In this document: one piece after another, positions 1 to 64,000 of the stretch
Layout of the letters: the number at the start of each line of letters is the position of its first letter
Position numbering within the stretch: the stretch's first letter is position 1
From: Nibricoccus sp.
Lineage (GTDB): Bacteria > Verrucomicrobiota > Verrucomicrobiia > Opitutales > Opitutaceae
Length of the DNA stretch: 64,000 nucleotides
Assembly: GCA_047602425.1 (NCBI GenBank)
Contig: JASGHG010000001.1
Span: 2,240,001-2,304,000, forward strand
Reading direction: 5' to 3'
Program-made: the position numbers and the translations under genes
Notes under the pieces: generated by a model
The model's database searches: none
What the model was told of the DNA's origin: nothing
Seen by the model: the letters and a program-made list of their open reading frames with translations, nothing else

Positions 1-923
1 TCGATGCCATCGCCGAAAACACCACGAAACTCATCGGCCTTTTCGCGCTCTCCAACATGAATGTTGCGAAAGACAAACTCGATGGCCGCCGCGGCGTTAT
101 TCCGCTGGGCGCCTCGCAATCTGTCGTCGCAGACTATGGTTTCCCGAACCAACCGCTGCTCGACGAAATGACCACCGCTGCGCTGAAGGTCCTCTCTAAA
201 AATCGCCAGGGCTTCGTACTCATGGTTGAAGGCGCTTCCATCGACAAGCAGGCGCACAATATGGACAGCGATCGCTGGCTCATCGAAACCATCGAATTCG
301 ACAAGGCGATCGGCGTCGCGAAGGCCTACGCGGAAAAAAATCCCGACACGTTGGTGATCGTGACCGCCGACCACGAATGCGCGGGCGTCAACATCATCGG
401 CTCCTCCGTCGTCACCAACCAAAACCTGATCTCACGCTCAACCAATCCCGACGCGACCACGGGCACCACCCGTCTTCGCGATCAAGTCGTTGGCACCTAC
501 GAAGCGGCGGGCTTTCCCATGTATTCGCTCGCAGCCGATGGTTATCCGGTTTCAACCGATGTCGATTATAAGATGCTCATTGGTTATGCCGCCAACTCGG
601 ACCGTTATGAAGATTGGCTGACCAATCCCCGTCCGCTGCGCGACAGTCAGCAACCTTTCAACGGTATTGCTCCGCTGAATACATACCCAAATGGTCCGCT
701 CAATCGCGACAACGCGGGCAACTTCCTTGTTACCGGGCAGGTTCCCGGATCTTCCGCCGTTCACACTGGCTCCGATATTCCGCTCACCGCGACCGGCCGC
801 GGCGCCAGCCTTTTCCGGGGCGTGATCGACAATACCGACGTCTTCTTCCTCGCCGCTCAGGCCGCGATTGGCGGTGTCGACGAAAGCGACGACCGCCGGC
901 CACACCACGGCTGGCATCGATGA
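1..923 (+). CDS. Alkaline phosphatase, C-terminal part (5' end outside window)
   Basis: Frame is open from the window start. Motifs GFVLMVEGASIDKQAH, IVTADHE and HTGSDIPL match the PhoA-family metal-binding segments. Confidence 0.9.
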   Translation, partial: DAIAENTTKLIGLFALSNMNVAKDKLDGRRGVIPLGASQSVVADYGFPNQPLLDEMTTAALKVLSKNRQGFVLMVEGASIDKQAHNMDSDRWLIETIEFDKAIGVAKAYAEKNPDTLVIVTADHECAGVNIIGSSVVTNQNLISRSTNPDATTGTTRLRDQVVGTYEAAGFPMYSLAADGYPVSTDVDYKMLIGYAANSDRYEDWLTNPRPLRDSQQPFNGIAPLNTYPNGPLNRDNAGNFLVTGQVPGSSAVHTGSDIPLTATGRGASLFRGVIDNTDVFFLAAQAAIGGVDESDDRRPHHGWHR

Positions 924-960
924 TTTTTGCGGTAAACCGAGGTTAGGTCAGGTTATGGGG

Positions 961-992
961 AAGGCCGGCATCTTGCGATGCCGGCCTTTTTT
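961..992 (+). terminator. Rho-independent terminator
   Basis: AAGGCCGGCATC-TTGC-GATGCCGGCCTT stem followed by a T run, just after the phosphatase stop. Confidence 0.85.
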
Positions 993-1069
993 GTGCCGAA
1001 AAACGTCGCGTGCCCGCCCACTTCCGGTTTTGCATCGTGGGTAAAGCGGTCAAAACCGCACCCACGGCC

Positions 1070-1420
1070 ATGTATCAAGTCACCTTTTCCGAACAAAGCA
1101 TGCGCGAGCTCAACAAGCTCGACAAGCTGGCCCAACTGGAGGTTGTCGAGCCCATCAGCAGCCTGAAGCCGGCCGATCTCGCGAATCCGCGGGAACCGCT
1201 TGGCCGGTTCAGCCGCGCGGGACACACACTCTACCGGTTGCGCGCGGGCGAATTCCGCTTCTATTTTGAGGTCAATGGCGAGACGTTGCACACGGTGTAC
1301 ATTCTCCACAAAAATTCGCTGGAGGATTTTCTCCTGCGCAACAAACTGCCCGTTTCGGAAGCGCAGCTCGTCGAACAACATTCCAAATTCTGGAAATACC
1401 TCGAAACTTTGACCAAGTGA
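1070..1420 (+). CDS. RelE/ParE-superfamily toxin-like protein with no adjacent antitoxin
   Basis: MYQVTFSEQSMRELNKL N-terminus and LYRLRAGEFRFYF motif are typical of the RelE fold. ATG 1070 is preferred. The stop overlaps the pssA start (GTGA). Confidence 0.7.
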   Translation: MYQVTFSEQSMRELNKLDKLAQLEVVEPISSLKPADLANPREPLGRFSRAGHTLYRLRAGEFRFYFEVNGETLHTVYILHKNSLEDFLLRNKLPVSEAQLVEQHSKFWKYLETLTK

Positions 1421-2325
1421 GCGATCCCATGACGCCGGACGATGTTTCCTCGCAGCCAGAAAAGGAGCGCGAGGATCCTTACACAGTCGCCAACGCCTCG
1501 CGCATTTATTTTCTGCCGAATCTCATGACGGCGGGAAATCTCTTCTGTGGGTTTTCCGCGTGCCTCAAATGCATCGAAGCCGCGTTCACTGTGCGCAGCG
1601 TCGAAGCCGTTACGCTGCCGCTTGGTGCCATCGCACTTTATAAAGGCGCCGTGTGGTATATTTTCGGCGCGATGGCATTTGATGCGTTGGATGGACGTCT
1701 TGCGCGCATGGGCGGCCGGGAATCGCTTTTCGGCGCGGAATTCGACTCGCTGGCGGATGTCGTCTCATTCGGTTTGGCGCCGGCGTTGATGGTTTACTTT
1801 TTGATTTTGCCGCCAGCCGAGGGAAACCAAAATTTTCTGACGCTGGGTGGCCTTCTAGGCTTCGTCTATTTGCTCTGCGCAGCCGTTCGCCTTGCCCGCT
1901 TCAATGTCATAACTCATCCCCTGCTCCACCGGCCCGATTCCTGTGGCAAACCACCGAACAAGGATTTCGTCGGGCTTCCCGTGCCCGCAGCCGCCGGCAC
2001 CGTCGCGGCACTGGTGCTCTTTTTGCTCAACCTCGCCGAACACGACAAATCACTGCAACGTTGGACCCTCGCGCTTCCACCACTCTTGGTTTTGATCGCC
2101 GTCCTGATGGTCAGCACGGTCCTTTATCCCAGCGGCAAACAAGTCGATCTGCGCACCAAAACCCGCCTCACCAGCCTCATTATTTTCATCGTCGTCGCCG
2201 CGGCTGTCGTTGCCTTCAAGGAATATGGCATGCTCACCGCCTGCCTCGGTTATGTCTTCTATGGGTTGGTTCGGCACCTGCGCCGTCAGCAAACCTCAAA
2301 AGCCGTGCCGCCGTCCCTTTCTTGA
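1417..2325 (+). CDS. pssA: CDP-diacylglycerol--serine O-phosphatidyltransferase
   Basis: LPNLMTAGNLFCGF, the CDP-alcohol phosphotransferase motif DALDGRLAR...GAEFDSLADVVSFGLAPA, RLARFN and FVGLPVPAAAG. Confidence 0.9.
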   Translation: MSDPMTPDDVSSQPEKEREDPYTVANASRIYFLPNLMTAGNLFCGFSACLKCIEAAFTVRSVEAVTLPLGAIALYKGAVWYIFGAMAFDALDGRLARMGGRESLFGAEFDSLADVVSFGLAPALMVYFLILPPAEGNQNFLTLGGLLGFVYLLCAAVRLARFNVITHPLLHRPDSCGKPPNKDFVGLPVPAAAGTVAALVLFLLNLAEHDKSLQRWTLALPPLLVLIAVLMVSTVLYPSGKQVDLRTKTRLTSLIIFIVVAAAVVAFKEYGMLTACLGYVFYGLVRHLRRQQTSKAVPPSLS

Positions 2326-2567
2326 ATTCTTTGTGAGCAACCCCCCGGCAACCCACCAACAACTTCACCCTTGCGCATAACCCGTCGGTTATTGGTCCCA
2401 CACTTTTGATTTACTCACACGCCATTTCGTCCATTTTTCTTAGGAGAAACCCCCGGTTATCCCAGTTTTTCGCAGCCTATAAGAATACGGATAACATTCA
2501 TTATTGAATTAGGTTCTATTTAGACTTTGTTAATTGCTCAGCATCACCGCGTGTTCCCCAGCATTCC
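2326..2567. other. Candidate replication-origin-like / DnaA-regulated region upstream of dnaN
   Basis: Several degenerate DnaA-box-like 9-mers (2332-2340, 2372-2380, 2411-2419, 2457-2465, 2466-2474, 2486-2494), followed by an AT-rich tract at about 2495-2536. Confidence 0.45.
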
Positions 2568-3692
2568 ATGAAATTCAAAATTAATCGCGATCACTTCAGC
2601 AACGGACTCGCCCAAGTCCTCAATGTCGTTGGCTCCAAGGCCACCATGCCGATCTTGAGCAACGTGCTGATCGAGGCTGACAAAGATTTCATCCTGCTCA
2701 CCACGACAAATCTCGACCTCGGCATCCGCTGCAAAATCAAAGCCGAGGTCAAAGAAAGCGGCGCCGTCACGCTGCCCGTCAAACGTCTGGCCAGCATCGT
2801 GCGCGAAATGCCCAACGTCGATGTCTCTGTCGACGCCTCGCCCAGCCACCAGGTGAAACTCACCTCGGGCGGTTCGAATTTCCGCATCATGGGCATCGGC
2901 AAGGAAGAATTTCCTCCCCTCCCCGAGTTCGGCGACGAGAAATCCTTCACCCTCGAACAAGCTGAACTCACTTCAATGCTCAAGAGCGTGTCGTACGGTC
3001 AATCCACCGATGAAACGCGTTACATTCTCAACGGCGTCTACTTTAGTTTCAAAGACGGCAAGCTCTCGCTGGTGGCCACCGATGGCCGTCGTCTCGCGCT
3101 TATCAGCAAGGACATCGAAGTGCCCGCCGCCAGCGCCGGCAGCATCATTTTGCCCGCCAAGACGGTCAGCGAACTCGTTCGAATGCTCGACAAGGGCGAG
3201 AAACTGAAAATCTCGTTCAACGAGCGCCGCGCCGCGTTCCAAATCAATACTGACAAAGATAGCAGCGGCCTCGTCGATAGTATCTACCTCTACTCCAAGG
3301 TCGTAGAAGGCAACTATCCGAATTATAACCAAGTTATTCCCAAAGAGACGCACCAGCGCATCAAGCTGGAGCGCGAACTTTTCCTTCAGTGCGTGCATCG
3401 CGCAGCGCTGGTTTGCAGCGAAAAATCCAACTCCGTGAAGGTGAAGCTCAGCAGCAATCTGCTCGAGATCACCGCGCAAAGTCCCGATTTCGGCGAAGCC
3501 CACGAATCCATGGCCATCGCCTACAGCGGCCCGGAACTTCAGGTCGCTTTCAACCCGCAGTTCATCATGGACCCACTTCGTTCGCTTACGAAGGACGAGG
3601 TCTTCTTCGAAGTGAAAGACGAGGTAAGCCCCGGCGTGTTCAAGACGTTGGAAAGCTTCATCTGCGTCATCATGCCGGTTCGTCTCAGTTAA
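2568..3692 (+). CDS. dnaN: DNA polymerase III beta sliding clamp
   Basis: [39 protein letters not shown] and C-terminal VIMPVRL; 374 aa. Confidence 0.98.
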
Positions 3693-3714
3693 AAACCAAA
3701 TACGGAAGAAAGTC

Positions 3715-3771
3715 AGGACGCCTGGGCGCCGGACACGCCGTTGCAACGGATGACCGGCGCCCAGGCGTCCT
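3715..3771. repeat. Long GC-rich hairpin downstream of dnaN
   Basis: 18-bp perfect stem AGGACGCCTGGGCGCCGG / CCGGCGCCCAGGCGTCCT with an inner CCGTT-GC-AACGG stem. Confidence 0.75.
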
Positions 3772-3823
3772 TGCCTTGAAAGACAGCCATTCTGGGCACA
3801 TCCTTCCGTTGCTTCCATAGCCG

Positions 3824-4702
3824 ATGTCTCCGACCTATCTTCTTTTTGGCGCAATGATTCTCTCGTTGATGCTGATGCAGCTCAACCAGCGCTACGCCTC
3901 ACCCGTCATCGCGATCGTGAATCGCTGGCTGCGTTGGATTATTTTCGTCCTGCTCTTCACGAAAGTGACTTTGGACTTGGGTTGGCTCGACCGTCCCTTC
4001 TGGGTTTTGGCCACCGGCTACTTTCTCCTCTGGTTTCTCGGCGAAACGATTTATATGTGGCTGGCCATTCACGCGCTGAGTGTCAGTCCCTTGCCGCTGT
4101 TCCCGCGCTTCACCATCAACAGCTCGGGCGAAGAATGGCCGACCAACCCGCGCTTCCTCACGATCCGTGATTGGCTGCGCAGCCACGGCTTCAAACATGT
4201 GCAGGCGTTGCGCGCCGAAGTCGCGTCCGGAGTTTATCTGCGCGTGTCAATTTACCAGGACACCAACGCTCAAACGCGCCTGCAAATCACCTTTCTGCCC
4301 CACCCCAACGGCGCGATTTCTGTTTGCTACAGTCTCTCGACTCAGACCGACGGCGGCTATCGCTACGTCACCGATAATCTTTACCTGCCTTTCGGCGGAT
4401 TTTACCCCGAAAACTGGCTCGTTTCCCGCCATCCCTGGCGGCGTTCACTCTCGGCGTTAATTGCGAGTCATCGCAACCGCCTTAGCACCGCCAATGTGAT
4501 CGCGCTACCTTGGACGACCGAGCCCCTCAACGATCTCAATGCCCAGCAAGTCGAACTCGAACAGATCAACACCGAGCTCGGCTTCCTCCATCCGCATCAC
4601 GACCGCGAAGAACAAGGCAAGATGACCTACGAGGGCCGTTACCGCGTGTGGAAGGAAATCTGGCTCCTCAACTACCTCGGCCGCAGCGCCCGGTACGAAT
4701 AA
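3824..4702 (+). CDS. Hypothetical membrane protein (about 3 N-terminal TM helices plus a soluble domain)
   Basis: 292-aa ORF with host-like codon usage and a hydrophobic N-terminal third. Confidence 0.75.
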   Translation: MSPTYLLFGAMILSLMLMQLNQRYASPVIAIVNRWLRWIIFVLLFTKVTLDLGWLDRPFWVLATGYFLLWFLGETIYMWLAIHALSVSPLPLFPRFTINSSGEEWPTNPRFLTIRDWLRSHGFKHVQALRAEVASGVYLRVSIYQDTNAQTRLQITFLPHPNGAISVCYSLSTQTDGGYRYVTDNLYLPFGGFYPENWLVSRHPWRRSLSALIASHRNRLSTANVIALPWTTEPLNDLNAQQVELEQINTELGFLHPHHDREEQGKMTYEGRYRVWKEIWLLNYLGRSARYE

Positions 4703-4772
4703 AAATTAGCCGACATTCGGCAACTCTTGGCAACTTTCCTAACCGCGTCTCAGACCCAACTAAGTCAGACCA

Positions 4773-4797
4773 GTTTGTCATTTAATAGATGACAAAC
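4773..4797. repeat. Palindromic repeat, GTCATC-TAWTA-GATGAC variant (one mismatch)
   Basis: GTTTGTCATTTAATAGATGACAAAC between convergent genes. Confidence 0.85.
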
Positions 4798-4831
4798 CGG
4801 TTTAAGTCCGAGTCTTGAAATGCCCGGGCGC

Positions 4832-6118
4832 TTATGTCTTTTTCCGCAATGTCGCCACGCACTCCAAGTGTCGTGTCTGCGGGAAAAGATCGAAGGGTTG
4901 CACGGCCGTCAGTTCATAACCAGCCGCCGTAAATAATTTCAAATCGCGCATCTGCGTCGCCGGATCACAACTCACATAGACCACAGCTCGAGGGCCAAAG
5001 GCGAAAAGCTGATTCAAAAACGATTCGTCACAGCCCTTGCGCGGTGGATCGATGATCACAACCGTTTCGGTCGCGGGAAATGTCAGCCCAGCAAAAATCG
5101 CCGAAGCATCGCCGGCCTGAAACGTTGCGTTCAATATTCCATTGGCCACCGCATTTTCCCGCGCGAATGCCACTGACGATTCGCTGATCTCGATGCCGGC
5201 CACACGTTCGAAAGATTTTGCCGCGGTCAACGCGAACAGCCCGCTGCCACAATAGGCGTCTACAAGGAACCGCGCGCCCGAAGCCGCTGCCTGTTCCCGC
5301 ACATAACCAGTAAATGCCGGTAAAATGAATGGGTTGTTCTGGAAAAAATCCCGCGCCAAAAAATGCAATTTCACCTCGGCAACGTTTTCCGTGATCACCT
5401 CGTCGTAATCCGTCGTTACCTTCCCCCCCGCGTCGCGTAGTAGAATGGTTGCGCCGCGCGTGTATTCGCCGGCCGCAGCTTTCGCCTGAATTTCCGCGCG
5501 CACTGTCGTCAGGCGTTGATTGATTGGTTCGGTCGCAATTTCGCAACGCGGCACATCAAGTAGATCGAATCGTGTGCCCTGCCGGAGAAATCCGATGGGA
5601 AAACATGTGCGCACGCCCTGGGTACTTGTCCCTTGAGATATGTTCCCTTCGCCGCTTCTCGGTGCGGCGAAATGCGGCGTGATCTTCGATCGATAACCAT
5701 ATTGTGCCGGCGAACCGATTGTCGGCGAAACGGGAAATTCGATTTCCGCCATGTGTTTTAGAAGCTCGCTCACTTGACGCTGTTTCCACGTGAGCTGCTC
5801 CGCATAGTCGAAATTCTGGTACTGGCATCCGCCGCAGCGCGCAAAAAGCGGACACTTTGGCTGAACGCGATACGGCGACGGAACGACCACGGCGAGCAGA
5901 TCGGCCTCGGAAAAATTCTTGTGATTGCGAAACACCCGCGCTTTCACGCGTTCGCCAGGCAAGGCGAAAGGCACCATGACCACCCACCGAGAATCCGGCG
6001 CATCCGGCAACGGCACACGACCGAGCCCCACGCCGAGGTTGGTCAACGTGACGATGTCCAGTTCGAGTTCCTGATGATACGCGAATGGGCGGTCGTTGAA
6101 CTTTTTCTTTTTAGCCAC
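4832..6118 (-). CDS. RNA m5U methyltransferase (RlmD/TrmA family) with TRAM domain
   Basis: CPLFARCGGCQYQ Fe-S motif, FFQNN, DAYCGSGLF, DPPRKG, YVSCDPAT and DLFPQTRHLE. GTG start at 6118 is preferred. Confidence 0.92.
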   Translation of the reverse strand: MAKKKKFNDRPFAYHQELELDIVTLTNLGVGLGRVPLPDAPDSRWVVMVPFALPGERVKARVFRNHKNFSEADLLAVVVPSPYRVQPKCPLFARCGGCQYQNFDYAEQLTWKQRQVSELLKHMAEIEFPVSPTIGSPAQYGYRSKITPHFAAPRSGEGNISQGTSTQGVRTCFPIGFLRQGTRFDLLDVPRCEIATEPINQRLTTVRAEIQAKAAAGEYTRGATILLRDAGGKVTTDYDEVITENVAEVKLHFLARDFFQNNPFILPAFTGYVREQAAASGARFLVDAYCGSGLFALTAAKSFERVAGIEISESSVAFARENAVANGILNATFQAGDASAIFAGLTFPATETVVIIDPPRKGCDESFLNQLFAFGPRAVVYVSCDPATQMRDLKLFTAAGYELTAVQPFDLFPQTRHLECVATLRKKT

Positions 6119-6253
6119 GTCCTGACAACGCACACCCCGCCGCCCGAATCAAAAAAAAACCGTCCTCGCGCGCCCCGTCATGCCCAGCCCCCTTTCAAAA
6201 TTCTCTTCCGGATTCCTCCAACTCCTCAAAAAAATTTAACGGTCCCCACCCAA

Positions 6254-6359
6254 GTCAGAGTAACCTATTAGGTTACTCTTACTACCGGTCAGCTGCTTAA
6301 AGCTAACGCAAAATGGATGGTAGTAGCCGATCATAAGTAACCTAATAGGTTACTTTGAC
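6254..6359. repeat. Inverted doublet of GTAACC-TAWTA-GGTTAC palindromes (REPIN-like)
   Basis: AGAGTAACCTATTAGGTTACTCT (6257-6279) and AAGTAACCTAATAGGTTACTT (6335-6355), with outer GTCA/TGAC and inner TACTACC/GGTAGTA complementarity. Confidence 0.85.
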
Positions 6360-6439
6360 TTTCTGGCGTGGCTGTTGGGGTTTCGAAAAATATGAGCTTT
6401 TTGTGGCCAACTTGCTGCGGATTTACGAAAGATGTTTCT

Positions 6440-7240
6440 GTGCCCATCGAAAAAATCACCAGCCTCCAAAACCCGCGCGTCAAACAACTCGTGAAATTGC
6501 GCGATCGGCGTCCGCGTGACGAAGCAGGCGTTTTTCTCGTCGAGGGCTACCGCCAGATCCGCCGCGCGTTGGAAAAAAACATCACCCTCGCCGAACTCTA
6601 TTACTCTCCCGATTGGTACCTCGGCGAAAACGAACCCGCGCTGATCGAAAAAGCCTCGGCTGCCGGGGCCCAACTTTTCGAACTTTCCAAAGACGCTTTC
6701 GCGAAGGTCGCCTACCGCGAACGGCCCGACGGTTTGCTTGCCATTGCGCCGCAGTGGAAACGCACGCTGGCCGACATTACGCTGAAGCCGCTACCCTTCC
6801 TGCTAGTCGTCGAAGCGATCGAAAAACCCGGCAACCTCGGCACGATCCTCCGCAGCGCCGACGCCGCCGGCGTCGACGCGGTGATTGTCTGCGATCCGGT
6901 CACGGATGTTTTCAATCCCAACGTCGTGCGTTCATCGACCGGCGTGCTTTTTTCCGTGCCGGTGGTGATCGCCGAAAGCGGTCCGGTGCGTGAATGGCTG
7001 CGCGCGAAAAACATTCGTGCCGTCGCCACGACCCCTTCCGCAACCAAACTCTACACGGAAACCGACCTGCGCGGGCCGCTTGCGATTGTGATGGGCAGCG
7101 AACAGTACGGCCTGAGCGATTTCTGGCTGAAGGAAAGCGACGCCCAAGTTCGCATCCCCATGGCCGGCCAGGCTGACTCACTGAACGTCGCTATGGCCAC
7201 AATCATTACCCTCTTTGAAGCAGTTCGGCAAAGAGGGTAA
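6440..7240 (+). CDS. TrmH/SpoU-family RNA 2'-O-methyltransferase
   Basis: ITSLQNPRVK, EKPGNLGTILRSADAAG, MGSEQYGL and IPMAGQADSLNVA. GTG 6440 is preferred. Confidence 0.93.
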   Translation: MPIEKITSLQNPRVKQLVKLRDRRPRDEAGVFLVEGYRQIRRALEKNITLAELYYSPDWYLGENEPALIEKASAAGAQLFELSKDAFAKVAYRERPDGLLAIAPQWKRTLADITLKPLPFLLVVEAIEKPGNLGTILRSADAAGVDAVIVCDPVTDVFNPNVVRSSTGVLFSVPVVIAESGPVREWLRAKNIRAVATTPSATKLYTETDLRGPLAIVMGSEQYGLSDFWLKESDAQVRIPMAGQADSLNVAMATIITLFEAVRQRG

Positions 7241-7266
7241 ATATCTCGTCAGACGATACGAAAAGG

Positions 7267-7932
7267 TTAGAACCTAAATTTATAACCAAGATTTATGGCC
7301 TTAATCGTGCCTTGGGTAGTATCTTTGCCGCTGCTCATCCCCATAAGCTTGGCACCTGCCGTGATTGCAGAGCGGTCGTTTAACTTATATTCCGTTCCGA
7401 TTTCCGTCGCATAGGTAAACACATTCGAGTTGTTTGTCTGGGTCCACGAACGGGGGAACGTCTCGTAACCCGGAACGCTTTGGCCTATGTATGTGTTTGT
7501 CGTTTTAGTCCTTTGCCAAGTGACACCTGCTGATACGCCGAAATATAGTGACCAGTTTTCACTGAGTTTGCTTCTATTTTTATAACCAATTAATAGAGGT
7601 ACAGCTTCAAGCTTTGTTTTTGGATCCGCATAAAGATAAGAAGGTATAGTATAAGGCGACGATTTTGTCTCCGTGTCGAAATACATCACCTGCAATTCGA
7701 GCGCGTGTGTATTATTGAGATTAATGCCGGAGGAAAGGCTGATCGCTGGTGCATTTTTAAATGTATGTTCGCCATATGGATATCCGACACCTGCCTTGAG
7801 TTTAGGACCGGTGTCAAAGAAAAGATATTCGATTTTTGAATCTAGATAAAAGCGCGAGTTTTCAGACCCGGCGGCATGGAGAAACGGAGCGGCGATGAGC
7901 AGCCCGCAAAGGACGGCGATTTTTGTACGCAT
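7267..7932 (-). CDS. Outer-membrane beta-barrel protein (8-stranded OmpA/OmpW-like), low GC
   Basis: Signal peptide MRTKIAVLCGLLIAAPFLHA, alternating beta-strand pattern and C-terminal LGYKFRF. Visibly AT-richer than its neighbours. Confidence 0.75.
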   Translation of the reverse strand: MRTKIAVLCGLLIAAPFLHAAGSENSRFYLDSKIEYLFFDTGPKLKAGVGYPYGEHTFKNAPAISLSSGINLNNTHALELQVMYFDTETKSSPYTIPSYLYADPKTKLEAVPLLIGYKNRSKLSENWSLYFGVSAGVTWQRTKTTNTYIGQSVPGYETFPRSWTQTNNSNVFTYATEIGTEYKLNDRSAITAGAKLMGMSSGKDTTQGTIKAINLGYKFRF

Positions 7933-8183
7933 AGTGGATTTTGGTGGTGAACGATTTCCTAAACCGGCCAAAACCCCGGGAAATTTTGGCGATAGCTCCA
8001 TGACAAAGTACGGTTTCTTTTTGTTCCACCGATTTGTTTCCACCAATAAAAATGGTTGGAACTTTTTGCGCACGCCACGGTTGTTTGCGAAACAGAATCC
8101 AACAAGCCCGCGCTATTTATAACCTGCAAAATGCTGCCAGATAATTTCTGAGGACAAGTTGCTTTCGTCATCTGCAGCGTCCG

Positions 8184-8211
8184 AAAAAAACGCCCGGGGT
8201 GACCCCGGGCG
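8184..8211 (-). terminator. Rho-independent terminator of the VPDSG-CTERM gene
   Basis: CGCCCGGGGT-G-ACCCCGGGCG stem with A7 on its left (U run on the minus strand). Confidence 0.8.
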
Positions 8212-8240
8212 CGGATCCAACGAAAATATTTTGGAGTGTC

Positions 8241-8816
8241 TTACGCTGTCTTTTGGCGGCGTACGAGTAGTCCCACGGCGATTAAACCGAGTCCAAGCAG
8301 ACCGACGGTGGCGCCGCTGTCCGGAACGTTGTTGCCGTAGGCGGTGATGCTGGAGACGTCGCCACTGGCGAGAGCGGGAGCCCCGTCGCCCGTAGCGCCG
8401 TCGTGGGAGTTGAAGAACGTCCACGAGCCTGTGCCATTCACATAGTAGAGATAGTCGGCGGTGCCGCGATCGTCAGGAACGTCACTGCCACCCCAGCTCA
8501 GCACGATGTACTGATAGCCGGTAAGGTTGAGCGTAATGCTATACACATTTGACCCGAAGGCGCTGCCCAACGGGTTGATGGCGTCTCCTTGGTTCACTTT
8601 CACGGTCGTCGAACCGACGTCGGTCGGCACTGGTGCGCCGGGATAGCCCATGGTGTTGAACGTGGCGATCGAGGTGATAGCCCATTGTTTTACGGTGTCA
8701 TCACCGTTGTTGGCGGGCTGCGTGGTGACGGGACTGTAGGCGATCTGAATCGGATCTGCGAAGACCGCTACGGCGAACGCGCCAAAGGCGAATAGCGCAA
8801 GAATTGATTTTTTCAT
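8241..8816 (-). CDS. VPDSG-CTERM (exosortase-target) surface protein
   Basis: Signal peptide MKKSILALFAFGAFAVAVFA and C-terminal VPDSGATVGLLGLGLIAVGLLVRRQK. Confidence 0.9.
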   Translation of the reverse strand: MKKSILALFAFGAFAVAVFADPIQIAYSPVTTQPANNGDDTVKQWAITSIATFNTMGYPGAPVPTDVGSTTVKVNQGDAINPLGSAFGSNVYSITLNLTGYQYIVLSWGGSDVPDDRGTADYLYYVNGTGSWTFFNSHDGATGDGAPALASGDVSSITAYGNNVPDSGATVGLLGLGLIAVGLLVRRQKTA

Positions 8817-8867
8817 GGTAATGTTAGTTGAGCTAAGCTGGGACAGAACTGGACAATGACTGGCAAT

Positions 8868-8884
8868 AGCAGGCGAAGCGCCAA
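8868..8884 (-). promoter_or_regulatory. Putative sigma54 (-24/-12) promoter
   Basis: Minus strand reads TTGGCGCTTCGCCTGCT, i.e. GG-N10-GC, about 50 nt upstream of the VPDSG gene start. Confidence 0.6.
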
Positions 8885-8981
8885 GTAGGCATCCACACGA
8901 TTTGTACTCCTCATGCTCCAGTCATTCAGAGAAATATATATGTTGGCTGCGACGGCGCCCTAACCGTCTTACTGCGAAAAA

Positions 8982-8999
8982 CCGTAAATCTTTCCGACA
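8982..8999 (-). promoter_or_regulatory. Putative enhancer (PEP-CTERM-box-like, YGT-N11-ACR)
   Basis: Minus strand TGTCGGAAAGATTTACGG, nearly identical to 43702-43719. Confidence 0.6.
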
Positions 9000-9340
9000 T
9001 GAGTCAGCAAAAACTTACGGGAGGCCACTGCACGAAAAGTCGCGCGTTGGGCTCCAGAACAACGCGTGAGAATTTGTGCGCGCGTCATCTTGAGGGCTGA
9101 AAAAAGATAGCTCAACGTATCGCAGTTTTTCTTTTCTCTCCTGCTCTGCGTTCGTAAACAGGTCGGGTTATTCGTGCCGCTTTTTTAAGCCGAGGCTTCG
9201 TGCACAAGCGCATTTTCTCCGATAGCAGGCTTGCTTCCCTGCGTCTGCGCGCTTCACGTTGCTTCATCGCCTGCTTCACGATCCCGCACCTGGAGGGTTC
9301 GGCCTCCTTCCCCACTTTTTAAACAATACATCACATCATC

Positions 9341-10414
9341 ATGTCCAAAGCCGCCCCCGCAAAAACCGCCTCCACCGCTGTCGCCACCGCCAATGCCGCG
9401 CGCGACAAAAACATCGAACTCGCCGTTTCTTCCATCACGAAACAATTCGGCGAGGGTTCGATCATGCGTTTGGGCGATTCGCACAAAATGAAGGTTGAAA
9501 CGCTTTCGACGGGCTCGATCGCGGTCGACCTCGCTCTTGGCGTTGGCGGTCTGCCCAAGGGCCGCATCATCGAAATCTACGGACCGGAATCCTCCGGTAA
9601 AACCACGTTCTGTCTCAGCGTCATTGCCGAAGCTCAGAAAAGAGGCGGTTTGGCCGCGTTCATCGACGTCGAACACGCGCTCGATCCAAAATACGCCCGC
9701 GTGGTCGGCGTGAATCTCGACGATATTCTTATCTCCCAACCCGATTCCGGTGAAGACGCGCTGAACATCATGGAAGCGCTGATTCGTTCCAACGCGATCG
9801 ACGTCATCGTGCTCGACTCCGTCGCCGCGCTCACCACAAGAGCCGAACTCGACGGTCAGATGGGCGACGCCACTGTTGGTGCTCAGGCTCGGCTCATGTC
9901 GCAAGCGATGCGCCGTCTCACCGCGGTCGTTAGCAAAACCCAGTGCGTCTGCATTTTCACCAACCAGATTCGCGAAAAGATCGGCGTCATGTTCGGCAAT
10001 CCGGAAACCACCTCCGGTGGCCGTGCGCTGAAGTTCTTCGCCTCCGTCCGCATCGACATCCGCCGCAAGGACCAGATCAAGACCCCCGAGGGCAAGGTCA
10101 TCGGCAACCGAACCAAGATCAAGGTGGTAAAAAACAAGGTCGCCCCTCCGTTCACCGAGTGCGAGTTCGACATCATGTACGACGAGGGCATTTCCAAGAC
10201 CGGTTCCATCCTCGATCTCGGTCTGGAACATAAGGTCCTCGAAAAGAAAGGCGCTTGGATCGCCTACAATGGCGAACTCATCGGCCAGGGCCGCGACGCC
10301 GCCAAACAAACCCTCAGGGACAAACCCGACGTCGCCGAAAAGGTGATCAAGGCCGTGCTCGAAAAAGTCACCATCACCGGTGGCGCGACCGTCACGGGCG
10401 AGAGCGAAGAGTAA
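9341..10414 (+). CDS. recA: Recombinase A
   Basis: [27 protein letters not shown] and [27 protein letters not shown]. Confidence 0.99.
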
Positions 10415-10430
10415 GTTTAGCTCCAACAAA

Positions 10431-11786
10431 ATGTTCGTTAAACGCCGCCTGATCGCAAACCGCCGCGCAATTCTTTGTGTGGCGGCCGTTTTTTCCGCCA
10501 CGGGGCTTGTTCAGGCGGCGGATTCCGCCGACAGCGCACCGGTTTTGATTTCCCGCACCGCCGGTCAGGGCGGCGGTTGGTCCTCGATCGCCGAACTCAA
10601 AAAAGCGGCCGAGGCGCACAATCCACGGGCCTGCGCCCAGTATGGCGACGCCCTGCTGCGCGGCGACGGGGTAAAGCAGGACACCGCGCAGGCGATGATG
10701 TTTTTGCGCGAGGCATTCGACGCTGGCGAACCCAATGCCGCCTTCCGCCTCGGCAAAATTTACGACGATGGCGAACACGCGCCGCAGGATTTCGCGAAAG
10801 CCTTTAGTTATTATGCAATCGCTGCCAAAGCGGGCGTGGTCGAAGCGCAGTACAACCTCGGTGTACTCTACGTCAGCGCCCGCGGCACGAAGCGCGATTA
10901 CGTCGAGGGGCTCGCCTGGCTGATCGTCGCGACAAAAAAAGGCGCCACAGGTGAGGGCGAGGAAAAGACCCGCGAGCAGATGCAGAAAATCAAACTCGGC
11001 CAGCTCATAAGCGCGGCCGAAAAGCGAGCCGCCGCGATTTTGAAGGATCCTTCGGTGGCTGAAGTCAATTTCACCCCGCCAAAACCAGTCGCTCCCGCTA
11101 ATATTTCGCCGCCCGCCAAGGTCGACCTCGGCGACGCGCCATCGAAGCCGGGCACCGTGAAAGTGGCGCCACCGTCCCTCGCTCTGCCTGACGTGAGCAA
11201 AAATATCGAGAGCCGCCTCAACACCACGCAGGAACTCAGCCCGCCCGTCAGCCTTGTTACGCCCCGCCAGACGATCAAAAGCTGGACCACGCTGATGGCC
11301 CTGCGCGCCGAAGCTGCGCAACGCGAACCGATCGCCATGTGGGCGGTCGCCAAGGTTCATCTCGATGGCAAACTGGTACCCGCCGATCCGAAACGCGCGA
11401 TGGAGCTTTTCGAGGAAGCCGCTACCGCAGGCAGCGCCGATGCCGCCTACCAACTCGGTGAAATGTATTCGTGCGACACCTACGTGCCCCACGATGACAC
11501 GAAGGCTTTTAACTATTTCAAACAGGCCGCCCTCGGTAAAGTGCGCCCCGGCTACTATAACCTTGGGGCCTGTTATATGAACGGCTCCGGCACGCCGAAA
11601 GACGTGGTGGAAGGTCTCGCCTGGCTGATCGTCGCGAAAAAACACGACATCGATCCGCACGCCGAAGGCATCGCCCGCATCCGTCTTCAAAATAGCGATC
11701 CCGCGAAAATTCCCCTCGCCGAGAAACGCGCCGAACAGATTCAAAAAGAGCTTTTCCCGGAGCCCAGGAAAGCGGCCAGGAAATAA
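10431..11786 (+). CDS. Exported Sel1-repeat protein with two duplicated Sel1 modules
   Basis: Signal peptide. Sel1 motifs (AQYNLGVLY, YYNLGACY); each module ends VEGLAWLIVA, and a Pro-rich linker separates them. Confidence 0.85.
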   Translation: MFVKRRLIANRRAILCVAAVFSATGLVQAADSADSAPVLISRTAGQGGGWSSIAELKKAAEAHNPRACAQYGDALLRGDGVKQDTAQAMMFLREAFDAGEPNAAFRLGKIYDDGEHAPQDFAKAFSYYAIAAKAGVVEAQYNLGVLYVSARGTKRDYVEGLAWLIVATKKGATGEGEEKTREQMQKIKLGQLISAAEKRAAAILKDPSVAEVNFTPPKPVAPANISPPAKVDLGDAPSKPGTVKVAPPSLALPDVSKNIESRLNTTQELSPPVSLVTPRQTIKSWTTLMALRAEAAQREPIAMWAVAKVHLDGKLVPADPKRAMELFEEAATAGSADAAYQLGEMYSCDTYVPHDDTKAFNYFKQAALGKVRPGYYNLGACYMNGSGTPKDVVEGLAWLIVAKKHDIDPHAEGIARIRLQNSDPAKIPLAEKRAEQIQKELFPEPRKAARK

Positions 11787-11840
11787 CGGCGCGCCTTTTC
11801 CTTTGGCGTTTTTGCAGAGACGGGTTTTTGTTCGCGTTAC

Positions 11841-13196
11841 ATGGCCAGCAATCAGGACACCATCGCCGCTCTTTCCACGCCTGTGGGCACCTCCGCCATC
11901 GCGGTGTTGCGAGCGAGCGGCCCGGCTTGCGCCGACGTGACTCGCGCGATTTTTGGGCAACTCCCTTCGCCCCGGTTTGCCACGCATTTCGACTATTGCG
12001 CTCGCGATGGGCAGATCCTCGATGATGTCATTGCGACGTATTTCGCCGCGCCAAATTCCTACACGGGCGAAGATACCTTGGAAATTTCCTGCCACGGAAA
12101 TCCGTTCATTGCGCAAAAAATCCTCGAAGACTTGCTCGAGCGCGGTTGCCGTCACGCTGAAGCGGGTGAATTCACCCGACGCGCATTTTTGAGTGGCCGC
12201 ATCGACCTGAGTCAGGCTGAGGCGGTGATGGATCTCATTCACGCGCGCAGCGAACGCGCTCTCGCCGCAGCCAATCAACAACTTCGCGGCAGCCTCGGTC
12301 GTCACTTGGCGCAGCTGACCGATGACATTCTTTGTGCACTCGCACGCATCGAGGCCTACATCGATTTTCCAGATGAAGATCTGCCCACCGAAGACCGTGG
12401 CATCGTTTTGGACAGCATCGATAAACTCATCGGCGGAACCAAACAACTTCTTGCCACGCAACATTATGGCGATCTCCTCCGCGACGGTATAAAAACCGTC
12501 ATCATTGGCGAACCCAACGCCGGCAAAAGCTCCCTCCTGAATCGCCTCGTCGGCCGCGAACGTGCGCTCGTCAGCCCCGAACCAGGTACCACGCGGGATT
12601 TCATCGAGGAACGCGTGGTGATCGGCCCTCACTGTATTCGCCTAATCGATACAGCCGGTCTTAATCCCTCCCCTGCCCCGCTCGAAAAACTGGGCATGGC
12701 CAAAACGCTCGAGCGCGCCGCGGAAGCCGACTTGTTTCTCCTCGTGCTGGATGCTACGCGTCCACATCCGGGCTTTCCGGCGGAAATCGAGGACCGCCTC
12801 AACGCGGAGAATGCGCTCGTGGTTTTGAACAAGTCCGACCTTGGCGCGCGCGCCGAAGCGACGAAGGAATTGGCAGGCCACGAATCCGTGCAGGTCTCTG
12901 CGCTGACGGGCGCCGGCATCGACGCGCTTACCGCGGCGATTGTCCGACGAGCCGACGCTTTTTCCCAGACTCACGGTGAAGAAATCATCGCGATCAACGC
13001 CCGCCACGCCGATGCACTTCGACGCGCGCAAGCATGTCTCGCGGAAGCTCGCGCCAAGCTCGTGACACAAGGCCCGACCGAACTCCTCGCCAGCGATCTC
13101 CGCGGAGCGCTCGACGCCTACGGCGAAATCGGAGGCAAAATCGACAACGAGCGCATGCTCGATCGCCTCTTTTCCACCTTCTGCATCGGCAAGTAA
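11841..13196 (+). CDS. mnmE: tRNA uridine-5-carboxymethylaminomethyl modification GTPase
   Basis: DTIAALSTP, SYTGED, GEFTRRAF, GEPNAGKSS, PGTTRD, DTAG and C-terminal FCIGK. Confidence 0.98.
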   Translation: MASNQDTIAALSTPVGTSAIAVLRASGPACADVTRAIFGQLPSPRFATHFDYCARDGQILDDVIATYFAAPNSYTGEDTLEISCHGNPFIAQKILEDLLERGCRHAEAGEFTRRAFLSGRIDLSQAEAVMDLIHARSERALAAANQQLRGSLGRHLAQLTDDILCALARIEAYIDFPDEDLPTEDRGIVLDSIDKLIGGTKQLLATQHYGDLLRDGIKTVIIGEPNAGKSSLLNRLVGRERALVSPEPGTTRDFIEERVVIGPHCIRLIDTAGLNPSPAPLEKLGMAKTLERAAEADLFLLVLDATRPHPGFPAEIEDRLNAENALVVLNKSDLGARAEATKELAGHESVQVSALTGAGIDALTAAIVRRADAFSQTHGEEIIAINARHADALRRAQACLAEARAKLVTQGPTELLASDLRGALDAYGEIGGKIDNERMLDRLFSTFCIGK

Positions 13197-13256
13197 TTCT
13201 GCTTAGGTTCACATGCCCCCATTCAGACGCATGAACTCTGTAATGGTCGGCCAAAC

Positions 13257-13285
13257 ACGTTTGTCATCTATTAGATGACAAACGT
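13257..13285. repeat. Palindromic repeat, GTCATC-TATTA-GATGAC variant
   Basis: ACGTTTGTCATCTATTAGATGACAAACGT, a perfect palindrome around a central T. Confidence 0.9.
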
Positions 13286-13437
13286 ATGGCTGAGCTCTGG
13301 GAATAGCATAACGGCATTAAATTATGGGTCGGCTTCCCCACGAGGGCGGTTGGGAAAGAACTGAGCCTGAAAACCATAGTTATTCTTTGCATCCTAGGTC
13401 ATCGTTGTGCTAACTTTGTGACCAACAGTTATTTAAC

Positions 13438-15324
13438 TTGTTTACTTACAATAAGATACCATTCGACGTGATTGTCTGCGGCGCCGGCCATGCCGGCTGT
13501 GAAGCGGCCTTGGCGGCTGCGCGCATGGGTGCCTCCACCCTACTTCTTACGGGCAATCTCGACACCGTTGCCCAAATGAGCTGCAACCCCGCAATCGGAG
13601 GCCAAGCGAAAGGCCAAATTGTGCGAGAAATCGATGCCTTAGGCGGCGAGATGGGCATCAACACCGATGTTACGGGAATTCAATTTCGCTTGCTCAATGA
13701 ATCGAAAGGGCCGGCCGTTCAGTCTCCCCGCGCTCAGTGCGACAAGAAGGCCTATCAATTCCGGATGAAACACACGCTGGAACTCCAGCCTAACCTTCAG
13801 CTCTTCCAAGCCACCGTCACTAGCCTTATCTTCGAGCACGGTAAAGTCATTGGCGTGCAGACCAACCTTGATGTCACTTTCAAGGCGGCGACCGTCGTGG
13901 TGACCACCGGTACTTTCCTTCGAGGCTTGATGCATATTGGCCAGAACAAGAACGAAGGTGGCCGTCTCGGCGATTTCAGCGCCAAAACTCTCTCAGCCAG
14001 CTTTCTTGAAGCTGGAATCGAACTTCAGCGCCTTAAAACCGGCACCCCTGCCCGCTTACTGGGCCGGAGCATCGATTTCAGCAAGATGGATGAGCAGAAA
14101 GGCGACGCGGTCCCTACTCTCTTCGCTTATCACGACACCCGCGACCCGCGTGATTTGTTCCACGTGGAACAAACCGGCGAAAATGCTCTCGGCTGGGCTC
14201 CGGGTTCCAATCAAGTCTCCTGCTGGATGACTTACACCACGGCTGAGACCGCGCAAATCGTCCGCGACAATCTTCGCAAGTCCGCCATGTATTCGGGCGA
14301 GATCAAAGGCGTTGGCCCGCGCTACTGCCCAAGCATTGAAGACAAATTTGTTCGTTTTGCGGATAAGCCGCGCCATTTGCTTTTCCTCGAACCAGAAGGC
14401 CGTTCGACCAATGAGTATTACATCAACGGACTGTCGACCTCGCTTCCTTTCGAGGTTCAGCTCGAAATGGTCCACAGTATTCCGGGTTTGGAAAACGCCA
14501 TTTTGCTAAGGCCGGCCTATGCGGTTGAGTATGATTTCGCGCCTCCAACCCAGTTATTTCCGTCTTTAGAATCTCGAAAGGTCGAAAACCTATTCTTTGC
14601 CGGTCAAATCAATGGGACATCCGGTTACGAAGAAGCGGCGGCTCAAGGACTCGTCGCGGGCGTGAACGCTGTACGAAAACTGCGAAGTCAACCGCCGATG
14701 GTAATCGGCCGACACGAGGCCTACATCGGCGTGATGATCGACGACCTCGTAACAAAGGGTACGCAAGAACCATACCGGATGTTTACGAGTAGGGCGGAGC
14801 ACCGGCTTTTATTTAACCATGGCAGCGCCGAACTTCGCCTTTTGCCGCACCTTCAGGAACATCGACTCGTCACCGCGAGTCGCTTGGAACGCATCCTCCA
14901 AAAAAAGGAGCGGGTGGGGGAGTGGTGCCAGAAACTCGAAAAACTGCGTCTGACCGGGGCCAATGGCACCCTAGCGGACGGAATGCGCCGCGCGGCGACG
15001 GGCGGCGGTGAGCCGCCAGTTTTGCCGGAAGAATTCCGCTCTTTGCCGCCGGAAGTTCAAAGCGAGGTTTCGTATCGCGTTAATTACCAAGGATACTTGG
15101 CCCGCGAACAGCGGCAAATCGAGAAACTCAGCGAAGTTGAGAAAATCAAAATTCCAACGGGTTTTGACTTCCTTAACCTCCGCGGCCTGCGCAAGGAAAG
15201 CGCGCTTAAGCTGCACCAATTCCGGCCTTACACCTTGGGCCAAGCCAGCCGCATCAGCGGAGTTAACCCAGCTGATATCAACGTCTTAATGGTAAAACTC
15301 GCAGCAGGTAGAACGGTGGAGTAG
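13438..15324 (+). CDS. mnmG: tRNA uridine-5-carboxymethylaminomethyl modification enzyme (GidA)
   Basis: [47 protein letters not shown] and [14 protein letters not shown] start. Confidence 0.98.
14156..14171. promoter_or_regulatory. parS: parS centromere-like site (ParB binding) inside mnmG
   Basis: Perfect TGTTCCACGTGGAACA matching the widespread parS consensus; the palindrome extends to 14154-14173. Confidence 0.85.
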
Positions 15325-15414
15325 GAGCTGAACTGCCAGAGTAAGCTAACTGCGCACAAGTATGCGCTTAGGTCGGTCTTGCATTAGGAATTATCGGCAG
15401 AAATTGTCCCAAAA

Positions 15415-15439
15415 GTTTGTCATCTATTAGATGACAAAC
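15415..15439. repeat. Palindromic repeat, GTCATC-TATTA-GATGAC variant
   Basis: GTTTGTCATCTATTAGATGACAAAC, identical to 13259-13283. Confidence 0.9.
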
Positions 15440-15745
15440 GTTCTGGGTATTGAAGACCTTCGATTTGTGCACGGCGGGGCTGGGGGTCAATGGCATCGAT
15501 CTGGAGTACGCCGATGCCCGAGCAATTGGGAAGAGGTTGCGCTTCGATTCCTAAAAACCATCACGTAATAAAACGCGTTCTCCGTTGAAGCCTTCGTCTG
15601 CTCCTCCGTGGTGTCTTCCACAGGCACCTAAAAGGCAACATGGTAGTTGCATGAGCGGGAGGAGGAGTTCGCTTGTAACATTTGTGAAACGGTGGGGTAA
15701 AATCGCTCGGCATTTGTGACTTGTGGGTTCAGCTTGTCTCACGTT

Positions 15746-16462
15746 ATGGATGCAAAGCCTAAAAAGATTTTGATCGTCGACGACGAAGCGGATGTCACCG
15801 ATTTGGTGGCTTATCATTTGCGTGCCAAAGGCTTCCACGTGGAAACCTTGAACGACCCCAACGGCAGCATTGGAATTGCTCGTACGTTTGTCCCCGATTT
15901 GGTGGTGCTCGATGTGATGATGCCTGACCTCAACGGCATCCAAATCTGTCGGATGCTGCGGGCCGATCCTAAGCTGCAAAAAGTCCCGGTGATTTTTCTT
16001 ACCGCGAAAGCCGAGGAGTCTGATCGCATCCAAGGACTGGAGACGGGGGCGGATGACTATATCTGCAAGCCATTTAGCACAAAGGAATTAGTTCTTCGGA
16101 TCCAAACTATTTTGCGTCGCGTGACCGAGGGCGCGCCGGCTGAACCAAAGCATTTGCAGATCGGTCAGATCGCAATCGATGTTGATCGGCATATTGCCAC
16201 GGTGGCCGGTCTTCCAGTGGAGCTGACGGCGACGGAATTTAAATTGCTACGATTGCTGATGGAGCGTCGCGGTCGAGTGCAGACGCGTGAGCATCTTTTG
16301 ATCAACGTCTGGAATTACGAAACGGAAATCGAGACACGCACGGTCGACACGCATGTACGGCGTCTGCGCGAAAAGCTGGGTGCGGAGGCTGCTTGGATTG
16401 AAACCATACGCGGGGTAGGGTATCGCATGGCGGATCGAAAATCCGACGCATGTGTATCCTGA
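15746..16462 (+). CDS. phoB: OmpR/PhoB-family response regulator
   Basis: Receiver (ILIVDDE, LDVMMP, FLTAK, GADDYICKPF) and wHTH (LTATEFKLL, RTVDTHVRRLREKL, IETIRGVGY) domains; paired with a PhoR-like kinase. Confidence 0.8.
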   Translation: MDAKPKKILIVDDEADVTDLVAYHLRAKGFHVETLNDPNGSIGIARTFVPDLVVLDVMMPDLNGIQICRMLRADPKLQKVPVIFLTAKAEESDRIQGLETGADDYICKPFSTKELVLRIQTILRRVTEGAPAEPKHLQIGQIAIDVDRHIATVAGLPVELTATEFKLLRLLMERRGRVQTREHLLINVWNYETEIETRTVDTHVRRLREKLGAEAAWIETIRGVGYRMADRKSDACVS

Positions 16463-17718
16463 TTTCAATTACGCTCGGCCTCGCCTTGGTGGCAGCCCTT
16501 GTGGCTTTGTGGCGGCAGCACCGGTTGATGCGCCAACTGCACACCGCGCTGCTCAACCGCCAGCCGATCCTGAGCGAGTCCCTCCGGACCGGCGGCGATC
16601 ATGATTGGAATCACGTTTCGCAGGCCGCAAATGACTTGATTGCGGAATTCGGTCGGTTGCAGCAAATCCGTTCCGGGCAATTAACGCAGTTGGAGGCGAC
16701 GCTCGGAAGTTTGCAGGAGGCGGTCTTGATCGTCGATTCGGGCAACCGAATTATTCTGGCGAACAATGCGATGCAGGAAATTTTTCCGCGCGCGGCGAAT
16801 ATTCTTGGCCAACGCCTGGAGCAGGTCCTGCAAAGTGCGGCGTTTCTTCAATACGTGGACGATGTACGCAAAGGCGAAGCCCAGCCGCAGTATGAAATCG
16901 AGTTTGCCGAAGGGAATCGCGCGATTTGGGTCGAAGCCACCGGCACGAAAATTCCTTCTCTGGGCGCCGATAAAAATCCGTGGGCGCTCTTTGTATTGCA
17001 CGATATCACCAAGCAGAAAAAACTTGAGGCGGTGCGAAAGGATTTCGTTGCGAACGTCTCGCACGAACTGCGCACGCCGCTCAGTGTGATCAAAGGTTAC
17101 GTCGAGACTTTGGTCGATGACCACCAGACGATCCCCATCGAAGACCGCGAACGTTTCCTCCGCACGATCCAGCGGCATACGGAACGCTTGAACTCTTTGC
17201 TGGACGATTTGCTGGTTTTGTCGCGCTTGGAATCGATCAACCCGGGCCTGCGCCGCGAGTCGACCAACTTGGCTGATATTTTGCGCACCGTTATCGAGGA
17301 CTTCCGCGCGCGTCCGTCGGCGGCTGAGCACAAGATTGCCGCGACCTTCGCACCGATGATCGGGCCGCTGCTCATCGATCCATTGAAAATCACGCAGGTC
17401 TTGGAAAACCTAATCGACAACGCGCTCAAGTACACGCCCAAAGGTTCGCAGATCGACGTTTCAGCCAGTGTGCGCGAAGGAATGATCGAGATGAGCGTGC
17501 GCGATAACGGCCCGGGGATTCCCGCAGCGGACCTGCCGCATATTTTCGAGCGTTTTTATCGGGTGGACAAAGGTCGCTCGCGGGAAAAAGGCGGCACGGG
17601 TCTTGGTTTGAGCATTGTCAAACATATCGTGCAGCTTCACGGCGGCCAGGTGCGCGTCGAAAGCACACTGGGGCAGGGGACGACCTTCTGCTTTTCTTTG
17701 CAGCAACGAAGTGGTTAG
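16450..17718 (+). CDS. phoR: PAS-containing sensor histidine kinase, PhoR-like
   Basis: DFVANVSHELRTPL H-box and FERFYRVDKGRSREKGGTGLGLSIVKH. Confidence 0.82.
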   Translation: MCILISITLGLALVAALVALWRQHRLMRQLHTALLNRQPILSESLRTGGDHDWNHVSQAANDLIAEFGRLQQIRSGQLTQLEATLGSLQEAVLIVDSGNRIILANNAMQEIFPRAANILGQRLEQVLQSAAFLQYVDDVRKGEAQPQYEIEFAEGNRAIWVEATGTKIPSLGADKNPWALFVLHDITKQKKLEAVRKDFVANVSHELRTPLSVIKGYVETLVDDHQTIPIEDRERFLRTIQRHTERLNSLLDDLLVLSRLESINPGLRRESTNLADILRTVIEDFRARPSAAEHKIAATFAPMIGPLLIDPLKITQVLENLIDNALKYTPKGSQIDVSASVREGMIEMSVRDNGPGIPAADLPHIFERFYRVDKGRSREKGGTGLGLSIVKHIVQLHGGQVRVESTLGQGTTFCFSLQQRSG

Positions 17719-20700
17719 ATTTTTACGCGGGCTGGCTTGGGAAGCGAACGCTCGCGCAACCAGGCGAAGATCACCGGCGTGACAATCAGAATGTGCACGA
17801 GGCTGGAGAGCATGCCTCCGACGACGGGAGCGGCGAGCGGCTGCATGATTTCCGCGCCGGTGCGACTGCTCCAGAAAATCGGCAGCAACGACGCGACAGT
17901 GGTGGCGACGGTCATGACCTTGGGGCGCAACCGCAGTCGCGCGCCGGCTTTGATCGCGCCGAGCAATTCATCGTGGTTCAGTTCGCGGCCGACTTCGGCG
18001 CGCTTTTTGGCAATGGCTTCTTCCAGGTACACGACCATGACGACGCCGGTCTGGATCGCCGTGCCGAACAATGCGATATAACCAACCCAGACGGCCACGC
18101 TGAAATTGAAACCCATGAAGTGTTGCAGAAGCACCCCGCCGGTGAGCGCGAACGGCACGGCGAGAATTACATGGGCCGCCTCGGAGATCGAATGGAACGT
18201 CATCACCAGCAGGCCAAAGATGATGAGCAACACGATGGGGAAAACGATTTTCAACGTTTCACGGGCACGGATCTGATTTTCGTACTGGCCGCTATATTCG
18301 ATGGTCATGCCGGGATCGAGCTTTAGCTCCTTGCCGACGCGCTCCTTGATTTCATCGACAAAGCCGCCGAGGTCACGCTCGTTCACGTTGGCCTGAACGT
18401 AGACGCGCAGGCGGCCGTTTTCGCTGGCGATTTCGTTTGGACCAATGACGCGTTTGACGGTGGCGACCTGTTTCAAAGGCACATAAGCGCCGGACGGCGT
18501 CGGAATCACCAAGTCGCCAATTTTTTCGATGTCATCGCGGTCGGCGCGATCGAGCCGAACCTGAATGGGCCAGCGTTCACGACCTTTGATTGTGGTGGCC
18601 ACGGTGGTTCCCCCGAGGCCGGTTTCGACGTAGCGGAAGAGGTCGGCCATTTTCAGACCATAGCGGCCCATCTCGGCGCGATTGGCTTCGATTTCGAGAT
18701 AGGGTTTGCCCTGCACGCGCGAAGGGGCGACGCCGGTGGCGCCAGAAATGGCGGTAATAATGCGTTCCAGTTCGAAGGCCTTTTGTTGAAGAGCGTCGAG
18801 ATTGTCGCCGAAAATTTTCACGCCGACCTGTGCGCGTATGCCAGTACTCGTCATCAAAATTCGATTTTCGATCGGTTGCAAAAATCCCGGGACGTAGCCC
18901 GGCACGGCGGTGAGTCGCTCGATGAGTTCACCGATGATCTGCTGCTTCGTCACGCCGGGCCGCCAGTCTTTCTGCGGCTTCAGCATGATGGTGGTTTCGA
19001 TCATTTCGATAGGCGCGGGATCGGTCGCGGTTTCGGAGCGTCCAAGTTTACCGGCTACGGAGACGACTTCCGGGTGCTGGCTGATGACTTTGTCCTGCCA
19101 GGCCATGATGCGTTTCACCTCGGTGAGCGAGGTGGCTGGAAGCAGCACGGGCATGAAAAGCAGGCTGCCTTCCTCAAGTGTCGGCATGAACTCGCTGCCG
19201 AAACCTTCCGTGTGCTTGGCGACGGACGGTGCGGCTTTGTGCAACCACGAATTCATCGCGCGAGGCAAACCGAAGGCTATCACCAAACAGGTTACCAGCA
19301 GCGTGAAGGCGAGACTGAGCACGGTTTTACGGTGGGTGAGTGCCCAGTCGAGCGTGGGGTTATAAGCCTTCAGCAGGAATTTCATCAGCCAATTTTCGTG
19401 CTCCGGCTTGAAGGGCCCGCGGACGAGCAACGTACAGAAAACCGGGACGGCAGTGATGGCGAGAAGGGTGGCGCCAAGCAGGGCAAACGATTTTGTGTAG
19501 GCGAGGGGATGGAAGAGTTTTCCCTCTTGGCCGCTGAGCAGAAACACCGGCACGAAGGCGAGGATGATAATCGCCATTGAAAAAAACATCGGACGGCCGA
19601 CCTGTGTGGCGGCTTCGAGCGTTTCCTTGAACGTTTCGGCGGCGGTGAGGCGGCGTTTCAAGTGCTCCTCCGCAATCTCGCAGTGCCGGATCACGTTTTC
19701 GGTCATCACGATGCCGGCATCGACCAGCACGCCGATGGAGATCGCGATGCCCGTCAGCGACATGATGTGCGACGGAATGCCGAACTCTTTCATAAGGATA
19801 AAAGAGATCAGGATCGACGCAGGCAGCGGCAGCGTGACGATCAGGATGCTGCGGAAGTGGAACAGAAAGAGGATGTGCGCGAGCGTCACGAGGATAACTT
19901 CCTCGGTCAGCGCGTGCTTGAGCGTGTCGATGGCACGCTCGATCAAATCGCTTCGGTCATAGAACGATTCTACGGTCACACCTTTCGGCAGGCCGGGCGC
20001 TATGGCGGCGAGCTTGGCCTTTACGTCGTTGATGACCTTGTAGGCATTTTCTCCATAGCGCATAACGACGATGCCGCCGACGACTTCGCGGCCATTCACG
20101 TCGAGCGTGCCGCGGCGGAAATCGCCCCCAATCTCCACGCGGGCAACGTCGCGCAAATAGAGCGGCGTGCCATTGCGCGGCATGAGCGGGATGGATTCGA
20201 GATCGGAGATTTTGCCGACGAGACCGACGCCGCGCACGATGTATTCGGCGCCATTTTCCTCGATGGTTTTGCCGCCGACGTTGAGATTGCTGGCGCCGAG
20301 AGCATCCATCACCTCGCCGAGCGGTACGCCAAATTGTTTCAATTTGAGCGAGGAGACCTCGACCTGGTACTGTCGCACGAAACCACCAAGGCTGCCGATT
20401 TCAGCAACGCCGGGAACCGCCGCGAGTTGATAACGAATGAAAGTATCCTGAAGCGTGCGCAGGGAACCGAGATCCTGCTGACCGGACTGATCCTTCAAAT
20501 AATATTGGTACACCCAGCCCAACCCCGTTGCATCCGGACCGAGGCGGGCGGCGATTCCCTCTGGCAAAAGGTTCCCCAGTGAATTGAGACGTTCGAGCAC
20601 GCGGGTGCGGGCAAAGTAATTTTCAATCTTATCGTCGAAGATGACGGTGAGGAACGAAAAGCCGAACATCGAAGTGGCGCGCACGGTTTTCACGCCGGCC

Positions 20701-20927
20701 AGACCCTGAAGCGAAACGGATAGAGGGTAGGTGATCTGGTCTTCCACTTCCTGCGGCGAGCGCCCCGGCCAGTCGGCGTAGACGATCACCTGGTTTTCCG
20801 ACAAATCGGGAATGGCGTCGATCGGGATGGTGCGCAGCGCGAAGAATCCCCACGCACAAAGGCCTAGAAAGGCGCTTAGGACGAGAAAGCGGTTGTGGAG
20901 CGACCAAGTGATGATGCGATTGATCAT
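17715..20927 (-). CDS. cusA: Heavy-metal efflux RND permease, CusA-type
   Basis: DAIPDLSENQVI, LGPDATGLGWVYQY, FMPTLEEGSLLFMP, TDPAPIEMIETTI and RLRPKVMT, as in the CusA/SilA subgroup. Confidence 0.9.
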   Translation of the reverse strand: MINRIITWSLHNRFLVLSAFLGLCAWGFFALRTIPIDAIPDLSENQVIVYADWPGRSPQEVEDQITYPLSVSLQGLAGVKTVRATSMFGFSFLTVIFDDKIENYFARTRVLERLNSLGNLLPEGIAARLGPDATGLGWVYQYYLKDQSGQQDLGSLRTLQDTFIRYQLAAVPGVAEIGSLGGFVRQYQVEVSSLKLKQFGVPLGEVMDALGASNLNVGGKTIEENGAEYIVRGVGLVGKISDLESIPLMPRNGTPLYLRDVARVEIGGDFRRGTLDVNGREVVGGIVVMRYGENAYKVINDVKAKLAAIAPGLPKGVTVESFYDRSDLIERAIDTLKHALTEEVILVTLAHILFLFHFRSILIVTLPLPASILISFILMKEFGIPSHIMSLTGIAISIGVLVDAGIVMTENVIRHCEIAEEHLKRRLTAAETFKETLEAATQVGRPMFFSMAIIILAFVPVFLLSGQEGKLFHPLAYTKSFALLGATLLAITAVPVFCTLLVRGPFKPEHENWLMKFLLKAYNPTLDWALTHRKTVLSLAFTLLVTCLVIAFGLPRAMNSWLHKAAPSVAKHTEGFGSEFMPTLEEGSLLFMPVLLPATSLTEVKRIMAWQDKVISQHPEVVSVAGKLGRSETATDPAPIEMIETTIMLKPQKDWRPGVTKQQIIGELIERLTAVPGYVPGFLQPIENRILMTSTGIRAQVGVKIFGDNLDALQQKAFELERIITAISGATGVAPSRVQGKPYLEIEANRAEMGRYGLKMADLFRYVETGLGGTTVATTIKGRERWPIQVRLDRADRDDIEKIGDLVIPTPSGAYVPLKQVATVKRVIGPNEIASENGRLRVYVQANVNERDLGGFVDEIKERVGKELKLDPGMTIEYSGQYENQIRARETLKIVFPIVLLIIFGLLVMTFHSISEAAHVILAVPFALTGGVLLQHFMGFNFSVAVWVGYIALFGTAIQTGVVMVVYLEEAIAKKRAEVGRELNHDELLGAIKAGARLRLRPKVMTVATTVASLLPIFWSSRTGAEIMQPLAAPVVGGMLSSLVHILIVTPVIFAWLRERSLPKPARVKI

Positions 20928-20956
20928 TTAGAAAATGGAGGTCAAACCTCGAAAGG

Positions 20957-21064
20957 GCCACAGGAGAGCGCAGAGCTCGGACACAGAGGGCACTGAGAAT
21001 CGCGGGTAGGCCGGGTTTGTCAGACTCTGTGAACTCTGTGTCATCGCTCTGTGTTCTCCGTGGC
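20957..21064. repeat. CACAGAG/CTCTGTG imperfect inverted-repeat element between cusB and cusA
   Basis: Left arm 20957-20997 and right arm 21025-21064 are about 40-nt imperfect reverse complements built from CACAGAG units. Confidence 0.8.
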
Positions 21065-21080
21065 GAAATTTGTCTTTAGG

Positions 21081-22730
21081 TTATTTTATTTCTTCACCGC
21101 AGTCGGACATGGCGGAGCCGAAGAAGGGATTGCGCATCGGTTCGCCGCGCTGGAGCCAGCGGCCGGTGCCGAGGACGGGAGACATCGGACATTGATAAAT
21201 TTTCACCGCACCGGAGTGGTGCAGATGAGCGGTTTTCGCGAGGTCGGCCACTGCGGTGCTGAAAACTTCGAATGAGCGTCGAGCCGCTTTGATGTCAGGA
21301 GAGGCTTTCAGTCCCTCGGTGAATTGTGCGAGCGGGCCTTTGGCAGCGTCGGGCGACGACTTCACATAGGCCGCGAAATTTGTCTGAAGGCTGGGAATGA
21401 GCTTTTGATATTTCTCCAAATCATCGCTCGCAAGTGCGTCGGCCGCATCGGCCGCGGCGAGGACGAGCGGTTTTAGCGTCTCGATGTCGGCAGCGTGTTC
21501 TTCGGCCATGGGTTTTTCCGACGCCGATTCTCCGCTCGCGCTGTGCGCGAGTTGCGCCTGACCGTCGAGAAGCAGAGCGCCCTGGGTGACGACACGTTCA
21601 TTTGCATGCAGTCCGCCGCGGACCGAATAGTATTCGTCGCCTGCCGCGGCGATTTCGATGGTGCGCGGTTCGTACACACCGCCGCCTTTGTCAACGTAGA
21701 CGAGCGGCTTCGCTTGTGTATGCAAAACGGCACTACGCGGGACGAGTGTGGAATCAGGAACTTCGACCCGTACGTGGCCGGTGGCCGTGACACGGTGGAG
21801 CAGTTTCCGCTCGGCATTGTCGATGACCACGCGAACACGCGCGGTGCGAGTCATGGGATCGAGGTTCGGGTTGATGAAGGTGATTTGTGCGCCAAAGACT
21901 TCGCCGGGGCGCGAAGGCGTTGCCACCTCGACGTGCTGCCCCACGCGCAGCCAGGCAAGGTCGGACTCATAGGCGTCGAACAAAAACCACATCTTGGAAA
22001 AATCCGCGATCGTGAGAATGGGCGCGCCGGTCATGACATAGCTGCCTTCGTAGGCATTGCGCTCCAAAACCGAACCACCGACAGGCGCCAGAATTTCAGT
22101 CTCGCGGCTCACCGTTTCGGCTTTGGCGAGCGCGTCGATCTGCTCGGAGAGAAGGCCGAGACGAAGGAGCTTTTCGCGGGCGGCCGCGGCGAGGGGCGAA
22201 TCGCTGCCACCTTGCGCGAGCGCGTGGAACTCCTGTCGCACCTGCAATAATTCAGGCGAATAAACGAGCGCGAGTGGCTGGCCGGCGGCGAATTCCTGTC
22301 CGACTTGGTTCACAAAAAGCTTTTCAAGCCGAACCTCGGTATAGGCGGAAACGATGCGGTGGCGCGTATCGTCGTCCTCGATCGTGCCGGTGACACGAAG
22401 CGTGCGGGTGAGCGGGCCGGTTTTGACTTCGCTGGTCTGGACTCCGATCACGGAGGCGGTCGCGGGCGTGAGAGTGACGAGCCCGTTTTTTGTCTCGAAG
22501 CCGGCGTCACCCTCGTAGACCGGCACCAGGTCCATGCCGCAGATCGTGCATTTGCCGGGTTTGTCGGACTTGATCCACGGATGCATCGGACTTTGGTAGA
22601 ACTTGATCGTACGTCCGCCGGCCGTTGCCGAACCAGTCGCAGAGGCATGATCGCGTTTTGCGATAAAGAATCCGGCGCCGCCGGCGACGGCGGCCGTGAG
22701 AAGGACGATTAGAAAAGTTTTGGCGTTCAT
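21081..22730 (-). CDS. cusB: RND periplasmic adaptor, CusB-type, with an N-terminal heavy-metal-binding domain and a C-terminal DUF3347-like domain
   Basis: YQSPMHPWI...PGKCTICGMDLVP, MFP core (YSPELL, LDPMTRTARVR) and C-terminal YQCPM...NPFFGSAMSDCG. Confidence 0.88.
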   Translation of the reverse strand: MNAKTFLIVLLTAAVAGGAGFFIAKRDHASATGSATAGGRTIKFYQSPMHPWIKSDKPGKCTICGMDLVPVYEGDAGFETKNGLVTLTPATASVIGVQTSEVKTGPLTRTLRVTGTIEDDDTRHRIVSAYTEVRLEKLFVNQVGQEFAAGQPLALVYSPELLQVRQEFHALAQGGSDSPLAAAAREKLLRLGLLSEQIDALAKAETVSRETEILAPVGGSVLERNAYEGSYVMTGAPILTIADFSKMWFLFDAYESDLAWLRVGQHVEVATPSRPGEVFGAQITFINPNLDPMTRTARVRVVIDNAERKLLHRVTATGHVRVEVPDSTLVPRSAVLHTQAKPLVYVDKGGGVYEPRTIEIAAAGDEYYSVRGGLHANERVVTQGALLLDGQAQLAHSASGESASEKPMAEEHAADIETLKPLVLAAADAADALASDDLEKYQKLIPSLQTNFAAYVKSSPDAAKGPLAQFTEGLKASPDIKAARRSFEVFSTAVADLAKTAHLHHSGAVKIYQCPMSPVLGTGRWLQRGEPMRNPFFGSAMSDCGEEIK

Positions 22731-23977
22731 TGGGTGACGTCTTGTGCGGTCAGAAAATCGTAGGAGGCGGTGGCTTGGGCGTGTTCGCTGCGAACCTCGA
22801 CCAGCTTCATTTCGGTTTCGAGCAGGGCGCGCTGGGCCATGACGACCTCCAGCAATGGCGCCTGACCGCTCTCATAGGCACGGTGCTGAGTGGCGGCTTG
22901 CTGCTGTGCGAGGGGAAGAAGTTCGTTGCGGTAGCGGGCGATCTGCGTGGCGGTGATATTGATGCGTTGGATCACGCCTGCGACCATGCCAGCGAGTTCG
23001 CTTTCGGTCATTTGCACCTCGGCGCGCGCGGCGGTGATCATGCTGCGCGCTTCGGCGCGCTGGGCTTTGTTGCGCTTGTCGTTAAACCAAGGCACGCTGA
23101 ACGCCACGCCGGTGTCGTAACTGGAAATCACGTCGCCACTGCGATTCATCTGGCGGCCACGCACCATGATTTCAGGATCGATCGCACGATTTTTTTCCGC
23201 GATGGCGAGCTGGGCCTCGGCCGCTTTCACGCGGCGCGCGGCGCGAGCGAGCTCCGGATTGTGAAGGCGGGCGTGGGCCAGCGCTTCGGCGGGCGTGATC
23301 GAAATCGGACGAGCCTCAGGCAGGTTGAGAGGCGCGATCGCGGTCGCGGGCTCTCGCAACATCAAGGCGTTGAGTTTGCTGACGTCTTCTACGCGCATCG
23401 CGGCGAGATCGGCCTGTTCGGCATCGAGTCGCGCGAGTTCGGCCTGCGTGGTGATCAGATCCGCCTGCATGCGTTGACCGCGCTCATAAGCCTGGCGGGT
23501 CAACGTCACGGTTTGACGAAGGAGCGCGCGGAGACGTTCGTTAACGGCGGCTTTTGTATCGACAGCGGCAATACGCAGGTAGGCGGTGCGTGCCTGGTTG
23601 AACAAGTCGCGTTCGCGAACGGCGATGGCGGCATCGGCGACTCCGGCTTCCGCTGCGGCGGCTTCGGAGCGGAGTTTGTTGCGACGGCTCAGCGGAAGCT
23701 CTTGCGAGGCGGTCACCTCGATTTCCGAGTAAGTCGCGAAGCGTAACGTATCCTCGCGACGCCACTCGACTCCAACCTTCGGATCCATCCAAGCTTTTTC
23801 CTGCGCCACGCGCGCCCTCATGGCTTCGGCTTCGGCGCGCGAAGCGGCGAGCGCTGGATGATGTGTGCGAATGGCGGAAAAAACATCGCCGAGCGTCAGC
23901 GGCGGCGGCGGTTCTTCAGCGGCCATGGTGCTGGCGAACAGCACCGTGGCGAGAAAGCTTAAGGCTGGGCGTCGCAT
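22727..23977 (-). CDS. TolC-family outer-membrane efflux protein (CusC/CzcC-like)
   Basis: Signal peptide and OEP repeats (HHPALAAS, AYERGQ, AYESGQ); overlaps the cusB start by 4 nt. Confidence 0.85.
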   Translation of the reverse strand: MRRPALSFLATVLFASTMAAEEPPPPLTLGDVFSAIRTHHPALAASRAEAEAMRARVAQEKAWMDPKVGVEWRREDTLRFATYSEIEVTASQELPLSRRNKLRSEAAAAEAGVADAAIAVRERDLFNQARTAYLRIAAVDTKAAVNERLRALLRQTVTLTRQAYERGQRMQADLITTQAELARLDAEQADLAAMRVEDVSKLNALMLREPATAIAPLNLPEARPISITPAEALAHARLHNPELARAARRVKAAEAQLAIAEKNRAIDPEIMVRGRQMNRSGDVISSYDTGVAFSVPWFNDKRNKAQRAEARSMITAARAEVQMTESELAGMVAGVIQRINITATQIARYRNELLPLAQQQAATQHRAYESGQAPLLEVVMAQRALLETEMKLVEVRSEHAQATASYDFLTAQDVTQ

Positions 23978-23983
23978 GGAAGA

Positions 23984-24322
23984 TCAGGCCTTTTTCTTTT
24001 GAGCGGCTGCCTCGTCGATCAGCTTCAGATACTTGGCGGGATCTTTTTTGAATTTGCCAATGCACATCTTGCAGCAGAAGCGCACGAGGCGGTCGGGTTT
24101 GCCTTCTTCTTTATGGATATAGTCGATGGGTGTCCCCATCTCGCCGAGCTTTTCGCCCGAAACGACGCACGTATCAAGCGGGTAGGCCGCGGTGTCGGCA
24201 GCTGCGATCAATTGCACCGATGTCGGTTTGGCGGCACAGCAACCGCCGCAGGAGGAATCGCCGGCGGCGAACGCCAGGGAGGCGAGGGAGACAAAAGGGA
24301 GGAGGAGGAGTGATTTTTTCAT
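23984..24322 (-). CDS. Small exported YHS/TRASH-like Cys-rich metal-binding protein
   Basis: Signal peptide MKKSLLLL..., CGGCC, CVVSGEKL and FCCKMCIGKFKKDPAKYL. Confidence 0.8.
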   Translation of the reverse strand: MKKSLLLLPFVSLASLAFAAGDSSCGGCCAAKPTSVQLIAAADTAAYPLDTCVVSGEKLGEMGTPIDYIHKEEGKPDRLVRFCCKMCIGKFKKDPAKYLKLIDEAAAQKKKA

Positions 24323-24349
24323 ATGGGAATAAATGCGGAACAGCCTCCT

Positions 24350-24376
24350 TACGCCCGACAACTGGCGAAACCCTCA
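24350..24376 (-). promoter_or_regulatory. Putative ECF-sigma promoter of the efflux operon
   Basis: Minus strand TGAGGG-TTTCGCCAGTTGTCGGG-CGTA (17-nt spacer). Confidence 0.75.
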
Positions 24377-24393
24377 AATATTTTGAATAAATC

Positions 24394-24420
24394 TGAGGGG
24401 TGCGCTTATCCTCAGGTGTA
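24394..24420 (+). promoter_or_regulatory. Putative ECF-sigma autoregulatory promoter
   Basis: TGAGGG-GTGCGCTTATCCTCAGG-TGTA (17-nt spacer). Confidence 0.72.
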
Positions 24421-24440
24421 CGGTGAGCAAAGAAATCATC

Positions 24441-24746
24441 ATGAATCCAAATCCGAACGACGCAGAACTGGGGCCGCTGCTCCGGGAAAATTTTCAGGTT
24501 GGGCCCGCAAAAACCCCCGCGTTTCGTGCTGAGGTGTGGGCTCGCATTGAGGCCAGGCGCCGGGCTCCCGTGACTTGGAGCGCATGGCTGCGACTGAATG
24601 CGATGCGTTTTGCCCTGCTCACGATCGCTACGATAACAATTGGCAGTGTCGGTGGCGGCTGGATCGCCAAAGCCCAGACCGACCAAAACCGCGAGCAGCT
24701 GGTGCGGCAGTACCTCGCGAGCATCGATCCGCACCAGAAAATCTAA
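24441..24746 (+). CDS. Small single-TM putative anti-sigma factor (CnrY-like position)
   Basis: About 100 aa: short N-terminal cytoplasmic part (FRAEVWARI), one TM helix and C-terminal YLASIDP. First gene of the operon with the sensor and ECF sigma. ATG 24441 fits the promoter position. Confidence 0.65.
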   Translation: MNPNPNDAELGPLLRENFQVGPAKTPAFRAEVWARIEARRRAPVTWSAWLRLNAMRFALLTIATITIGSVGGGWIAKAQTDQNREQLVRQYLASIDPHQKI

Positions 24747-24757
24747 GCCGCACACCG

Positions 24758-25261
24758 ATGAAATTCCGCTGGATCGCCGCCTTTTTGATTTTCGCCCTTG
24801 GGTTGGTAGCGGGTGGTTCGACCTATCTTTGCTTCCGCAAGCCGCTGCCGGTGGCATCCGCGGGAGAGGATGCGTCGCTTCTTTGGCTGCGCTCGGACTT
24901 TAATTTACCTGCGGACAAGATGGCGCGCATCGCTCAACTGCACGAAGCCTATCGGGGAATCTGCGACGAGCATTGCCGCCAGATTCGCGAAGCACGCGTC
25001 ACTGTGAAAAAAATGCGCGCCGCCTCGGCCGAGCATTGCGACATCGTCGCCGCCGAAGCAAAAGTGGCCGATCTGGACCGCGTGTGTGTTACGAGCCTGG
25101 AGGCCCACCTGCGGGAAATTGCCGGCGTGATTGGCGGTAATGAAGGAGAGCGTTATCTTGCCGTCGTGTTGCCACGCATCGCGCATTTTGATCATTCCGG
25201 AGCGCCGAACCTTAATCTAGACACCACGGACAAGACGCATGACCACCACGCCCATCACTGA
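24758..25261 (+). CDS. Membrane-anchored periplasmic heavy-metal sensor (CnrX-like)
   Basis: N-terminal TM, helical domain WLRSDFNL...LHEAYRGICDEHC, additional Cys residues and His-rich tail THDHHAHH. Confidence 0.7.
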   Translation: MKFRWIAAFLIFALGLVAGGSTYLCFRKPLPVASAGEDASLLWLRSDFNLPADKMARIAQLHEAYRGICDEHCRQIREARVTVKKMRAASAEHCDIVAAEAKVADLDRVCVTSLEAHLREIAGVIGGNEGERYLAVVLPRIAHFDHSGAPNLNLDTTDKTHDHHAHH

Positions 25262-25841
25262 GACGGGCACGCCGACGGATGAGGACCTGATGGTGGCGCT
25301 GCAAGGAGGCCAGGATGCAGCGCTTGCTTCGCTCATGGAGCGCTGGGAACTTCCGGTGAAAGCATTTCTCCAGCGCCTCGGTGTTCCCGCGGCCGACGTG
25401 GAGGACGTGGCACAGGAAGCATTCGTGAAACTTTACGAAACACGGGCGCGGTTTCACGCCGGCTCGGCTTTCAAACCATGGTTACTCACGCTCGCAGGCA
25501 ATCTCGGGCGTAATCGGTTGCGGTGGAGATTCCGGCGGCGCGAAGACAGCATCGAGGCTATCGACGCGGCTCAAGCTGGCGGTTTTCAACCGGCTGATCC
25601 CACGGCGATGACAGGCGCGGTAGTCGCGGAAAAAAACGCGCTCCGGCAGACGGTGCGCGCAGCGGTGGAAGCGTTGCCGAACAATTTGCGAGAGGCAGTC
25701 GTGTGCGTGGAACTGGAAGAAATGAGTTACAACGACGCTGCACAGGTCATGAAATGCTCAACCAAGGCCGTGGAAACCCGGCTGTACCGTGCGCGGCAAT
25801 TGTTGCGCACGACGCTGCAGAGCTGGCTGACGAAAGAGTGA
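25239..25841 (+). CDS. ECF RNA polymerase sigma factor (CnrH-like)
   Basis: Region 2 (DVEDVAQEAFVKLY, FKPWL) and region 4 (MSYNDAAQVMKCSTKAVETRLYRAR). Confidence 0.9.
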   Translation: MTTTPITETGTPTDEDLMVALQGGQDAALASLMERWELPVKAFLQRLGVPAADVEDVAQEAFVKLYETRARFHAGSAFKPWLLTLAGNLGRNRLRWRFRRREDSIEAIDAAQAGGFQPADPTAMTGAVVAEKNALRQTVRAAVEALPNNLREAVVCVELEEMSYNDAAQVMKCSTKAVETRLYRARQLLRTTLQSWLTKE

Positions 25842-25875
25842 GCGATGACGGATGCGACTTGGGGGAGGCCGACAT

Positions 25876-25910
25876 AAAAATAAGGGCGCCGGATGTTGGC
25901 GCCCTGGTTT
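25876..25910. terminator. Probable bidirectional terminator
   Basis: AGGGCGCC-GGATGTT-GGCGCCCT stem with an A run on the left and TTT on the right, between convergent genes. Confidence 0.65.
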
Positions 25911-25924
25911 GAGAATTTCGCGAA

Positions 25925-26224
25925 TTAGGATTTCGCCTTGGTCGCGCAGCAGCTCATCGAGCTGTCATTGCAGTCGGAACAATCCATGTTCGTGCTGACG
26001 ACCTTGCGGATCGGAAGGCCGCGCGGGCCGGTGGTGACCTGAACCACCTCGGTGACTTTGCACTTCGAAGTGGGGGTCTGGGCAGCGGCATCGCGCGCGG
26101 CTTTGGCAGATCGGGCGACGGCGCCCACGCGGGTGAAATAGTCGGCGCCGGGACCGGCGCTAAGCGAGGAGGAACCTAGAGCGACCAGTGCGACGAGGGG
26201 CAGAAGAATGCGGAAGGATTTCAT
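25925..26224 (-). CDS. Small exported Cys-rich hypothetical protein
   Basis: Signal peptide and C-terminal CSDCNDSSMSCC; preceded by the same ECF promoter motif. Confidence 0.75.
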   Translation of the reverse strand: MKSFRILLPLVALVALGSSSLSAGPGADYFTRVGAVARSAKAARDAAAQTPTSKCKVTEVVQVTTGPRGLPIRKVVSTNMDCSDCNDSSMSCCATKAKS

Positions 26225-26269
26225 GAGAGGGTGTTTTGATTGTTTTGGTGAATTAACTTCGAGTCACCT

Positions 26270-26296
26270 TACACTCGGTTATTGGCGAAACCCTCA
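26270..26296 (-). promoter_or_regulatory. Putative ECF-sigma promoter of the small Cys-rich gene
   Basis: Minus strand TGAGGG-TTTCGCCAATAACCGAG-TGTA, nearly identical to 24350-24376. Confidence 0.75.
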
Positions 26297-26401
26297 GGAA
26301 TTCCTCAGAAAACCTGCGACAAGAAATGAGAGGCGCCATGTAGCTTTGCCTCGTTTCGAAACGGCGCCGGCGGCGCGCCACAATCGAGCCCGACTAACAG
26401 C

Positions 26402-29341
26402 CTAACGCTTCAGCAGGAGCAACCAGGCGCCCGAGGAGGGTTTCGCAAAACGGTTGTCGCGGTCGAATTTCGCAGACTGAACGGCGCCGGTTTTCGCGTC
26501 GCACCAGAGGGCGGTGCGATGGGTGCCGGCGTTCTTCAATTCGACGAAGGCGGATTCGCCTTCGGGGAGGAAATAAAGCGAGATGCTGCGGTTTTCATTG
26601 GCGAGGAGCCAGGTGCTATTACCGGTATCGACCGGTTTTAGTTCGGCGAGACAGTCTCCGAGATGCTCGCGCACGAAAGCGATGAAGGCGCGGTCATCGC
26701 GATCGTTTTTCAGCGGCTGGGCGGCGGCGTAATCGGCCAGCAGCGGCATCGCGCCGCCCGCCATTAAGATCGGAACCGGACCCTGACCCGCGTGGGGAGC
26801 GATGATGGCTTTGTCGGGGAAGCGGTCGCGATATTCGCGGACTTGTTTGTACACGAGTGCGGCCGTGCCCTGTGGAATGAGATCCTTGCCGAAGGCGGCG
26901 GTGCGGTCCTCGCGGAAAGCAGTTTTGCCATCGCTGTGCGGGGCAAAGAGGGAACCATCAGCCAGATACTGCCAGTAGCGCTGGTCGACGGCGGCGACGA
27001 GCGAGGCGCGTTTGGGGTCGGCGAGAATGGCATCGGTGATGGCTTTGCTGGTATTGAGAACGATGAATACGCGTTTGCCGCGGGCGGCCTGCCATTCGGC
27101 GACGGTATCGAGGAAGAATTGTTGGAACGAGAGCGGGCCGGCGAATTGGAAGGCGAGGGTGTGGATGACGTTGGGTTGCCCGTCGAAGGCGTCGAGGCCG
27201 TGCCAAATGAAAAGCCGGTGCAACTCGCGGCGCACGGGATGGCTGATATCGTAGAAGTCGGCGACGATGCCGATTCGCGAACCGTTATTGGTGAAAGGTG
27301 GCGGTTCGGTGAAGCCGGTTTCCTGAATGCAGTTGGCGGAGCGCCAGGGAAATTCGGCCCAGTGTGCAGCGGCTTCGACAAAGTTATGATGATTGTAGAA
27401 ATGATGGTAGAGAATCATGTCGCGGTGGGCGCACTCGGTCGCGAATTCACGGAGACGATTCCAATACCAAGGGTTGAACTTCGTGAGATCGTATTTGCTC
27501 AGTCCATCGGCGGCGGTGCCTTGGCCGCTGCGAGCCCACGGCGTTTCATAAAAAGGGGCACAGACATCGGCGTCGGGCTGGCTGATGGTGAGATGAGAAT
27601 CGCGGCGGCGGTCGTACCAAAGGCCGGGCCAGACGTGGACAAGGGTATTGCCGTTTGCGGCGAGGCGGGTTGCGAGCTCGGACAGATCTTCAGTCAGGCC
27701 GGGTCCGGTTTTACCTGGAACCCAGCGCGTGGCGCTCCAGCCAAGTTCGGCGGCGCGGGCTGGGATCGCCTGGCCTTTCCACCAAGCGTTGCTGGTGGCT
27801 GTGCCGAAAAGAACTTTGTTGCGAATAGTGAAGCGGCCATTGGTGATGCCGAAGGGTGCGGAAAGTGAGACCGGCGGCGAAAAAACGGACGGCGGAGCGG
27901 ATTGGCCGGAGGCCGTAGATTGGAGATCGGAGGTCGGGGGTCGGGAATCGGCGCGGTTTGACGCGGGTTCGGATTTGACGGATTGCCGGGCGGCGAGCTG
28001 AGTGCGGTAGAGGGAAAGTTTAGTGGAGTCGGAAAGGTTTTGGTTACTGGCACCAGGCGGGTTTTCGGCGAGGATTTTTTTGGCCGTGCAGTTCCACGCC
28101 ATGGAATTGGCGGCATTCCAGCCGGCGCCCTGAAAACGTTCGCCGAGGGTGCCGAGGACGAGGGAGCCACCGTCGATTTTCACGTTGTCAAAGAGTGTGC
28201 CGGAAGCCCAGCTCTCGATGGATCCGCTGTCTCCCGTCGCATGGGTAGCCACGCATTCGAAGAACACATTCGGCCCGGCCGCGCAGTGTCCCACGAGAAA
28301 AGGATGACGTGCGCCGTCGGCGGTGCAGCGTTGCACGAGGATTTGTTGTCCACCCACGTAGAAACCGAAGCGCCGCCAGCCAGCGTCGGCACCGACCGGC
28401 GCCTCACTCCGGCAGTCCTGCACGGTGATCGCGCGAGTGCCGGTGCCGAGCCAAACGGCGGCGCTGACAAAGTGGCGGGCGGTCACATCGCGTACCCAGG
28501 CGTTTTCTGTATTTTCAATCTGAATACCGATCCAAGCGTGTTCTTCGTCAGTGGCAGAATTGGAATCGAACTCACTCTGCAAAGTAAGATTTTCTACGCC
28601 GACGTTTTGCAGGCGGCTCGGCCAGTTGAGCGTTTGTGCGGTGGCGTTGCCATATTTGGCCTCAAGGGCGGTGGTGATGGGCGCATCGAACGTAACAGCC
28701 TGCGCGGCGGCGTCGATGGCGATAATGGTTCGGTCCCACTCGATCTCGCGGGAACCGGGCACCCAATTGAGACGGATGTCGGGAAAATTTCCGGGAAATT
28801 TGTCCATGCCGAGGTCTTGGGCCCACTCCTTCGTGCTCGGACGGCGGATGAGCACGCGTTGCCCGATCGACAGTCCATCAACCTTTGCAAGTTTGAGAGT
28901 CCGGCCTCCAACCGGGGCATCGGCGCCGATCGCGAGAGGAATGCCCAGCTTGCGATCCAAGGCGCTGCCAGAAATGAGAATGAGCGCCCGTCGCGATTGG
29001 CCGGTCGCCACCAACGTCGCGTTTTCGCCACGGAGTACGACACCGGAAGCGCGGATTTGCAGCTGGCCACTGACGGGATAAACGCCGGCTTTGAGGAGGA
29101 TGGCCCCTCGCAGGCCGGAGGGTGTGACGGCGAGCGAAGAAACTTTGTCGATAGCGGATTGGATGGCCGCGGTTGCATCGCCCTTTGACGGTTCGATGAT
29201 CATCGCATGGGCGACTTCCGGCAGGGGCAACTCTCCGCCGCTGAATCCCGCTTGGGAATAGTCCAGCGAAGCAGGCTCGGCAAAAAGAGCAACCGAACTA
29301 ACAAAAAGGAATAGTCCAAAAAAAAGGCGGGGACGGAGCAT
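26402..29341 (-). CDS. Secreted pectate-lyase-like beta-helix protein with a C-terminal DUF6298-like domain
   Basis: Signal peptide, LDYSQAGFSGG, DATAAIQSAID, ASGVVLRG, SWASGTLFDNV and PFYETPWARSGQGTAADGLSKYDLTKFNPWYWNRL. Confidence 0.75.
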   Translation of the reverse strand: MLRPRLFFGLFLFVSSVALFAEPASLDYSQAGFSGGELPLPEVAHAMIIEPSKGDATAAIQSAIDKVSSLAVTPSGLRGAILLKAGVYPVSGQLQIRASGVVLRGENATLVATGQSRRALILISGSALDRKLGIPLAIGADAPVGGRTLKLAKVDGLSIGQRVLIRRPSTKEWAQDLGMDKFPGNFPDIRLNWVPGSREIEWDRTIIAIDAAAQAVTFDAPITTALEAKYGNATAQTLNWPSRLQNVGVENLTLQSEFDSNSATDEEHAWIGIQIENTENAWVRDVTARHFVSAAVWLGTGTRAITVQDCRSEAPVGADAGWRRFGFYVGGQQILVQRCTADGARHPFLVGHCAAGPNVFFECVATHATGDSGSIESWASGTLFDNVKIDGGSLVLGTLGERFQGAGWNAANSMAWNCTAKKILAENPPGASNQNLSDSTKLSLYRTQLAARQSVKSEPASNRADSRPPTSDLQSTASGQSAPPSVFSPPVSLSAPFGITNGRFTIRNKVLFGTATSNAWWKGQAIPARAAELGWSATRWVPGKTGPGLTEDLSELATRLAANGNTLVHVWPGLWYDRRRDSHLTISQPDADVCAPFYETPWARSGQGTAADGLSKYDLTKFNPWYWNRLREFATECAHRDMILYHHFYNHHNFVEAAAHWAEFPWRSANCIQETGFTEPPPFTNNGSRIGIVADFYDISHPVRRELHRLFIWHGLDAFDGQPNVIHTLAFQFAGPLSFQQFFLDTVAEWQAARGKRVFIVLNTSKAITDAILADPKRASLVAAVDQRYWQYLADGSLFAPHSDGKTAFREDRTAAFGKDLIPQGTAALVYKQVREYRDRFPDKAIIAPHAGQGPVPILMAGGAMPLLADYAAAQPLKNDRDDRAFIAFVREHLGDCLAELKPVDTGNSTWLLANENRSISLYFLPEGESAFVELKNAGTHRTALWCDAKTGAVQSAKFDRDNRFAKPSSGAWLLLLKR

Positions 29342-29486
29342 CGGTGGGAGGAATTTATGAAAAACACTACGCCTCGGCCATCACTGGCGCCAATGGAAAA
29401 TAACTCCGCGCGAATCAAGAATCGGGGGAACGACGGCAGCGAGAAGCCTTGCGTCGATCGCAGTTTGGGGGAAACTGCGCCATTGG

Positions 29487-29840
29487 GTGAACAACGACGT
29501 TTTACCGAAGTGCCTCGCTTGCGGCGTATGCTGTTTCTCGCGGCTGGAGACTTATGTGCGCGTAAGCGGCGCCGACTGGACCAGACTGGGCGACGATGCC
29601 GGCCGCTACGCGTACTTCATAGGGCATCGCGCATACATGAATATGGAGGAAGGCCATTGCGCGGCGTTAGAGATACAAATAGGTTCGGAAGGTACACGTG
29701 AATATATTTGCAGAGTCTATGATCGACGGCCCCAAATCTGTCGCGATTTGGAGCGAGGTTCCCCTCAATGCGCCGGCGAGCGTTTGCTCAAAAGCGACCG
29801 GCCGTCGGAGAGTCCGAGCCCAATGGAGGTAGCAACTTAG
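29487..29840 (+). CDS. YkgJ-family CxxCxxCC cysteine-cluster protein
   Basis: CLACGVCC...CAAL...CRVYDRRPQICR. Confidence 0.85.
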   Translation: MNNDVLPKCLACGVCCFSRLETYVRVSGADWTRLGDDAGRYAYFIGHRAYMNMEEGHCAALEIQIGSEGTREYICRVYDRRPQICRDLERGSPQCAGERLLKSDRPSESPSPMEVAT

Positions 29841-30760
29841 CGCGGCGGACGAGACTGGCTGCCCCGGTCGAGCTTCTGATCGTCATAGGAGAGAGGATCC
29901 TCGATGGGTTCCAGGTGGGTGAAAACGGAAGAGTCCTTCACTGCGGTCCGGATCTCCGCTTCAATTTTTTCCAGCAAGTCATGGCCCTGTTGCACGGACC
30001 AGGCGCCAGGGACAAGCACGTCGACGGCAATGAATTTCCGCGCGCCCGCCTGGCGCGTGCGCAGTGCGTGAAACTGGATGCCGTCATTTTCATGCCGGGC
30101 AAAAATCGCCTTAACCGCCGTGATATTCTCGAAAGGCAGGGCAGCGTCCATAAGACCCGCGATGGAGCGGCGCACGATTTTAACACCGGTCCAGACAATG
30201 TTGGCGGCGACGAGAATGGCCACGATTGGATCAAGGCGTGTCCAGCCCGTGACCGCCACTGCGCCAATCGCGGCCACGACGCCCACCGAAGTCCAGACAT
30301 CGGTCATCAAGTGATGGCCGTTCGCTTCGAGCGTGATTGAATTTCGTTTGCGACCGACGCGGATCATCAACAGTGCCGTCGCGAGATTGATGACCGAGGC
30401 CGCGAGCGAAACCACTAAACCGACTCCAATTTGTTCCAACGGTTTCGGGTTCAGCAGGCGTCCGTAGGCGGCCCAGGCGATGCTGCCAGCTGCGATCAGG
30501 ATCAATGTACCTTCAACGCCGCTCGAAAAATATTCCGCCTTGTTGTGCCCGTAAGCATGTTCGTCATCCGCCGGGCGCGCGGCAATTTTCAACATCGTCA
30601 AGGCCATGACGCCACCGGCAAGATTCACGAGGGATTCCACGGCATCGGAAAACAATCCCACCGAACCTGTCAGCAGATACGCCGTGGATTTCAGCACGAT
30701 CGTTGCGATCGAGGCCGCGATCGAAATCCAGGCAAAGCGGGTGAGGGAGACTTTTTCCAT
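29837..30760 (-). CDS. Cation diffusion facilitator (FieF-like)
   Basis: TGSVGLFSDAVES, HAYGHNKAEY, HLMTDVWTS and VFTHLEP. ATG 30760 is preferred. Confidence 0.92.
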   Translation of the reverse strand: MEKVSLTRFAWISIAASIATIVLKSTAYLLTGSVGLFSDAVESLVNLAGGVMALTMLKIAARPADDEHAYGHNKAEYFSSGVEGTLILIAAGSIAWAAYGRLLNPKPLEQIGVGLVVSLAASVINLATALLMIRVGRKRNSITLEANGHHLMTDVWTSVGVVAAIGAVAVTGWTRLDPIVAILVAANIVWTGVKIVRRSIAGLMDAALPFENITAVKAIFARHENDGIQFHALRTRQAGARKFIAVDVLVPGAWSVQQGHDLLEKIEAEIRTAVKDSSVFTHLEPIEDPLSYDDQKLDRGSQSRPPR

Positions 30761-30920
30761 GAGGGATTTTGCCGATTTGTGAGCGACAAAAAAACACTGC
30801 GAGCATTCTCGGGGTTCGGGCAAATGTTTTCGCCAAAAGGCTTCGGATGGTTCTGTCTGGCATTCCCCTTCTGCAAGTCCGCAAGAACGGCAAAGCAAAA
30901 CACCCAGCGACTAGGGCAAA

Positions 30921-31802
30921 ATGTCTTCCGCCATGAATTCCGTCCGTCCAGAAACTTTGCACGATTACCACGAACGGTTGAATCGCGTGCTGGTGCACAT
31001 CGACCAGCATCGGAGCGAAGCGCTTTCGCTCGACCGGCTCGCGGGAATTGCCTGCCTTTCGCCCTGCCATTTCCACCGGACCTTCCGGGCGATGGTTGGC
31101 GAACCGCTGGGGCAGTACGTGCAACGAATCCGCTTGGAAACCGCCGCCTTGCATCTGCAAACCTCGACTCGCAGCGTGCTCGAAATCTCGCTCGATGCAG
31201 GTTATGAAAGCGCGGCGGCCTTCACGCGGGCTTTTGAACAACGGTTCGGTCTGGCTCCCACCGAATGCCGCGCTTCCCACCGTTTTGAACTAAAAGTGCG
31301 CGCGGCCAAACTAAAACAAAATAATACCGCCAATATGATCGCTCCCGAAATCCGCCACCGCACTCCCACTGCTGTCGCCTTCGTTCGCCATACAGGTCCT
31401 TATGCTTCCGTCGGCGCGGCCTGGCAAAAAATCTGTTCCTTCGCCGGTTCGCGCCAGCTGTTGGGTCCCAAAACCAACTACATCGGCATCAGCCATGACG
31501 ATCCAAACATCACCGCTAATGAACAATTGCGTTACGACGCCTGCGTGACGCTAGACCGCGAACTTCAGCCCGCCGGTGAAGTCGGCGTACAAACCATTCC
31601 GGGGGGCCGATACGCGGTCTTTCTCCATTGTGGGCCTTACGAAAATTTCAATGCGACTTACGACGCGATCTATCGCGATTGGCTTCCGAGCAGCCATGAG
31701 CAGTTGCGCAACCAGTCTTCATTCGAGATTTATCTCAACTCGGTGGAAAACACCCCGCCAGCGGACCTTCGCACCGAGATTTGGGTTCCGCTGGAGAATT
31801 GA
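30921..31802 (+). CDS. AraC-family regulator with C-terminal GyrI-like effector domain
   Basis: SPCHFHRTF, GYESAAAFTRAF, HDDPNIT...LRYDAC and GGRYAVFLHCGPY. Confidence 0.92.
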   Translation: MSSAMNSVRPETLHDYHERLNRVLVHIDQHRSEALSLDRLAGIACLSPCHFHRTFRAMVGEPLGQYVQRIRLETAALHLQTSTRSVLEISLDAGYESAAAFTRAFEQRFGLAPTECRASHRFELKVRAAKLKQNNTANMIAPEIRHRTPTAVAFVRHTGPYASVGAAWQKICSFAGSRQLLGPKTNYIGISHDDPNITANEQLRYDACVTLDRELQPAGEVGVQTIPGGRYAVFLHCGPYENFNATYDAIYRDWLPSSHEQLRNQSSFEIYLNSVENTPPADLRTEIWVPLEN

Positions 31803-31855
31803 GCTCAATCCAACCGATCCACCCACCACCACTATTTTTAAAATCACAATAATAT

Positions 31856-32470
31856 ATGGCACCGAAGAAAATCGATCTGAAGAAGGAGCTGAAAGAGCTC
31901 TATGGCGCTCCGACGAAGGAGATCGTGCAGATAGAAGTGCCAGCACTCTGGTTTCTTATGGTGGACGGGCAGGGAGATCCAAACACGACACCTGAGTATG
32001 CAGAGGCGGTGGAAGCACTATTCTCGGTTTCCTACACGGCGAAATTCATGATCAAAAAGGGCCCGCGGAAAATCGACTACGCGGTCATGCCGCTGGAGGG
32101 CCTCTGGTGGGCGGACGACATGTCGGTTTTCACATCCGGTGAAAAAGCGAAATGGAAATGGACCATAATGATCATGCAGCCGGATTTTGTGAGCAAGGAA
32201 ACGGTCGATGCTGCGTTGGCCGAAGTGCGAAAAAAGAAGGACCTTCCTGGTGTTGATCGGTTGCGGTACGAAAAATTTGCCGAAGGTCGCTGCGCGCAAG
32301 TCATGCACATCGGACCATTTTCAGAGGAGGGGCCGACCATTGTCCGCCTGCATGAATTTATCGACGCCCGCTCCTCCCGGACGGGAAAGCACCACGAGAT
32401 CTACCTCAGTGACATACGTCGCGCCAACCCCAGCCGCTGGAAAACAATTCTTCGCCAGCCGATGAAATGA
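31856..32470 (+). CDS. GyrI-like small-molecule-binding protein
   Basis: FLMVDGQGDPN, VMPLEGLWW, HIGPFSEE, HHEIYLSD and KTILRQP. Confidence 0.88.
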   Translation: MAPKKIDLKKELKELYGAPTKEIVQIEVPALWFLMVDGQGDPNTTPEYAEAVEALFSVSYTAKFMIKKGPRKIDYAVMPLEGLWWADDMSVFTSGEKAKWKWTIMIMQPDFVSKETVDAALAEVRKKKDLPGVDRLRYEKFAEGRCAQVMHIGPFSEEGPTIVRLHEFIDARSSRTGKHHEIYLSDIRRANPSRWKTILRQPMK

Positions 32471-32543
32471 CAGCCATTTTCCGGCCAAGCCGTAGAATCG
32501 GGCGTGCGTTGAAAGCGGTTTCAGTTTTGGCTCGGGGCCAAGC

Positions 32544-33350
32544 ATGGCCTTTGTTCACTCTCATCACCCGGTTACACCGACCGCCACCGATATTCTTTTT
32601 GTGATTCAAGGGGATCGCCTGCTCGCGCGGCTCGACACGGCTGGCGCGCTGCAATTGCCAGACTTTAACGCCGGCCAGGCTTGGCTTCCGGCCGAACGCC
32701 AACCGCTAGGTCAGCTCGACGGAAAAACGTGCTGGTCATGCAGCATCGCCGACGCGAACAAGCTGCCTCTTGCCGGTTGGGAATGGTTTGAGACGCGCAG
32801 TTTGCTTTCGGTGTTCGCGCCCGGGCAGTTGCAGGCCGTCAGCTGTGCGCGCGAGCTCCATTGGTGGCAGGCGCGGAATCGTTTTTGCGGATGCTGTGGC
32901 GCACCGACGGTCGATGTTGCAACAGAACGCGCGAAAAAATGTCCGCAGTGCGCCGCGGTGTTTTTCCCCAACGCTTCGCCCGCCGTCATCGTGGCGGTGA
33001 CGCGTGGCGACGAGATCTTGCTCGCGCATAATCGGAATTTTCGGCCCGGCATGTTCAGCCTGCTGGCGGGCTTCGTCGATCCGGGTGAAACGCTGGAACA
33101 GGCGGCATCGCGCGAAGTGCGGGAAGAAGTCGGCGTGGAAATCGGCGAACTCCGCTACATTTCGAGCCAGCCGTGGCCGTTTCCGAATTCATTGATGCTT
33201 GGCTTCCGAGCGCAGTACCTTGGTGGCGAACTGACCGTCGACGGCAAAGAAATCGAAGAAGCCCGTTGGTTCACGCGCGATCAACTTCCCGAAATCCCGC
33301 GTCCTGGCACAGTGGCTCGATCAATCATCGACGCTTGGCTGAAGGAATAA
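32544..33350 (+). CDS. nudC: NADH pyrophosphatase / NAD-cap decapping Nudix enzyme
   Basis: RFCGCCG and CPQC zinc ribbon, Nudix box AGFVDPGETLEQAASREVREEVG, and SQPWPFP. Confidence 0.93.
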   Translation: MAFVHSHHPVTPTATDILFVIQGDRLLARLDTAGALQLPDFNAGQAWLPAERQPLGQLDGKTCWSCSIADANKLPLAGWEWFETRSLLSVFAPGQLQAVSCARELHWWQARNRFCGCCGAPTVDVATERAKKCPQCAAVFFPNASPAVIVAVTRGDEILLAHNRNFRPGMFSLLAGFVDPGETLEQAASREVREEVGVEIGELRYISSQPWPFPNSLMLGFRAQYLGGELTVDGKEIEEARWFTRDQLPEIPRPGTVARSIIDAWLKE

Positions 33351-33393
33351 TCCCTTCACCAATCCTCTGCCGGTGAGGAAGCTTCCCCAGAAG

Positions 33394-33487
33394 TTTGTCA
33401 CGTATTGCGTGGCAATTTGGTGGTTTTGCCCTCGTGTATTAATGGTTAAAAAGGGCTATAGATTTGTCACGTAATACGTGACAAATC
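33394..33487. repeat. Inverted doublet of GTCACG-TAWTA-CGTGAC palindromes
   Basis: Degenerate TTGTCACGTATTGCGTGGCAA (33395-33415) and perfect GATTTGTCACGTAATACGTGACAAATC (33461-33487). Confidence 0.8.
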
Positions 33488-33653
33488 CCGAGCTGACCAT
33501 GCTGGAGAAGGGAAGCCGACGCGGGGTTGGATAAGGGAGCCGATGAAATTTTTGGAAATGGGCGAAGTTTCGATTGATTTAACGTTAATTCAGGGCATTT
33601 TGATCGGACCCTGCCCAAGCCCCCGTCTGATATTGCGCTCCGCGCCAGCCCCG

Positions 33654-34994
33654 ATGATTCCTTCCAATCCCGATTCTGCTCCGGTTGCCGTGCCTCCAAA
33701 AAAACCGGTCCACTTGCTGATGTGGGTGCCGACGTTGTACCTGGCAATGGGTTTGCCTAATGTCACCGTCGGCGCCGTTGCCGCGATCATGTATAAAAAC
33801 ATGGGCGTTTCGACGGAGGACATCGCGATCTACACGAGTCAGCTTTATCTGCCGTGGGTTTTGAAACCACTGTGGTCCCCGTTTTTGGAACCATTTCGCA
33901 CCAAAGGTTTTTGGGTAGTCGCAATGGAGTTCGTCATGATGGCCTCGTTGGGACTGGTGGCATTTTCGCTGCCGATCCCGGGATTCTTTGCAATGTCGCT
34001 GGCATTTTTCTGGATCACCGGTTTTGCCTCCGCGACGCAGGATATAGTTGCGGACGGCGTATTCATGACCACGGCATCGCTCAAGGATCAGGCGCGTTAC
34101 TCCGGTCTGCAGGGCATGTGCTGGAATATGGGGGCGGTGATTGCGTCGGGTGTGTTGGTTTCGTTGACCGGCAAGATGCACGACGAATGGGGACTTTCGT
34201 GGCAACAAAGTTGGATGATCATCATGGGATTGGTTGCGGTAGTGATGGGGCTGTTTGGCGTCTGGCATATTCGCGTGCTGCCGCCCGGTGAGATTTCGCC
34301 GATGCAGGGACACGGCATAAAAGCGGCGTTTCACTCGCTCGAAGAAACCTGGGTAACATTTTTCAAGAAACCGCAAATTTGGTTCATGATCGTGGTCGTA
34401 TTTTTCTACCGCTTTGGCGAAGGCTTCATCGAGAAACTGGGGCCGATTTTTCTGCTGGATAGTCGTGTGGCGGGCGGATTGGGGCTCAGCAATCAGATCC
34501 AAGGAATGATCAATGGTTCGGTTGGCACGATTGCATTCATAACGGGCGCGTTTCTCGGTGGATTTCTCGCCGCTAAAATGACGCTGCGACGTTCATTTTT
34601 CATTCTGGCGCTCTCGCTCAATATCCCGCACTTGACGTATTTCTATCTAAGCCACGCGTTGCCGACGGATCACTCGTGGATTGCGATAATTGTCGTTATA
34701 GAAAAGTTCGGTTTCGGGATGGGTTCGGTTGGCCATATGCTCTATATGATGCAGCAGATCGCGCCGGGAAATTTCCGCATGAGCCACTATGCTTTTGCGA
34801 CGGGAATCATGGCGGCGACCAAATGGCTCACCGGGTGGATCAGCGGTCCGATTTTTGCCCATTATCTGGATCATAATTACGCCAAGTTTTTCACCTTTGT
34901 TCTTTTCGCTTCGATACCGCCAGTGATCCTGGCGTTTGTTGCGCCGTTCCCTCACAAATATGACGACCAAGCCGCGGGGCCAACGGGTCACTGA
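33654..34994 (+). CDS. MFS transporter, AmpG-like
   Basis: WVPTLYLAMGLP, LPWVLKPLWSP, FASATQDIVADG and YRFGEG; about 12 TM. Start position uncertain. Confidence 0.85.
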   Translation: MIPSNPDSAPVAVPPKKPVHLLMWVPTLYLAMGLPNVTVGAVAAIMYKNMGVSTEDIAIYTSQLYLPWVLKPLWSPFLEPFRTKGFWVVAMEFVMMASLGLVAFSLPIPGFFAMSLAFFWITGFASATQDIVADGVFMTTASLKDQARYSGLQGMCWNMGAVIASGVLVSLTGKMHDEWGLSWQQSWMIIMGLVAVVMGLFGVWHIRVLPPGEISPMQGHGIKAAFHSLEETWVTFFKKPQIWFMIVVVFFYRFGEGFIEKLGPIFLLDSRVAGGLGLSNQIQGMINGSVGTIAFITGAFLGGFLAAKMTLRRSFFILALSLNIPHLTYFYLSHALPTDHSWIAIIVVIEKFGFGMGSVGHMLYMMQQIAPGNFRMSHYAFATGIMAATKWLTGWISGPIFAHYLDHNYAKFFTFVLFASIPPVILAFVAPFPHKYDDQAAGPTGH

Positions 34995-35020
34995 GCAATT
35001 TTATATCGAAAGCGTTTACG

Positions 35021-37279
35021 ATGCCCCGCCGCACATTTTTCATCTTCGCCGGCCTCGGCTTGGGGCTTTTATTCGCGAGTAAAATGGTTGGAGCGGACGA
35101 AGCTTACCTCTGGCGAAATGTTGCGATTGGCGGTGGCGGTTTTGTGACCGGTGTGGAATTTCTTCCGACTGAGCGGGGTCTGGCCTATGCTCGAACGGAT
35201 GTTGGTGGAGCCTATCGGTGGGATGAAGCGGTTGCGCGCTGGACGCCGCTGCTCGATGGGCTGGGGCAGCCCGAGTGGAACTGGCAGGGCGTCGAGAGCA
35301 TCGCCATCGATCCTACGGACGCGAACCGTGTCTATCTTGCAGTCGGCACTTACACTTTGCCGGTGCCGGAGGTGAGCAACGGTGCGATTTTTCGTTCCCA
35401 TGATCGAGGCGCGACGTGGGCCATCGCAAAGTTACCCTTCAAACTCGGCGCCAACGAATCCGGCCGGGGCAGTGGCGAGCGATTGATCGTCGATCCTAAT
35501 TTTCCCTCTTTGATCTATTTCGGCACGCGACGCGATGGTCTTTGGCAAAGCAAAGATCGCGGTGAAACATGGGGACGGATGCCGGGTTGGCCAGATATTC
35601 CAGACGATAGCATTAAATACCGGCAGGAACCGGGTGGGCGCTACAATCCGCTCGCTCAGGCGGTGGGCCTTCTCTGGGTGCGTATCGATCGTTCCAGCGG
35701 CAAGGCGGGCGAACCCACGCCGGTCGTTTACGCCGCGATTTCCCGCGTGGGCGAAAGTATTTTCCGCAGTGTCGATGCGGGCAAAACCTGGGCGCCGTTG
35801 CCGAACCAACCGACAGCGTTTCGTCCCACCAACGCGGCGCTGGCGCCTGACGGCACGCTCTATATATCGTATGCTGACGAGCCGGGCCCCTCCCGCATGC
35901 GCGATGGAGCGGTCTGGAAATTTGAGCCGAAAAGTGGCGCATGGACGGAAATTACGCCGGAGAAACCCTCGACGCCGGATTATACTTTTGGTTACGCTGG
36001 CGTGTGTGTTGACCCGTCCGATTCGAACACGCTGCTTGTGACAACGTGGAATCGTCGCGAACCATGCGACGAGATTTTTCGCAGCACCGACGGTGGCAAA
36101 ACCTGGGCACCACTCATGGCGACGGCGACGTGGGATCACTCGGCGGCGCCGTACACATCGACGATGAGCCACCACTGGATGAGCGATCCGGAGATCGATC
36201 CGTTCAACCGCGACCGCATCGTTTTCAACACCGGCTATGGACTTTGGGCTTCCACGAATGCCACGAAAGCCGGGCCGTCGCAGCCTGCGCACTGGATTTT
36301 TTTCAACAACGGCCTCGAAGAAACCGTGCCGCTCGCGCTGATCAGTCCGCCGGAGGGCGCGCATCTAGTCAGTGGCGTTGGCGATATTGACGGGTTTGTG
36401 CATGACGATTTCGCAGTTTCTCCTCCGAGCGGGCGGTTTTCCGCGCCGGGTTACAAGAACACGGAATGGCTCGACTTCGCGGCTGCCAAGCCTGCGACGA
36501 TCGTGCGGACCGGCACGACTTATCACGACGACCGCATTCTGGCGGCAATTTCCGACGATGGTGGCCACACGTGGACGGGGCTCGCCTCAGAGCCGCCTCA
36601 TCCTAACGACGCCCACAAGTTTACCACGGGACCCATTGCGATTTCAGCTGACGCGAAAACTATCGCTTGGACCCCAAAGGGAAGCGCACCGTTTTTCACC
36701 ACGGACCGGGGAAAGGAGTGGCGCGAGGCGCCCTTACCCACGAATGTCCGCGTGGTGGCCGATCGGGTAGAAGCCGAAACATTTTATGCCTACAACAGTG
36801 TCCAAGGCACCTTGCATGTCAGCACGGACGGAGGACGCAGTTTCGCAAAAACTCAATCGAACCTCGCTTTGCCGCCGCGACGCTTCGGTCATTTCGACTA
36901 CGGCAATCTCACGTCGGTACCTGGCCGTGCGGGAGAATTCTGGCTGGCGACGGGAACGCAGCTTTATCGTTTTACGAAACAAGGCCGCCAAAAGCAGGAT
37001 TTCCCGGATTTTTCGGACGCAATTGCCGTAGGTTTTGGCAAGGCGGCCCCCGGCGCGGAGCATCCGGCGGTATTTGTCGTGGGCAAATACAAGGGTCGCT
37101 ATGGCATTTACCGGTCGGACGATGCCGGTGCCAGCTGGTTGCGTATCACGGACGACGCACATCAATTTGGTTCGGCATCCCGGGTGACAGGCGATCCACG
37201 CGTGTACGGCCGGGTATATTTCTGCACCGGCGGCCGGGGCATCGTCTACGGCGAACGGACTGCAGATTCGCAGAAATAG
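35021..37279 (+). CDS. GH74 xyloglucanase/endoglucanase
   Basis: WRNVAIGGGGFVTG, YARTDVGGAYRWD, GRGSGERL, GLEETV and SGVGDIDGF; BNR repeats. Confidence 0.92.
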   Translation: MPRRTFFIFAGLGLGLLFASKMVGADEAYLWRNVAIGGGGFVTGVEFLPTERGLAYARTDVGGAYRWDEAVARWTPLLDGLGQPEWNWQGVESIAIDPTDANRVYLAVGTYTLPVPEVSNGAIFRSHDRGATWAIAKLPFKLGANESGRGSGERLIVDPNFPSLIYFGTRRDGLWQSKDRGETWGRMPGWPDIPDDSIKYRQEPGGRYNPLAQAVGLLWVRIDRSSGKAGEPTPVVYAAISRVGESIFRSVDAGKTWAPLPNQPTAFRPTNAALAPDGTLYISYADEPGPSRMRDGAVWKFEPKSGAWTEITPEKPSTPDYTFGYAGVCVDPSDSNTLLVTTWNRREPCDEIFRSTDGGKTWAPLMATATWDHSAAPYTSTMSHHWMSDPEIDPFNRDRIVFNTGYGLWASTNATKAGPSQPAHWIFFNNGLEETVPLALISPPEGAHLVSGVGDIDGFVHDDFAVSPPSGRFSAPGYKNTEWLDFAAAKPATIVRTGTTYHDDRILAAISDDGGHTWTGLASEPPHPNDAHKFTTGPIAISADAKTIAWTPKGSAPFFTTDRGKEWREAPLPTNVRVVADRVEAETFYAYNSVQGTLHVSTDGGRSFAKTQSNLALPPRRFGHFDYGNLTSVPGRAGEFWLATGTQLYRFTKQGRQKQDFPDFSDAIAVGFGKAAPGAEHPAVFVVGKYKGRYGIYRSDDAGASWLRITDDAHQFGSASRVTGDPRVYGRVYFCTGGRGIVYGERTADSQK

Positions 37280-37310
37280 TTAAGGCTCCCTCAGTTTTTG
37301 GCAGAGATTC

Positions 37311-37450
37311 TCTGCAACCCAGAGTAACCTATTAGGTTACTCTGGCTGGGTCATCCTCTCGGTTTCTTTCCTACTTACCTGGGTAACGGAGCCTTTTGCC
37401 GTGGAAACCTCGCGGGAAGAGTAACCTAATAGGTTACTCTGGGTTGCGGA
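37311..37450. repeat. 140-bp REPIN-like element with about 33-bp terminal inverted repeats containing GTAACC-TAWTA-GGTTAC
   Basis: TCTGCAACCCAGAGTAACCTATTAGGTTACTCT ... AGAGTAACCTAATAGGTTACTCTGGGTTGCGGA between convergent genes. Confidence 0.88.
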
Positions 37451-37500
37451 CGGCGGATCCTAGGAGCAACGGCGAGATGCGCCGGAGGAGGCGAATCAGT

Positions 37501-38262
37501 TTACAGGCCCAGGCGTTGGCGGAAGAGGCGGGATTGGCGGCGGGACATTTCCACGATTTTGTTGCCGGGCAATTTCACGCGGAGCGAGCCGCTAAACCAA
37601 GGTTCCACCGACTCGATGCAGCGGAGATTGATGATTTGTGAACGACTGGCGCGGAAAAAGATGTCGGCGGGCAGACGGTTTTCGAGCTGGGCCAAGGTCC
37701 GGTGAATGTAAGGCTCGGTGCCCTCAAGCCAAAGGCGGGCATGATTGCCATCGGCTTCAACGCCGCGGATCGATTCGACGGGCACAAACCAGCAACGGTC
37801 GCCATCGCGCACGAAAACTTTTTCCCCGAGTTTGAGGGGTGTATCGGGCGGTTCGGCTTCGTCGTCGCCGCCATTCGCCGATTCGACTTCAATGGGTGGC
37901 CGGCTGCCGGATTGCGCGCGGCTGGCGCGTTCGAGCGCCTCATTGAGCCGTTCTGGCTCGATGGGTTTCATCAAGTAATCAAGAGCGCCAAATTCGAAAG
38001 CGCGGAGAGCATGTTGATCGAAGGCTGTGGTGAAAATCACGGCAGGTAAGGCTGCACCGAGCGTAGCGAGCAGTTCGAAGCCGTTTTCCTCGGGCATTTG
38101 CACGTCGAGAAAGAGCAACGCCGGTTTCAGCTCGCGGATAAGCTTGCGCGCTTCGTCGGCGTTGGCGGCTTCACCAGCGATTTCAATCTCGGGATGTTTT
38201 TTCAGCAACCGCCGCAGTTCGGAGCGGGCGAGTGGTTCGTCATCGATGAGAAGGGCTTTCAT
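37501..38262 (-). CDS. LytTR-family response regulator
   Basis: IDDEPLAR, FLDVQMP, FTTAFD, DYLMKP, FFRASRSQIINL and MSRRQ. Confidence 0.93.
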   Translation of the reverse strand: MKALLIDDEPLARSELRRLLKKHPEIEIAGEAANADEARKLIRELKPALLFLDVQMPEENGFELLATLGAALPAVIFTTAFDQHALRAFEFGALDYLMKPIEPERLNEALERASRAQSGSRPPIEVESANGGDDEAEPPDTPLKLGEKVFVRDGDRCWFVPVESIRGVEADGNHARLWLEGTEPYIHRTLAQLENRLPADIFFRASRSQIINLRCIESVEPWFSGSLRVKLPGNKIVEMSRRQSRLFRQRLGL

Positions 38263-38281
38263 TGGCGAGAGAATCGGAAGT

Positions 38282-38427
38282 GGTTACACAGAGGGCACGA
38301 GAGGTGACACGGAGGTCGCGGAGAATTTTTTGGAAATCTGGATTCGTTCCTTCGCGACTGACGAATTTCAGGTCAACTTGAAGGGCTCTCGTCTCTCTGT
38401 GACTCCCTTTGTGTGCTGCGTGCAACC
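38282..38427. repeat. CACAGAG-type imperfect inverted-repeat element between the LytS kinase and the LytTR regulator
   Basis: Arms 38282-38323 and 38386-38427; shares ACACAGAGGGCAC with 20957-21064. Confidence 0.7.
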
Positions 38428-38450
38428 ATTCGAGGTAGGGTGTTTCAGGT

Positions 38451-39536
38451 TTATCCGTGGTGGGAGACAGGGTTGGTGTTGAGCGGCAAATTGACCTCGG
38501 CGATCACGCGGTCGTCTTCCTCGGCGAGGTTGAAGAACGCTTTCTCTCCGTAGAGGAGGTGAAGGCGGTCGCGCAGGTTTTTCAGGCCGGTGCCGGTTGA
38601 ATCGGAGGCGGTGGCGATCCGGCCGGGATTGGTGACGCGAAAACGCAGATGTCCATCGTGCGAACTGGCGGAGTAGACGATCTCGCCACCGAGTTTGCGC
38701 GCGGCGGGGCCAAACTTCACGGCATTTTCCACGAGGCCCTGGAGCATGAGCGGTGGGATTTGCGCGGTTTCTAGCCCGGCTTCGATTTGCGAAGAAACGA
38801 CGAGGCGCGGACCGAGGCGCAGTTTTTCAAGTTCGAGGTAGAGACCGACCACGCGGAGCTCCTCGGAAAGCGGCACAAGTCTGCGTTCCGCGCTGGTGAG
38901 CGAATAGCGCATGATGACGGCGAGGTGGGTGACGGCATCGCGGGCGAGCGCGGGGTTTTCGTCGATGAGGGCGCGGAGGGAGTTGAAGCTGTTGAAGAGA
39001 AAATGCGGGTTGATCTGCCCTTTGAGGGCGTGAAGCTGGGCTTCCTTGGCGGCGGCGGTTGTTTCGGCTTTTTCGAGTTCGAGCTGGCGGGCGCGTTGGA
39101 AATAGTGGATGGCGAGCAGGGCGGAAAACCAGAGAACCGTGACGAGCGCGTGCTGCATCATGATGAAGGCGCGCATGGTGGTGACGCCAATGCGGGCAAA
39201 GTCCTCGGCATAGATTTTCTGACAAGGTGGCCAGACAAGGAACGTCACGAGGAAACTCATGACCATCGCAGCGGCGTAGCCCTCGAGCAGAAGGCTTTTC
39301 CAACCGCGATCGAACAGGCGGCGCCAGAGCATCCATTTCCAGATCAGATGAGAAGCGAAGGCGCTGGCGAGGTGGTCAATGGTTTCCCAGATAAGAGCGG
39401 CGGTCAGGTCGATGTCGGGGCGTTTGGCGCAATAAATCGTCGTTACGATCATGCGAAGCACGTAGAAGACGCCCCAGCCGACAAACTGGGAAAAGATATA
39501 GTATTTATATTCGTTTTTAGAGGAAGCGGACGACAC
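38451..39536 (-). CDS. LytS/YehU-family histidine kinase
   Basis: QINPHFLFNSFNS, LELEKLRLG, LVENAVKFG and TGTGLKNLRDRL; N-terminal TM helices. Confidence 0.92.
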   Translation of the reverse strand: MSSASSKNEYKYYIFSQFVGWGVFYVLRMIVTTIYCAKRPDIDLTAALIWETIDHLASAFASHLIWKWMLWRRLFDRGWKSLLLEGYAAAMVMSFLVTFLVWPPCQKIYAEDFARIGVTTMRAFIMMQHALVTVLWFSALLAIHYFQRARQLELEKAETTAAAKEAQLHALKGQINPHFLFNSFNSLRALIDENPALARDAVTHLAVIMRYSLTSAERRLVPLSEELRVVGLYLELEKLRLGPRLVVSSQIEAGLETAQIPPLMLQGLVENAVKFGPAARKLGGEIVYSASSHDGHLRFRVTNPGRIATASDSTGTGLKNLRDRLHLLYGEKAFFNLAEEDDRVIAEVNLPLNTNPVSHHG

Positions 39537-39689
39537 AGCAGGGTAAGTTGGCTCACAGCCTGCATCCTAACGGCGACCAAGACGAGTTTTTCGCGGCCAC
39601 CGGTCATTTTGACGGCCCATCGGTCGAAAGTGCGGCACAGGGCCGGCAGGCGTGGAAAAAACTCCCGCTTTGGACAAACACTGAAAATC

Positions 39690-42245
39690 CTATTGCGAAC
39701 GCGGCGTGAGGAGAGTGCCGACCGTGGCGTTAAATTGCTCGGTATTGAATGGTTTGGGTAGGAGGCGGTCGACCTTGAGTTCCTGGAGGACGCGAAGATT
39801 TTCGTCGGAGACCCGGCCGCTCATGACGACAATGCGGCCCTTGAAAGGCAGTGCGCGCAAACGCTTGATGAGGTCGATGCCGTCCATTTGAGGCATACTG
39901 AGGTCGACGAGCAGGAGATCGTAGGCGTCGTAGTTGTTGGAAAGTTCCTGCCAGGCCTTGAGTCCGTCGTCTTGCGCGGAGACGTTGCAACCACGGCGCT
40001 GGAGCATTCGGGTGGCGGTGCGGGCGATGAGAGGTTCGTCTTCGACGACAAGCACGCGGGCCTGACTGGTTGGAGGAACGGGCGTCGCTGAGTCGGCTTT
40101 TTGCGAGGCGGGCAACGGAGCGCGGGTTTCGCGGCGCGGCAGGTAGATGTGAAAAGCCGAGCCTTCGCCGGGTTTGCTCTCCACCTCGATATCGCCTCCG
40201 GCGTCGGTCACCTGGTGCCAGACCATGGAAAGTCCGAGGCCCGTGCCCTTGCCCACTTCCTTAGTGGTGTAGAATGGTTCGAAAATGCGGTCGACGATTT
40301 CGGGCGGTATGCCCATGCCATTGTCTTCGACGGTGAAACGTTGCCAGCCGGTGATGCCATCAAGGCTGGCGGTCGCACGTGGCGAGCGTTGGCGACCGGC
40401 CGGCAGGGCGGTGACGGAGATTCGCAGGCGAGGCTGCCAGCCGGGATCCGAGATTTTCCCGAGTTTTTCGAGGAGGGTATCGCGGGCGTTGAGGACGAGA
40501 TTGAAAACGATCTGGTTGAAATCCGTGGGATTAAAAGCGACGGGCGGCAAGTCGGGCGGCAGGTCATTTTCCCAGCGGATGCGACGGTCGACCATGGTCT
40601 TGAGCAACGCTTCGCAATTGGCGATCGCCTCGGTGAGGCGAACCGAGCGGGCGGGATCGTCTACTTTGCGACCGAAGGCGAGCAATCGTTTGGTGAGATC
40701 CGCGGCGCGCTGGGCGGCTTGGTCGATGATGTTGAGCTCCTCATTGGAGACGGTGACTGGTTGAGGAGCCGCCCGCAGCATGCTTGAGGTGGCGAGGATG
40801 GGAGTGAGGAGATTGTTGAATTCGTGGGCGATGCCGCCGACGAGTTCTCCGAGGGCGCGGAGCCGGCGCGACTTGGCAATTTCCTGATCCATCAAACGCC
40901 GCTTGGTGACATCGGCGGTAAGAATGCAGATGCGGCGGCCTTCCCCGTGGCTGTCGAGCGGCACGGTGGTGGCCTCGAGCAGGCGCTTGGAACGGGGAAG
41001 CTGCACCTCCCAGCGCTCGGGCTTGTCGCTGGTTTTTTGCCGGGCAATGGCCTCCGCCAGAAACGATTGCATTTCCTTGGTGAGGTTTAGCTCGGAGATG
41101 GGCCGGATGGCATCGCCTTTTTTTTCAAGGCTGAACAACAGCGTGGCCTCTTGGTTGAGGGAGATGAGCAACGGATCGCCGACCGCGGGGATTTCCACAA
41201 CGAGCGTGGCCAACGGATGTTTGTCGTAGAGGGCGGCGAGTAAGGAACGTTGTTCGGCCAGTTCGGTCGCCTGGCGCGTGATGCGTTTCGAGAGCGTGCG
41301 CTGGCGGAGGTAGGCCCACAGCGCCACGGAGCAAATCAAGGCCAGCGCAATAGCCACGGCGCTGACGATCTCACCGTAAGTGAAAGGCGCGCGATCGAAA
41401 CGACCGAACCAACGCTCGTAAATTTCCTCGAACTCGCCGGTGCGATGGAGCACCGCAATCCCCTCGTTGACGCGCGCGAGGAGCTGCGCGTCGCCTTTCC
41501 GGACCGCGGTGCAATACCGGACATCGTAGCCGCGTATGCCGTCGATGATCGTGAGATTTTTCAGATGAAAGCGTTTGATCAACGTGACCGCCGTCAGTCG
41601 CGACATGATGAGGGCGTCATATTTACCTTGGGACAGCGCGCGCAATTGCTCCTCGGTAGTCGGCGCGTATTCACGGATGACGTCGGGGTGTTGCTCGGTT
41701 ATGTAGAGTTCTCCCACCGTGCCTTTTTGACCGACAGCGACATGCTTGCCGCGCAAATCGGCCGGAGTTTTGACGGAGCCGTCCTTTCGAATGACGACTA
41801 CCGTTTCGAAGCGCAGGATCGGCACGGAAAAATCCATCGTATTGCGCCGCAGCCGGGTCTCACTCCAGAGCGGGATCAAGTCGACGCGGCCGGACAGAAG
41901 CGCATCGTTGAGCTCGACGTTGACGACGCCCTGCGCGCGAATGTTCAGCTTCATCTCGCGAGCGACTGCCGCCATTAGGTCGACGGCGAACCCCTTTAAA
42001 ACGCCATCGCGATCGCGAAAAGAGTACGGGTAAAAGGCCTCTTGCGAACCACTGATAACCGGTAAATTCAGATCGCGCTCCGGGACGGCCGGTGCGGGTT
42101 CGACCGCGCGGGCGGGCGGACACGTTGCAAAAACCGCAGAAACCACAAGCCAGGCCCAAAGACCGGCTGCGCGATACCCGCTCGATCCGCAACGAGGCCG
42201 GGCACAGCGATGGCCTGTAGGCAGGCGTGGGGTGTCGGGCATCAT
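39690..42245 (-). CDS. Hybrid sensor kinase with a periplasmic family-3 solute-binding domain and receiver
   Basis: SBP (YPYSF..GFAVDL, GEFEEIYERWF), GIAHEFNNLL, FEPFYTTKEVGKGTGLGL and receiver VLVVEDE. Confidence 0.9.
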   Translation of the reverse strand: MMPDTPRLPTGHRCARPRCGSSGYRAAGLWAWLVVSAVFATCPPARAVEPAPAVPERDLNLPVISGSQEAFYPYSFRDRDGVLKGFAVDLMAAVAREMKLNIRAQGVVNVELNDALLSGRVDLIPLWSETRLRRNTMDFSVPILRFETVVVIRKDGSVKTPADLRGKHVAVGQKGTVGELYITEQHPDVIREYAPTTEEQLRALSQGKYDALIMSRLTAVTLIKRFHLKNLTIIDGIRGYDVRYCTAVRKGDAQLLARVNEGIAVLHRTGEFEEIYERWFGRFDRAPFTYGEIVSAVAIALALICSVALWAYLRQRTLSKRITRQATELAEQRSLLAALYDKHPLATLVVEIPAVGDPLLISLNQEATLLFSLEKKGDAIRPISELNLTKEMQSFLAEAIARQKTSDKPERWEVQLPRSKRLLEATTVPLDSHGEGRRICILTADVTKRRLMDQEIAKSRRLRALGELVGGIAHEFNNLLTPILATSSMLRAAPQPVTVSNEELNIIDQAAQRAADLTKRLLAFGRKVDDPARSVRLTEAIANCEALLKTMVDRRIRWENDLPPDLPPVAFNPTDFNQIVFNLVLNARDTLLEKLGKISDPGWQPRLRISVTALPAGRQRSPRATASLDGITGWQRFTVEDNGMGIPPEIVDRIFEPFYTTKEVGKGTGLGLSMVWHQVTDAGGDIEVESKPGEGSAFHIYLPRRETRAPLPASQKADSATPVPPTSQARVLVVEDEPLIARTATRMLQRRGCNVSAQDDGLKAWQELSNNYDAYDLLLVDLSMPQMDGIDLIKRLRALPFKGRIVVMSGRVSDENLRVLQELKVDRLLPKPFNTEQFNATVGTLLTPRSQ

Positions 42246-42391
42246 GTTTATCCGCTCTGGCGGGCCAGTGAGGTTTGCGGATCTTCGCGTAAAACCGCTT
42301 TCAAGCCAGCCGAAAAAGACGGAGTAAACTCCCCAGTTGACGACACGGGCTTCGCCTTGCGTTTGACGCTTTTCCGTGGCGAAAATGCCCC

Positions 42392-43573
42392 ATGATCTAT
42401 CGCCGTTTCGGACGCACCGGTTTGAACATGCCCGTTTTTACCTGCGGTGGAATGCGTTATCAGCACAAATGGCAGGATGTGCCGCCCGGGGAAATTCCGC
42501 TCGATGGACAAGCCAACGTTGAGGCCTGCATCGAGCGCGCGCTTTCGCTGGGCATCAATCATATCGAGACTGCACGCGGTTACGGCACGTCGGAGATGCA
42601 GCTTGGGCGAATCCTCCCGCGGCTTCCGCGCGATAAAATCCTCGTGCAGACCAAGGTCTCGCCCGCGGCGACAGCGGCGGAATTTCGTGCGAACTTCGAA
42701 AAGTCCATGGCTTACCTCGGATTGGATCACGTGGACCTGTTTTCCATGCACGGCATTAACAACCGCCAGCTGCTCGAATGGACCCTCAGGCCGGGCGGTT
42801 GTTTGGCCGAAGCGCGGAAACTTCAGAAAGAAGGCCGCGTGCGTTTTATTGGATTTTCGACCCACGCCACGACCGACATCATTCTTGAGGCGGTCGAAAC
42901 CGGGGAGTTCGATTACGTGAATCTGCACTGGTATTTCGTGAACGAGCTCAACTGGCCGGCGGTTGCGGCGGCGAAACGGCACGACATGGGTGTGTTTATC
43001 ATCAGCCCCAACGACAAAGGCGGAAAACTCCAGGACCGCCCGCCCGTGATGGCCGGACTGACGACGCCTTTCACGCCGATGCAGTTCAACGACCTGTTTT
43101 GTTTCGCGCGACCGGAGATCCACACGCTTAGTCTCGGCGTTTCGCGGCCGACGGACTTCGACGAACACGTTGCCATCCTCCCGCAGATCGAGAACGCCGC
43201 GAAACTGGTCGCTCCGATTGAGGCCAAACTACGCGCGCGGATGGTCGAGGTGCACGGAGCCGATTGGTGCGCACGCTGGCCGGAAGGGCTGCCGCACTAC
43301 GTCGATGTGCCCGGTGAGATCAATGTCGCCGAAATCATGCGGCTTTGGACCTACGGACAAGGCTTGGACCTCGTGCCTTGGGCGAAAATGCGTTATAACC
43401 TCCTGGGTCAGGCAGACCACTGGTTCCCCGGCAAAAACTCGGCGAAGTTCGATGCCGCAAAGCTCGCACCCTGCCTGAAACACAGCCCCTTTGCCGAACG
43501 CATTCCCGACCTGCTGCGCCAAGCGCACGCCAACTATTTCGAAGCCCCAAAAAAACGCCTCAGCCAAAGTTAA
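42392..43573 (+). CDS. Aldo/keto reductase family protein
   Basis: YRRFGRTGL, GINHIETARGYGTSE, VQTKV and IGFSTH. Confidence 0.9.
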   Translation: MIYRRFGRTGLNMPVFTCGGMRYQHKWQDVPPGEIPLDGQANVEACIERALSLGINHIETARGYGTSEMQLGRILPRLPRDKILVQTKVSPAATAAEFRANFEKSMAYLGLDHVDLFSMHGINNRQLLEWTLRPGGCLAEARKLQKEGRVRFIGFSTHATTDIILEAVETGEFDYVNLHWYFVNELNWPAVAAAKRHDMGVFIISPNDKGGKLQDRPPVMAGLTTPFTPMQFNDLFCFARPEIHTLSLGVSRPTDFDEHVAILPQIENAAKLVAPIEAKLRARMVEVHGADWCARWPEGLPHYVDVPGEINVAEIMRLWTYGQGLDLVPWAKMRYNLLGQADHWFPGKNSAKFDAAKLAPCLKHSPFAERIPDLLRQAHANYFEAPKKRLSQS

Positions 43574-43701
43574 CCGTTCGGGCGCGAATGACAAAACGGC
43601 AGTCTGGGAAGCCTCACCCCAAAACGGTGGTCACTTAACGAAGAGCTGCATTTCTGCCCAAATACTGAGGGGACGCAATTTGCCCGGATTTTCTTACACC
43701 G

Positions 43702-43719
43702 CGTCGGAAAATTTTACGG
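43702..43719 (+). promoter_or_regulatory. Putative enhancer (PEP-CTERM-box-like)
   Basis: CGTCGGAAAATTTTACGG, matching 8982-8999 (minus strand). Confidence 0.6.
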
Positions 43720-43807
43720 AAAAACGCGCCGTGTGGCCGCATTGGCTTTTGGCCTTTAGCAATCTTACATTCGTTCTATAAAAGGGTTAGGTGAACGCAT
43801 TCGCCTT

Positions 43808-43824
43808 AAGGCACATAATATGCT
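43808..43824 (+). promoter_or_regulatory. Putative sigma54 (-24/-12) promoter
   Basis: AAGGCACATAATATGCT, i.e. GGCAC-N7-GC (GG-N10-GC). Confidence 0.62.
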
Positions 43825-43842
43825 AATACAAGGTATTGGCGT

Positions 43843-44466
43843 ATGAGTGCTTTCTTCAAATTATCCTTTATTACCTTAATTTTGGCGCTGGGGACTGGAC
43901 TTCGCGCCAACAGTTACTGGGGGACCATAACCCAGACCGTCACGCATTCGGACAGCAGTTACTACCAAGTCGGCATGGTCGTGCAAGGGTGGTACTGTTA
44001 TGAGGCCGATAGTGCCGACGGCATATTTACCGGCCGCGATTCACGCTGGGAGCTGCCCGGCCAACCCATGACTTTAAAGGGCGAGGTGTGCGGCTTTTTT
44101 GGCCTTTTCGATTTGCTCGGTACGCTGACCGTCGGCGACTCATTCGGTTATCTGCATTACACGTCGCTTACGGTGGAGGATGGCGAAGTGGCGGCCTTCA
44201 ACATGGACGGAGAGAGCGGCGGCTCGGACTACCGGTTTTATTTCGATCATTTCAAATGTACCGAACTTATGAACGGACGCACAGTCGAGGGGCTGCTTTC
44301 GTTTGGCGCGCCGACGCTCAAAAGCGCGGAAAACGTTCCGGACGGCGGCAACACCTTGTTTGGCGTTTGTGCCGGGTTCGTTGTTTTGGGAATTTTCGCC
44401 CGCTGGCGTTCTCAAAAGCTCGCAGTGAGTGAGAGAGCGTACGTGCGAGTTCGCCAGTCGCCGTAA
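43843..44466 (+). CDS. VPDSG-CTERM-type (VPDGG) surface protein
   Basis: Signal peptide and VPDGGNTLFGVCAGFVVLGIFARWR sorting signal. Confidence 0.8.
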   Translation: MSAFFKLSFITLILALGTGLRANSYWGTITQTVTHSDSSYYQVGMVVQGWYCYEADSADGIFTGRDSRWELPGQPMTLKGEVCGFFGLFDLLGTLTVGDSFGYLHYTSLTVEDGEVAAFNMDGESGGSDYRFYFDHFKCTELMNGRTVEGLLSFGAPTLKSAENVPDGGNTLFGVCAGFVVLGIFARWRSQKLAVSERAYVRVRQSP

Positions 44467-47400
44467 CATTGATATCCGGCGCCCGAAGGGTCGTTGGCAT
44501 AGTACGGGAACGCGGCATCGAAGACGTTGTTCACGCGCAACTGGGCGCGTAGACCTTGTTTTTTGCCCATCCAAGGAAGCCAGCGGCTGAGTTCACATTG
44601 CGTATAAATGTCGAACTGCCAGAAAGAGGCAACGCGGCTGCCGCCTTGTGCGGCGCGTTCGCTGAGCGGCAACGGACGTGAACCGTAGTAACGGCCGTCC
44701 AGGCCAAACCCGATGGTGTTGTTGGACCAATCGGCGCCAATGCTTGCGCGGTGGGCAAGAAGGCCGCCGGCGGTGCCGTCGGGTTCGCTGAGCTGATCGA
44801 CCGCTGGACTCAAGGGCAGCACTTTGCGATCGTAGCGTTCATAACCAATCCAGCGGCTATAAAGCTCCAGCGTGCCTTTGAGGCAATCGGTCCAAGTGTA
44901 ATCGAGGGTGAGATTCCAGTTGGCCGATTGGCGACTGGCGACGTTGATGACGCCGGTGGTGATATTCGCGACCCGGCCGGCAGTGTGAGTGTCGCCGGGT
45001 GCGAGCGGTGCGCGGATCACGCGAGAAGGCCAGACAGTTTCAAGATCGACCGCGGTTTGGGCGGAAAGGTAAATGATCTCGAGGGCTTTTTTTGTCATCA
45101 CGTAGTCGAGCGTGGTGCGAACGCGGTGGACTTGGCCAATTTCATGGACGAGGCCCACGGTGCGCGTGACGGCGGACTCGGGTTTGAGCCCACGGTTGGG
45201 AGCATCACGCGAGGTGATGGAGTAAGTCTCGTCCCGGAGCGGATCGTAGATCGTGGGATATTCGATCGGGCCGGCGCCGGGCGTGGCATCGTCGCCGAGG
45301 GTGTTGCGTACGCCCATCGCAGGCGTGGGGAACCGGTTCGCGGTGGCCACGCTGCCGCGCAAGGCGAAGCCGTGAAGGAAATTAATTTTCAGGGCGACAG
45401 CGGGGGCGAGATTGGATTCTGCGCCTGAGCTGGCTGCCACATAACGCGCGCCGAAGTCTGTATCGATGCTGCGGATACCGCGGGGCAGCCAGCGGGCCGG
45501 CAGGAGCGGTGCCTGTAATTCCCCGAAGGCGCTGTAACGGGTGATGCCGCGGCTCAACCACACGATTGGGTTCTCGGCGAAAGAGCCGTCGGAGTAGACG
45601 GCCGTGTCGGTGTGCGAGGACAGGTGATTGTTGCGGTAGTCGACGCCAAGGGCGAGCGTTGCGCCCCCGGTGGGAAGAGTGAGTGCCTGATTGGTGAGGC
45701 GCAATGCGGCGTCGTAGGTTTGATAGTCGCTCAGCGTGACGAACCGATTGCGACCGCCACGATAAATCAGGGCTTCATCGTAGAACGCAGCTGGTGGATT
45801 GAAAACCTGGGTGTCGCGAAGCGGGTTGTAGACGCCTCGGTCAACCAGCGACTGCCAGCGGGCGCTATCGATGCCGGCGAGTCCGCGAAATTCAGTGGTG
45901 CTATTCGTGGCTTGAAGGTCGATCGAAAGACGCCATTCGGCGGGGAGGCGCACGAGCGCAGCAAGGACAAGCGCGTTGAAATCGATGTGGGCTTCGCTGT
46001 AATTTTCGCCAAGCGCGGGCGTGAATTCGTTGAGGGAAACGAGTACGTTTTGACCGAAGGGATTCAGCGGATTGGCGGCGCCGAGGGTGAGGTCGCCCGA
46101 AAAAGCATCAAAGCCGCGATTGATCACCGAACGGGAAAGCATGACGTCGGCACCAAGCTGAAGGTTCGGCAATACATCGTACGTGGCGGCTGCGAGCGCA
46201 GCACTGCGCCGTTCGCGACGGCCGAAGGGATAGTGCAGTGCGCCGGGCAAGGCAACGAGGCCGGTATCAGCGGGGGCGAAAAGTTCGGTCGTGCGCAAGC
46301 CTTGGCGTCCGGCAAATGCGGGAAGGCCACCCGAGCCACTGGCGCCGGGCGCGACGGATGTCACGGTGGAGGTGCCGGGGCCAAAAAGCGGTGCGCTGGA
46401 AGCGCTGCGAACGTTGGGCGTGGCGCCGTAAAGCGGGATGTTGGCGGAAGCAGCCGCAACGTCAGATATGCGGAAGTACCCGAGATCGGCCTTCGTCGGC
46501 GGGGTGGAACGCGCGAAGTTGGCGTTGAGGCGCAGGCGAAGTTTTCCATTGAGCAAAACACGGCCGTGTTGAAGCGAGACGGAGGACTGTGGCGCACTGA
46601 AACGATGCAGGGCATCTGTGTAGGTAGTCGTGAGTTCGGTCGTGTCGAGATCGGGGCGAAGGACGATGTTGACGACGCCGCCGATGGCGTTGCCGCTGTA
46701 AAGCGCGGAAGCGGAAATTGGAAGAACTTCGACCTGTTGAACGAGACTGAGCGGAATGAAATTCAAATCGGCCGCACCGAGATCGGCGGAACCGGGCGCG
46801 GGTGGCGACTCGGGCAACCGGCGACCGTTGAGAAGAATGATGGTGGCATCGGTGCCGAAACCGCGGAGATTGAGATTGGCGCTGCCGGTGGAGAACACGT
46901 CCTGCAAGCCGCTTTGCTCCGGAGGGCGCGTGGCGGCATCGGAGTCGAGGAGTTCGCGTTGGAGAAAAGCATTGAGGTTGATCACTCCGCTGCGTTCGAC
47001 CTGTTCGCGGTTGTAAATGCGGTAGGGGAGCGCGCCATCCTGTGTGCGCGGAAGATCGATATTCCCGCCGGCGATGCGCGGGATGAGTAGGGCTTCGCCA
47101 CGGGCGACGGCACCGAGCCGGCGGCTTCTTTCTTCGACAACGTAGGTGTCCAAACGCGTGATTTCGTCCGCGGGCTGGAGCGTTTGAGTTTCAACTTCGA
47201 GTGTGCGTCCGGCTACGACCACGAGGCCCGCCATGCGCAAGGGCCGAAACCCATTACCGGTGGCAACAAGTTCGTGAAGGCCCGGCTTAACATCTGAAAA
47301 GAAATAAGTCCCCTGGCCATCGGTCTCTGTGGCGATCCGCACATCCGCCAACATCACGCTGACGCCGACGGCTGGAGCGCCATCGGAGGCGAGCAAATGG

Positions 47401-47498
47401 CCTTTGATGCTGCCGCTGTTTGCCTCCGATTTGGCCGACGCGATGGCCGTTGCCAAAAAGGCAAAGGGCAGGATGAACAGGACGATGAAACGTGGCAT
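44412..47498 (-). CDS. TonB-dependent receptor with an N-terminal carboxypeptidase-regulatory-like domain
   Basis: Signal peptide, plug (NLRGFGTDATIILLNGRR, VEVLPISASALY), LKPES, VNNVFD and C-terminal Phe. Confidence 0.9.
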   Translation of the reverse strand: MPRFIVLFILPFAFLATAIASAKSEANSGSIKGHLLASDGAPAVGVSVMLADVRIATETDGQGTYFFSDVKPGLHELVATGNGFRPLRMAGLVVVAGRTLEVETQTLQPADEITRLDTYVVEERSRRLGAVARGEALLIPRIAGGNIDLPRTQDGALPYRIYNREQVERSGVINLNAFLQRELLDSDAATRPPEQSGLQDVFSTGSANLNLRGFGTDATIILLNGRRLPESPPAPGSADLGAADLNFIPLSLVQQVEVLPISASALYSGNAIGGVVNIVLRPDLDTTELTTTYTDALHRFSAPQSSVSLQHGRVLLNGKLRLRLNANFARSTPPTKADLGYFRISDVAAASANIPLYGATPNVRSASSAPLFGPGTSTVTSVAPGASGSGGLPAFAGRQGLRTTELFAPADTGLVALPGALHYPFGRRERRSAALAAATYDVLPNLQLGADVMLSRSVINRGFDAFSGDLTLGAANPLNPFGQNVLVSLNEFTPALGENYSEAHIDFNALVLAALVRLPAEWRLSIDLQATNSTTEFRGLAGIDSARWQSLVDRGVYNPLRDTQVFNPPAAFYDEALIYRGGRNRFVTLSDYQTYDAALRLTNQALTLPTGGATLALGVDYRNNHLSSHTDTAVYSDGSFAENPIVWLSRGITRYSAFGELQAPLLPARWLPRGIRSIDTDFGARYVAASSGAESNLAPAVALKINFLHGFALRGSVATANRFPTPAMGVRNTLGDDATPGAGPIEYPTIYDPLRDETYSITSRDAPNRGLKPESAVTRTVGLVHEIGQVHRVRTTLDYVMTKKALEIIYLSAQTAVDLETVWPSRVIRAPLAPGDTHTAGRVANITTGVINVASRQSANWNLTLDYTWTDCLKGTLELYSRWIGYERYDRKVLPLSPAVDQLSEPDGTAGGLLAHRASIGADWSNNTIGFGLDGRYYGSRPLPLSERAAQGGSRVASFWQFDIYTQCELSRWLPWMGKKQGLRAQLRVNNVFDAAFPYYANDPSGAGYQCYGDWRTRTYALSLTASF

Positions 47499-48090
47499 GG
47501 TGCGGGTGATGTGTGAATCCGGCCTGGAGCCCTCGGGCACGCATCCGAAACGAAGTCGATGGGTAGCAGGACCTGGATAACGTTCAAGAAGTTGTTCACT
47601 GTTGAAGGCGTCCGTCGTTGCGTTCCGACAAAATAAAAAGGCCCAATGGTTTCGGACACCTTGGAAAAGGTTAGCTTTTTGGGCGTAAAACAGATGTGGC
47701 GGCGAACGTTATAGTCTGAGCCGATTGTTCTCCGTTTTGACGCGCGAAACAATCGCGCTGCTCCCGTTGAGGCTCAAGCCCCTCAGGTCCGGCATAAATT
47801 GTTTCAGGCCGACTCGCAAATTTCTCGTGACTGGTTAATGCATGAGGAACCTTTCCACGACGGCGCGGTCAGGCGTGAGGCTCGGAAATAACAAAACGGG
47901 GGGATTAAAACATGCATTTATCGCACCGCCGCGGGCGAAGCGTGAGCTCCTTTCTTCAGGAGCGAGCGGCGCCGTTCTCCTCCGCCAATCATTTCGAACC
48001 CAAGGGAAATATTACCGATATCTAACGGTTTGGATTTTGCGATTTCCAACTTCTATTTCCGGCTCCCCCAACCCCAAAAATAACAACCCC

Positions 48091-50265
48091 ATGAAATCCT
48101 TGATTCATATGTTTTCGCTCGGTGGTCTGATGGCGAGTGCCGTCACGACTGCCTTTGCCGCTGTCACGGTGCAACAAAACCTCGGGCCGGGCGCCACCAG
48201 TTGGCCCGGTACGCCGCTTGTGAGTTCCATGACCACGCCGAACACGCAATCTACCGTTGGCGAAAGTTTTTCGGCCAGCCGCGCTTCGCTGGGTCAAACC
48301 TTCACGATCCCGACCGGCGGCAACTATAAGCTTGATACAATTTATCTTTATGCCGGCGACGGAAACGGTACCACCAGTACCGCCACGATCAGGGTTAATC
48401 TCTACGATCTCGGCGCGTTCAATGCCCCGAACCCAAACCCTTATTCATCGACCAACAATTTGCTTGGTGGTGGAAGTGGCGTGGCGATCTCTTATACTGT
48501 ACAAGCTGCGGGGCTCCTCCGCCTCGATTTTAGCGGCACAGATCAGGCTATCCTCGCCGCGGGACACATGTATGCTTTTGAACTCGCGGGCGCGAGTGGC
48601 ACGGCGCCGATGTACTGGTATCGCACGACGAGCGACACCTATGCCGGCGGCGCGGCTTATGTCGACCGAGGTTGGATCAACGGCACCAATGCCCGCGATT
48701 TTTCAATCGCGGTTTATGGCACCTACACGACCAGTCAGCCGGATCCTGCGCGCTGCACCATCAATGCCTCAGCACTAAAGCAACGCATCGACGGTTTTGG
48801 CGCGGGGGTGGTGTTTCTGTATGCCGGGCAGGATCCACTTTCTGACGCGCAGATGGATATTCTCTACGGTGCCTCTGGCACGCAGTTCGGTTTGACGTTG
48901 CTCCGTGTGCGCATTTCTCCAGACGGCAACGATTCGGCCAACATGACCGACGGCAAAAAAGCTCGCGCTCGTGGAGCGAGGATTATCGCGACGCCGTGGA
49001 CGCCTCCCGCGGCGCTGAAAGATAATAACAATACTATAAACGGTTCGCTGCTGCCCTCGCAGTACGCCGCTTACGTCGCACATCTGAACAAGTTTGCCGC
49101 TTACATGGCGAGCAACGGTGCGCCATTGTCAGTGATCTCGTTGCAAAACGAACCAGACCTGGCGCCTTCGTATGAATCTTGTTCGTGGACGGCAGACCAG
49201 TTTCACACTTTCTGCCGCGATTTTGCCGGATCGATCACCGTGCCGGTGATGATGCCGGAGTCGTTTAGTTTCAATCAGGCCGTTTCCGATCCTACGCTCA
49301 ACGACGCGGCATCGATCGCCAACGTCGACTATATCGGCGGGCACCTCTACGGCGCTGTGATCAAGGACTATCCGCTGGCTCGTGTTCTCAGTCTTCCCAT
49401 CTGGATGACGGAATATTTGGAAAACGACCAAACGATTGGTTCGGCCGTCACCACGGGGCGCCAGATCAGCGATTGTCTCACAATTGGCAACATGAGCGCT
49501 TACATTTGGTGGAAATGTATTGGCGATGCCAATGGGTTGTTGAACAACGCGGGCGAACCGCAGCGACGTGGATACATCATGGCGCAATTCAGTCGTTTCG
49601 TGCGACCGGGCGATTACCGCGTTGATGTGACAGGAAGCAATAGTCCCATGGGCATCACCGCGTTCAAAGATTCAGCGAGCGGACGCTTCGCAATCGTAGC
49701 GGTGAATAACACCACGCTGCCTGTCACGCAGACGTTTAACCTCCAAGGCGTGACGCTCTCATCGCTCACGCCGGTGGTGACTTCGGCCACCCAAACGCTC
49801 CAAGCACAGACCGCGGTGGCGGTAAGCGGAGGTGCATTTACCTACACGGTGCCCGCCACTTCGGTCGTCACGTTCACGAGCTCAAGTTCGAGCGGTGGCA
49901 GTAGCTCCAGCTCTTCGAGCAGTTCCTCGTCATCCAGCAGCAGCAGTTCGTCCTCTTCGTCATCGTCGAGCAGTAGCTCAAGTTCATCCAGCAGTTCGTC
50001 ATCGAGCAGTTCTTCGTCCAGCTCGGGTGGGGGAACGATCACGGTGACCGTGCCCTTCGTAAAAGACGGTGCGGGCGATTTCACCTATGTGACTTCGGGA
50101 CCGATCAACTACATTAACTCCTGGAATCTACAACTGCTCACGGTCAATGGCGTGACGCTGACTAACACTTGGAAATCGGGTAGCCAGCTTCCGCCTGCAG
50201 TGAACGGCAAATGGACGTTCCACTACATCGGCAACTACGCTTGGTCTCATTTGGAAATAAAATGA
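48091..50265 (+). CDS. Secreted GH30 xylanase-like enzyme: N-terminal unknown domain, GH30, Ser linker, CBM64-like module
   Basis: QRIDGFG, ATPWTPPA, LQNEPD, WMTEY and QFSRFVRPG; C-terminal PFVKDGAG..YINSWNL..NGVTLTNTW..HLEIK. ATG 48091 is preferred. Confidence 0.88.
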   Translation: MKSLIHMFSLGGLMASAVTTAFAAVTVQQNLGPGATSWPGTPLVSSMTTPNTQSTVGESFSASRASLGQTFTIPTGGNYKLDTIYLYAGDGNGTTSTATIRVNLYDLGAFNAPNPNPYSSTNNLLGGGSGVAISYTVQAAGLLRLDFSGTDQAILAAGHMYAFELAGASGTAPMYWYRTTSDTYAGGAAYVDRGWINGTNARDFSIAVYGTYTTSQPDPARCTINASALKQRIDGFGAGVVFLYAGQDPLSDAQMDILYGASGTQFGLTLLRVRISPDGNDSANMTDGKKARARGARIIATPWTPPAALKDNNNTINGSLLPSQYAAYVAHLNKFAAYMASNGAPLSVISLQNEPDLAPSYESCSWTADQFHTFCRDFAGSITVPVMMPESFSFNQAVSDPTLNDAASIANVDYIGGHLYGAVIKDYPLARVLSLPIWMTEYLENDQTIGSAVTTGRQISDCLTIGNMSAYIWWKCIGDANGLLNNAGEPQRRGYIMAQFSRFVRPGDYRVDVTGSNSPMGITAFKDSASGRFAIVAVNNTTLPVTQTFNLQGVTLSSLTPVVTSATQTLQAQTAVAVSGGAFTYTVPATSVVTFTSSSSSGGSSSSSSSSSSSSSSSSSSSSSSSSSSSSSSSSSSSSSSSSSSGGGTITVTVPFVKDGAGDFTYVTSGPINYINSWNLQLLTVNGVTLTNTWKSGSQLPPAVNGKWTFHYIGNYAWSHLEIK
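49879..50034 (+). repeat. Poly-serine linker coding tract
   Basis: Long Ser run encoded by mixed TCN/AGY codons. Confidence 0.9.
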
Positions 50266-50313
50266 CAGGCCAACTTTGAGCCTGCTGATTAGTTCGGCTG
50301 ACCCCATACGACC

Positions 50314-50348
50314 AAAAAATCAGGCCGGGAGTTTATCCCGGCCTTTTT
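50314..50348. terminator. Bidirectional Rho-independent terminator
   Basis: A run, AGGCCGGGA-GTTTA-TCCCGGCCT stem, T run, between convergent genes. Confidence 0.8.
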
Positions 50349-50377
50349 CATGGCAACTTCGCGTTCTTCAAGCTCGC

Positions 50378-51382
50378 TTAAGTCCGATGAATCTCGGGCT
50401 TGGGATCGCGTGACATGAGATCACGGACGGCTTTGCGCGGATCTTTGTCGGCATAGAGCGTGGCATATACCTCATCGATGATGGGCGTAGTCGCGTTGGC
50501 CCGACGCGCGAGTGCATAGGCTCCATTGGCAGTGGTTACGCCTTCGGCGACGACCATGCCCATTTCTTTTTGAATCTCGGCGAGTTTGCGACCCTTGCCG
50601 AGTTCTTCGCCGACGTGGCGATTGCGGCTGTGTTTGCTGGTGCAGGTGACAATGAGATCGCCGATCCCGCTGAGGCCGGAAAAAGTTTCGGGACGACCGC
50701 CGAGCGCTTCGCCCAAACGAGCCATCTCGACGATGCCGCGCGTCATGAGAGCGGCCTTGGTGTTGTCGCCCATGCCCATGCCATCGAGGATGCCGGCAGC
50801 GAGGGCGAGGACGTTTTTCAACGCGCCTCCGAGTTCAGCACCAACGATATCGTCCGAGGTGTAGATGCGCAGGTATTCGTTCATGAAGGCCTGCTGAACG
50901 GCGATCGCAGCTTGTGGGTCGCGGGAGGCCGTCATCACGGCGGTGGGCACGCGGCGAGCCACCTCCTCGGCATGGCTCGGGCCGGTCAGGATGGCGTAGC
51001 GAACGTCACCGAGGATCTCGGTCACGAGCTCACTCATGCGTTTGCACGAACCAGTTTCTATGCCTTTAGCGACATTGACGTAGATGAGATTGGCGGGACG
51101 GGGCACGGCGGCGAGTTTCCCGAGCAGGCCTCGCATGTACTGGCTGGGCGCGGCGAGTACGACAATGTCGGCCTGGGCGCAGGCGCGGGCGAGGTCGGGC
51201 TCGAAACGCAGCGCAACGGGAAGCTCGACGCCTTTGAGAAACTTCTCGTTGCGACGCGTACGGGCCATTTCTGCGAGGTAGTCGGGGAACGGGCCCCAGA
51301 GGGTAACCGCATGCTTGTTCTCACACAGAACCATGGCGAGGGCTGTGCCCCAACCGCCGTCGCTCAATACGCTGATGTTCAT
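50378..51382 (-). CDS. gpsA: NAD(P)H-dependent glycerol-3-phosphate dehydrogenase
   Basis: GGWGTALA, KGIE, GPSHAEEV, GGALKNV, GDNTKAALMTRG and GDLIVTCTSKHSRN. Confidence 0.96.
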   Translation of the reverse strand: MNISVLSDGGWGTALAMVLCENKHAVTLWGPFPDYLAEMARTRRNEKFLKGVELPVALRFEPDLARACAQADIVVLAAPSQYMRGLLGKLAAVPRPANLIYVNVAKGIETGSCKRMSELVTEILGDVRYAILTGPSHAEEVARRVPTAVMTASRDPQAAIAVQQAFMNEYLRIYTSDDIVGAELGGALKNVLALAAGILDGMGMGDNTKAALMTRGIVEMARLGEALGGRPETFSGLSGIGDLIVTCTSKHSRNRHVGEELGKGRKLAEIQKEMGMVVAEGVTTANGAYALARRANATTPIIDEVYATLYADKDPRKAVRDLMSRDPKPEIHRT

Positions 51383-51497
51383 TTGAAAAATAGGAATAAG
51401 AAGTGGATCGGCCTGTGCTTGCGACCCGGGTGAAGAGTCTGTGGCGCCTTGAAATCTGCCGTGAGGCGCCCGGCCGCTTCAATGGCAAATTTTACCG

Positions 51498-51869
51498 TTA
51501 ATGGCCGCCCGGCGCACCGGGTTTGAAGGCGGTGGCAAAATACACTGCGAGCAGGATGAAGAGAAAGCTCACGGCGTAGTTCCAAGTGAGACGTTCTTTA
51601 AGCACGATCCACGCGAAAACGACAAACACACCGAGCGTGATGACCTCCTGAATAATTTTCAGCTGATAACCGGTGAAACTGCCGCTCATGTAGCCAAGGC
51701 GGTTGGCCGGAACCATCAGACAGTACTCAAAGAACGCGATGCCCCACGAAACGAGGATGACCGCGAGCATGGTTTTGCCTTCAAGAAATTTGAATTTCAG
51801 ATGCCCATACCAGGCGAGCGTCATGAAAATATTGGAGCAGACGAGCAGGAGAATCGTTTTCATCCGCAT
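51498..51869 (-). CDS. Small DMT-superfamily membrane protein (DUF486-like)
   Basis: SNIFMTLAWYGHLK, SWGIAFFEYCLMVPANRLG and QLKIIQEVITL. Confidence 0.88.
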   Translation of the reverse strand: MRMKTILLLVCSNIFMTLAWYGHLKFKFLEGKTMLAVILVSWGIAFFEYCLMVPANRLGYMSGSFTGYQLKIIQEVITLGVFVVFAWIVLKERLTWNYAVSFLFILLAVYFATAFKPGAPGGH

Positions 51870-52225
51870 TTACAGAGGCGAAACCGACGGGTTTTGAGCA
51901 AACAAATTATTTTACCGACGTTGGAGAAGAGCATATTGCGAGAAAATCGCGATTTTTTGGACAACTTTGTAAAAGCGCGCCGGTGCGTTGCGTTTCGTGC
52001 CTGCGGGAGAAACAGGTTGATTTTCCCTGCGAGAATTCATTTGGTCGCGGCTTCGCCGGCTTACCCCTTTTTCGGCTGGCGGACCGCTTTCTTACCCTCC
52101 TATTACCCACGCTAACGAATATACCATTCGTTTCACACCCCAAAAACGAACCATAAAATACCGGCAAGAATGCCGGCTCTTTTGCCGCATCCGCGGCGAA
52201 TAAAACAACACAACAAATACCCCAC

Positions 52226-53314
52226 ATGTATACCACCCAGACACCCACCCAGCATCGTTGGCTGAAGACGATTTCCGTTTTCGCCGCCGGAGCCTTGTTC
52301 AGCGTGGCCCACGCGGCCAACTACACTGTCAGTACACCTGCCACCATCAAGTCGCAGATCCAGGCCGCCGTCAGCGGCGACGTGATCACGATTCAATCCG
52401 GCACCTACAACATGTCAGGCCTGGCGCCGATCAATCTTACGGCAAACGGCGTTACCGTTGTCGGCAGCAGTGTCACGCTCGATTTCAAAGCCACCGCCAC
52501 GACCGACGTCCGCGGCATCCAGATCATCGGCGACAACAACTACATCCGAGGTCTAACCATCAACAACGCGCCCGACAACGGTATTCACATTTCGGGCGAC
52601 GGCAACACGGTCGAGCGCTGCACCTTCAACACCTGCTTCGACACCGGTCTGGAGATCTCCAAGGGCACGGGCGGCACCGCCCCGGCCAATAACAAGGTCA
52701 TCAATTGCGACTCGTACAACAATTACGACTCGAAAAAGGCCGGCAGCATGGCCGACGGCTTCGCGGCCAAAACCGGTATTGGCTCTGGCAACTCGTTCAA
52801 GGGCTGCCGCGCGACTGGCAATTCCGACGACGCTTTTGATTTCTTCGCCGGCGACGGTACGGCCGCGGCTGCCGTCACCGTCTCCTATTGCATCGCCGCC
52901 ACCAGCGGCAAGGACACCGGCAATGGCAACGGCTTCAAGCTCGGCAGTGCCTATACCACCACTTCCAACTCGGCCCACAAAATCGATCACTGCATCGCCT
53001 ACAAAAACCTCAAGAAGGGCTTCGACCAAAACCATAATAAATCGCCAGTCACGATGTCGTACTGCACCGGCGCGAGCAATGGCTCGTACAACTTCGCCTT
53101 CGGCGAATTCACCAACGGCGGCACCTTCACGAAGAACGTATCGACCGGCACATGGGATGTGAAAGGCACGCAGAGCGGCAACCTCACCAGCGTGAGCACC
53201 AGCGCCTTCACCAGCACGAGCCTCAGCGCGGTGACGCGCGACGGCAGTGGCAATCTTCTCTTCAACAACTTCATGAAGTACGCCAACTCCGGCGGCGCGG
53301 GTGCAAACCCGTAA
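52226..53314 (+). CDS. Secreted PL9 pectate lyase (PelL-like)
   Basis: NCDSYNNYD, ADGFAAK, GNSFKGCRATGNSDD and GNGNGFKLG. Confidence 0.88.
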   Translation: MYTTQTPTQHRWLKTISVFAAGALFSVAHAANYTVSTPATIKSQIQAAVSGDVITIQSGTYNMSGLAPINLTANGVTVVGSSVTLDFKATATTDVRGIQIIGDNNYIRGLTINNAPDNGIHISGDGNTVERCTFNTCFDTGLEISKGTGGTAPANNKVINCDSYNNYDSKKAGSMADGFAAKTGIGSGNSFKGCRATGNSDDAFDFFAGDGTAAAAVTVSYCIAATSGKDTGNGNGFKLGSAYTTTSNSAHKIDHCIAYKNLKKGFDQNHNKSPVTMSYCTGASNGSYNFAFGEFTNGGTFTKNVSTGTWDVKGTQSGNLTSVSTSAFTSTSLSAVTRDGSGNLLFNNFMKYANSGGAGANP

Positions 53315-53335
53315 AACCAACCTGACAAAAGCTCC

Positions 53336-53370
53336 ACGGCCTGCCGTCGCGCCTGACGGCGGGCCGTTTC
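53336..53370 (+). terminator. Hairpin after the PL9 gene (possible terminator)
   Basis: ACGGCCTGCCGTC-GCGCCT-GACGGCGGGCCGT with a short T tail. Confidence 0.55.
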
Positions 53371-53379
53371 CCCGATCTT

Positions 53380-54063
53380 GTGAACGCAACCAAAAAGAAC
53401 CTGCTCTACGTCGCCGGCCTGATCGTAAGTTTTGGCCTTGGCGTGTGGTTTGCGAAGGAAGGATTAGGCGCGCGTGTTGTGTTAGCCCAGCCGGTCGAGG
53501 TTGCGGCAAAACCTGTTTCTTCCGTCGAACCATCCGCGCCGGCGCCGGCGGTGGCGGTGTTGCCTGCGGAATCTCCAACAGAAACGGCGCGCATCTACGC
53601 GCTTGTCGCCACCGACCTGCGCGCTGCGATGGCGGAAGCGCTGAAGCTGCCCGATGCCACGCGGCTGGTAACTCTGCAAAACCTCATGGCCATCTGGTTG
53701 CGGACGGATCGGCTCTCAGCTGCCGAGTGGATGACGGAGCGGCGGGGCCTTCGCGAATTTGAACCGCTTTCGGCGCAGGTTTCGGACGCATTTTTCCCCG
53801 ACGACACGGAGATGAGCGCAATGTTTTCTTTCGATCTGACCGATGAGAAATTGCGCGACGTACGCGTCAATAAACTCGTCGCCTATTGGAAAAGCGGCGC
53901 TCACCTGAAATTCGACAATTCACCTTGGGAAGTCGACGGCCCGGGCATGAATGCATCAAAACCGATTTCCGCGCCCGTCGCAGCCGTCGAAATCGAAAAG
54001 CCCGTTTCCAACACCGAAATTCCGGACGAATCGGCCGAGGGCGAAACCAAAGACAAGGGATAA
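53380..54063 (+). CDS. Hypothetical membrane-anchored protein
   Basis: N-terminal TM, Pro/Ala linker and helical domain. Confidence 0.65.
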   Translation: MNATKKNLLYVAGLIVSFGLGVWFAKEGLGARVVLAQPVEVAAKPVSSVEPSAPAPAVAVLPAESPTETARIYALVATDLRAAMAEALKLPDATRLVTLQNLMAIWLRTDRLSAAEWMTERRGLREFEPLSAQVSDAFFPDDTEMSAMFSFDLTDEKLRDVRVNKLVAYWKSGAHLKFDNSPWEVDGPGMNASKPISAPVAAVEIEKPVSNTEIPDESAEGETKDKG

Positions 54064-54099
54064 CCTTCGCCGAAATTTTTTCGCACGACGAGCGAGAGT

Positions 54100-56601
54100 T
54101 CAGCAGTTCGGAACGTCAAGGCGTGACCTTTGCCGGCAACCGCGGATTAGCCGAAAAAGAGCGGTTGCGCTCAGCGTCATGAGCAGCCACGGACTAGAAG
54201 CGCCGCCACCGCCGGACGACGGCTTGTTGTTATCCGTAGGATTTGGACTCGGGGTCGGCGCGGGCTCCTCTTTCAGCACGACGAGGCCGGCTTGGAGAAC
54301 GCCGTTGCGGTAGGCAGTCGGTCCGGAGACGAGCAGCCGGCCGTCCTGTAAAACGGACACTGAAGTAACGGCATCTGTTGTGATGTCGGGTGCGGCGAAT
54401 CCGGTATCGAACGTTCCGTCGGAGTTGAGTCGGGCGAGGGAGTTTCGAGCGGCTGTGTTGACGGAGCGAAAATGTCCGCCGACTACGATTTTTCCGTCGG
54501 GCTGCAACGCGACGGAGGTGATGATGTTGTCGAAAAGCGCGCTCGTGGAGAACGTGGGATCGGCGCTGCCATCGGCATTGAGGCGTGCGAGCGTGAGTTG
54601 GTCGGAGTAGTTAACCGAACGGCCCCCTAGAACCAAGCGTCCGTCGGGCTGGATGGCGATCGCGTTGACAAGCCGATTGGCTTCGATGCCGGCGCTGAAA
54701 GTGCTGTCGACACTGCCGCTTGGATTCAGGCGCAGGAGGCTCGGCGACGACGGACTGGAGGAAGATACAAAGGCGCCACCTACGAATATTTTTCCATCGG
54801 CCTTGAGGGCAAGGGCGTCGACCCACGAAAGAAATCCGTTTGATTGGATCGCGGTTAAGGCGGTGAAAGATCCGTCCAAACTGCCGTCGGTTTGGAGGCG
54901 AGAGAGGAAGGCGCCCCGGGGAGGCTGGGGACCTATGATCACGACACTACCACCGCCGGAAGAGGAAGATGGAATCTCGCCACCGGCGAGAATTTTTCCG
55001 TCGGACTGCTGTGCGAGCGCATAGACATTTCCCCGCGAGACGTTCGAGGTGGAAAAGCGGGTGTCGAGTGCGCCATTGGGAAGGAGCCGGATGACGTTGT
55101 CGCATTCGGTGCCATTGTAACTCCAGATGAATCCACCCACCACCCAGCCGCCATCAGCTTGGGGAAGAGCGGCGTAAACGCAGCCGAACCCGTCGAGTCC
55201 GGTGCCGGAATCGAACCCAGTGTCGACGCTGCCGTTGGCATTCAACACCGCCACTCCATCGCGTGCAATGCCATTGACGAAGTTGAAATCTCCACCGACG
55301 AACCATTTTCCACCGGCCATCGGGTATGCGGTTTGCACCTTGGCTGGAACCAACGGGCTGCCGGAAGGAGTTTGCTCGAACGAACCATCAGCCAGAAGTC
55401 GGACGACGCCGTTGGCTGAAATACCATTGTACAACGTAAAACCTCCAACGGCGACGATCTTGCCATCAGTCAGCACCGTCGCGGCTGCCGTGCTTGCTCG
55501 GTGTTGCAGCCCGGTGCCGGTATGAAACGTTGTATCGATGCTGCCGTCGGCATTCAGACGGACGATTTCATTGTTCAAAATGCCGTTGTACGTTGTGAAG
55601 CCACCTGCGGCGACGATTTTGCCATCAGCTTGGAGCGCGATCCGGTAGACTTCGCCGTTGAAGCCGGTGCCGGGATTGAAGGTTGTATCCAGGCTGCCGT
55701 TCGAGTGAAGGCGCGCGATACAATTGACGGCAGCGCCGTTGAACGTGCTAAACCAGCCCGCAGCGACAATCCGACCGTCGGGCTGAAGGGCGAGCGAACT
55801 CACACGCCAGTCAAAGCCAAGACCCGTACTGAAACTGATGTCGCGGCTGCCATCGCTATTGAGACGTGCGATGCATTTCTGTTCGGTGCCGTTGACGGAA
55901 TAGAAAGAGCCGCCGACCAAAATCCGACCGTCGGGTTGCACGACAATGGAGTAGACGTTGGAATTGAATCCTGAGCCGGGATTGAACGTCGAGTCGCGGC
56001 TGCCGTCGCTATTCAACCGAACGATGTGGCCGCACGGCGTCTGGTTGAAGGAGGTGAACAGGCCGCCGACGAGGATTTTTCCATCGGCCTGAATGGCCAG
56101 CGTGGTGACTCGTTCCCAAAATCCTCCCGCCGGATTGAAGGTCTGGTCGAGGCTGCCATCGGCGTTCAGGCGGACGATACCGGAGCGAGCGACGCCGTCG
56201 AAATAGGAGAAATCGCCAGCGGCCACCACGCGGCCATCGTTTTGCACCGCGAGCGCGGACACGGTGGGACCGCTGCCGTTCAAGAAGTCCTTGTAGCCGC
56301 TGAAGCCGCCGCCCGGATTGAAGTTACGGTCGCTGCTACCATCGGCGTTGAACTTTGCGAGCGAGCGATGATGTTGGCCGCCGATGCTGGAGAAATAGCC
56401 GCCGACATAAAATCCGCCATCGGCTCTATTCGCAACGGCATTGACCGACCAGTAATCGGTTTTCTCCAGCCTAACGGCAAAACTCGGATCGAGGCGATAG
56501 TCGGCCGCCGCCATCGTCGCGGAAAAAGTTCCGATTAGGGACAGGCAGGCCCATAGGCGTGGCAATGCTCTGTGCAAAATGCGTTCGAAAACAAGGTGCA
56601 T
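54100..56601 (-). CDS. Delta-60-repeat surface protein with a GlyGly-CTERM-like C-terminus
   Basis: Many QPDGKIxVGG / RLNxDGSxDxxF repeats; C-terminal SSGGGGASSPWLLMTLSATALFRLIR. Start uncertain (56601 or upstream). Confidence 0.88.
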   Translation of the reverse strand: MHLVFERILHRALPRLWACLSLIGTFSATMAAADYRLDPSFAVRLEKTDYWSVNAVANRADGGFYVGGYFSSIGGQHHRSLAKFNADGSSDRNFNPGGGFSGYKDFLNGSGPTVSALAVQNDGRVVAAGDFSYFDGVARSGIVRLNADGSLDQTFNPAGGFWERVTTLAIQADGKILVGGLFTSFNQTPCGHIVRLNSDGSRDSTFNPGSGFNSNVYSIVVQPDGRILVGGSFYSVNGTEQKCIARLNSDGSRDISFSTGLGFDWRVSSLALQPDGRIVAAGWFSTFNGAAVNCIARLHSNGSLDTTFNPGTGFNGEVYRIALQADGKIVAAGGFTTYNGILNNEIVRLNADGSIDTTFHTGTGLQHRASTAAATVLTDGKIVAVGGFTLYNGISANGVVRLLADGSFEQTPSGSPLVPAKVQTAYPMAGGKWFVGGDFNFVNGIARDGVAVLNANGSVDTGFDSGTGLDGFGCVYAALPQADGGWVVGGFIWSYNGTECDNVIRLLPNGALDTRFSTSNVSRGNVYALAQQSDGKILAGGEIPSSSSGGGSVVIIGPQPPRGAFLSRLQTDGSLDGSFTALTAIQSNGFLSWVDALALKADGKIFVGGAFVSSSSPSSPSLLRLNPSGSVDSTFSAGIEANRLVNAIAIQPDGRLVLGGRSVNYSDQLTLARLNADGSADPTFSTSALFDNIITSVALQPDGKIVVGGHFRSVNTAARNSLARLNSDGTFDTGFAAPDITTDAVTSVSVLQDGRLLVSGPTAYRNGVLQAGLVVLKEEPAPTPSPNPTDNNKPSSGGGGASSPWLLMTLSATALFRLIRGCRQRSRLDVPNC

Positions 56602-56708
56602 GGCGCGTCGAATTGGCTGGATGGAAGACGATCGATTCCCGCAGGGGAACCAAATCCCTACCACCAACTGCCGTCGAGGGGAAGGCTTTTGTGACCGCCG
56701 TGGAAGGC

Positions 56709-57707
56709 TCAGATCTTGTAATACGCCTTAAACCATTCAACGAAGGCGGCCAGTCCGTCGTCGAGCGACGTGCGCGGTTCGTAACCGACTGCAGCCTTAA
56801 CCCGGTCGATGCTCGCACAGGTCTCCGGGAGATCGCCCGGCTGGGCGGGAAGCAACTCGACTTGCGCGATGCGCCCGAGGAGTTTTTCGAGCATCGAAAC
56901 GAAAAGCCGCATTTCAACGGGACGATGGTGACCAAGGTTGAAGACTTGATAAGGTGGAACGACTGGTTCGGTTGGCCCTTCGACTTTGCTCAGGGCAGGC
57001 GGATAAAGCAGGACCTTCAGGATGCCATCGACAATGTCGTTGATATAAGTGAAGTCTCGATGGGATTTGCCTTCGTTGAAAAGTTTAAGCGGTTTTCCCT
57101 CGCAAATGGCTTTTGCAAAGAGGATCGGCGACATGTCGGGCCGCCCCCAAGGACCATACACGGTGAAGAAGCGCAGGCCGGTGATGCGCAGCTTGTGCAG
57201 GTGCGCGTAGCTGTAGGCCATGAGCTCATTGCTCTTTTTCGTCGCACCGTAGAACGAGATTGGCTGGTCGGTGATTTGGTCTTCAGAGAAGGGAAGTTTT
57301 GCGCCTGCGCCATAGATGCTGCTCGACGACGCGAAAACGAGATGCTTGGGCGGACGCGAGCGGCAGGCCTCCAAGACATTGAGAAAACCGGTGATATTGC
57401 TCTGTACGTAGGCCGCTGGATTGTCGGAGCTATAGCGAACGCCAGCCTGGGCACCGAGATGAACGACGTAGTCGGGTTTGAAATGCGAATAAATCCCACC
57501 GAACGCGGCGGCGTCGCTAAAATCGCTCTGGACGAAACGGAACTCCTCGAATTTTTCCAGTTCGGCCAGGCGCGCACGCTTAAGATCGACCGAGTAATAG
57601 TCGTTCAAGTTGTCGACACCGAGCACTTCACAGCGCTTGGTTTCGGCGAGGCGGCGGGAGACGTGGTAACCGATGAAACCGGCGGCGCCGGTCACGAGGA
57701 CTTTCAT
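56709..57707 (-). CDS. NAD-dependent epimerase (UDP-glucuronate 4-epimerase type)
   Basis: VTGAAGFIG, DNLNDYY, AQAGVRYS, YGATKK and RFFTVYGPWGRPDM. Confidence 0.93.
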   Translation of the reverse strand: MKVLVTGAAGFIGYHVSRRLAETKRCEVLGVDNLNDYYSVDLKRARLAELEKFEEFRFVQSDFSDAAAFGGIYSHFKPDYVVHLGAQAGVRYSSDNPAAYVQSNITGFLNVLEACRSRPPKHLVFASSSSIYGAGAKLPFSEDQITDQPISFYGATKKSNELMAYSYAHLHKLRITGLRFFTVYGPWGRPDMSPILFAKAICEGKPLKLFNEGKSHRDFTYINDIVDGILKVLLYPPALSKVEGPTEPVVPPYQVFNLGHHRPVEMRLFVSMLEKLLGRIAQVELLPAQPGDLPETCASIDRVKAAVGYEPRTSLDDGLAAFVEWFKAYYKI

Positions 57708-57803
57708 GGGCGGTCGATTTAGAAGAGAAGACGCGCGTCCGGCTAGCCTGAAGATTGCGCCCCTTCAAGACGCAGAGCCCTAGTTGGAAGACGTAAAAAA
57801 GCC

Positions 57804-57818
57804 TCACGTATTACGTGA
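57804..57818. repeat. Palindromic repeat, CACG-TATTA-CGTG variant (truncated)
   Basis: TCACGTATTACGTGA. Confidence 0.7.
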
Positions 57819-58160
57819 CACTTTAGCGGTTTCACTACGGGAGGTGATTGGTTATAAATTTCATGAATTAGAGACAGGCGGAGAGGCTTTGGAGGTCAGA
57901 CGGTCAACCGGGAAGACTATGTTTGAAGATGCACTATTGTTAGACTGATGTCTTTTTTGCCAAGGGAGGCGCGAATCGGATGCTCACCGTCTTGCAGTTC
58001 TGGTTCTTGCAGGCGTTAGCAGCTTGGTCTCGGCCTGTCTTCCTGCCGGCCGCCACAACTGCCGCCAAAGGTGCCTGTGACACGCAGTTATCCCGAATTT
58101 ACCCTCCCATTTCCGCGTAATTTCGACCATTTCCAAAAGAGATGGCCTGAAAGTTCATCA

Positions 58161-60281
58161 ATGAAATTTCCATTTCTAGATCCCGATCAGCCCCTTGCCG
58201 TCCGCGTGAACGACCTCGTTTCGCGACTCACGCTGCCGGAAAAAATCGCGCAGCTGATGCACGACAATCCCGCAGTCGAGCGCCTCGGTGTGCCCGCCTA
58301 CAACTGGTGGAGCGAGGCTTGCCATGGGGTGGGGCGCAACGGACGGGCCACGGTTTTTCCTCAAGTGATTGGTTTAGGTGCGACCTGGAATCGCGAATTG
58401 GTGCGGCGCATCGCGACTGCGATTTCCGACGAGGCCCGGGCGAAGCATCACATCGCGGCGAATGCCGGGATGCGTGGCCTTTATCAAGGGCTCACATTTT
58501 GGACGCCCAACGTGAACATTTTCCGCGACCCGCGCTGGGGCCGCGGCCAGGAGACGTTTGGCGAAGATCCATTTCTCACCGGAGAACTGGGACTGGCGAT
58601 GGTGAAAGGTTTGCAGGGCGACGATCCCAAATACCTCAAAGTCGCCGCATGCGCGAAACACTTTGCCGTTCACAGCGGTCCGGAGGACGAGCGCCATTCC
58701 TTCGACGCCAGACCCACGCCCAAGGACATGGCGGAAACCTACCTGCCTGCGTTCGAGAAACTGGTGCGCGCCGGCAACGTCGAAGCGGTGATGGGCGCCT
58801 ACAATCGCGTCTATGGCGAGCCGGCCTGCGGAAGTCGCAAGCTTCTGGGCGAGATCTTGCGCGACCAGTGGGATTTCAAAGGCCACGTCGTCAGCGACTG
58901 CGGTGCGATCGATGATTTTCACCATCACCACGGCGTGACCAAGAATGCCGCCGAGTCCGCCGCCTTGGCGGTGAAGAATGGTTGCGACCTGAATTGCGGC
59001 TGCACTTACAACGACCTGACGGTGGCCGTGCGAGAAAAACTGATCTCCGAGTCGGACATCGACGTTTCATTGAAGCGTCTGTTGACGACGAAATTCAAAC
59101 TCGGCCTGTTCGATCCAGCCGAACGCGTTTCTTTCACCTCGATCCCCGCCTCCGTGGTGGAATGTCCGGAACATCGCGCGCTCGCCCGGCAGGCCGCGGT
59201 GGAGTCGATCGTTCTTCTGAAAAATTCCGCCGACGTGCTGCCGCTGCGTCCCGACGTGGCGAGCCTGCTCGTCGTCGGCCCGACTGCGGCCAATATTGGC
59301 GCATTGCTCGGGAACTATTACGGAGTCAGTGCAAACCTGGTGACGATCATGCAAGGGATTGTGGAACGCGCGGCACCTGCTTCGCGCGTGAAATATCGTC
59401 CCGGCTGTCCAATCTCCCAGCCGGGCGCCCCGGGCGTGAACTACACTTTCCCGGCAGCAGCTGGTTCGGAAGTCGTGGTTGCCGTCATGGGCCTCGACCA
59501 CACGCTGGAAGGCGAGGAGGGCGACGCCGTGGCTTCGTCCGTCGGCGGCGATCGTCCGATGATCGAGTTGCCCGAAAATCAACGCATTTTCCTGAAGGAA
59601 CTCCGCAAACATTCCAAAAAGCTCATCCTGGTGATTACCGGTGGCAGTGCGTTAGCAATTCCGGAGGAATTCGATTATTGCGACGCGGTGCTGCAGGTCT
59701 GGTACCCGGGCTGCGAAGGCGGCCGCGCCGTGGCCGACGTGCTTTTTGGCGACGCATCGCCCTCGGGAAAAATGCCGCTCACCGTCCCGCGCAGCACGGC
59801 GGACCTGCCGACGTTCAACGACTATTCGATGGCGGGCCGCACCTATCGCTTTGCAGAGAGAGAGCCGCTGTTCCCGTTCGGTTTTGGCCTGGGGTATGGG
59901 AAGGTCCGCTTCGAGCAGCTGGAACTCGGAGCGGACACGTTGAAAGCGGGCGACTCGTTGAAGGTGCATCTAAAAGTTCAAAACGTCGGCAACCGCCCGG
60001 CGCTTGAAACCGTGCAATGTTATCTGCAAGCGCCGCGCACCATCGCGGGTGCTCCTTATGCTTCGCTGATCGATTTCAAGAAAGTTTCCCTCAAAGCAGG
60101 CGGTTCGGCTGAGGTGGAATTCAATCTCGCGGCCGAGGCTTTCAAGCAAGTCGATGAACAGGGAAACCGGGTCTGGTTGCCCGGCCGCTACACGCTTGTC
60201 GTCGGCGCTGCCTCACCAGGTGCGCGCGCCGAGGCGTTGGGCGCGCCGAAACCGGCGACGGCTTCGTTGACGGTCGCATAG
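58161..60281 (+). CDS. GH3 beta-xylosidase/beta-glucosidase (no signal peptide)
   Basis: WWSEACHGV, FRDPRWGRGQETFGEDP, KHFAVH, VVSDCGAI and PFGFGL; C-terminal Fn3-like domain. Confidence 0.93.
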   Translation: MKFPFLDPDQPLAVRVNDLVSRLTLPEKIAQLMHDNPAVERLGVPAYNWWSEACHGVGRNGRATVFPQVIGLGATWNRELVRRIATAISDEARAKHHIAANAGMRGLYQGLTFWTPNVNIFRDPRWGRGQETFGEDPFLTGELGLAMVKGLQGDDPKYLKVAACAKHFAVHSGPEDERHSFDARPTPKDMAETYLPAFEKLVRAGNVEAVMGAYNRVYGEPACGSRKLLGEILRDQWDFKGHVVSDCGAIDDFHHHHGVTKNAAESAALAVKNGCDLNCGCTYNDLTVAVREKLISESDIDVSLKRLLTTKFKLGLFDPAERVSFTSIPASVVECPEHRALARQAAVESIVLLKNSADVLPLRPDVASLLVVGPTAANIGALLGNYYGVSANLVTIMQGIVERAAPASRVKYRPGCPISQPGAPGVNYTFPAAAGSEVVVAVMGLDHTLEGEEGDAVASSVGGDRPMIELPENQRIFLKELRKHSKKLILVITGGSALAIPEEFDYCDAVLQVWYPGCEGGRAVADVLFGDASPSGKMPLTVPRSTADLPTFNDYSMAGRTYRFAEREPLFPFGFGLGYGKVRFEQLELGADTLKAGDSLKVHLKVQNVGNRPALETVQCYLQAPRTIAGAPYASLIDFKKVSLKAGGSAEVEFNLAAEAFKQVDEQGNRVWLPGRYTLVVGAASPGARAEALGAPKPATASLTVA

Positions 60282-60315
60282 CCTCAGAACCCGGCCCGGA
60301 CTTTTTTCCAAGGGC

Positions 60316-61608
60316 ATGAAAACACATACTCCAAGGCGCCCCTGGCTGGGTTTCCTGCTGATTGCAGGATTGTTGGCGATTTCATCGGGTTGCGGATTCG
60401 CGTCGGCGACGGATCCACTTCTGAAAAACGGGGAAAGCTGGGTGACAGCCTGGACGACTGCACCTCTGGCTGAAACCCCGGGCAAGGACACGCCTGCGCT
60501 TAAAAATGCAACCCTGCGCCAGGTTGTTCGTGTGACCGCCGCCGGTCGGGCGATCAGAATTCGAATCGGCAATTATTTTGGCAAGGAGCCGCTGGAATTG
60601 AGCGGAGTGCGATTGAATCAAATGAAGAGTTCGGCGAAGGCAGCGGCAGAGATTGTTTATTTTGGCGGGGCAAAGGCAGTTTCAGTTGCCCCGGGGGAGG
60701 CGGTCGTGTCGGACCCGGTTCAACTTCCGGTGGATGCTGGAACGGATCTTTCGGTGGCATTTCACATCGCCGGTCTGCCCGCGACGCTCACCGCTCATCC
60801 CGGAGCGCGGGCGACCTCGTACGTCACACCTGGCAACGTTCTCGACGAGACAAATCCGGCGGCGGCTCCGCTGACTTGCACGCGTTGGTATTTTCTATGC
60901 GGCATCGACGTGTGCGCGGCGTCGACGACGGCTTTGGCGATATTGGGTGATTCGATCACGGACGGTTATGGATGCCCTCCGGATTCGCACAGCCGCTGGG
61001 TCGACGGGCTGGCCCGTCGCTTGCAGGCGAATTCGGTCACGTCGCGAGTTGCGGTATTGAATCTTGGCATTGGCGGTAATCGTTTGTTGCGCGATGGCTT
61101 GGGACCAAAAGCGGTGGCACGTGTGGAGCGTGACGTTTTTGGCCAGCACGGCGTGACGTGCCTGATGATTTTCATCGGTATCAACGACATCGGCACGCGT
61201 GTGGACGCGCGGAAAAAAGGTGCTCCATATGCGTCCGCGGATGACATTATTGGAGGTTTGAAACAAATCGCCGAGGAAGCGCGAAAGCGTGGGTTGAAAG
61301 TTGTCGGCGCGACAATCACGCCGTACGGCGGCAACACCGGTTATTGGAGCGAGGACGGCGAGGCGGATCGGCAAAAAGTGAATGCGTGGATCCGGGACAG
61401 CGGCAGTTTTGATGCAGTGGTCGATTTTGACGCGGTGGTGCGCGACCCCGCGCAGCCGGACCGGCTCGCCGCGGCCTTCGATTGTGGCGACCACTTGCAT
61501 CCTTCATTGGCTGGCTACGCGCGAATGGCGGAGGCGGTGGATCTCTCGGTTTTCATTCCTGCGTCTCAGGAAGCAAAATCCAGCAAGACTGCCCTCGCTG
61601 CTCCCTAA
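60316..61608 (+). CDS. Secreted SGNH/GDSL esterase
   Basis: GDSITDG, NLGIGGN, GIND and DHLHP; signal peptide. Confidence 0.9.
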   Translation: MKTHTPRRPWLGFLLIAGLLAISSGCGFASATDPLLKNGESWVTAWTTAPLAETPGKDTPALKNATLRQVVRVTAAGRAIRIRIGNYFGKEPLELSGVRLNQMKSSAKAAAEIVYFGGAKAVSVAPGEAVVSDPVQLPVDAGTDLSVAFHIAGLPATLTAHPGARATSYVTPGNVLDETNPAAAPLTCTRWYFLCGIDVCAASTTALAILGDSITDGYGCPPDSHSRWVDGLARRLQANSVTSRVAVLNLGIGGNRLLRDGLGPKAVARVERDVFGQHGVTCLMIFIGINDIGTRVDARKKGAPYASADDIIGGLKQIAEEARKRGLKVVGATITPYGGNTGYWSEDGEADRQKVNAWIRDSGSFDAVVDFDAVVRDPAQPDRLAAAFDCGDHLHPSLAGYARMAEAVDLSVFIPASQEAKSSKTALAAP

Positions 61609-62282
61609 ACCAGAAATTTGCGACAAACAGCGGGCGCGATCCGGCCAGTCATCCAACTCCTTCCCATCGAGCAGTTCTTCATCGTCCAGCAGCGGCAGAT
61701 CCTCAAGCTCCAGTTCTTCCGGCAGTCCGGGAGGCGGCGCTTCCCGCAGTTCATCGGGTGGGGAGGCGGATCTGGGATTTGGTTCGTTACCGCGCTTATC
61801 ACGGTTTTCTGTTAGGTGCATGCGTGCGACGCGAAACAAGCAATGGGCGCGATAATGGCATGGGACAGACGATGGCATACGACAAGGTGAACAACGCGCC
61901 GGGCTGCCCACGTTTACTGGCGGTTATAAATGGTTAGTGTAGGGGCGCCAGTCATGACGGCAGGCCTGGCTTTTGCAGGTAAATGGCGGTACGGCGGGCA
62001 TAAACCTTCGTGTTTCAAGGCATGGTTTTACCCATTTAAACTAATGTTAGACTAAACTGATTTTTGATTTTCCGCCGATGTTCCCATTACGTTTTACCCA
62101 AGTTTAAGTACTGCTCCTACCACAGGCTCCAGCCCCGCCCCACACCTGCGAATGGCCTCACCCCGCCGTCTCCCCATTTTCATCCGTTTGTAAGCGTTGC
62201 ACGCGATGCCACGGCATTCGCGCGCTTGTAGCATTTCCCCACAAGTCAGCTCCCAACACGAACGACAGTTCCCAACACCAAC

Positions 62283-64000
62283 ATGAAACGCGTTAGCTTA
62301 CCCATATTGCGGACGACAGCGATTTTCGCCCTCTCCGCGTTTGCCACCACCGCCTATTCGCAGGTGGTTAAAAAGTCAGAAGCGATCCCCACCGAACCCG
62401 CAAAAGAACAATCTGCAACGCCTGAAGATCCGGATGAATTGATTGTACTCAGCCCGTTCGAGGTCAGTACGGCCACGGACAAAGGTTACGCGGCCACCGA
62501 AACGATGGCCAGCACGCGCCTGCGCACGGATTTGAAGGACGTCGCATCTTCCGTTTCCGTGTATACACCTGCGTTTATGAAGGACATCGGAGCCACCGAT
62601 GCCGGCACGCTTCTTCAATACACAACCAATGCCGAGGTTGCGGGCACGCGTGGTAGCTATGCAGGCTTGGGAAACAATGCGAGTTTGGACGATACCGCGT
62701 CGCTACGTTGGCCTTCGAACAATCAACGCGTTCGCGGTCTCGATGCGGCCGACAACACCCGCGATCTGTTCAGCACGGATATTCCATTTGATAGCTTCAA
62801 CTCCGACCGCATTGAAATCCTGCGCGGTGCGAACAGCCTGCTGTTCGGCCTCGGCAGTCCGGCGGGCATTATTAACACTGGGTTGCGCAGCGCGGAATTC
62901 CGCAACACGGGTTCGGTAGAATTCCGAGTGGGCTCCTACGGCTCGACGCGCGAAAGTCTCGATGCCAACGTGCAAATCGTTCCGAAGGTTTTGGCGATCC
63001 GCATCGCCGCGATGAACAAAAACGAAAAGTTCCAGCAGAAACCGGCCTTCGAGGACGCCAAGCGTTATTATGGCGCAATTCGTTTCGAACCAAAGCTCTT
63101 CGACAAGTCCGCCTTCAAAACGATTTTCAAGGTCAACTTTGAAAAAGGTGATGTCGATGCCAACCGGCCGCGCATCACGCCTCCCGTCGACAAGATTACT
63201 CCTTGGTTCTCGGAGCAGGATCGGACCAGCATGTTTGGTGGCATGATCCAAAGCGGTACGACCAAGTTTGTCGTGAGCAATCCTTACTCGATCGGCGCTG
63301 CTCCCGCGACCGTCCAGCCTTGGCTCACGGCTCCGGTTAACCAACAACAACCTGCTTGGTACATGGATGGTACGACGGGCCAGCTCTATTCGGCGCAGGG
63401 CGGTTTCATTCACATCGGCGCACGCAACAACGCGGGCGCAGTATCGAATTCCGGTATGCCGGCGCTGAGGTATTCGAGCCAGTTCTATGGCATCAATGGT
63501 CTGAACGGCTACGCGAACGAAGCGAGACTGGCGGGCTACCAATACGGTCAATACAAAGACCAGTCGTTGATGGATCCCACAGTTTTTGATTTCTACAACA
63601 ACTTGATCGATGGTCCAACGAAGTCCGAATTCGAGGATTGGCAGTCATATAATTTCGATTTCACGCAGACGGCATTTAACGACCGGCTCGGTCTGCAAAT
63701 CACGGTGGACCGCCAAAATTATAATCGCGGTGGCCAAAGTTTGTTAGGCTGGGCGCCGACAATTTCGGTCGACCTCACCCAACAATTCCAGGACGGCACC
63801 CCCAACCCGAATTTCGGCCGTCCTTACATCATCGGCAATTCTGGCAACGGCACCTCTTACGAAAGCGATCGCACCGTCGGCCGCGCTCAACTTTTCGGTG
63901 AGCTTCGTGCGACCGATTTGATGAACAAAGGTTTCCTGACGAAGCTGCTGGGTCGCCATCGCTTCCAGGGTTTGTACAGCAATGAAGTCCTCGAAACCGA
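62283..64000 (+). CDS. TonB-dependent receptor, N-terminal part (runs off the window; absent from the ORF track)
   Basis: Translated by hand from ATG 62283: MKRVSLPILRTTAIFALSAFATTAYSQ...IVLSPFEV..DKGYAATETMASTRLRTDLKDVASS; the downstream plug motif RIEILRGANSLLFGLGSPAGIIN is present. Confidence 0.9.
   Translation, partial: MKRVSLPILRTTAIFALSAFATTAYSQVVKKSEAIPTEPAKEQSATPEDPDELIVLSPFEVSTATDKGYAATETMASTRLRTDLKDVASSVSVYTPAFMKDIGATDAGTLLQYTTNAEVAGTRGSYAGLGNNASLDDTASLRWPSNNQRVRGLDAADNTRDLFSTDIPFDSFNSDRIEILRGANSLLFGLGSPAGIINTGLRSAEFRNTGSVEFRVGSYGSTRESLDANVQIVPKVLAIRIAAMNKNEKFQQKPAFEDAKRYYGAIRFEPKLFDKSAFKTIFKVNFEKGDVDANRPRITPPVDKITPWFSEQDRTSMFGGMIQSGTTKFVVSNPYSIGAAPATVQPWLTAPVNQQQPAWYMDGTTGQLYSAQGGFIHIGARNNAGAVSNSGMPALRYSSQFYGINGLNGYANEARLAGYQYGQYKDQSLMDPTVFDFYNNLIDGPTKSEFEDWQSYNFDFTQTAFNDRLGLQITVDRQNYNRGGQSLLGWAPTISVDLTQQFQDGTPNPNFGRPYIIGNSGNGTSYESDRTVGRAQLFGELRATDLMNKGFLTKLLGRHRFQGLYSNEVLET

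Follow-up and report, generated by a model that had tools for sequence, protein, structure and literature searches.

The window, that is, the whole stretch of 64,000 nucleotides analysed here, appears to encode an autoregulated switch for periplasmic Cu(I)/Ag(I), in which a CnrYXH-like module combined with a CusCBA-type pump probably takes the place of CusRS. We propose that the protein X binds periplasmic Cu(I)/Ag(I) via conserved cysteines, that Y would release the ECF sigma factor once X is metal-bound, and that the freed sigma factor would transcribe from three TGAGGG-N17-YGTA promoters. The outputs would be metal export (yhs-cusCBA), amplification (the Y-X-sigma operon, whose newly made Y and X would reset the switch) and a small, cysteine-rich secreted protein. 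From the genes, the motifs and their conservation, the methionine triad of the pump and the sensor residues, all of which are seen in the sequence, we infer the release of sigma and the identity of the metal. The locus is laid out as follows.

17715..20927, minus strand: cusA-type HME-RND pump subunit, 1070 aa (TIGR00914 above cut-off)
20928..21080: dispersed palindromic repeat in the cusB-cusA gap (blastn, hairpin), outside the switch
21081..22730, minus strand: cusB-type adaptor, 549 aa (PF19335, PF16576, PF13437)
22727..23977, minus strand: cusC-type outer-membrane factor, 416 aa (PF02321)
23984..24322, minus strand: small exported YHS/TRASH-like protein (yhs), 112 aa, leading the pump operon (PF04945 below cut-off)
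24350..24376, minus strand: promoter P1, TGAGGG-N17-CGTA, for yhs-cusCBA (predicted start ~24341, spacing by analogy to the cnr promoters)
24394..24420, plus strand: promoter P2, TGAGGG-N17-TGTA, for Y-X-sigma, predicted to be autoregulatory (predicted start ~24429, spacing by the same analogy)
24441..24746, plus strand: Y, single-pass protein of 101 aa that is likely an anti-sigma factor (position -2, size, one hydrophobic segment)
24758..25261, plus strand: X, 167-aa predicted membrane-anchored periplasmic sensor with a CnrX-like fold (PF13801, structure model)
25239..25841, plus strand: ECF sigma factor, 200 aa (PF04542, PF08281, TIGR02937)
25883..25905, minus strand: terminator-like hairpin and T-tail at the end of the small secreted gene (consensus scan; shuffles of the region yield such sites at least as often)
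25925..26224, minus strand: secreted protein of 99 aa whose C-terminal cysteines are conserved, predicted to be the third member of the regulon (homologues)
26270..26296, minus strand: promoter P3, TGAGGG-N17-TGTA, for the 99-aa secreted protein (predicted start ~26261)

The plus-strand order foreseen in the original prediction, a small single-TM protein, a helical periplasmic sensor and an ECF sigma factor, is found as a protein of 101 aa with a single hydrophobic segment, a helical, membrane-anchored protein of 167 aa and an ECF sigma factor of 200 aa. Longer starts for Y (GTG 24423) and yhs (TTG 24361), placed within or ahead of the predicted start sites and lacking homologue support, were rejected, as were the numerous overlapping antisense ORFs at the locus. 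The 99-aa secreted protein has 18 homologues (61-78% identity), and a Pfam search with it gave no significant match.

P1, P2 and P3 lie at exactly the coordinates and on the strands that the original prediction had given them. Three copies of TGAGGG-N17-YGTA in the window compare with 0.04 expected, and none of 100 shuffles reached three. Two copies had also been said to share most of the spacer; those on the minus strand are identical at 12 of 17 spacer bases, including all of the first 8. Across the genome, the motif by itself shows no enrichment (5 matches, about 5.5 expected). Three of the five copies are clustered within 2 kb, each 20-45 nt upstream of a start codon, one of the two remaining copies falls within an oppositely oriented ORF of 983 codons, and the other is at G000:C1:1150533. 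The signal resides in the clustering of three of the five copies and in conservation at orthologous loci, not in genome-wide enrichment. A matrix scan of the genome, seeded with the window's own motif pattern, ranked P1, P2 and P3 as its top three scores; it yielded no convincing further regulon member, the fourth-ranked site being inside an ORF. The sigma-70 consensus has no match in 17000-27000, against 2.6 in shuffles.

The architecture of these sites is that of CnrH-type promoters, as had been suggested: cnrYp and cnrCp of pMOL28 read MAGGG-N17-CGTA. The starts mapped for these two promoters lie 24 and 25 nt upstream of the genes (PMC9045368), which puts them 8-9 nt behind the AGGG-N17-CGTA motif. 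The expected recurrence of the motif in Opitutae was borne out, since it is conserved before the orthologous cassette: exact YGAGGG-N16/17-YGTA lies at most 130 nt upstream of Y in 23 of 49 Opitutae loci and in 1 of 918 control windows, and with at most one mismatch the counts are 28 of 49 and 17 of 918. The proposed autoregulation gains from the same observation, the motif preceding Y-X-sigma in the window and being kept upstream of Y in Opitutae loci. In the 17 close loci (286 kb), 26 motif sites were found against 0.9 expected. Titles of the 50 related loci name Verrucomicrobiota/Opitutae in all cases but one ('uncultured bacterium'), and the cysteine-type cassette, to judge by the sequences, is common in Opitutaceae. 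A related isolate locus (L049) carries the cassette without the motif and without copper genes.

The spacer is N17 at 24 of 24 sites where the sigma factor is at least 59% identical to that of the window (window included), and N16 at 39 of 40 sites among the remaining sigma lineages. Members of divergent promoter pairs share the same spacer in 20/20 cases, and the spacer of the pump promoter follows the lineage of the adjacent sigma factor at 20/20 loci. This pattern reflects essentially a single evolutionary switch and not 64 independent events. We are highly confident, on sequence grounds, that the sigma factor reads the three TGAGGG-N17-YGTA sites.

Helix comparison gave the window sigma a CnrH-like region 4.2 recognition helix. 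The pattern K[AT][VI]E[TG]R is common to the window sigma, CnrH and three proteobacterial ECF291-type proteins, two of which were checked, and RpoE differs. In two trees, the window-type sigmas form their own clade (support 100/100 and 98/94), and CnrH with three proteobacterial relatives forms a separate one (99/89, 100/99). The two clades are joined at only 54/62 in the 27-row tree and stand apart in the 49-row tree; among the ECF291 references, only CnrH is a published member and the other three were assigned in this analysis. AlgU/RpoE ranked above CnrH among the PDB matches of the window sigma. ECF291 is defined by a single-TM small protein at -2 and a PF13801 protein at -1, and is reported from Proteobacteria (98.45%) and Cyanobacteria (1.55%), with output genes at +1 to +4 (PMC7826278 supplement). 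The window cassette has this layout, with a single-TM protein at -2 and the heavy-metal-resistance (PF13801) protein at -1; the Verrucomicrobiota/Opitutae loci fall outside the reported taxonomic range. Metal-resistance outputs adjoin the cassette in divergent orientation here and at the published +1 to +4 position in L041.

It is very likely that Y is the anti-sigma factor and X the sensor. Y is predicted to have one hydrophobic segment from residue 57, about 56 cytoplasmic residues and a short periplasmic tail. Its homologues form a conserved family, matched in the Atlas search by unnamed clusters only. Y has no Pfam match, no PDB profile match and no detectable likeness to CnrY (profile comparison probability 0.2%; 0.5% for the Sphingomonas Y); CnrY-type proteins are very variable in sequence (PMC7826278 supplement). 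Two paralogous loci encode natural Y-X fusion proteins. Matches of the X and Y profiles to the A2a receptor and bicaudal D in PDB sequences were discarded as composition artefacts.

PF13801 is found in 37 of 44 X homologues at E<=0.1, and the Atlas search with X returned Metal_resist clusters. The structure model of X (pLDDT 82.5; helices 52-88 and 93-125) superimposes on CnrX with Z 8.9, rmsd 2.4 Å and 14% identity over 101 residues, a moderate score that lies within the range of common helical hairpins. Re-scoring of the Foldseek matches placed CnrX in 7 of the 8 best structural rows, the Foldseek E value itself being 0.41. The sequence match to CnrX is weak (4.9%), and a profile search of PDB sequences with X did not find CnrX. 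The predicted CnrYXH-like architecture holds in gene order, in the CnrX-like fold and in the promoter type.

The residues of note in X are H62, C69, H72, C73, C110 and H117. Among 150 cluster representatives, C69 is conserved in 146, C73 in 146 and C110 in 144, counts that are partly circular, as one search pattern and the profile included the cysteines; position 72 is His in 90, Met in 30 and Leu in 15. The CnrX ligands are H42, H46, E63, H119 and M123, the last being the residue behind its Ni/Co response (PMC6851896). At these positions the alignment places L41, R45, H62, H117 and I121 of X, so that three of the five are absent, E63 is changed to H62 and H119 is retained as H117. In all of the 44 X rows, L/M, R/Q and V/C/I stand where CnrX has H42, H46 and M123. 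We consider it likely that X responds to Cu(I)/Ag(I) coordinated by C69, C73 and C110 together with H/M72.

Within the same wiring, the X cysteines could serve other purposes. Copper sites in the periplasm are said to be built from Met/His and not from Cys (PMC6851896), so the cysteines of X may be disulfides. X might then sense thiol/disulfide stress in the oxidising periplasm, with C73-C110 stapling the hairpin, C69 acting as a redox or inter-subunit switch and copper acting indirectly; judging from the helix register, C73 and C110 would be opposite one another in the hairpin. We regard this as unlikely. The odd number of cysteines, the His/Met exchange at position 72 and the two histidines kept at the CnrX positions E63 and H119 fit a metal site, and the neighbours are copper exporters and oxidases, with no thiol-repair family among the annotated recurrent neighbours. 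Thiolates bind many soft ions, and this, together with the CnrX-like fold and H62 and H117 at CnrX ligand positions, could favour another or broader inducer (Ni/Co as for CnrX, Zn, Hg or Au). Such an inducer is improbable given the replacement of H42, H46 and M123, the last of which confers the Ni/Co response, and the copper-type genes predicted to be regulated. A Met-triad CusA occurs in 26 of the 50 loci, the CPC/MxxSS P-type ATPase family in 23 and a multicopper oxidase in 6. Where at least 7.5 kb of upstream sequence is available, 33 of 34 loci have a Cus subunit or a P-type ATPase/multicopper oxidase, and no CnrA/CzcA-type pump occurs in the 28 loci where a long RND subunit is present.

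The wiring itself could also differ. The genome carries two further Y-X-sigma cassettes, with promoters AGAGGG-N17-GTTA and GAAGGG-N17-GTTA, and a two-component pair (G000:C1:4436624-4438640) that falls just below the CusS/CusR cut-offs, reaching 208 of 293 and 237 of 279 bits. P1 to P3 might therefore be real promoters that are read mainly by a paralogous sigma factor, or the pump might be controlled chiefly by an unlinked two-component system, the adjacent cassette being secondary. This seems quite improbable, as the pump-promoter spacer tracks the adjacent sigma factor, the recognition helix of the paralogous sigmas differs from that of the window sigma, and the paralogues' promoters are outside the 30 best matrix scores. 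No CusS or CusR was found above the family cut-off in the genome, CsoR/RcnR gave no match, and an adjacent two-component pair was rejected as CusRS because it is PhoB/PhoR-like. Inverted relative to each other and 17 bp apart, the hexamers at 24371-24376 and 24394-24399 (CCCTCA-N17-TGAGGG) could be read as the operator half-sites of a dimeric transcription factor instead of parts of sigma promoters. This can hardly be so: the distance between back-to-back hexamers varies widely among loci while that from hexamer to YGTA is constant, unpaired copies exist (P3 and many other loci), and the pattern is that of the mapped CnrH promoters.

That the pump is of the CusA type, and not CnrA/CzcA-like, is upheld by PDB scores (CusA 880 bits, ZneA 542) and by the retained methionine triad M592/M642/M692. 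D403, M408 and K1003 are also retained. The charged membrane residues of E. coli CusA, which we take to be D405, E939 and K984, were located on the alignment; Gln959 stands at the E939 position, as Gln also does in 8 related loci. The adaptor has an N-terminal heavy-metal-binding domain, and its best NCBIfam is CusB (NF007303), below cut-off. The YHS/TRASH-like protein (PF04945, E 5e-4, below cut-off) has a homologue in 32 of 50 loci, with C52, M62, C83, C84 and C87 invariant in 28 rows. Its fold search gave nothing at E<=0.001, the Foldseek matches being weak L24e-like and monooxygenase chains (E 0.4 or worse). It is a candidate periplasmic metal chaperone.

The cysteine-type switch is likely a variant of the CnrYXH Ni/Co switch. 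With CnrYXH/cnrCBA of Cupriavidus metallidurans CH34 pMOL28 (CnrH = ECF291s9) it shares the Y-X-sigma order, a small single-pass Y, a membrane-anchored periplasmic X of the same fold, AGGG-N17-CGTA promoters for autoregulation and efflux, and an RND output. In contrast, CnrA lacks the Met triad of the CusA-type pump found here, and the cnr pump lies downstream instead of divergently. X of the window lacks H42, H46 and M123 and has three cysteines, Y is not detectably similar, and the sigma clade is separate. The view of the locus as an undescribed system was overstated. In the ECF291 text, multicopper oxidase, CopB, CopC and CopD appear as neighbours of CnrY/CnrX-like cassettes (PMC7826278 supplement), and Y-X-sigma adjoins copper genes in Sphingomonas sp. 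AAP5 p150, S. koreensis and Asticcacaulis excentricus pASTEX02. These alphaproteobacterial copper-island cassettes have AGGG-N16-CGTA before several operons, on pASTEX02 before a TolC-adaptor-CusA operon with the Met triad, like the window. Their X proteins, however, keep the CnrX His/Glu/His/Met positions without the window's three cysteines, and their sigmas fall with CnrH (99-100 support) and apart from the window sigma.

E. coli CusRS-cusCFBA has a pump of this type that clears Cu(I)/Ag(I) from the periplasm (PMC7558416), as the window's pump presumably does, but relies on a kinase and response regulator where an ECF sigma factor likely acts here; it has cusF and Glu at 939, whereas the window operon has no cusF, a YHS/TRASH-like leader and Gln at that position. 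Copper-responsive ECF sigmas are known in CorE (Myxococcus, ECF238), CarQ and SigAb-AabA-AabB (Acinetobacter baumannii). CorE is cytoplasmic, senses copper itself and has no anti-sigma factor, and CarQ controls carotenoids. SigAb has a small CnrY-like anti-sigma factor with a periplasmic partner (PMC12153292), as in the layout here, but controls efflux genes indirectly, while the window promoter directly precedes the pump operon. The reviews consulted cite CnrYXH for Ni/Co and, as ECFs responding to copper, CorE and CarQ; an anti-sigma-controlled ECF directly driving a Cus pump is not described in them, and searches of open-licence PMC and bioRxiv found no paper on the window's switch or on a cysteine-type sensor.

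More tentatively, X may found a new class of periplasmic sensor, one in which the CnrX fold carries Cu(I)/Ag(I) on cysteine thiolates, and the ECF switch may be the standard Opitutaceae replacement for CusRS, beside a cytoplasmic CorE-like sigma at a P-type ATPase, so that the copper responses of both compartments would be ECF-run; we rate this a little short of even. Binding of Cu(I) by thiolates would break the periplasmic Met/His rule, add a second chemistry to the CnrX scaffold and help explain how metal binding by X frees sigma from Y. If such a class exists, the paralogous cassettes, which comprise Y-X fusions, a type without cysteines and a true CnrX type, would form a natural panel for ligand and promoter-spacing changes on one scaffold. 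The Opitutaceae switch could serve as a copper-response model for a little-studied phylum, and the three-gene unit with its short, defined promoter is portable and might be used as a copper/silver biosensor.

The repeat in the cusB-cusA gap is matched by blastn at 39 or more other places in the genome and forms a long hairpin (-58 kcal/mol); in L001 the gap is about 25 nt.

The motif TGAGGG-N17-YGTA occurs three times in the window, with the coordinates and strands that the original prediction had assigned, against 0.04 copies expected in shuffles. Start codons lie 27, 20 and 45 nt downstream of P1, P2 and P3, respectively.

24350-24376, minus strand: predicted promoter P1, before yhs (23984-24322, small exported YHS/TRASH-like protein), cusC, cusB and cusA
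24394-24420, plus strand: predicted promoter P2, before Y (24441-24746, predicted anti-sigma, 101 aa, single hydrophobic segment starting at residue 57), X (24758-25261, predicted sensor, 167 aa, N-terminal anchor) and sigma (25239-25841, predicted ECF sigma)
26270-26296, minus strand: predicted promoter P3, before the gene of a 99-aa secreted protein with conserved cysteines (18 homologues)

Two copies were also said to share most of their spacer, and the minus-strand spacers are indeed identical at 12 of 17 bases. The proposed genome scan gave a divided answer. Across 5.16 Mb the bare motif stays at the expected level (five copies vs about 5.5 predicted from the counts of both half-motifs), and the signal therefore lies in the clustering of three of the five within 2 kb, before start codons. 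A matrix built from 17 close loci ranks the window sites highest in the genome (28.6, 27.8 and 20.9 bits), partly by construction because its seed pattern was taken from there; the fourth-best site (19.0 bits) falls inside an ORF. P2 also holds an inverted repeat, CTGAGG-N11-CCTCAG (24393-24416), whose minus-strand reading, TGAGGA-N17-TTTA, might act as a weak additional promoter directed at the pump operon.

Scanning species genomes for X relatives yielded 50 loci, 49 of them titled Verrucomicrobiota/Opitutae. As the original prediction anticipated for Opitutae loci, the motif is conserved: the 130 nt preceding Y contain an exact YGAGGG-N16/17-YGTA in 23 of 49 loci, a truncated one having been set aside, compared with 1 of 918 control windows; with at most one mismatch the counts are 28 and 17, respectively. 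Most loci lacking the exact form have a variant -10, GTTA or TTTA, and under a relaxed pattern 40/51 loci, window counted, have a plus-strand site. The spacer is 17 nt at 24/24 sites in loci whose sigma has 59% or more identity to that of the window and 16 nt at 39/40 sites elsewhere, a pattern amounting to about one evolutionary change among kin. Both divergent promoters are present in 20 loci, and their spacers are equal in length in all 20. This agreement, which follows the sigma lineage, links the pump promoter with the sigma beside it. Judged from sequence, the motif and its predicted link to that sigma are well supported.

The promoters of CnrYXH, the Ni/Co switch of Cupriavidus metallidurans CH34, are similar. 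On pMOL28, cnrYp reads AAGGG-N17-CGTA and cnrCp GAGGG-N17-CGTA; the transcription starts (PMC9045368, in excerpt), 24 and 25 nt upstream of their genes, fall 8-9 nt behind this motif. The region 4.2 helix K[AT][VI]E[TG]R is common to the window sigma, CnrH and the Sphingomonas and Asticcacaulis proteins, whereas RpoE differs. The ECF291 consensus appears as ATACGC and CCCTCA in the accessible part of PMC13492112 (Table 4), which we read as the reverse complement of a window-type promoter. Together with TACGCA (PMC7826278, supplement, in part), these elements look like the reverse complement of a CnrH-type promoter, which may explain why ECF291 sites were missed before cnrY.

In the pump operon, yhs and cusC are 6 nt apart, cusC and cusB overlap, and cusB and cusA are separated by 153 nt (20928-21080). 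This last gap contains a dispersed palindromic repeat with many genomic copies, which could uncouple cusA expression. The RND subunit scores 880 bits vs E. coli CusA and 542 vs ZneA. It has the methionine triad, located by placing the triad residue numbers on its alignment with CusA, whereas CnrA lacks it. Three CusA lineages adjoin cassettes (window 17715-20927 and the related loci), which differ in carrying Gln, Glu or Asn at the residue that corresponds to E939; proteins of the Asn type, about 1240-1290 aa long, have Ala at the K984 position and still the triad. The function of the triad in CusA is taken from PMC7558416 (in excerpt). No CusS/CusR scored above the family cut-off anywhere in the genome, and CsoR/RcnR had no match there; the convergent two-component pair in the window is PhoB/PhoR-like. 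A separate CzcCBA-like operon (G000:C1:1007359-1013332, minus strand, source genome) shows no matrix site of the top 30 at its start.

Y agrees with CnrY in position, size and topology; similarity was below detection in the comparisons run. In comparison locus L107 and in a paralogous cassette of the source genome, Y is joined to the periplasmic portion of X in a single protein, and these natural fusions support a Y-X partnership. Y is a putative anti-sigma.

The AlphaFold2 model of X (pLDDT 82.5) has CnrX as its first Foldseek hit (E 0.41). In a second structural comparison of these hits, CnrX takes 7 of the top 8 rows with Z 8.9, moderate for a helical hairpin. PF13801 is matched by 37/44 X homologues at E<=0.1. 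The CnrX ligands H42, H46, E63, H119 and M123 (PMC6851896, in excerpt) align with L41, R45, H62, H117 and I121 of X. H62, C69, H72, C73 and C110 are invariant in 44/44 rows, and 150 cluster representatives keep C69 in 146, C73 in 146 and C110 in 144, position 72 being His in 90, Met in 30 and Leu in 15, both sets having been gathered with queries containing C69/C73/C110. The three cysteines and the His/Met position lie on helices that face each other, which points to a soft-metal site. Alternatively, the cysteines may form a disulfide in its place, in keeping with the tendency of Met and His to be the ligands at periplasmic copper sites (PMC6851896, in part). With a soft-metal site, X would sense Cu(I)/Ag(I) through its cysteines.

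The 50 related loci have a copper context. Met-triad CusA is found in 26 (split into two pieces in L039), a P-type ATPase family bearing the CPC and, for the most part, the MxxSS signature in 23, a multicopper oxidase in 6, and a further sigma whose tail is rich in cysteines in 11. A Cus subunit, ATPase or oxidase accompanies 33/34 loci having at least 7.5 kb upstream, the exception being L049. The remaining long RND subunits (L007, L012; 28% identity) lack the triad. X matches at E<=0.001 occur in 21/26 same-family and 34/301 phylum-sample genomes, weak paralogues counted.

The claim of an undescribed system goes too far, since copper genes beside CnrY-type cassettes already belong to the ECF291 description. 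In the accessible part of PMC7826278, the defining features of this group are a CnrY-like protein at position -2, a metal-resistance protein at position -1 and resistance genes alongside; multicopper oxidase, CopB, CopC and CopD are named as neighbours, and the taxa covered are Proteobacteria and Cyanobacteria. Two trees place the Opitutae sigmas in a clade apart from the one that unites CnrH and three relatives from Alphaproteobacteria; the two clades join at only 54/62 in a 27-row tree without long branches and do not join in a 49-row tree with Opitutae rows thinned by half, so that the trees speak neither for nor against ECF291 membership of the window sigma. Sphingomonas plasmids carry a Y-X-sigma cassette with the same promoter within cop islands, and pASTEX02 of Asticcacaulis excentricus CB 48 (NC_014819.1, 133000-146000) has Y-X-sigma and AGGG-N16-CGTA before a Met-triad CusCBA-type operon; this cultured strain offers a tractable test case for such a pairing. 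Their sensors retain the CnrX ligand positions, unlike window X. In Acinetobacter, an ECF that responds to copper is paired with a small CnrY-like anti-sigma and affects pumps indirectly (PMC12153292, in excerpt), and CorE is the sole ECF named in the accessible part of a copper-signalling review (PMC10141476). In the open-licence literature we found no paper on the Opitutae-lineage switch or a cysteine-type CnrX. By analogy, the window cassette would work like CnrYXH. We consider it fairly probable that the sigma reads these promoters, Y is its anti-sigma and X senses Cu(I)/Ag(I) through cysteines. The switch is a variant within known CnrYXH-like systems, not a wholly new kind.

The source genome has further cassettes. 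One (L095, G000:C1:753507-755296, minus strand) begins with a small secreted cysteine-rich protein behind AGAGGG-N17-GTTA, and its X differs from window X in cysteine pattern. Another (L094, G000:C1:2725337 to about 2726660, minus strand) has Y fused to the periplasmic part of X, as in L107; its subfamily lacks C69/C73, and among its examined loci 7 carry GAAGGG-N17-GTTA. In a same-family genome (L109, G060:C1:3996500-4000500), the cassette X has the CnrX His/His/Glu/His/Met positions, which implies that a single scaffold supports three or more sensor chemistries in Opitutaceae. Finally, a sigma with CxC and a cysteine-rich tail, which we read as probably CorE-like, lies directly upstream of a P-type ATPase (L096, G000:C1:2742941-2745601, plus strand), whose first ~70 codons are in a different frame from the rest, through a frameshift or an assembly error.
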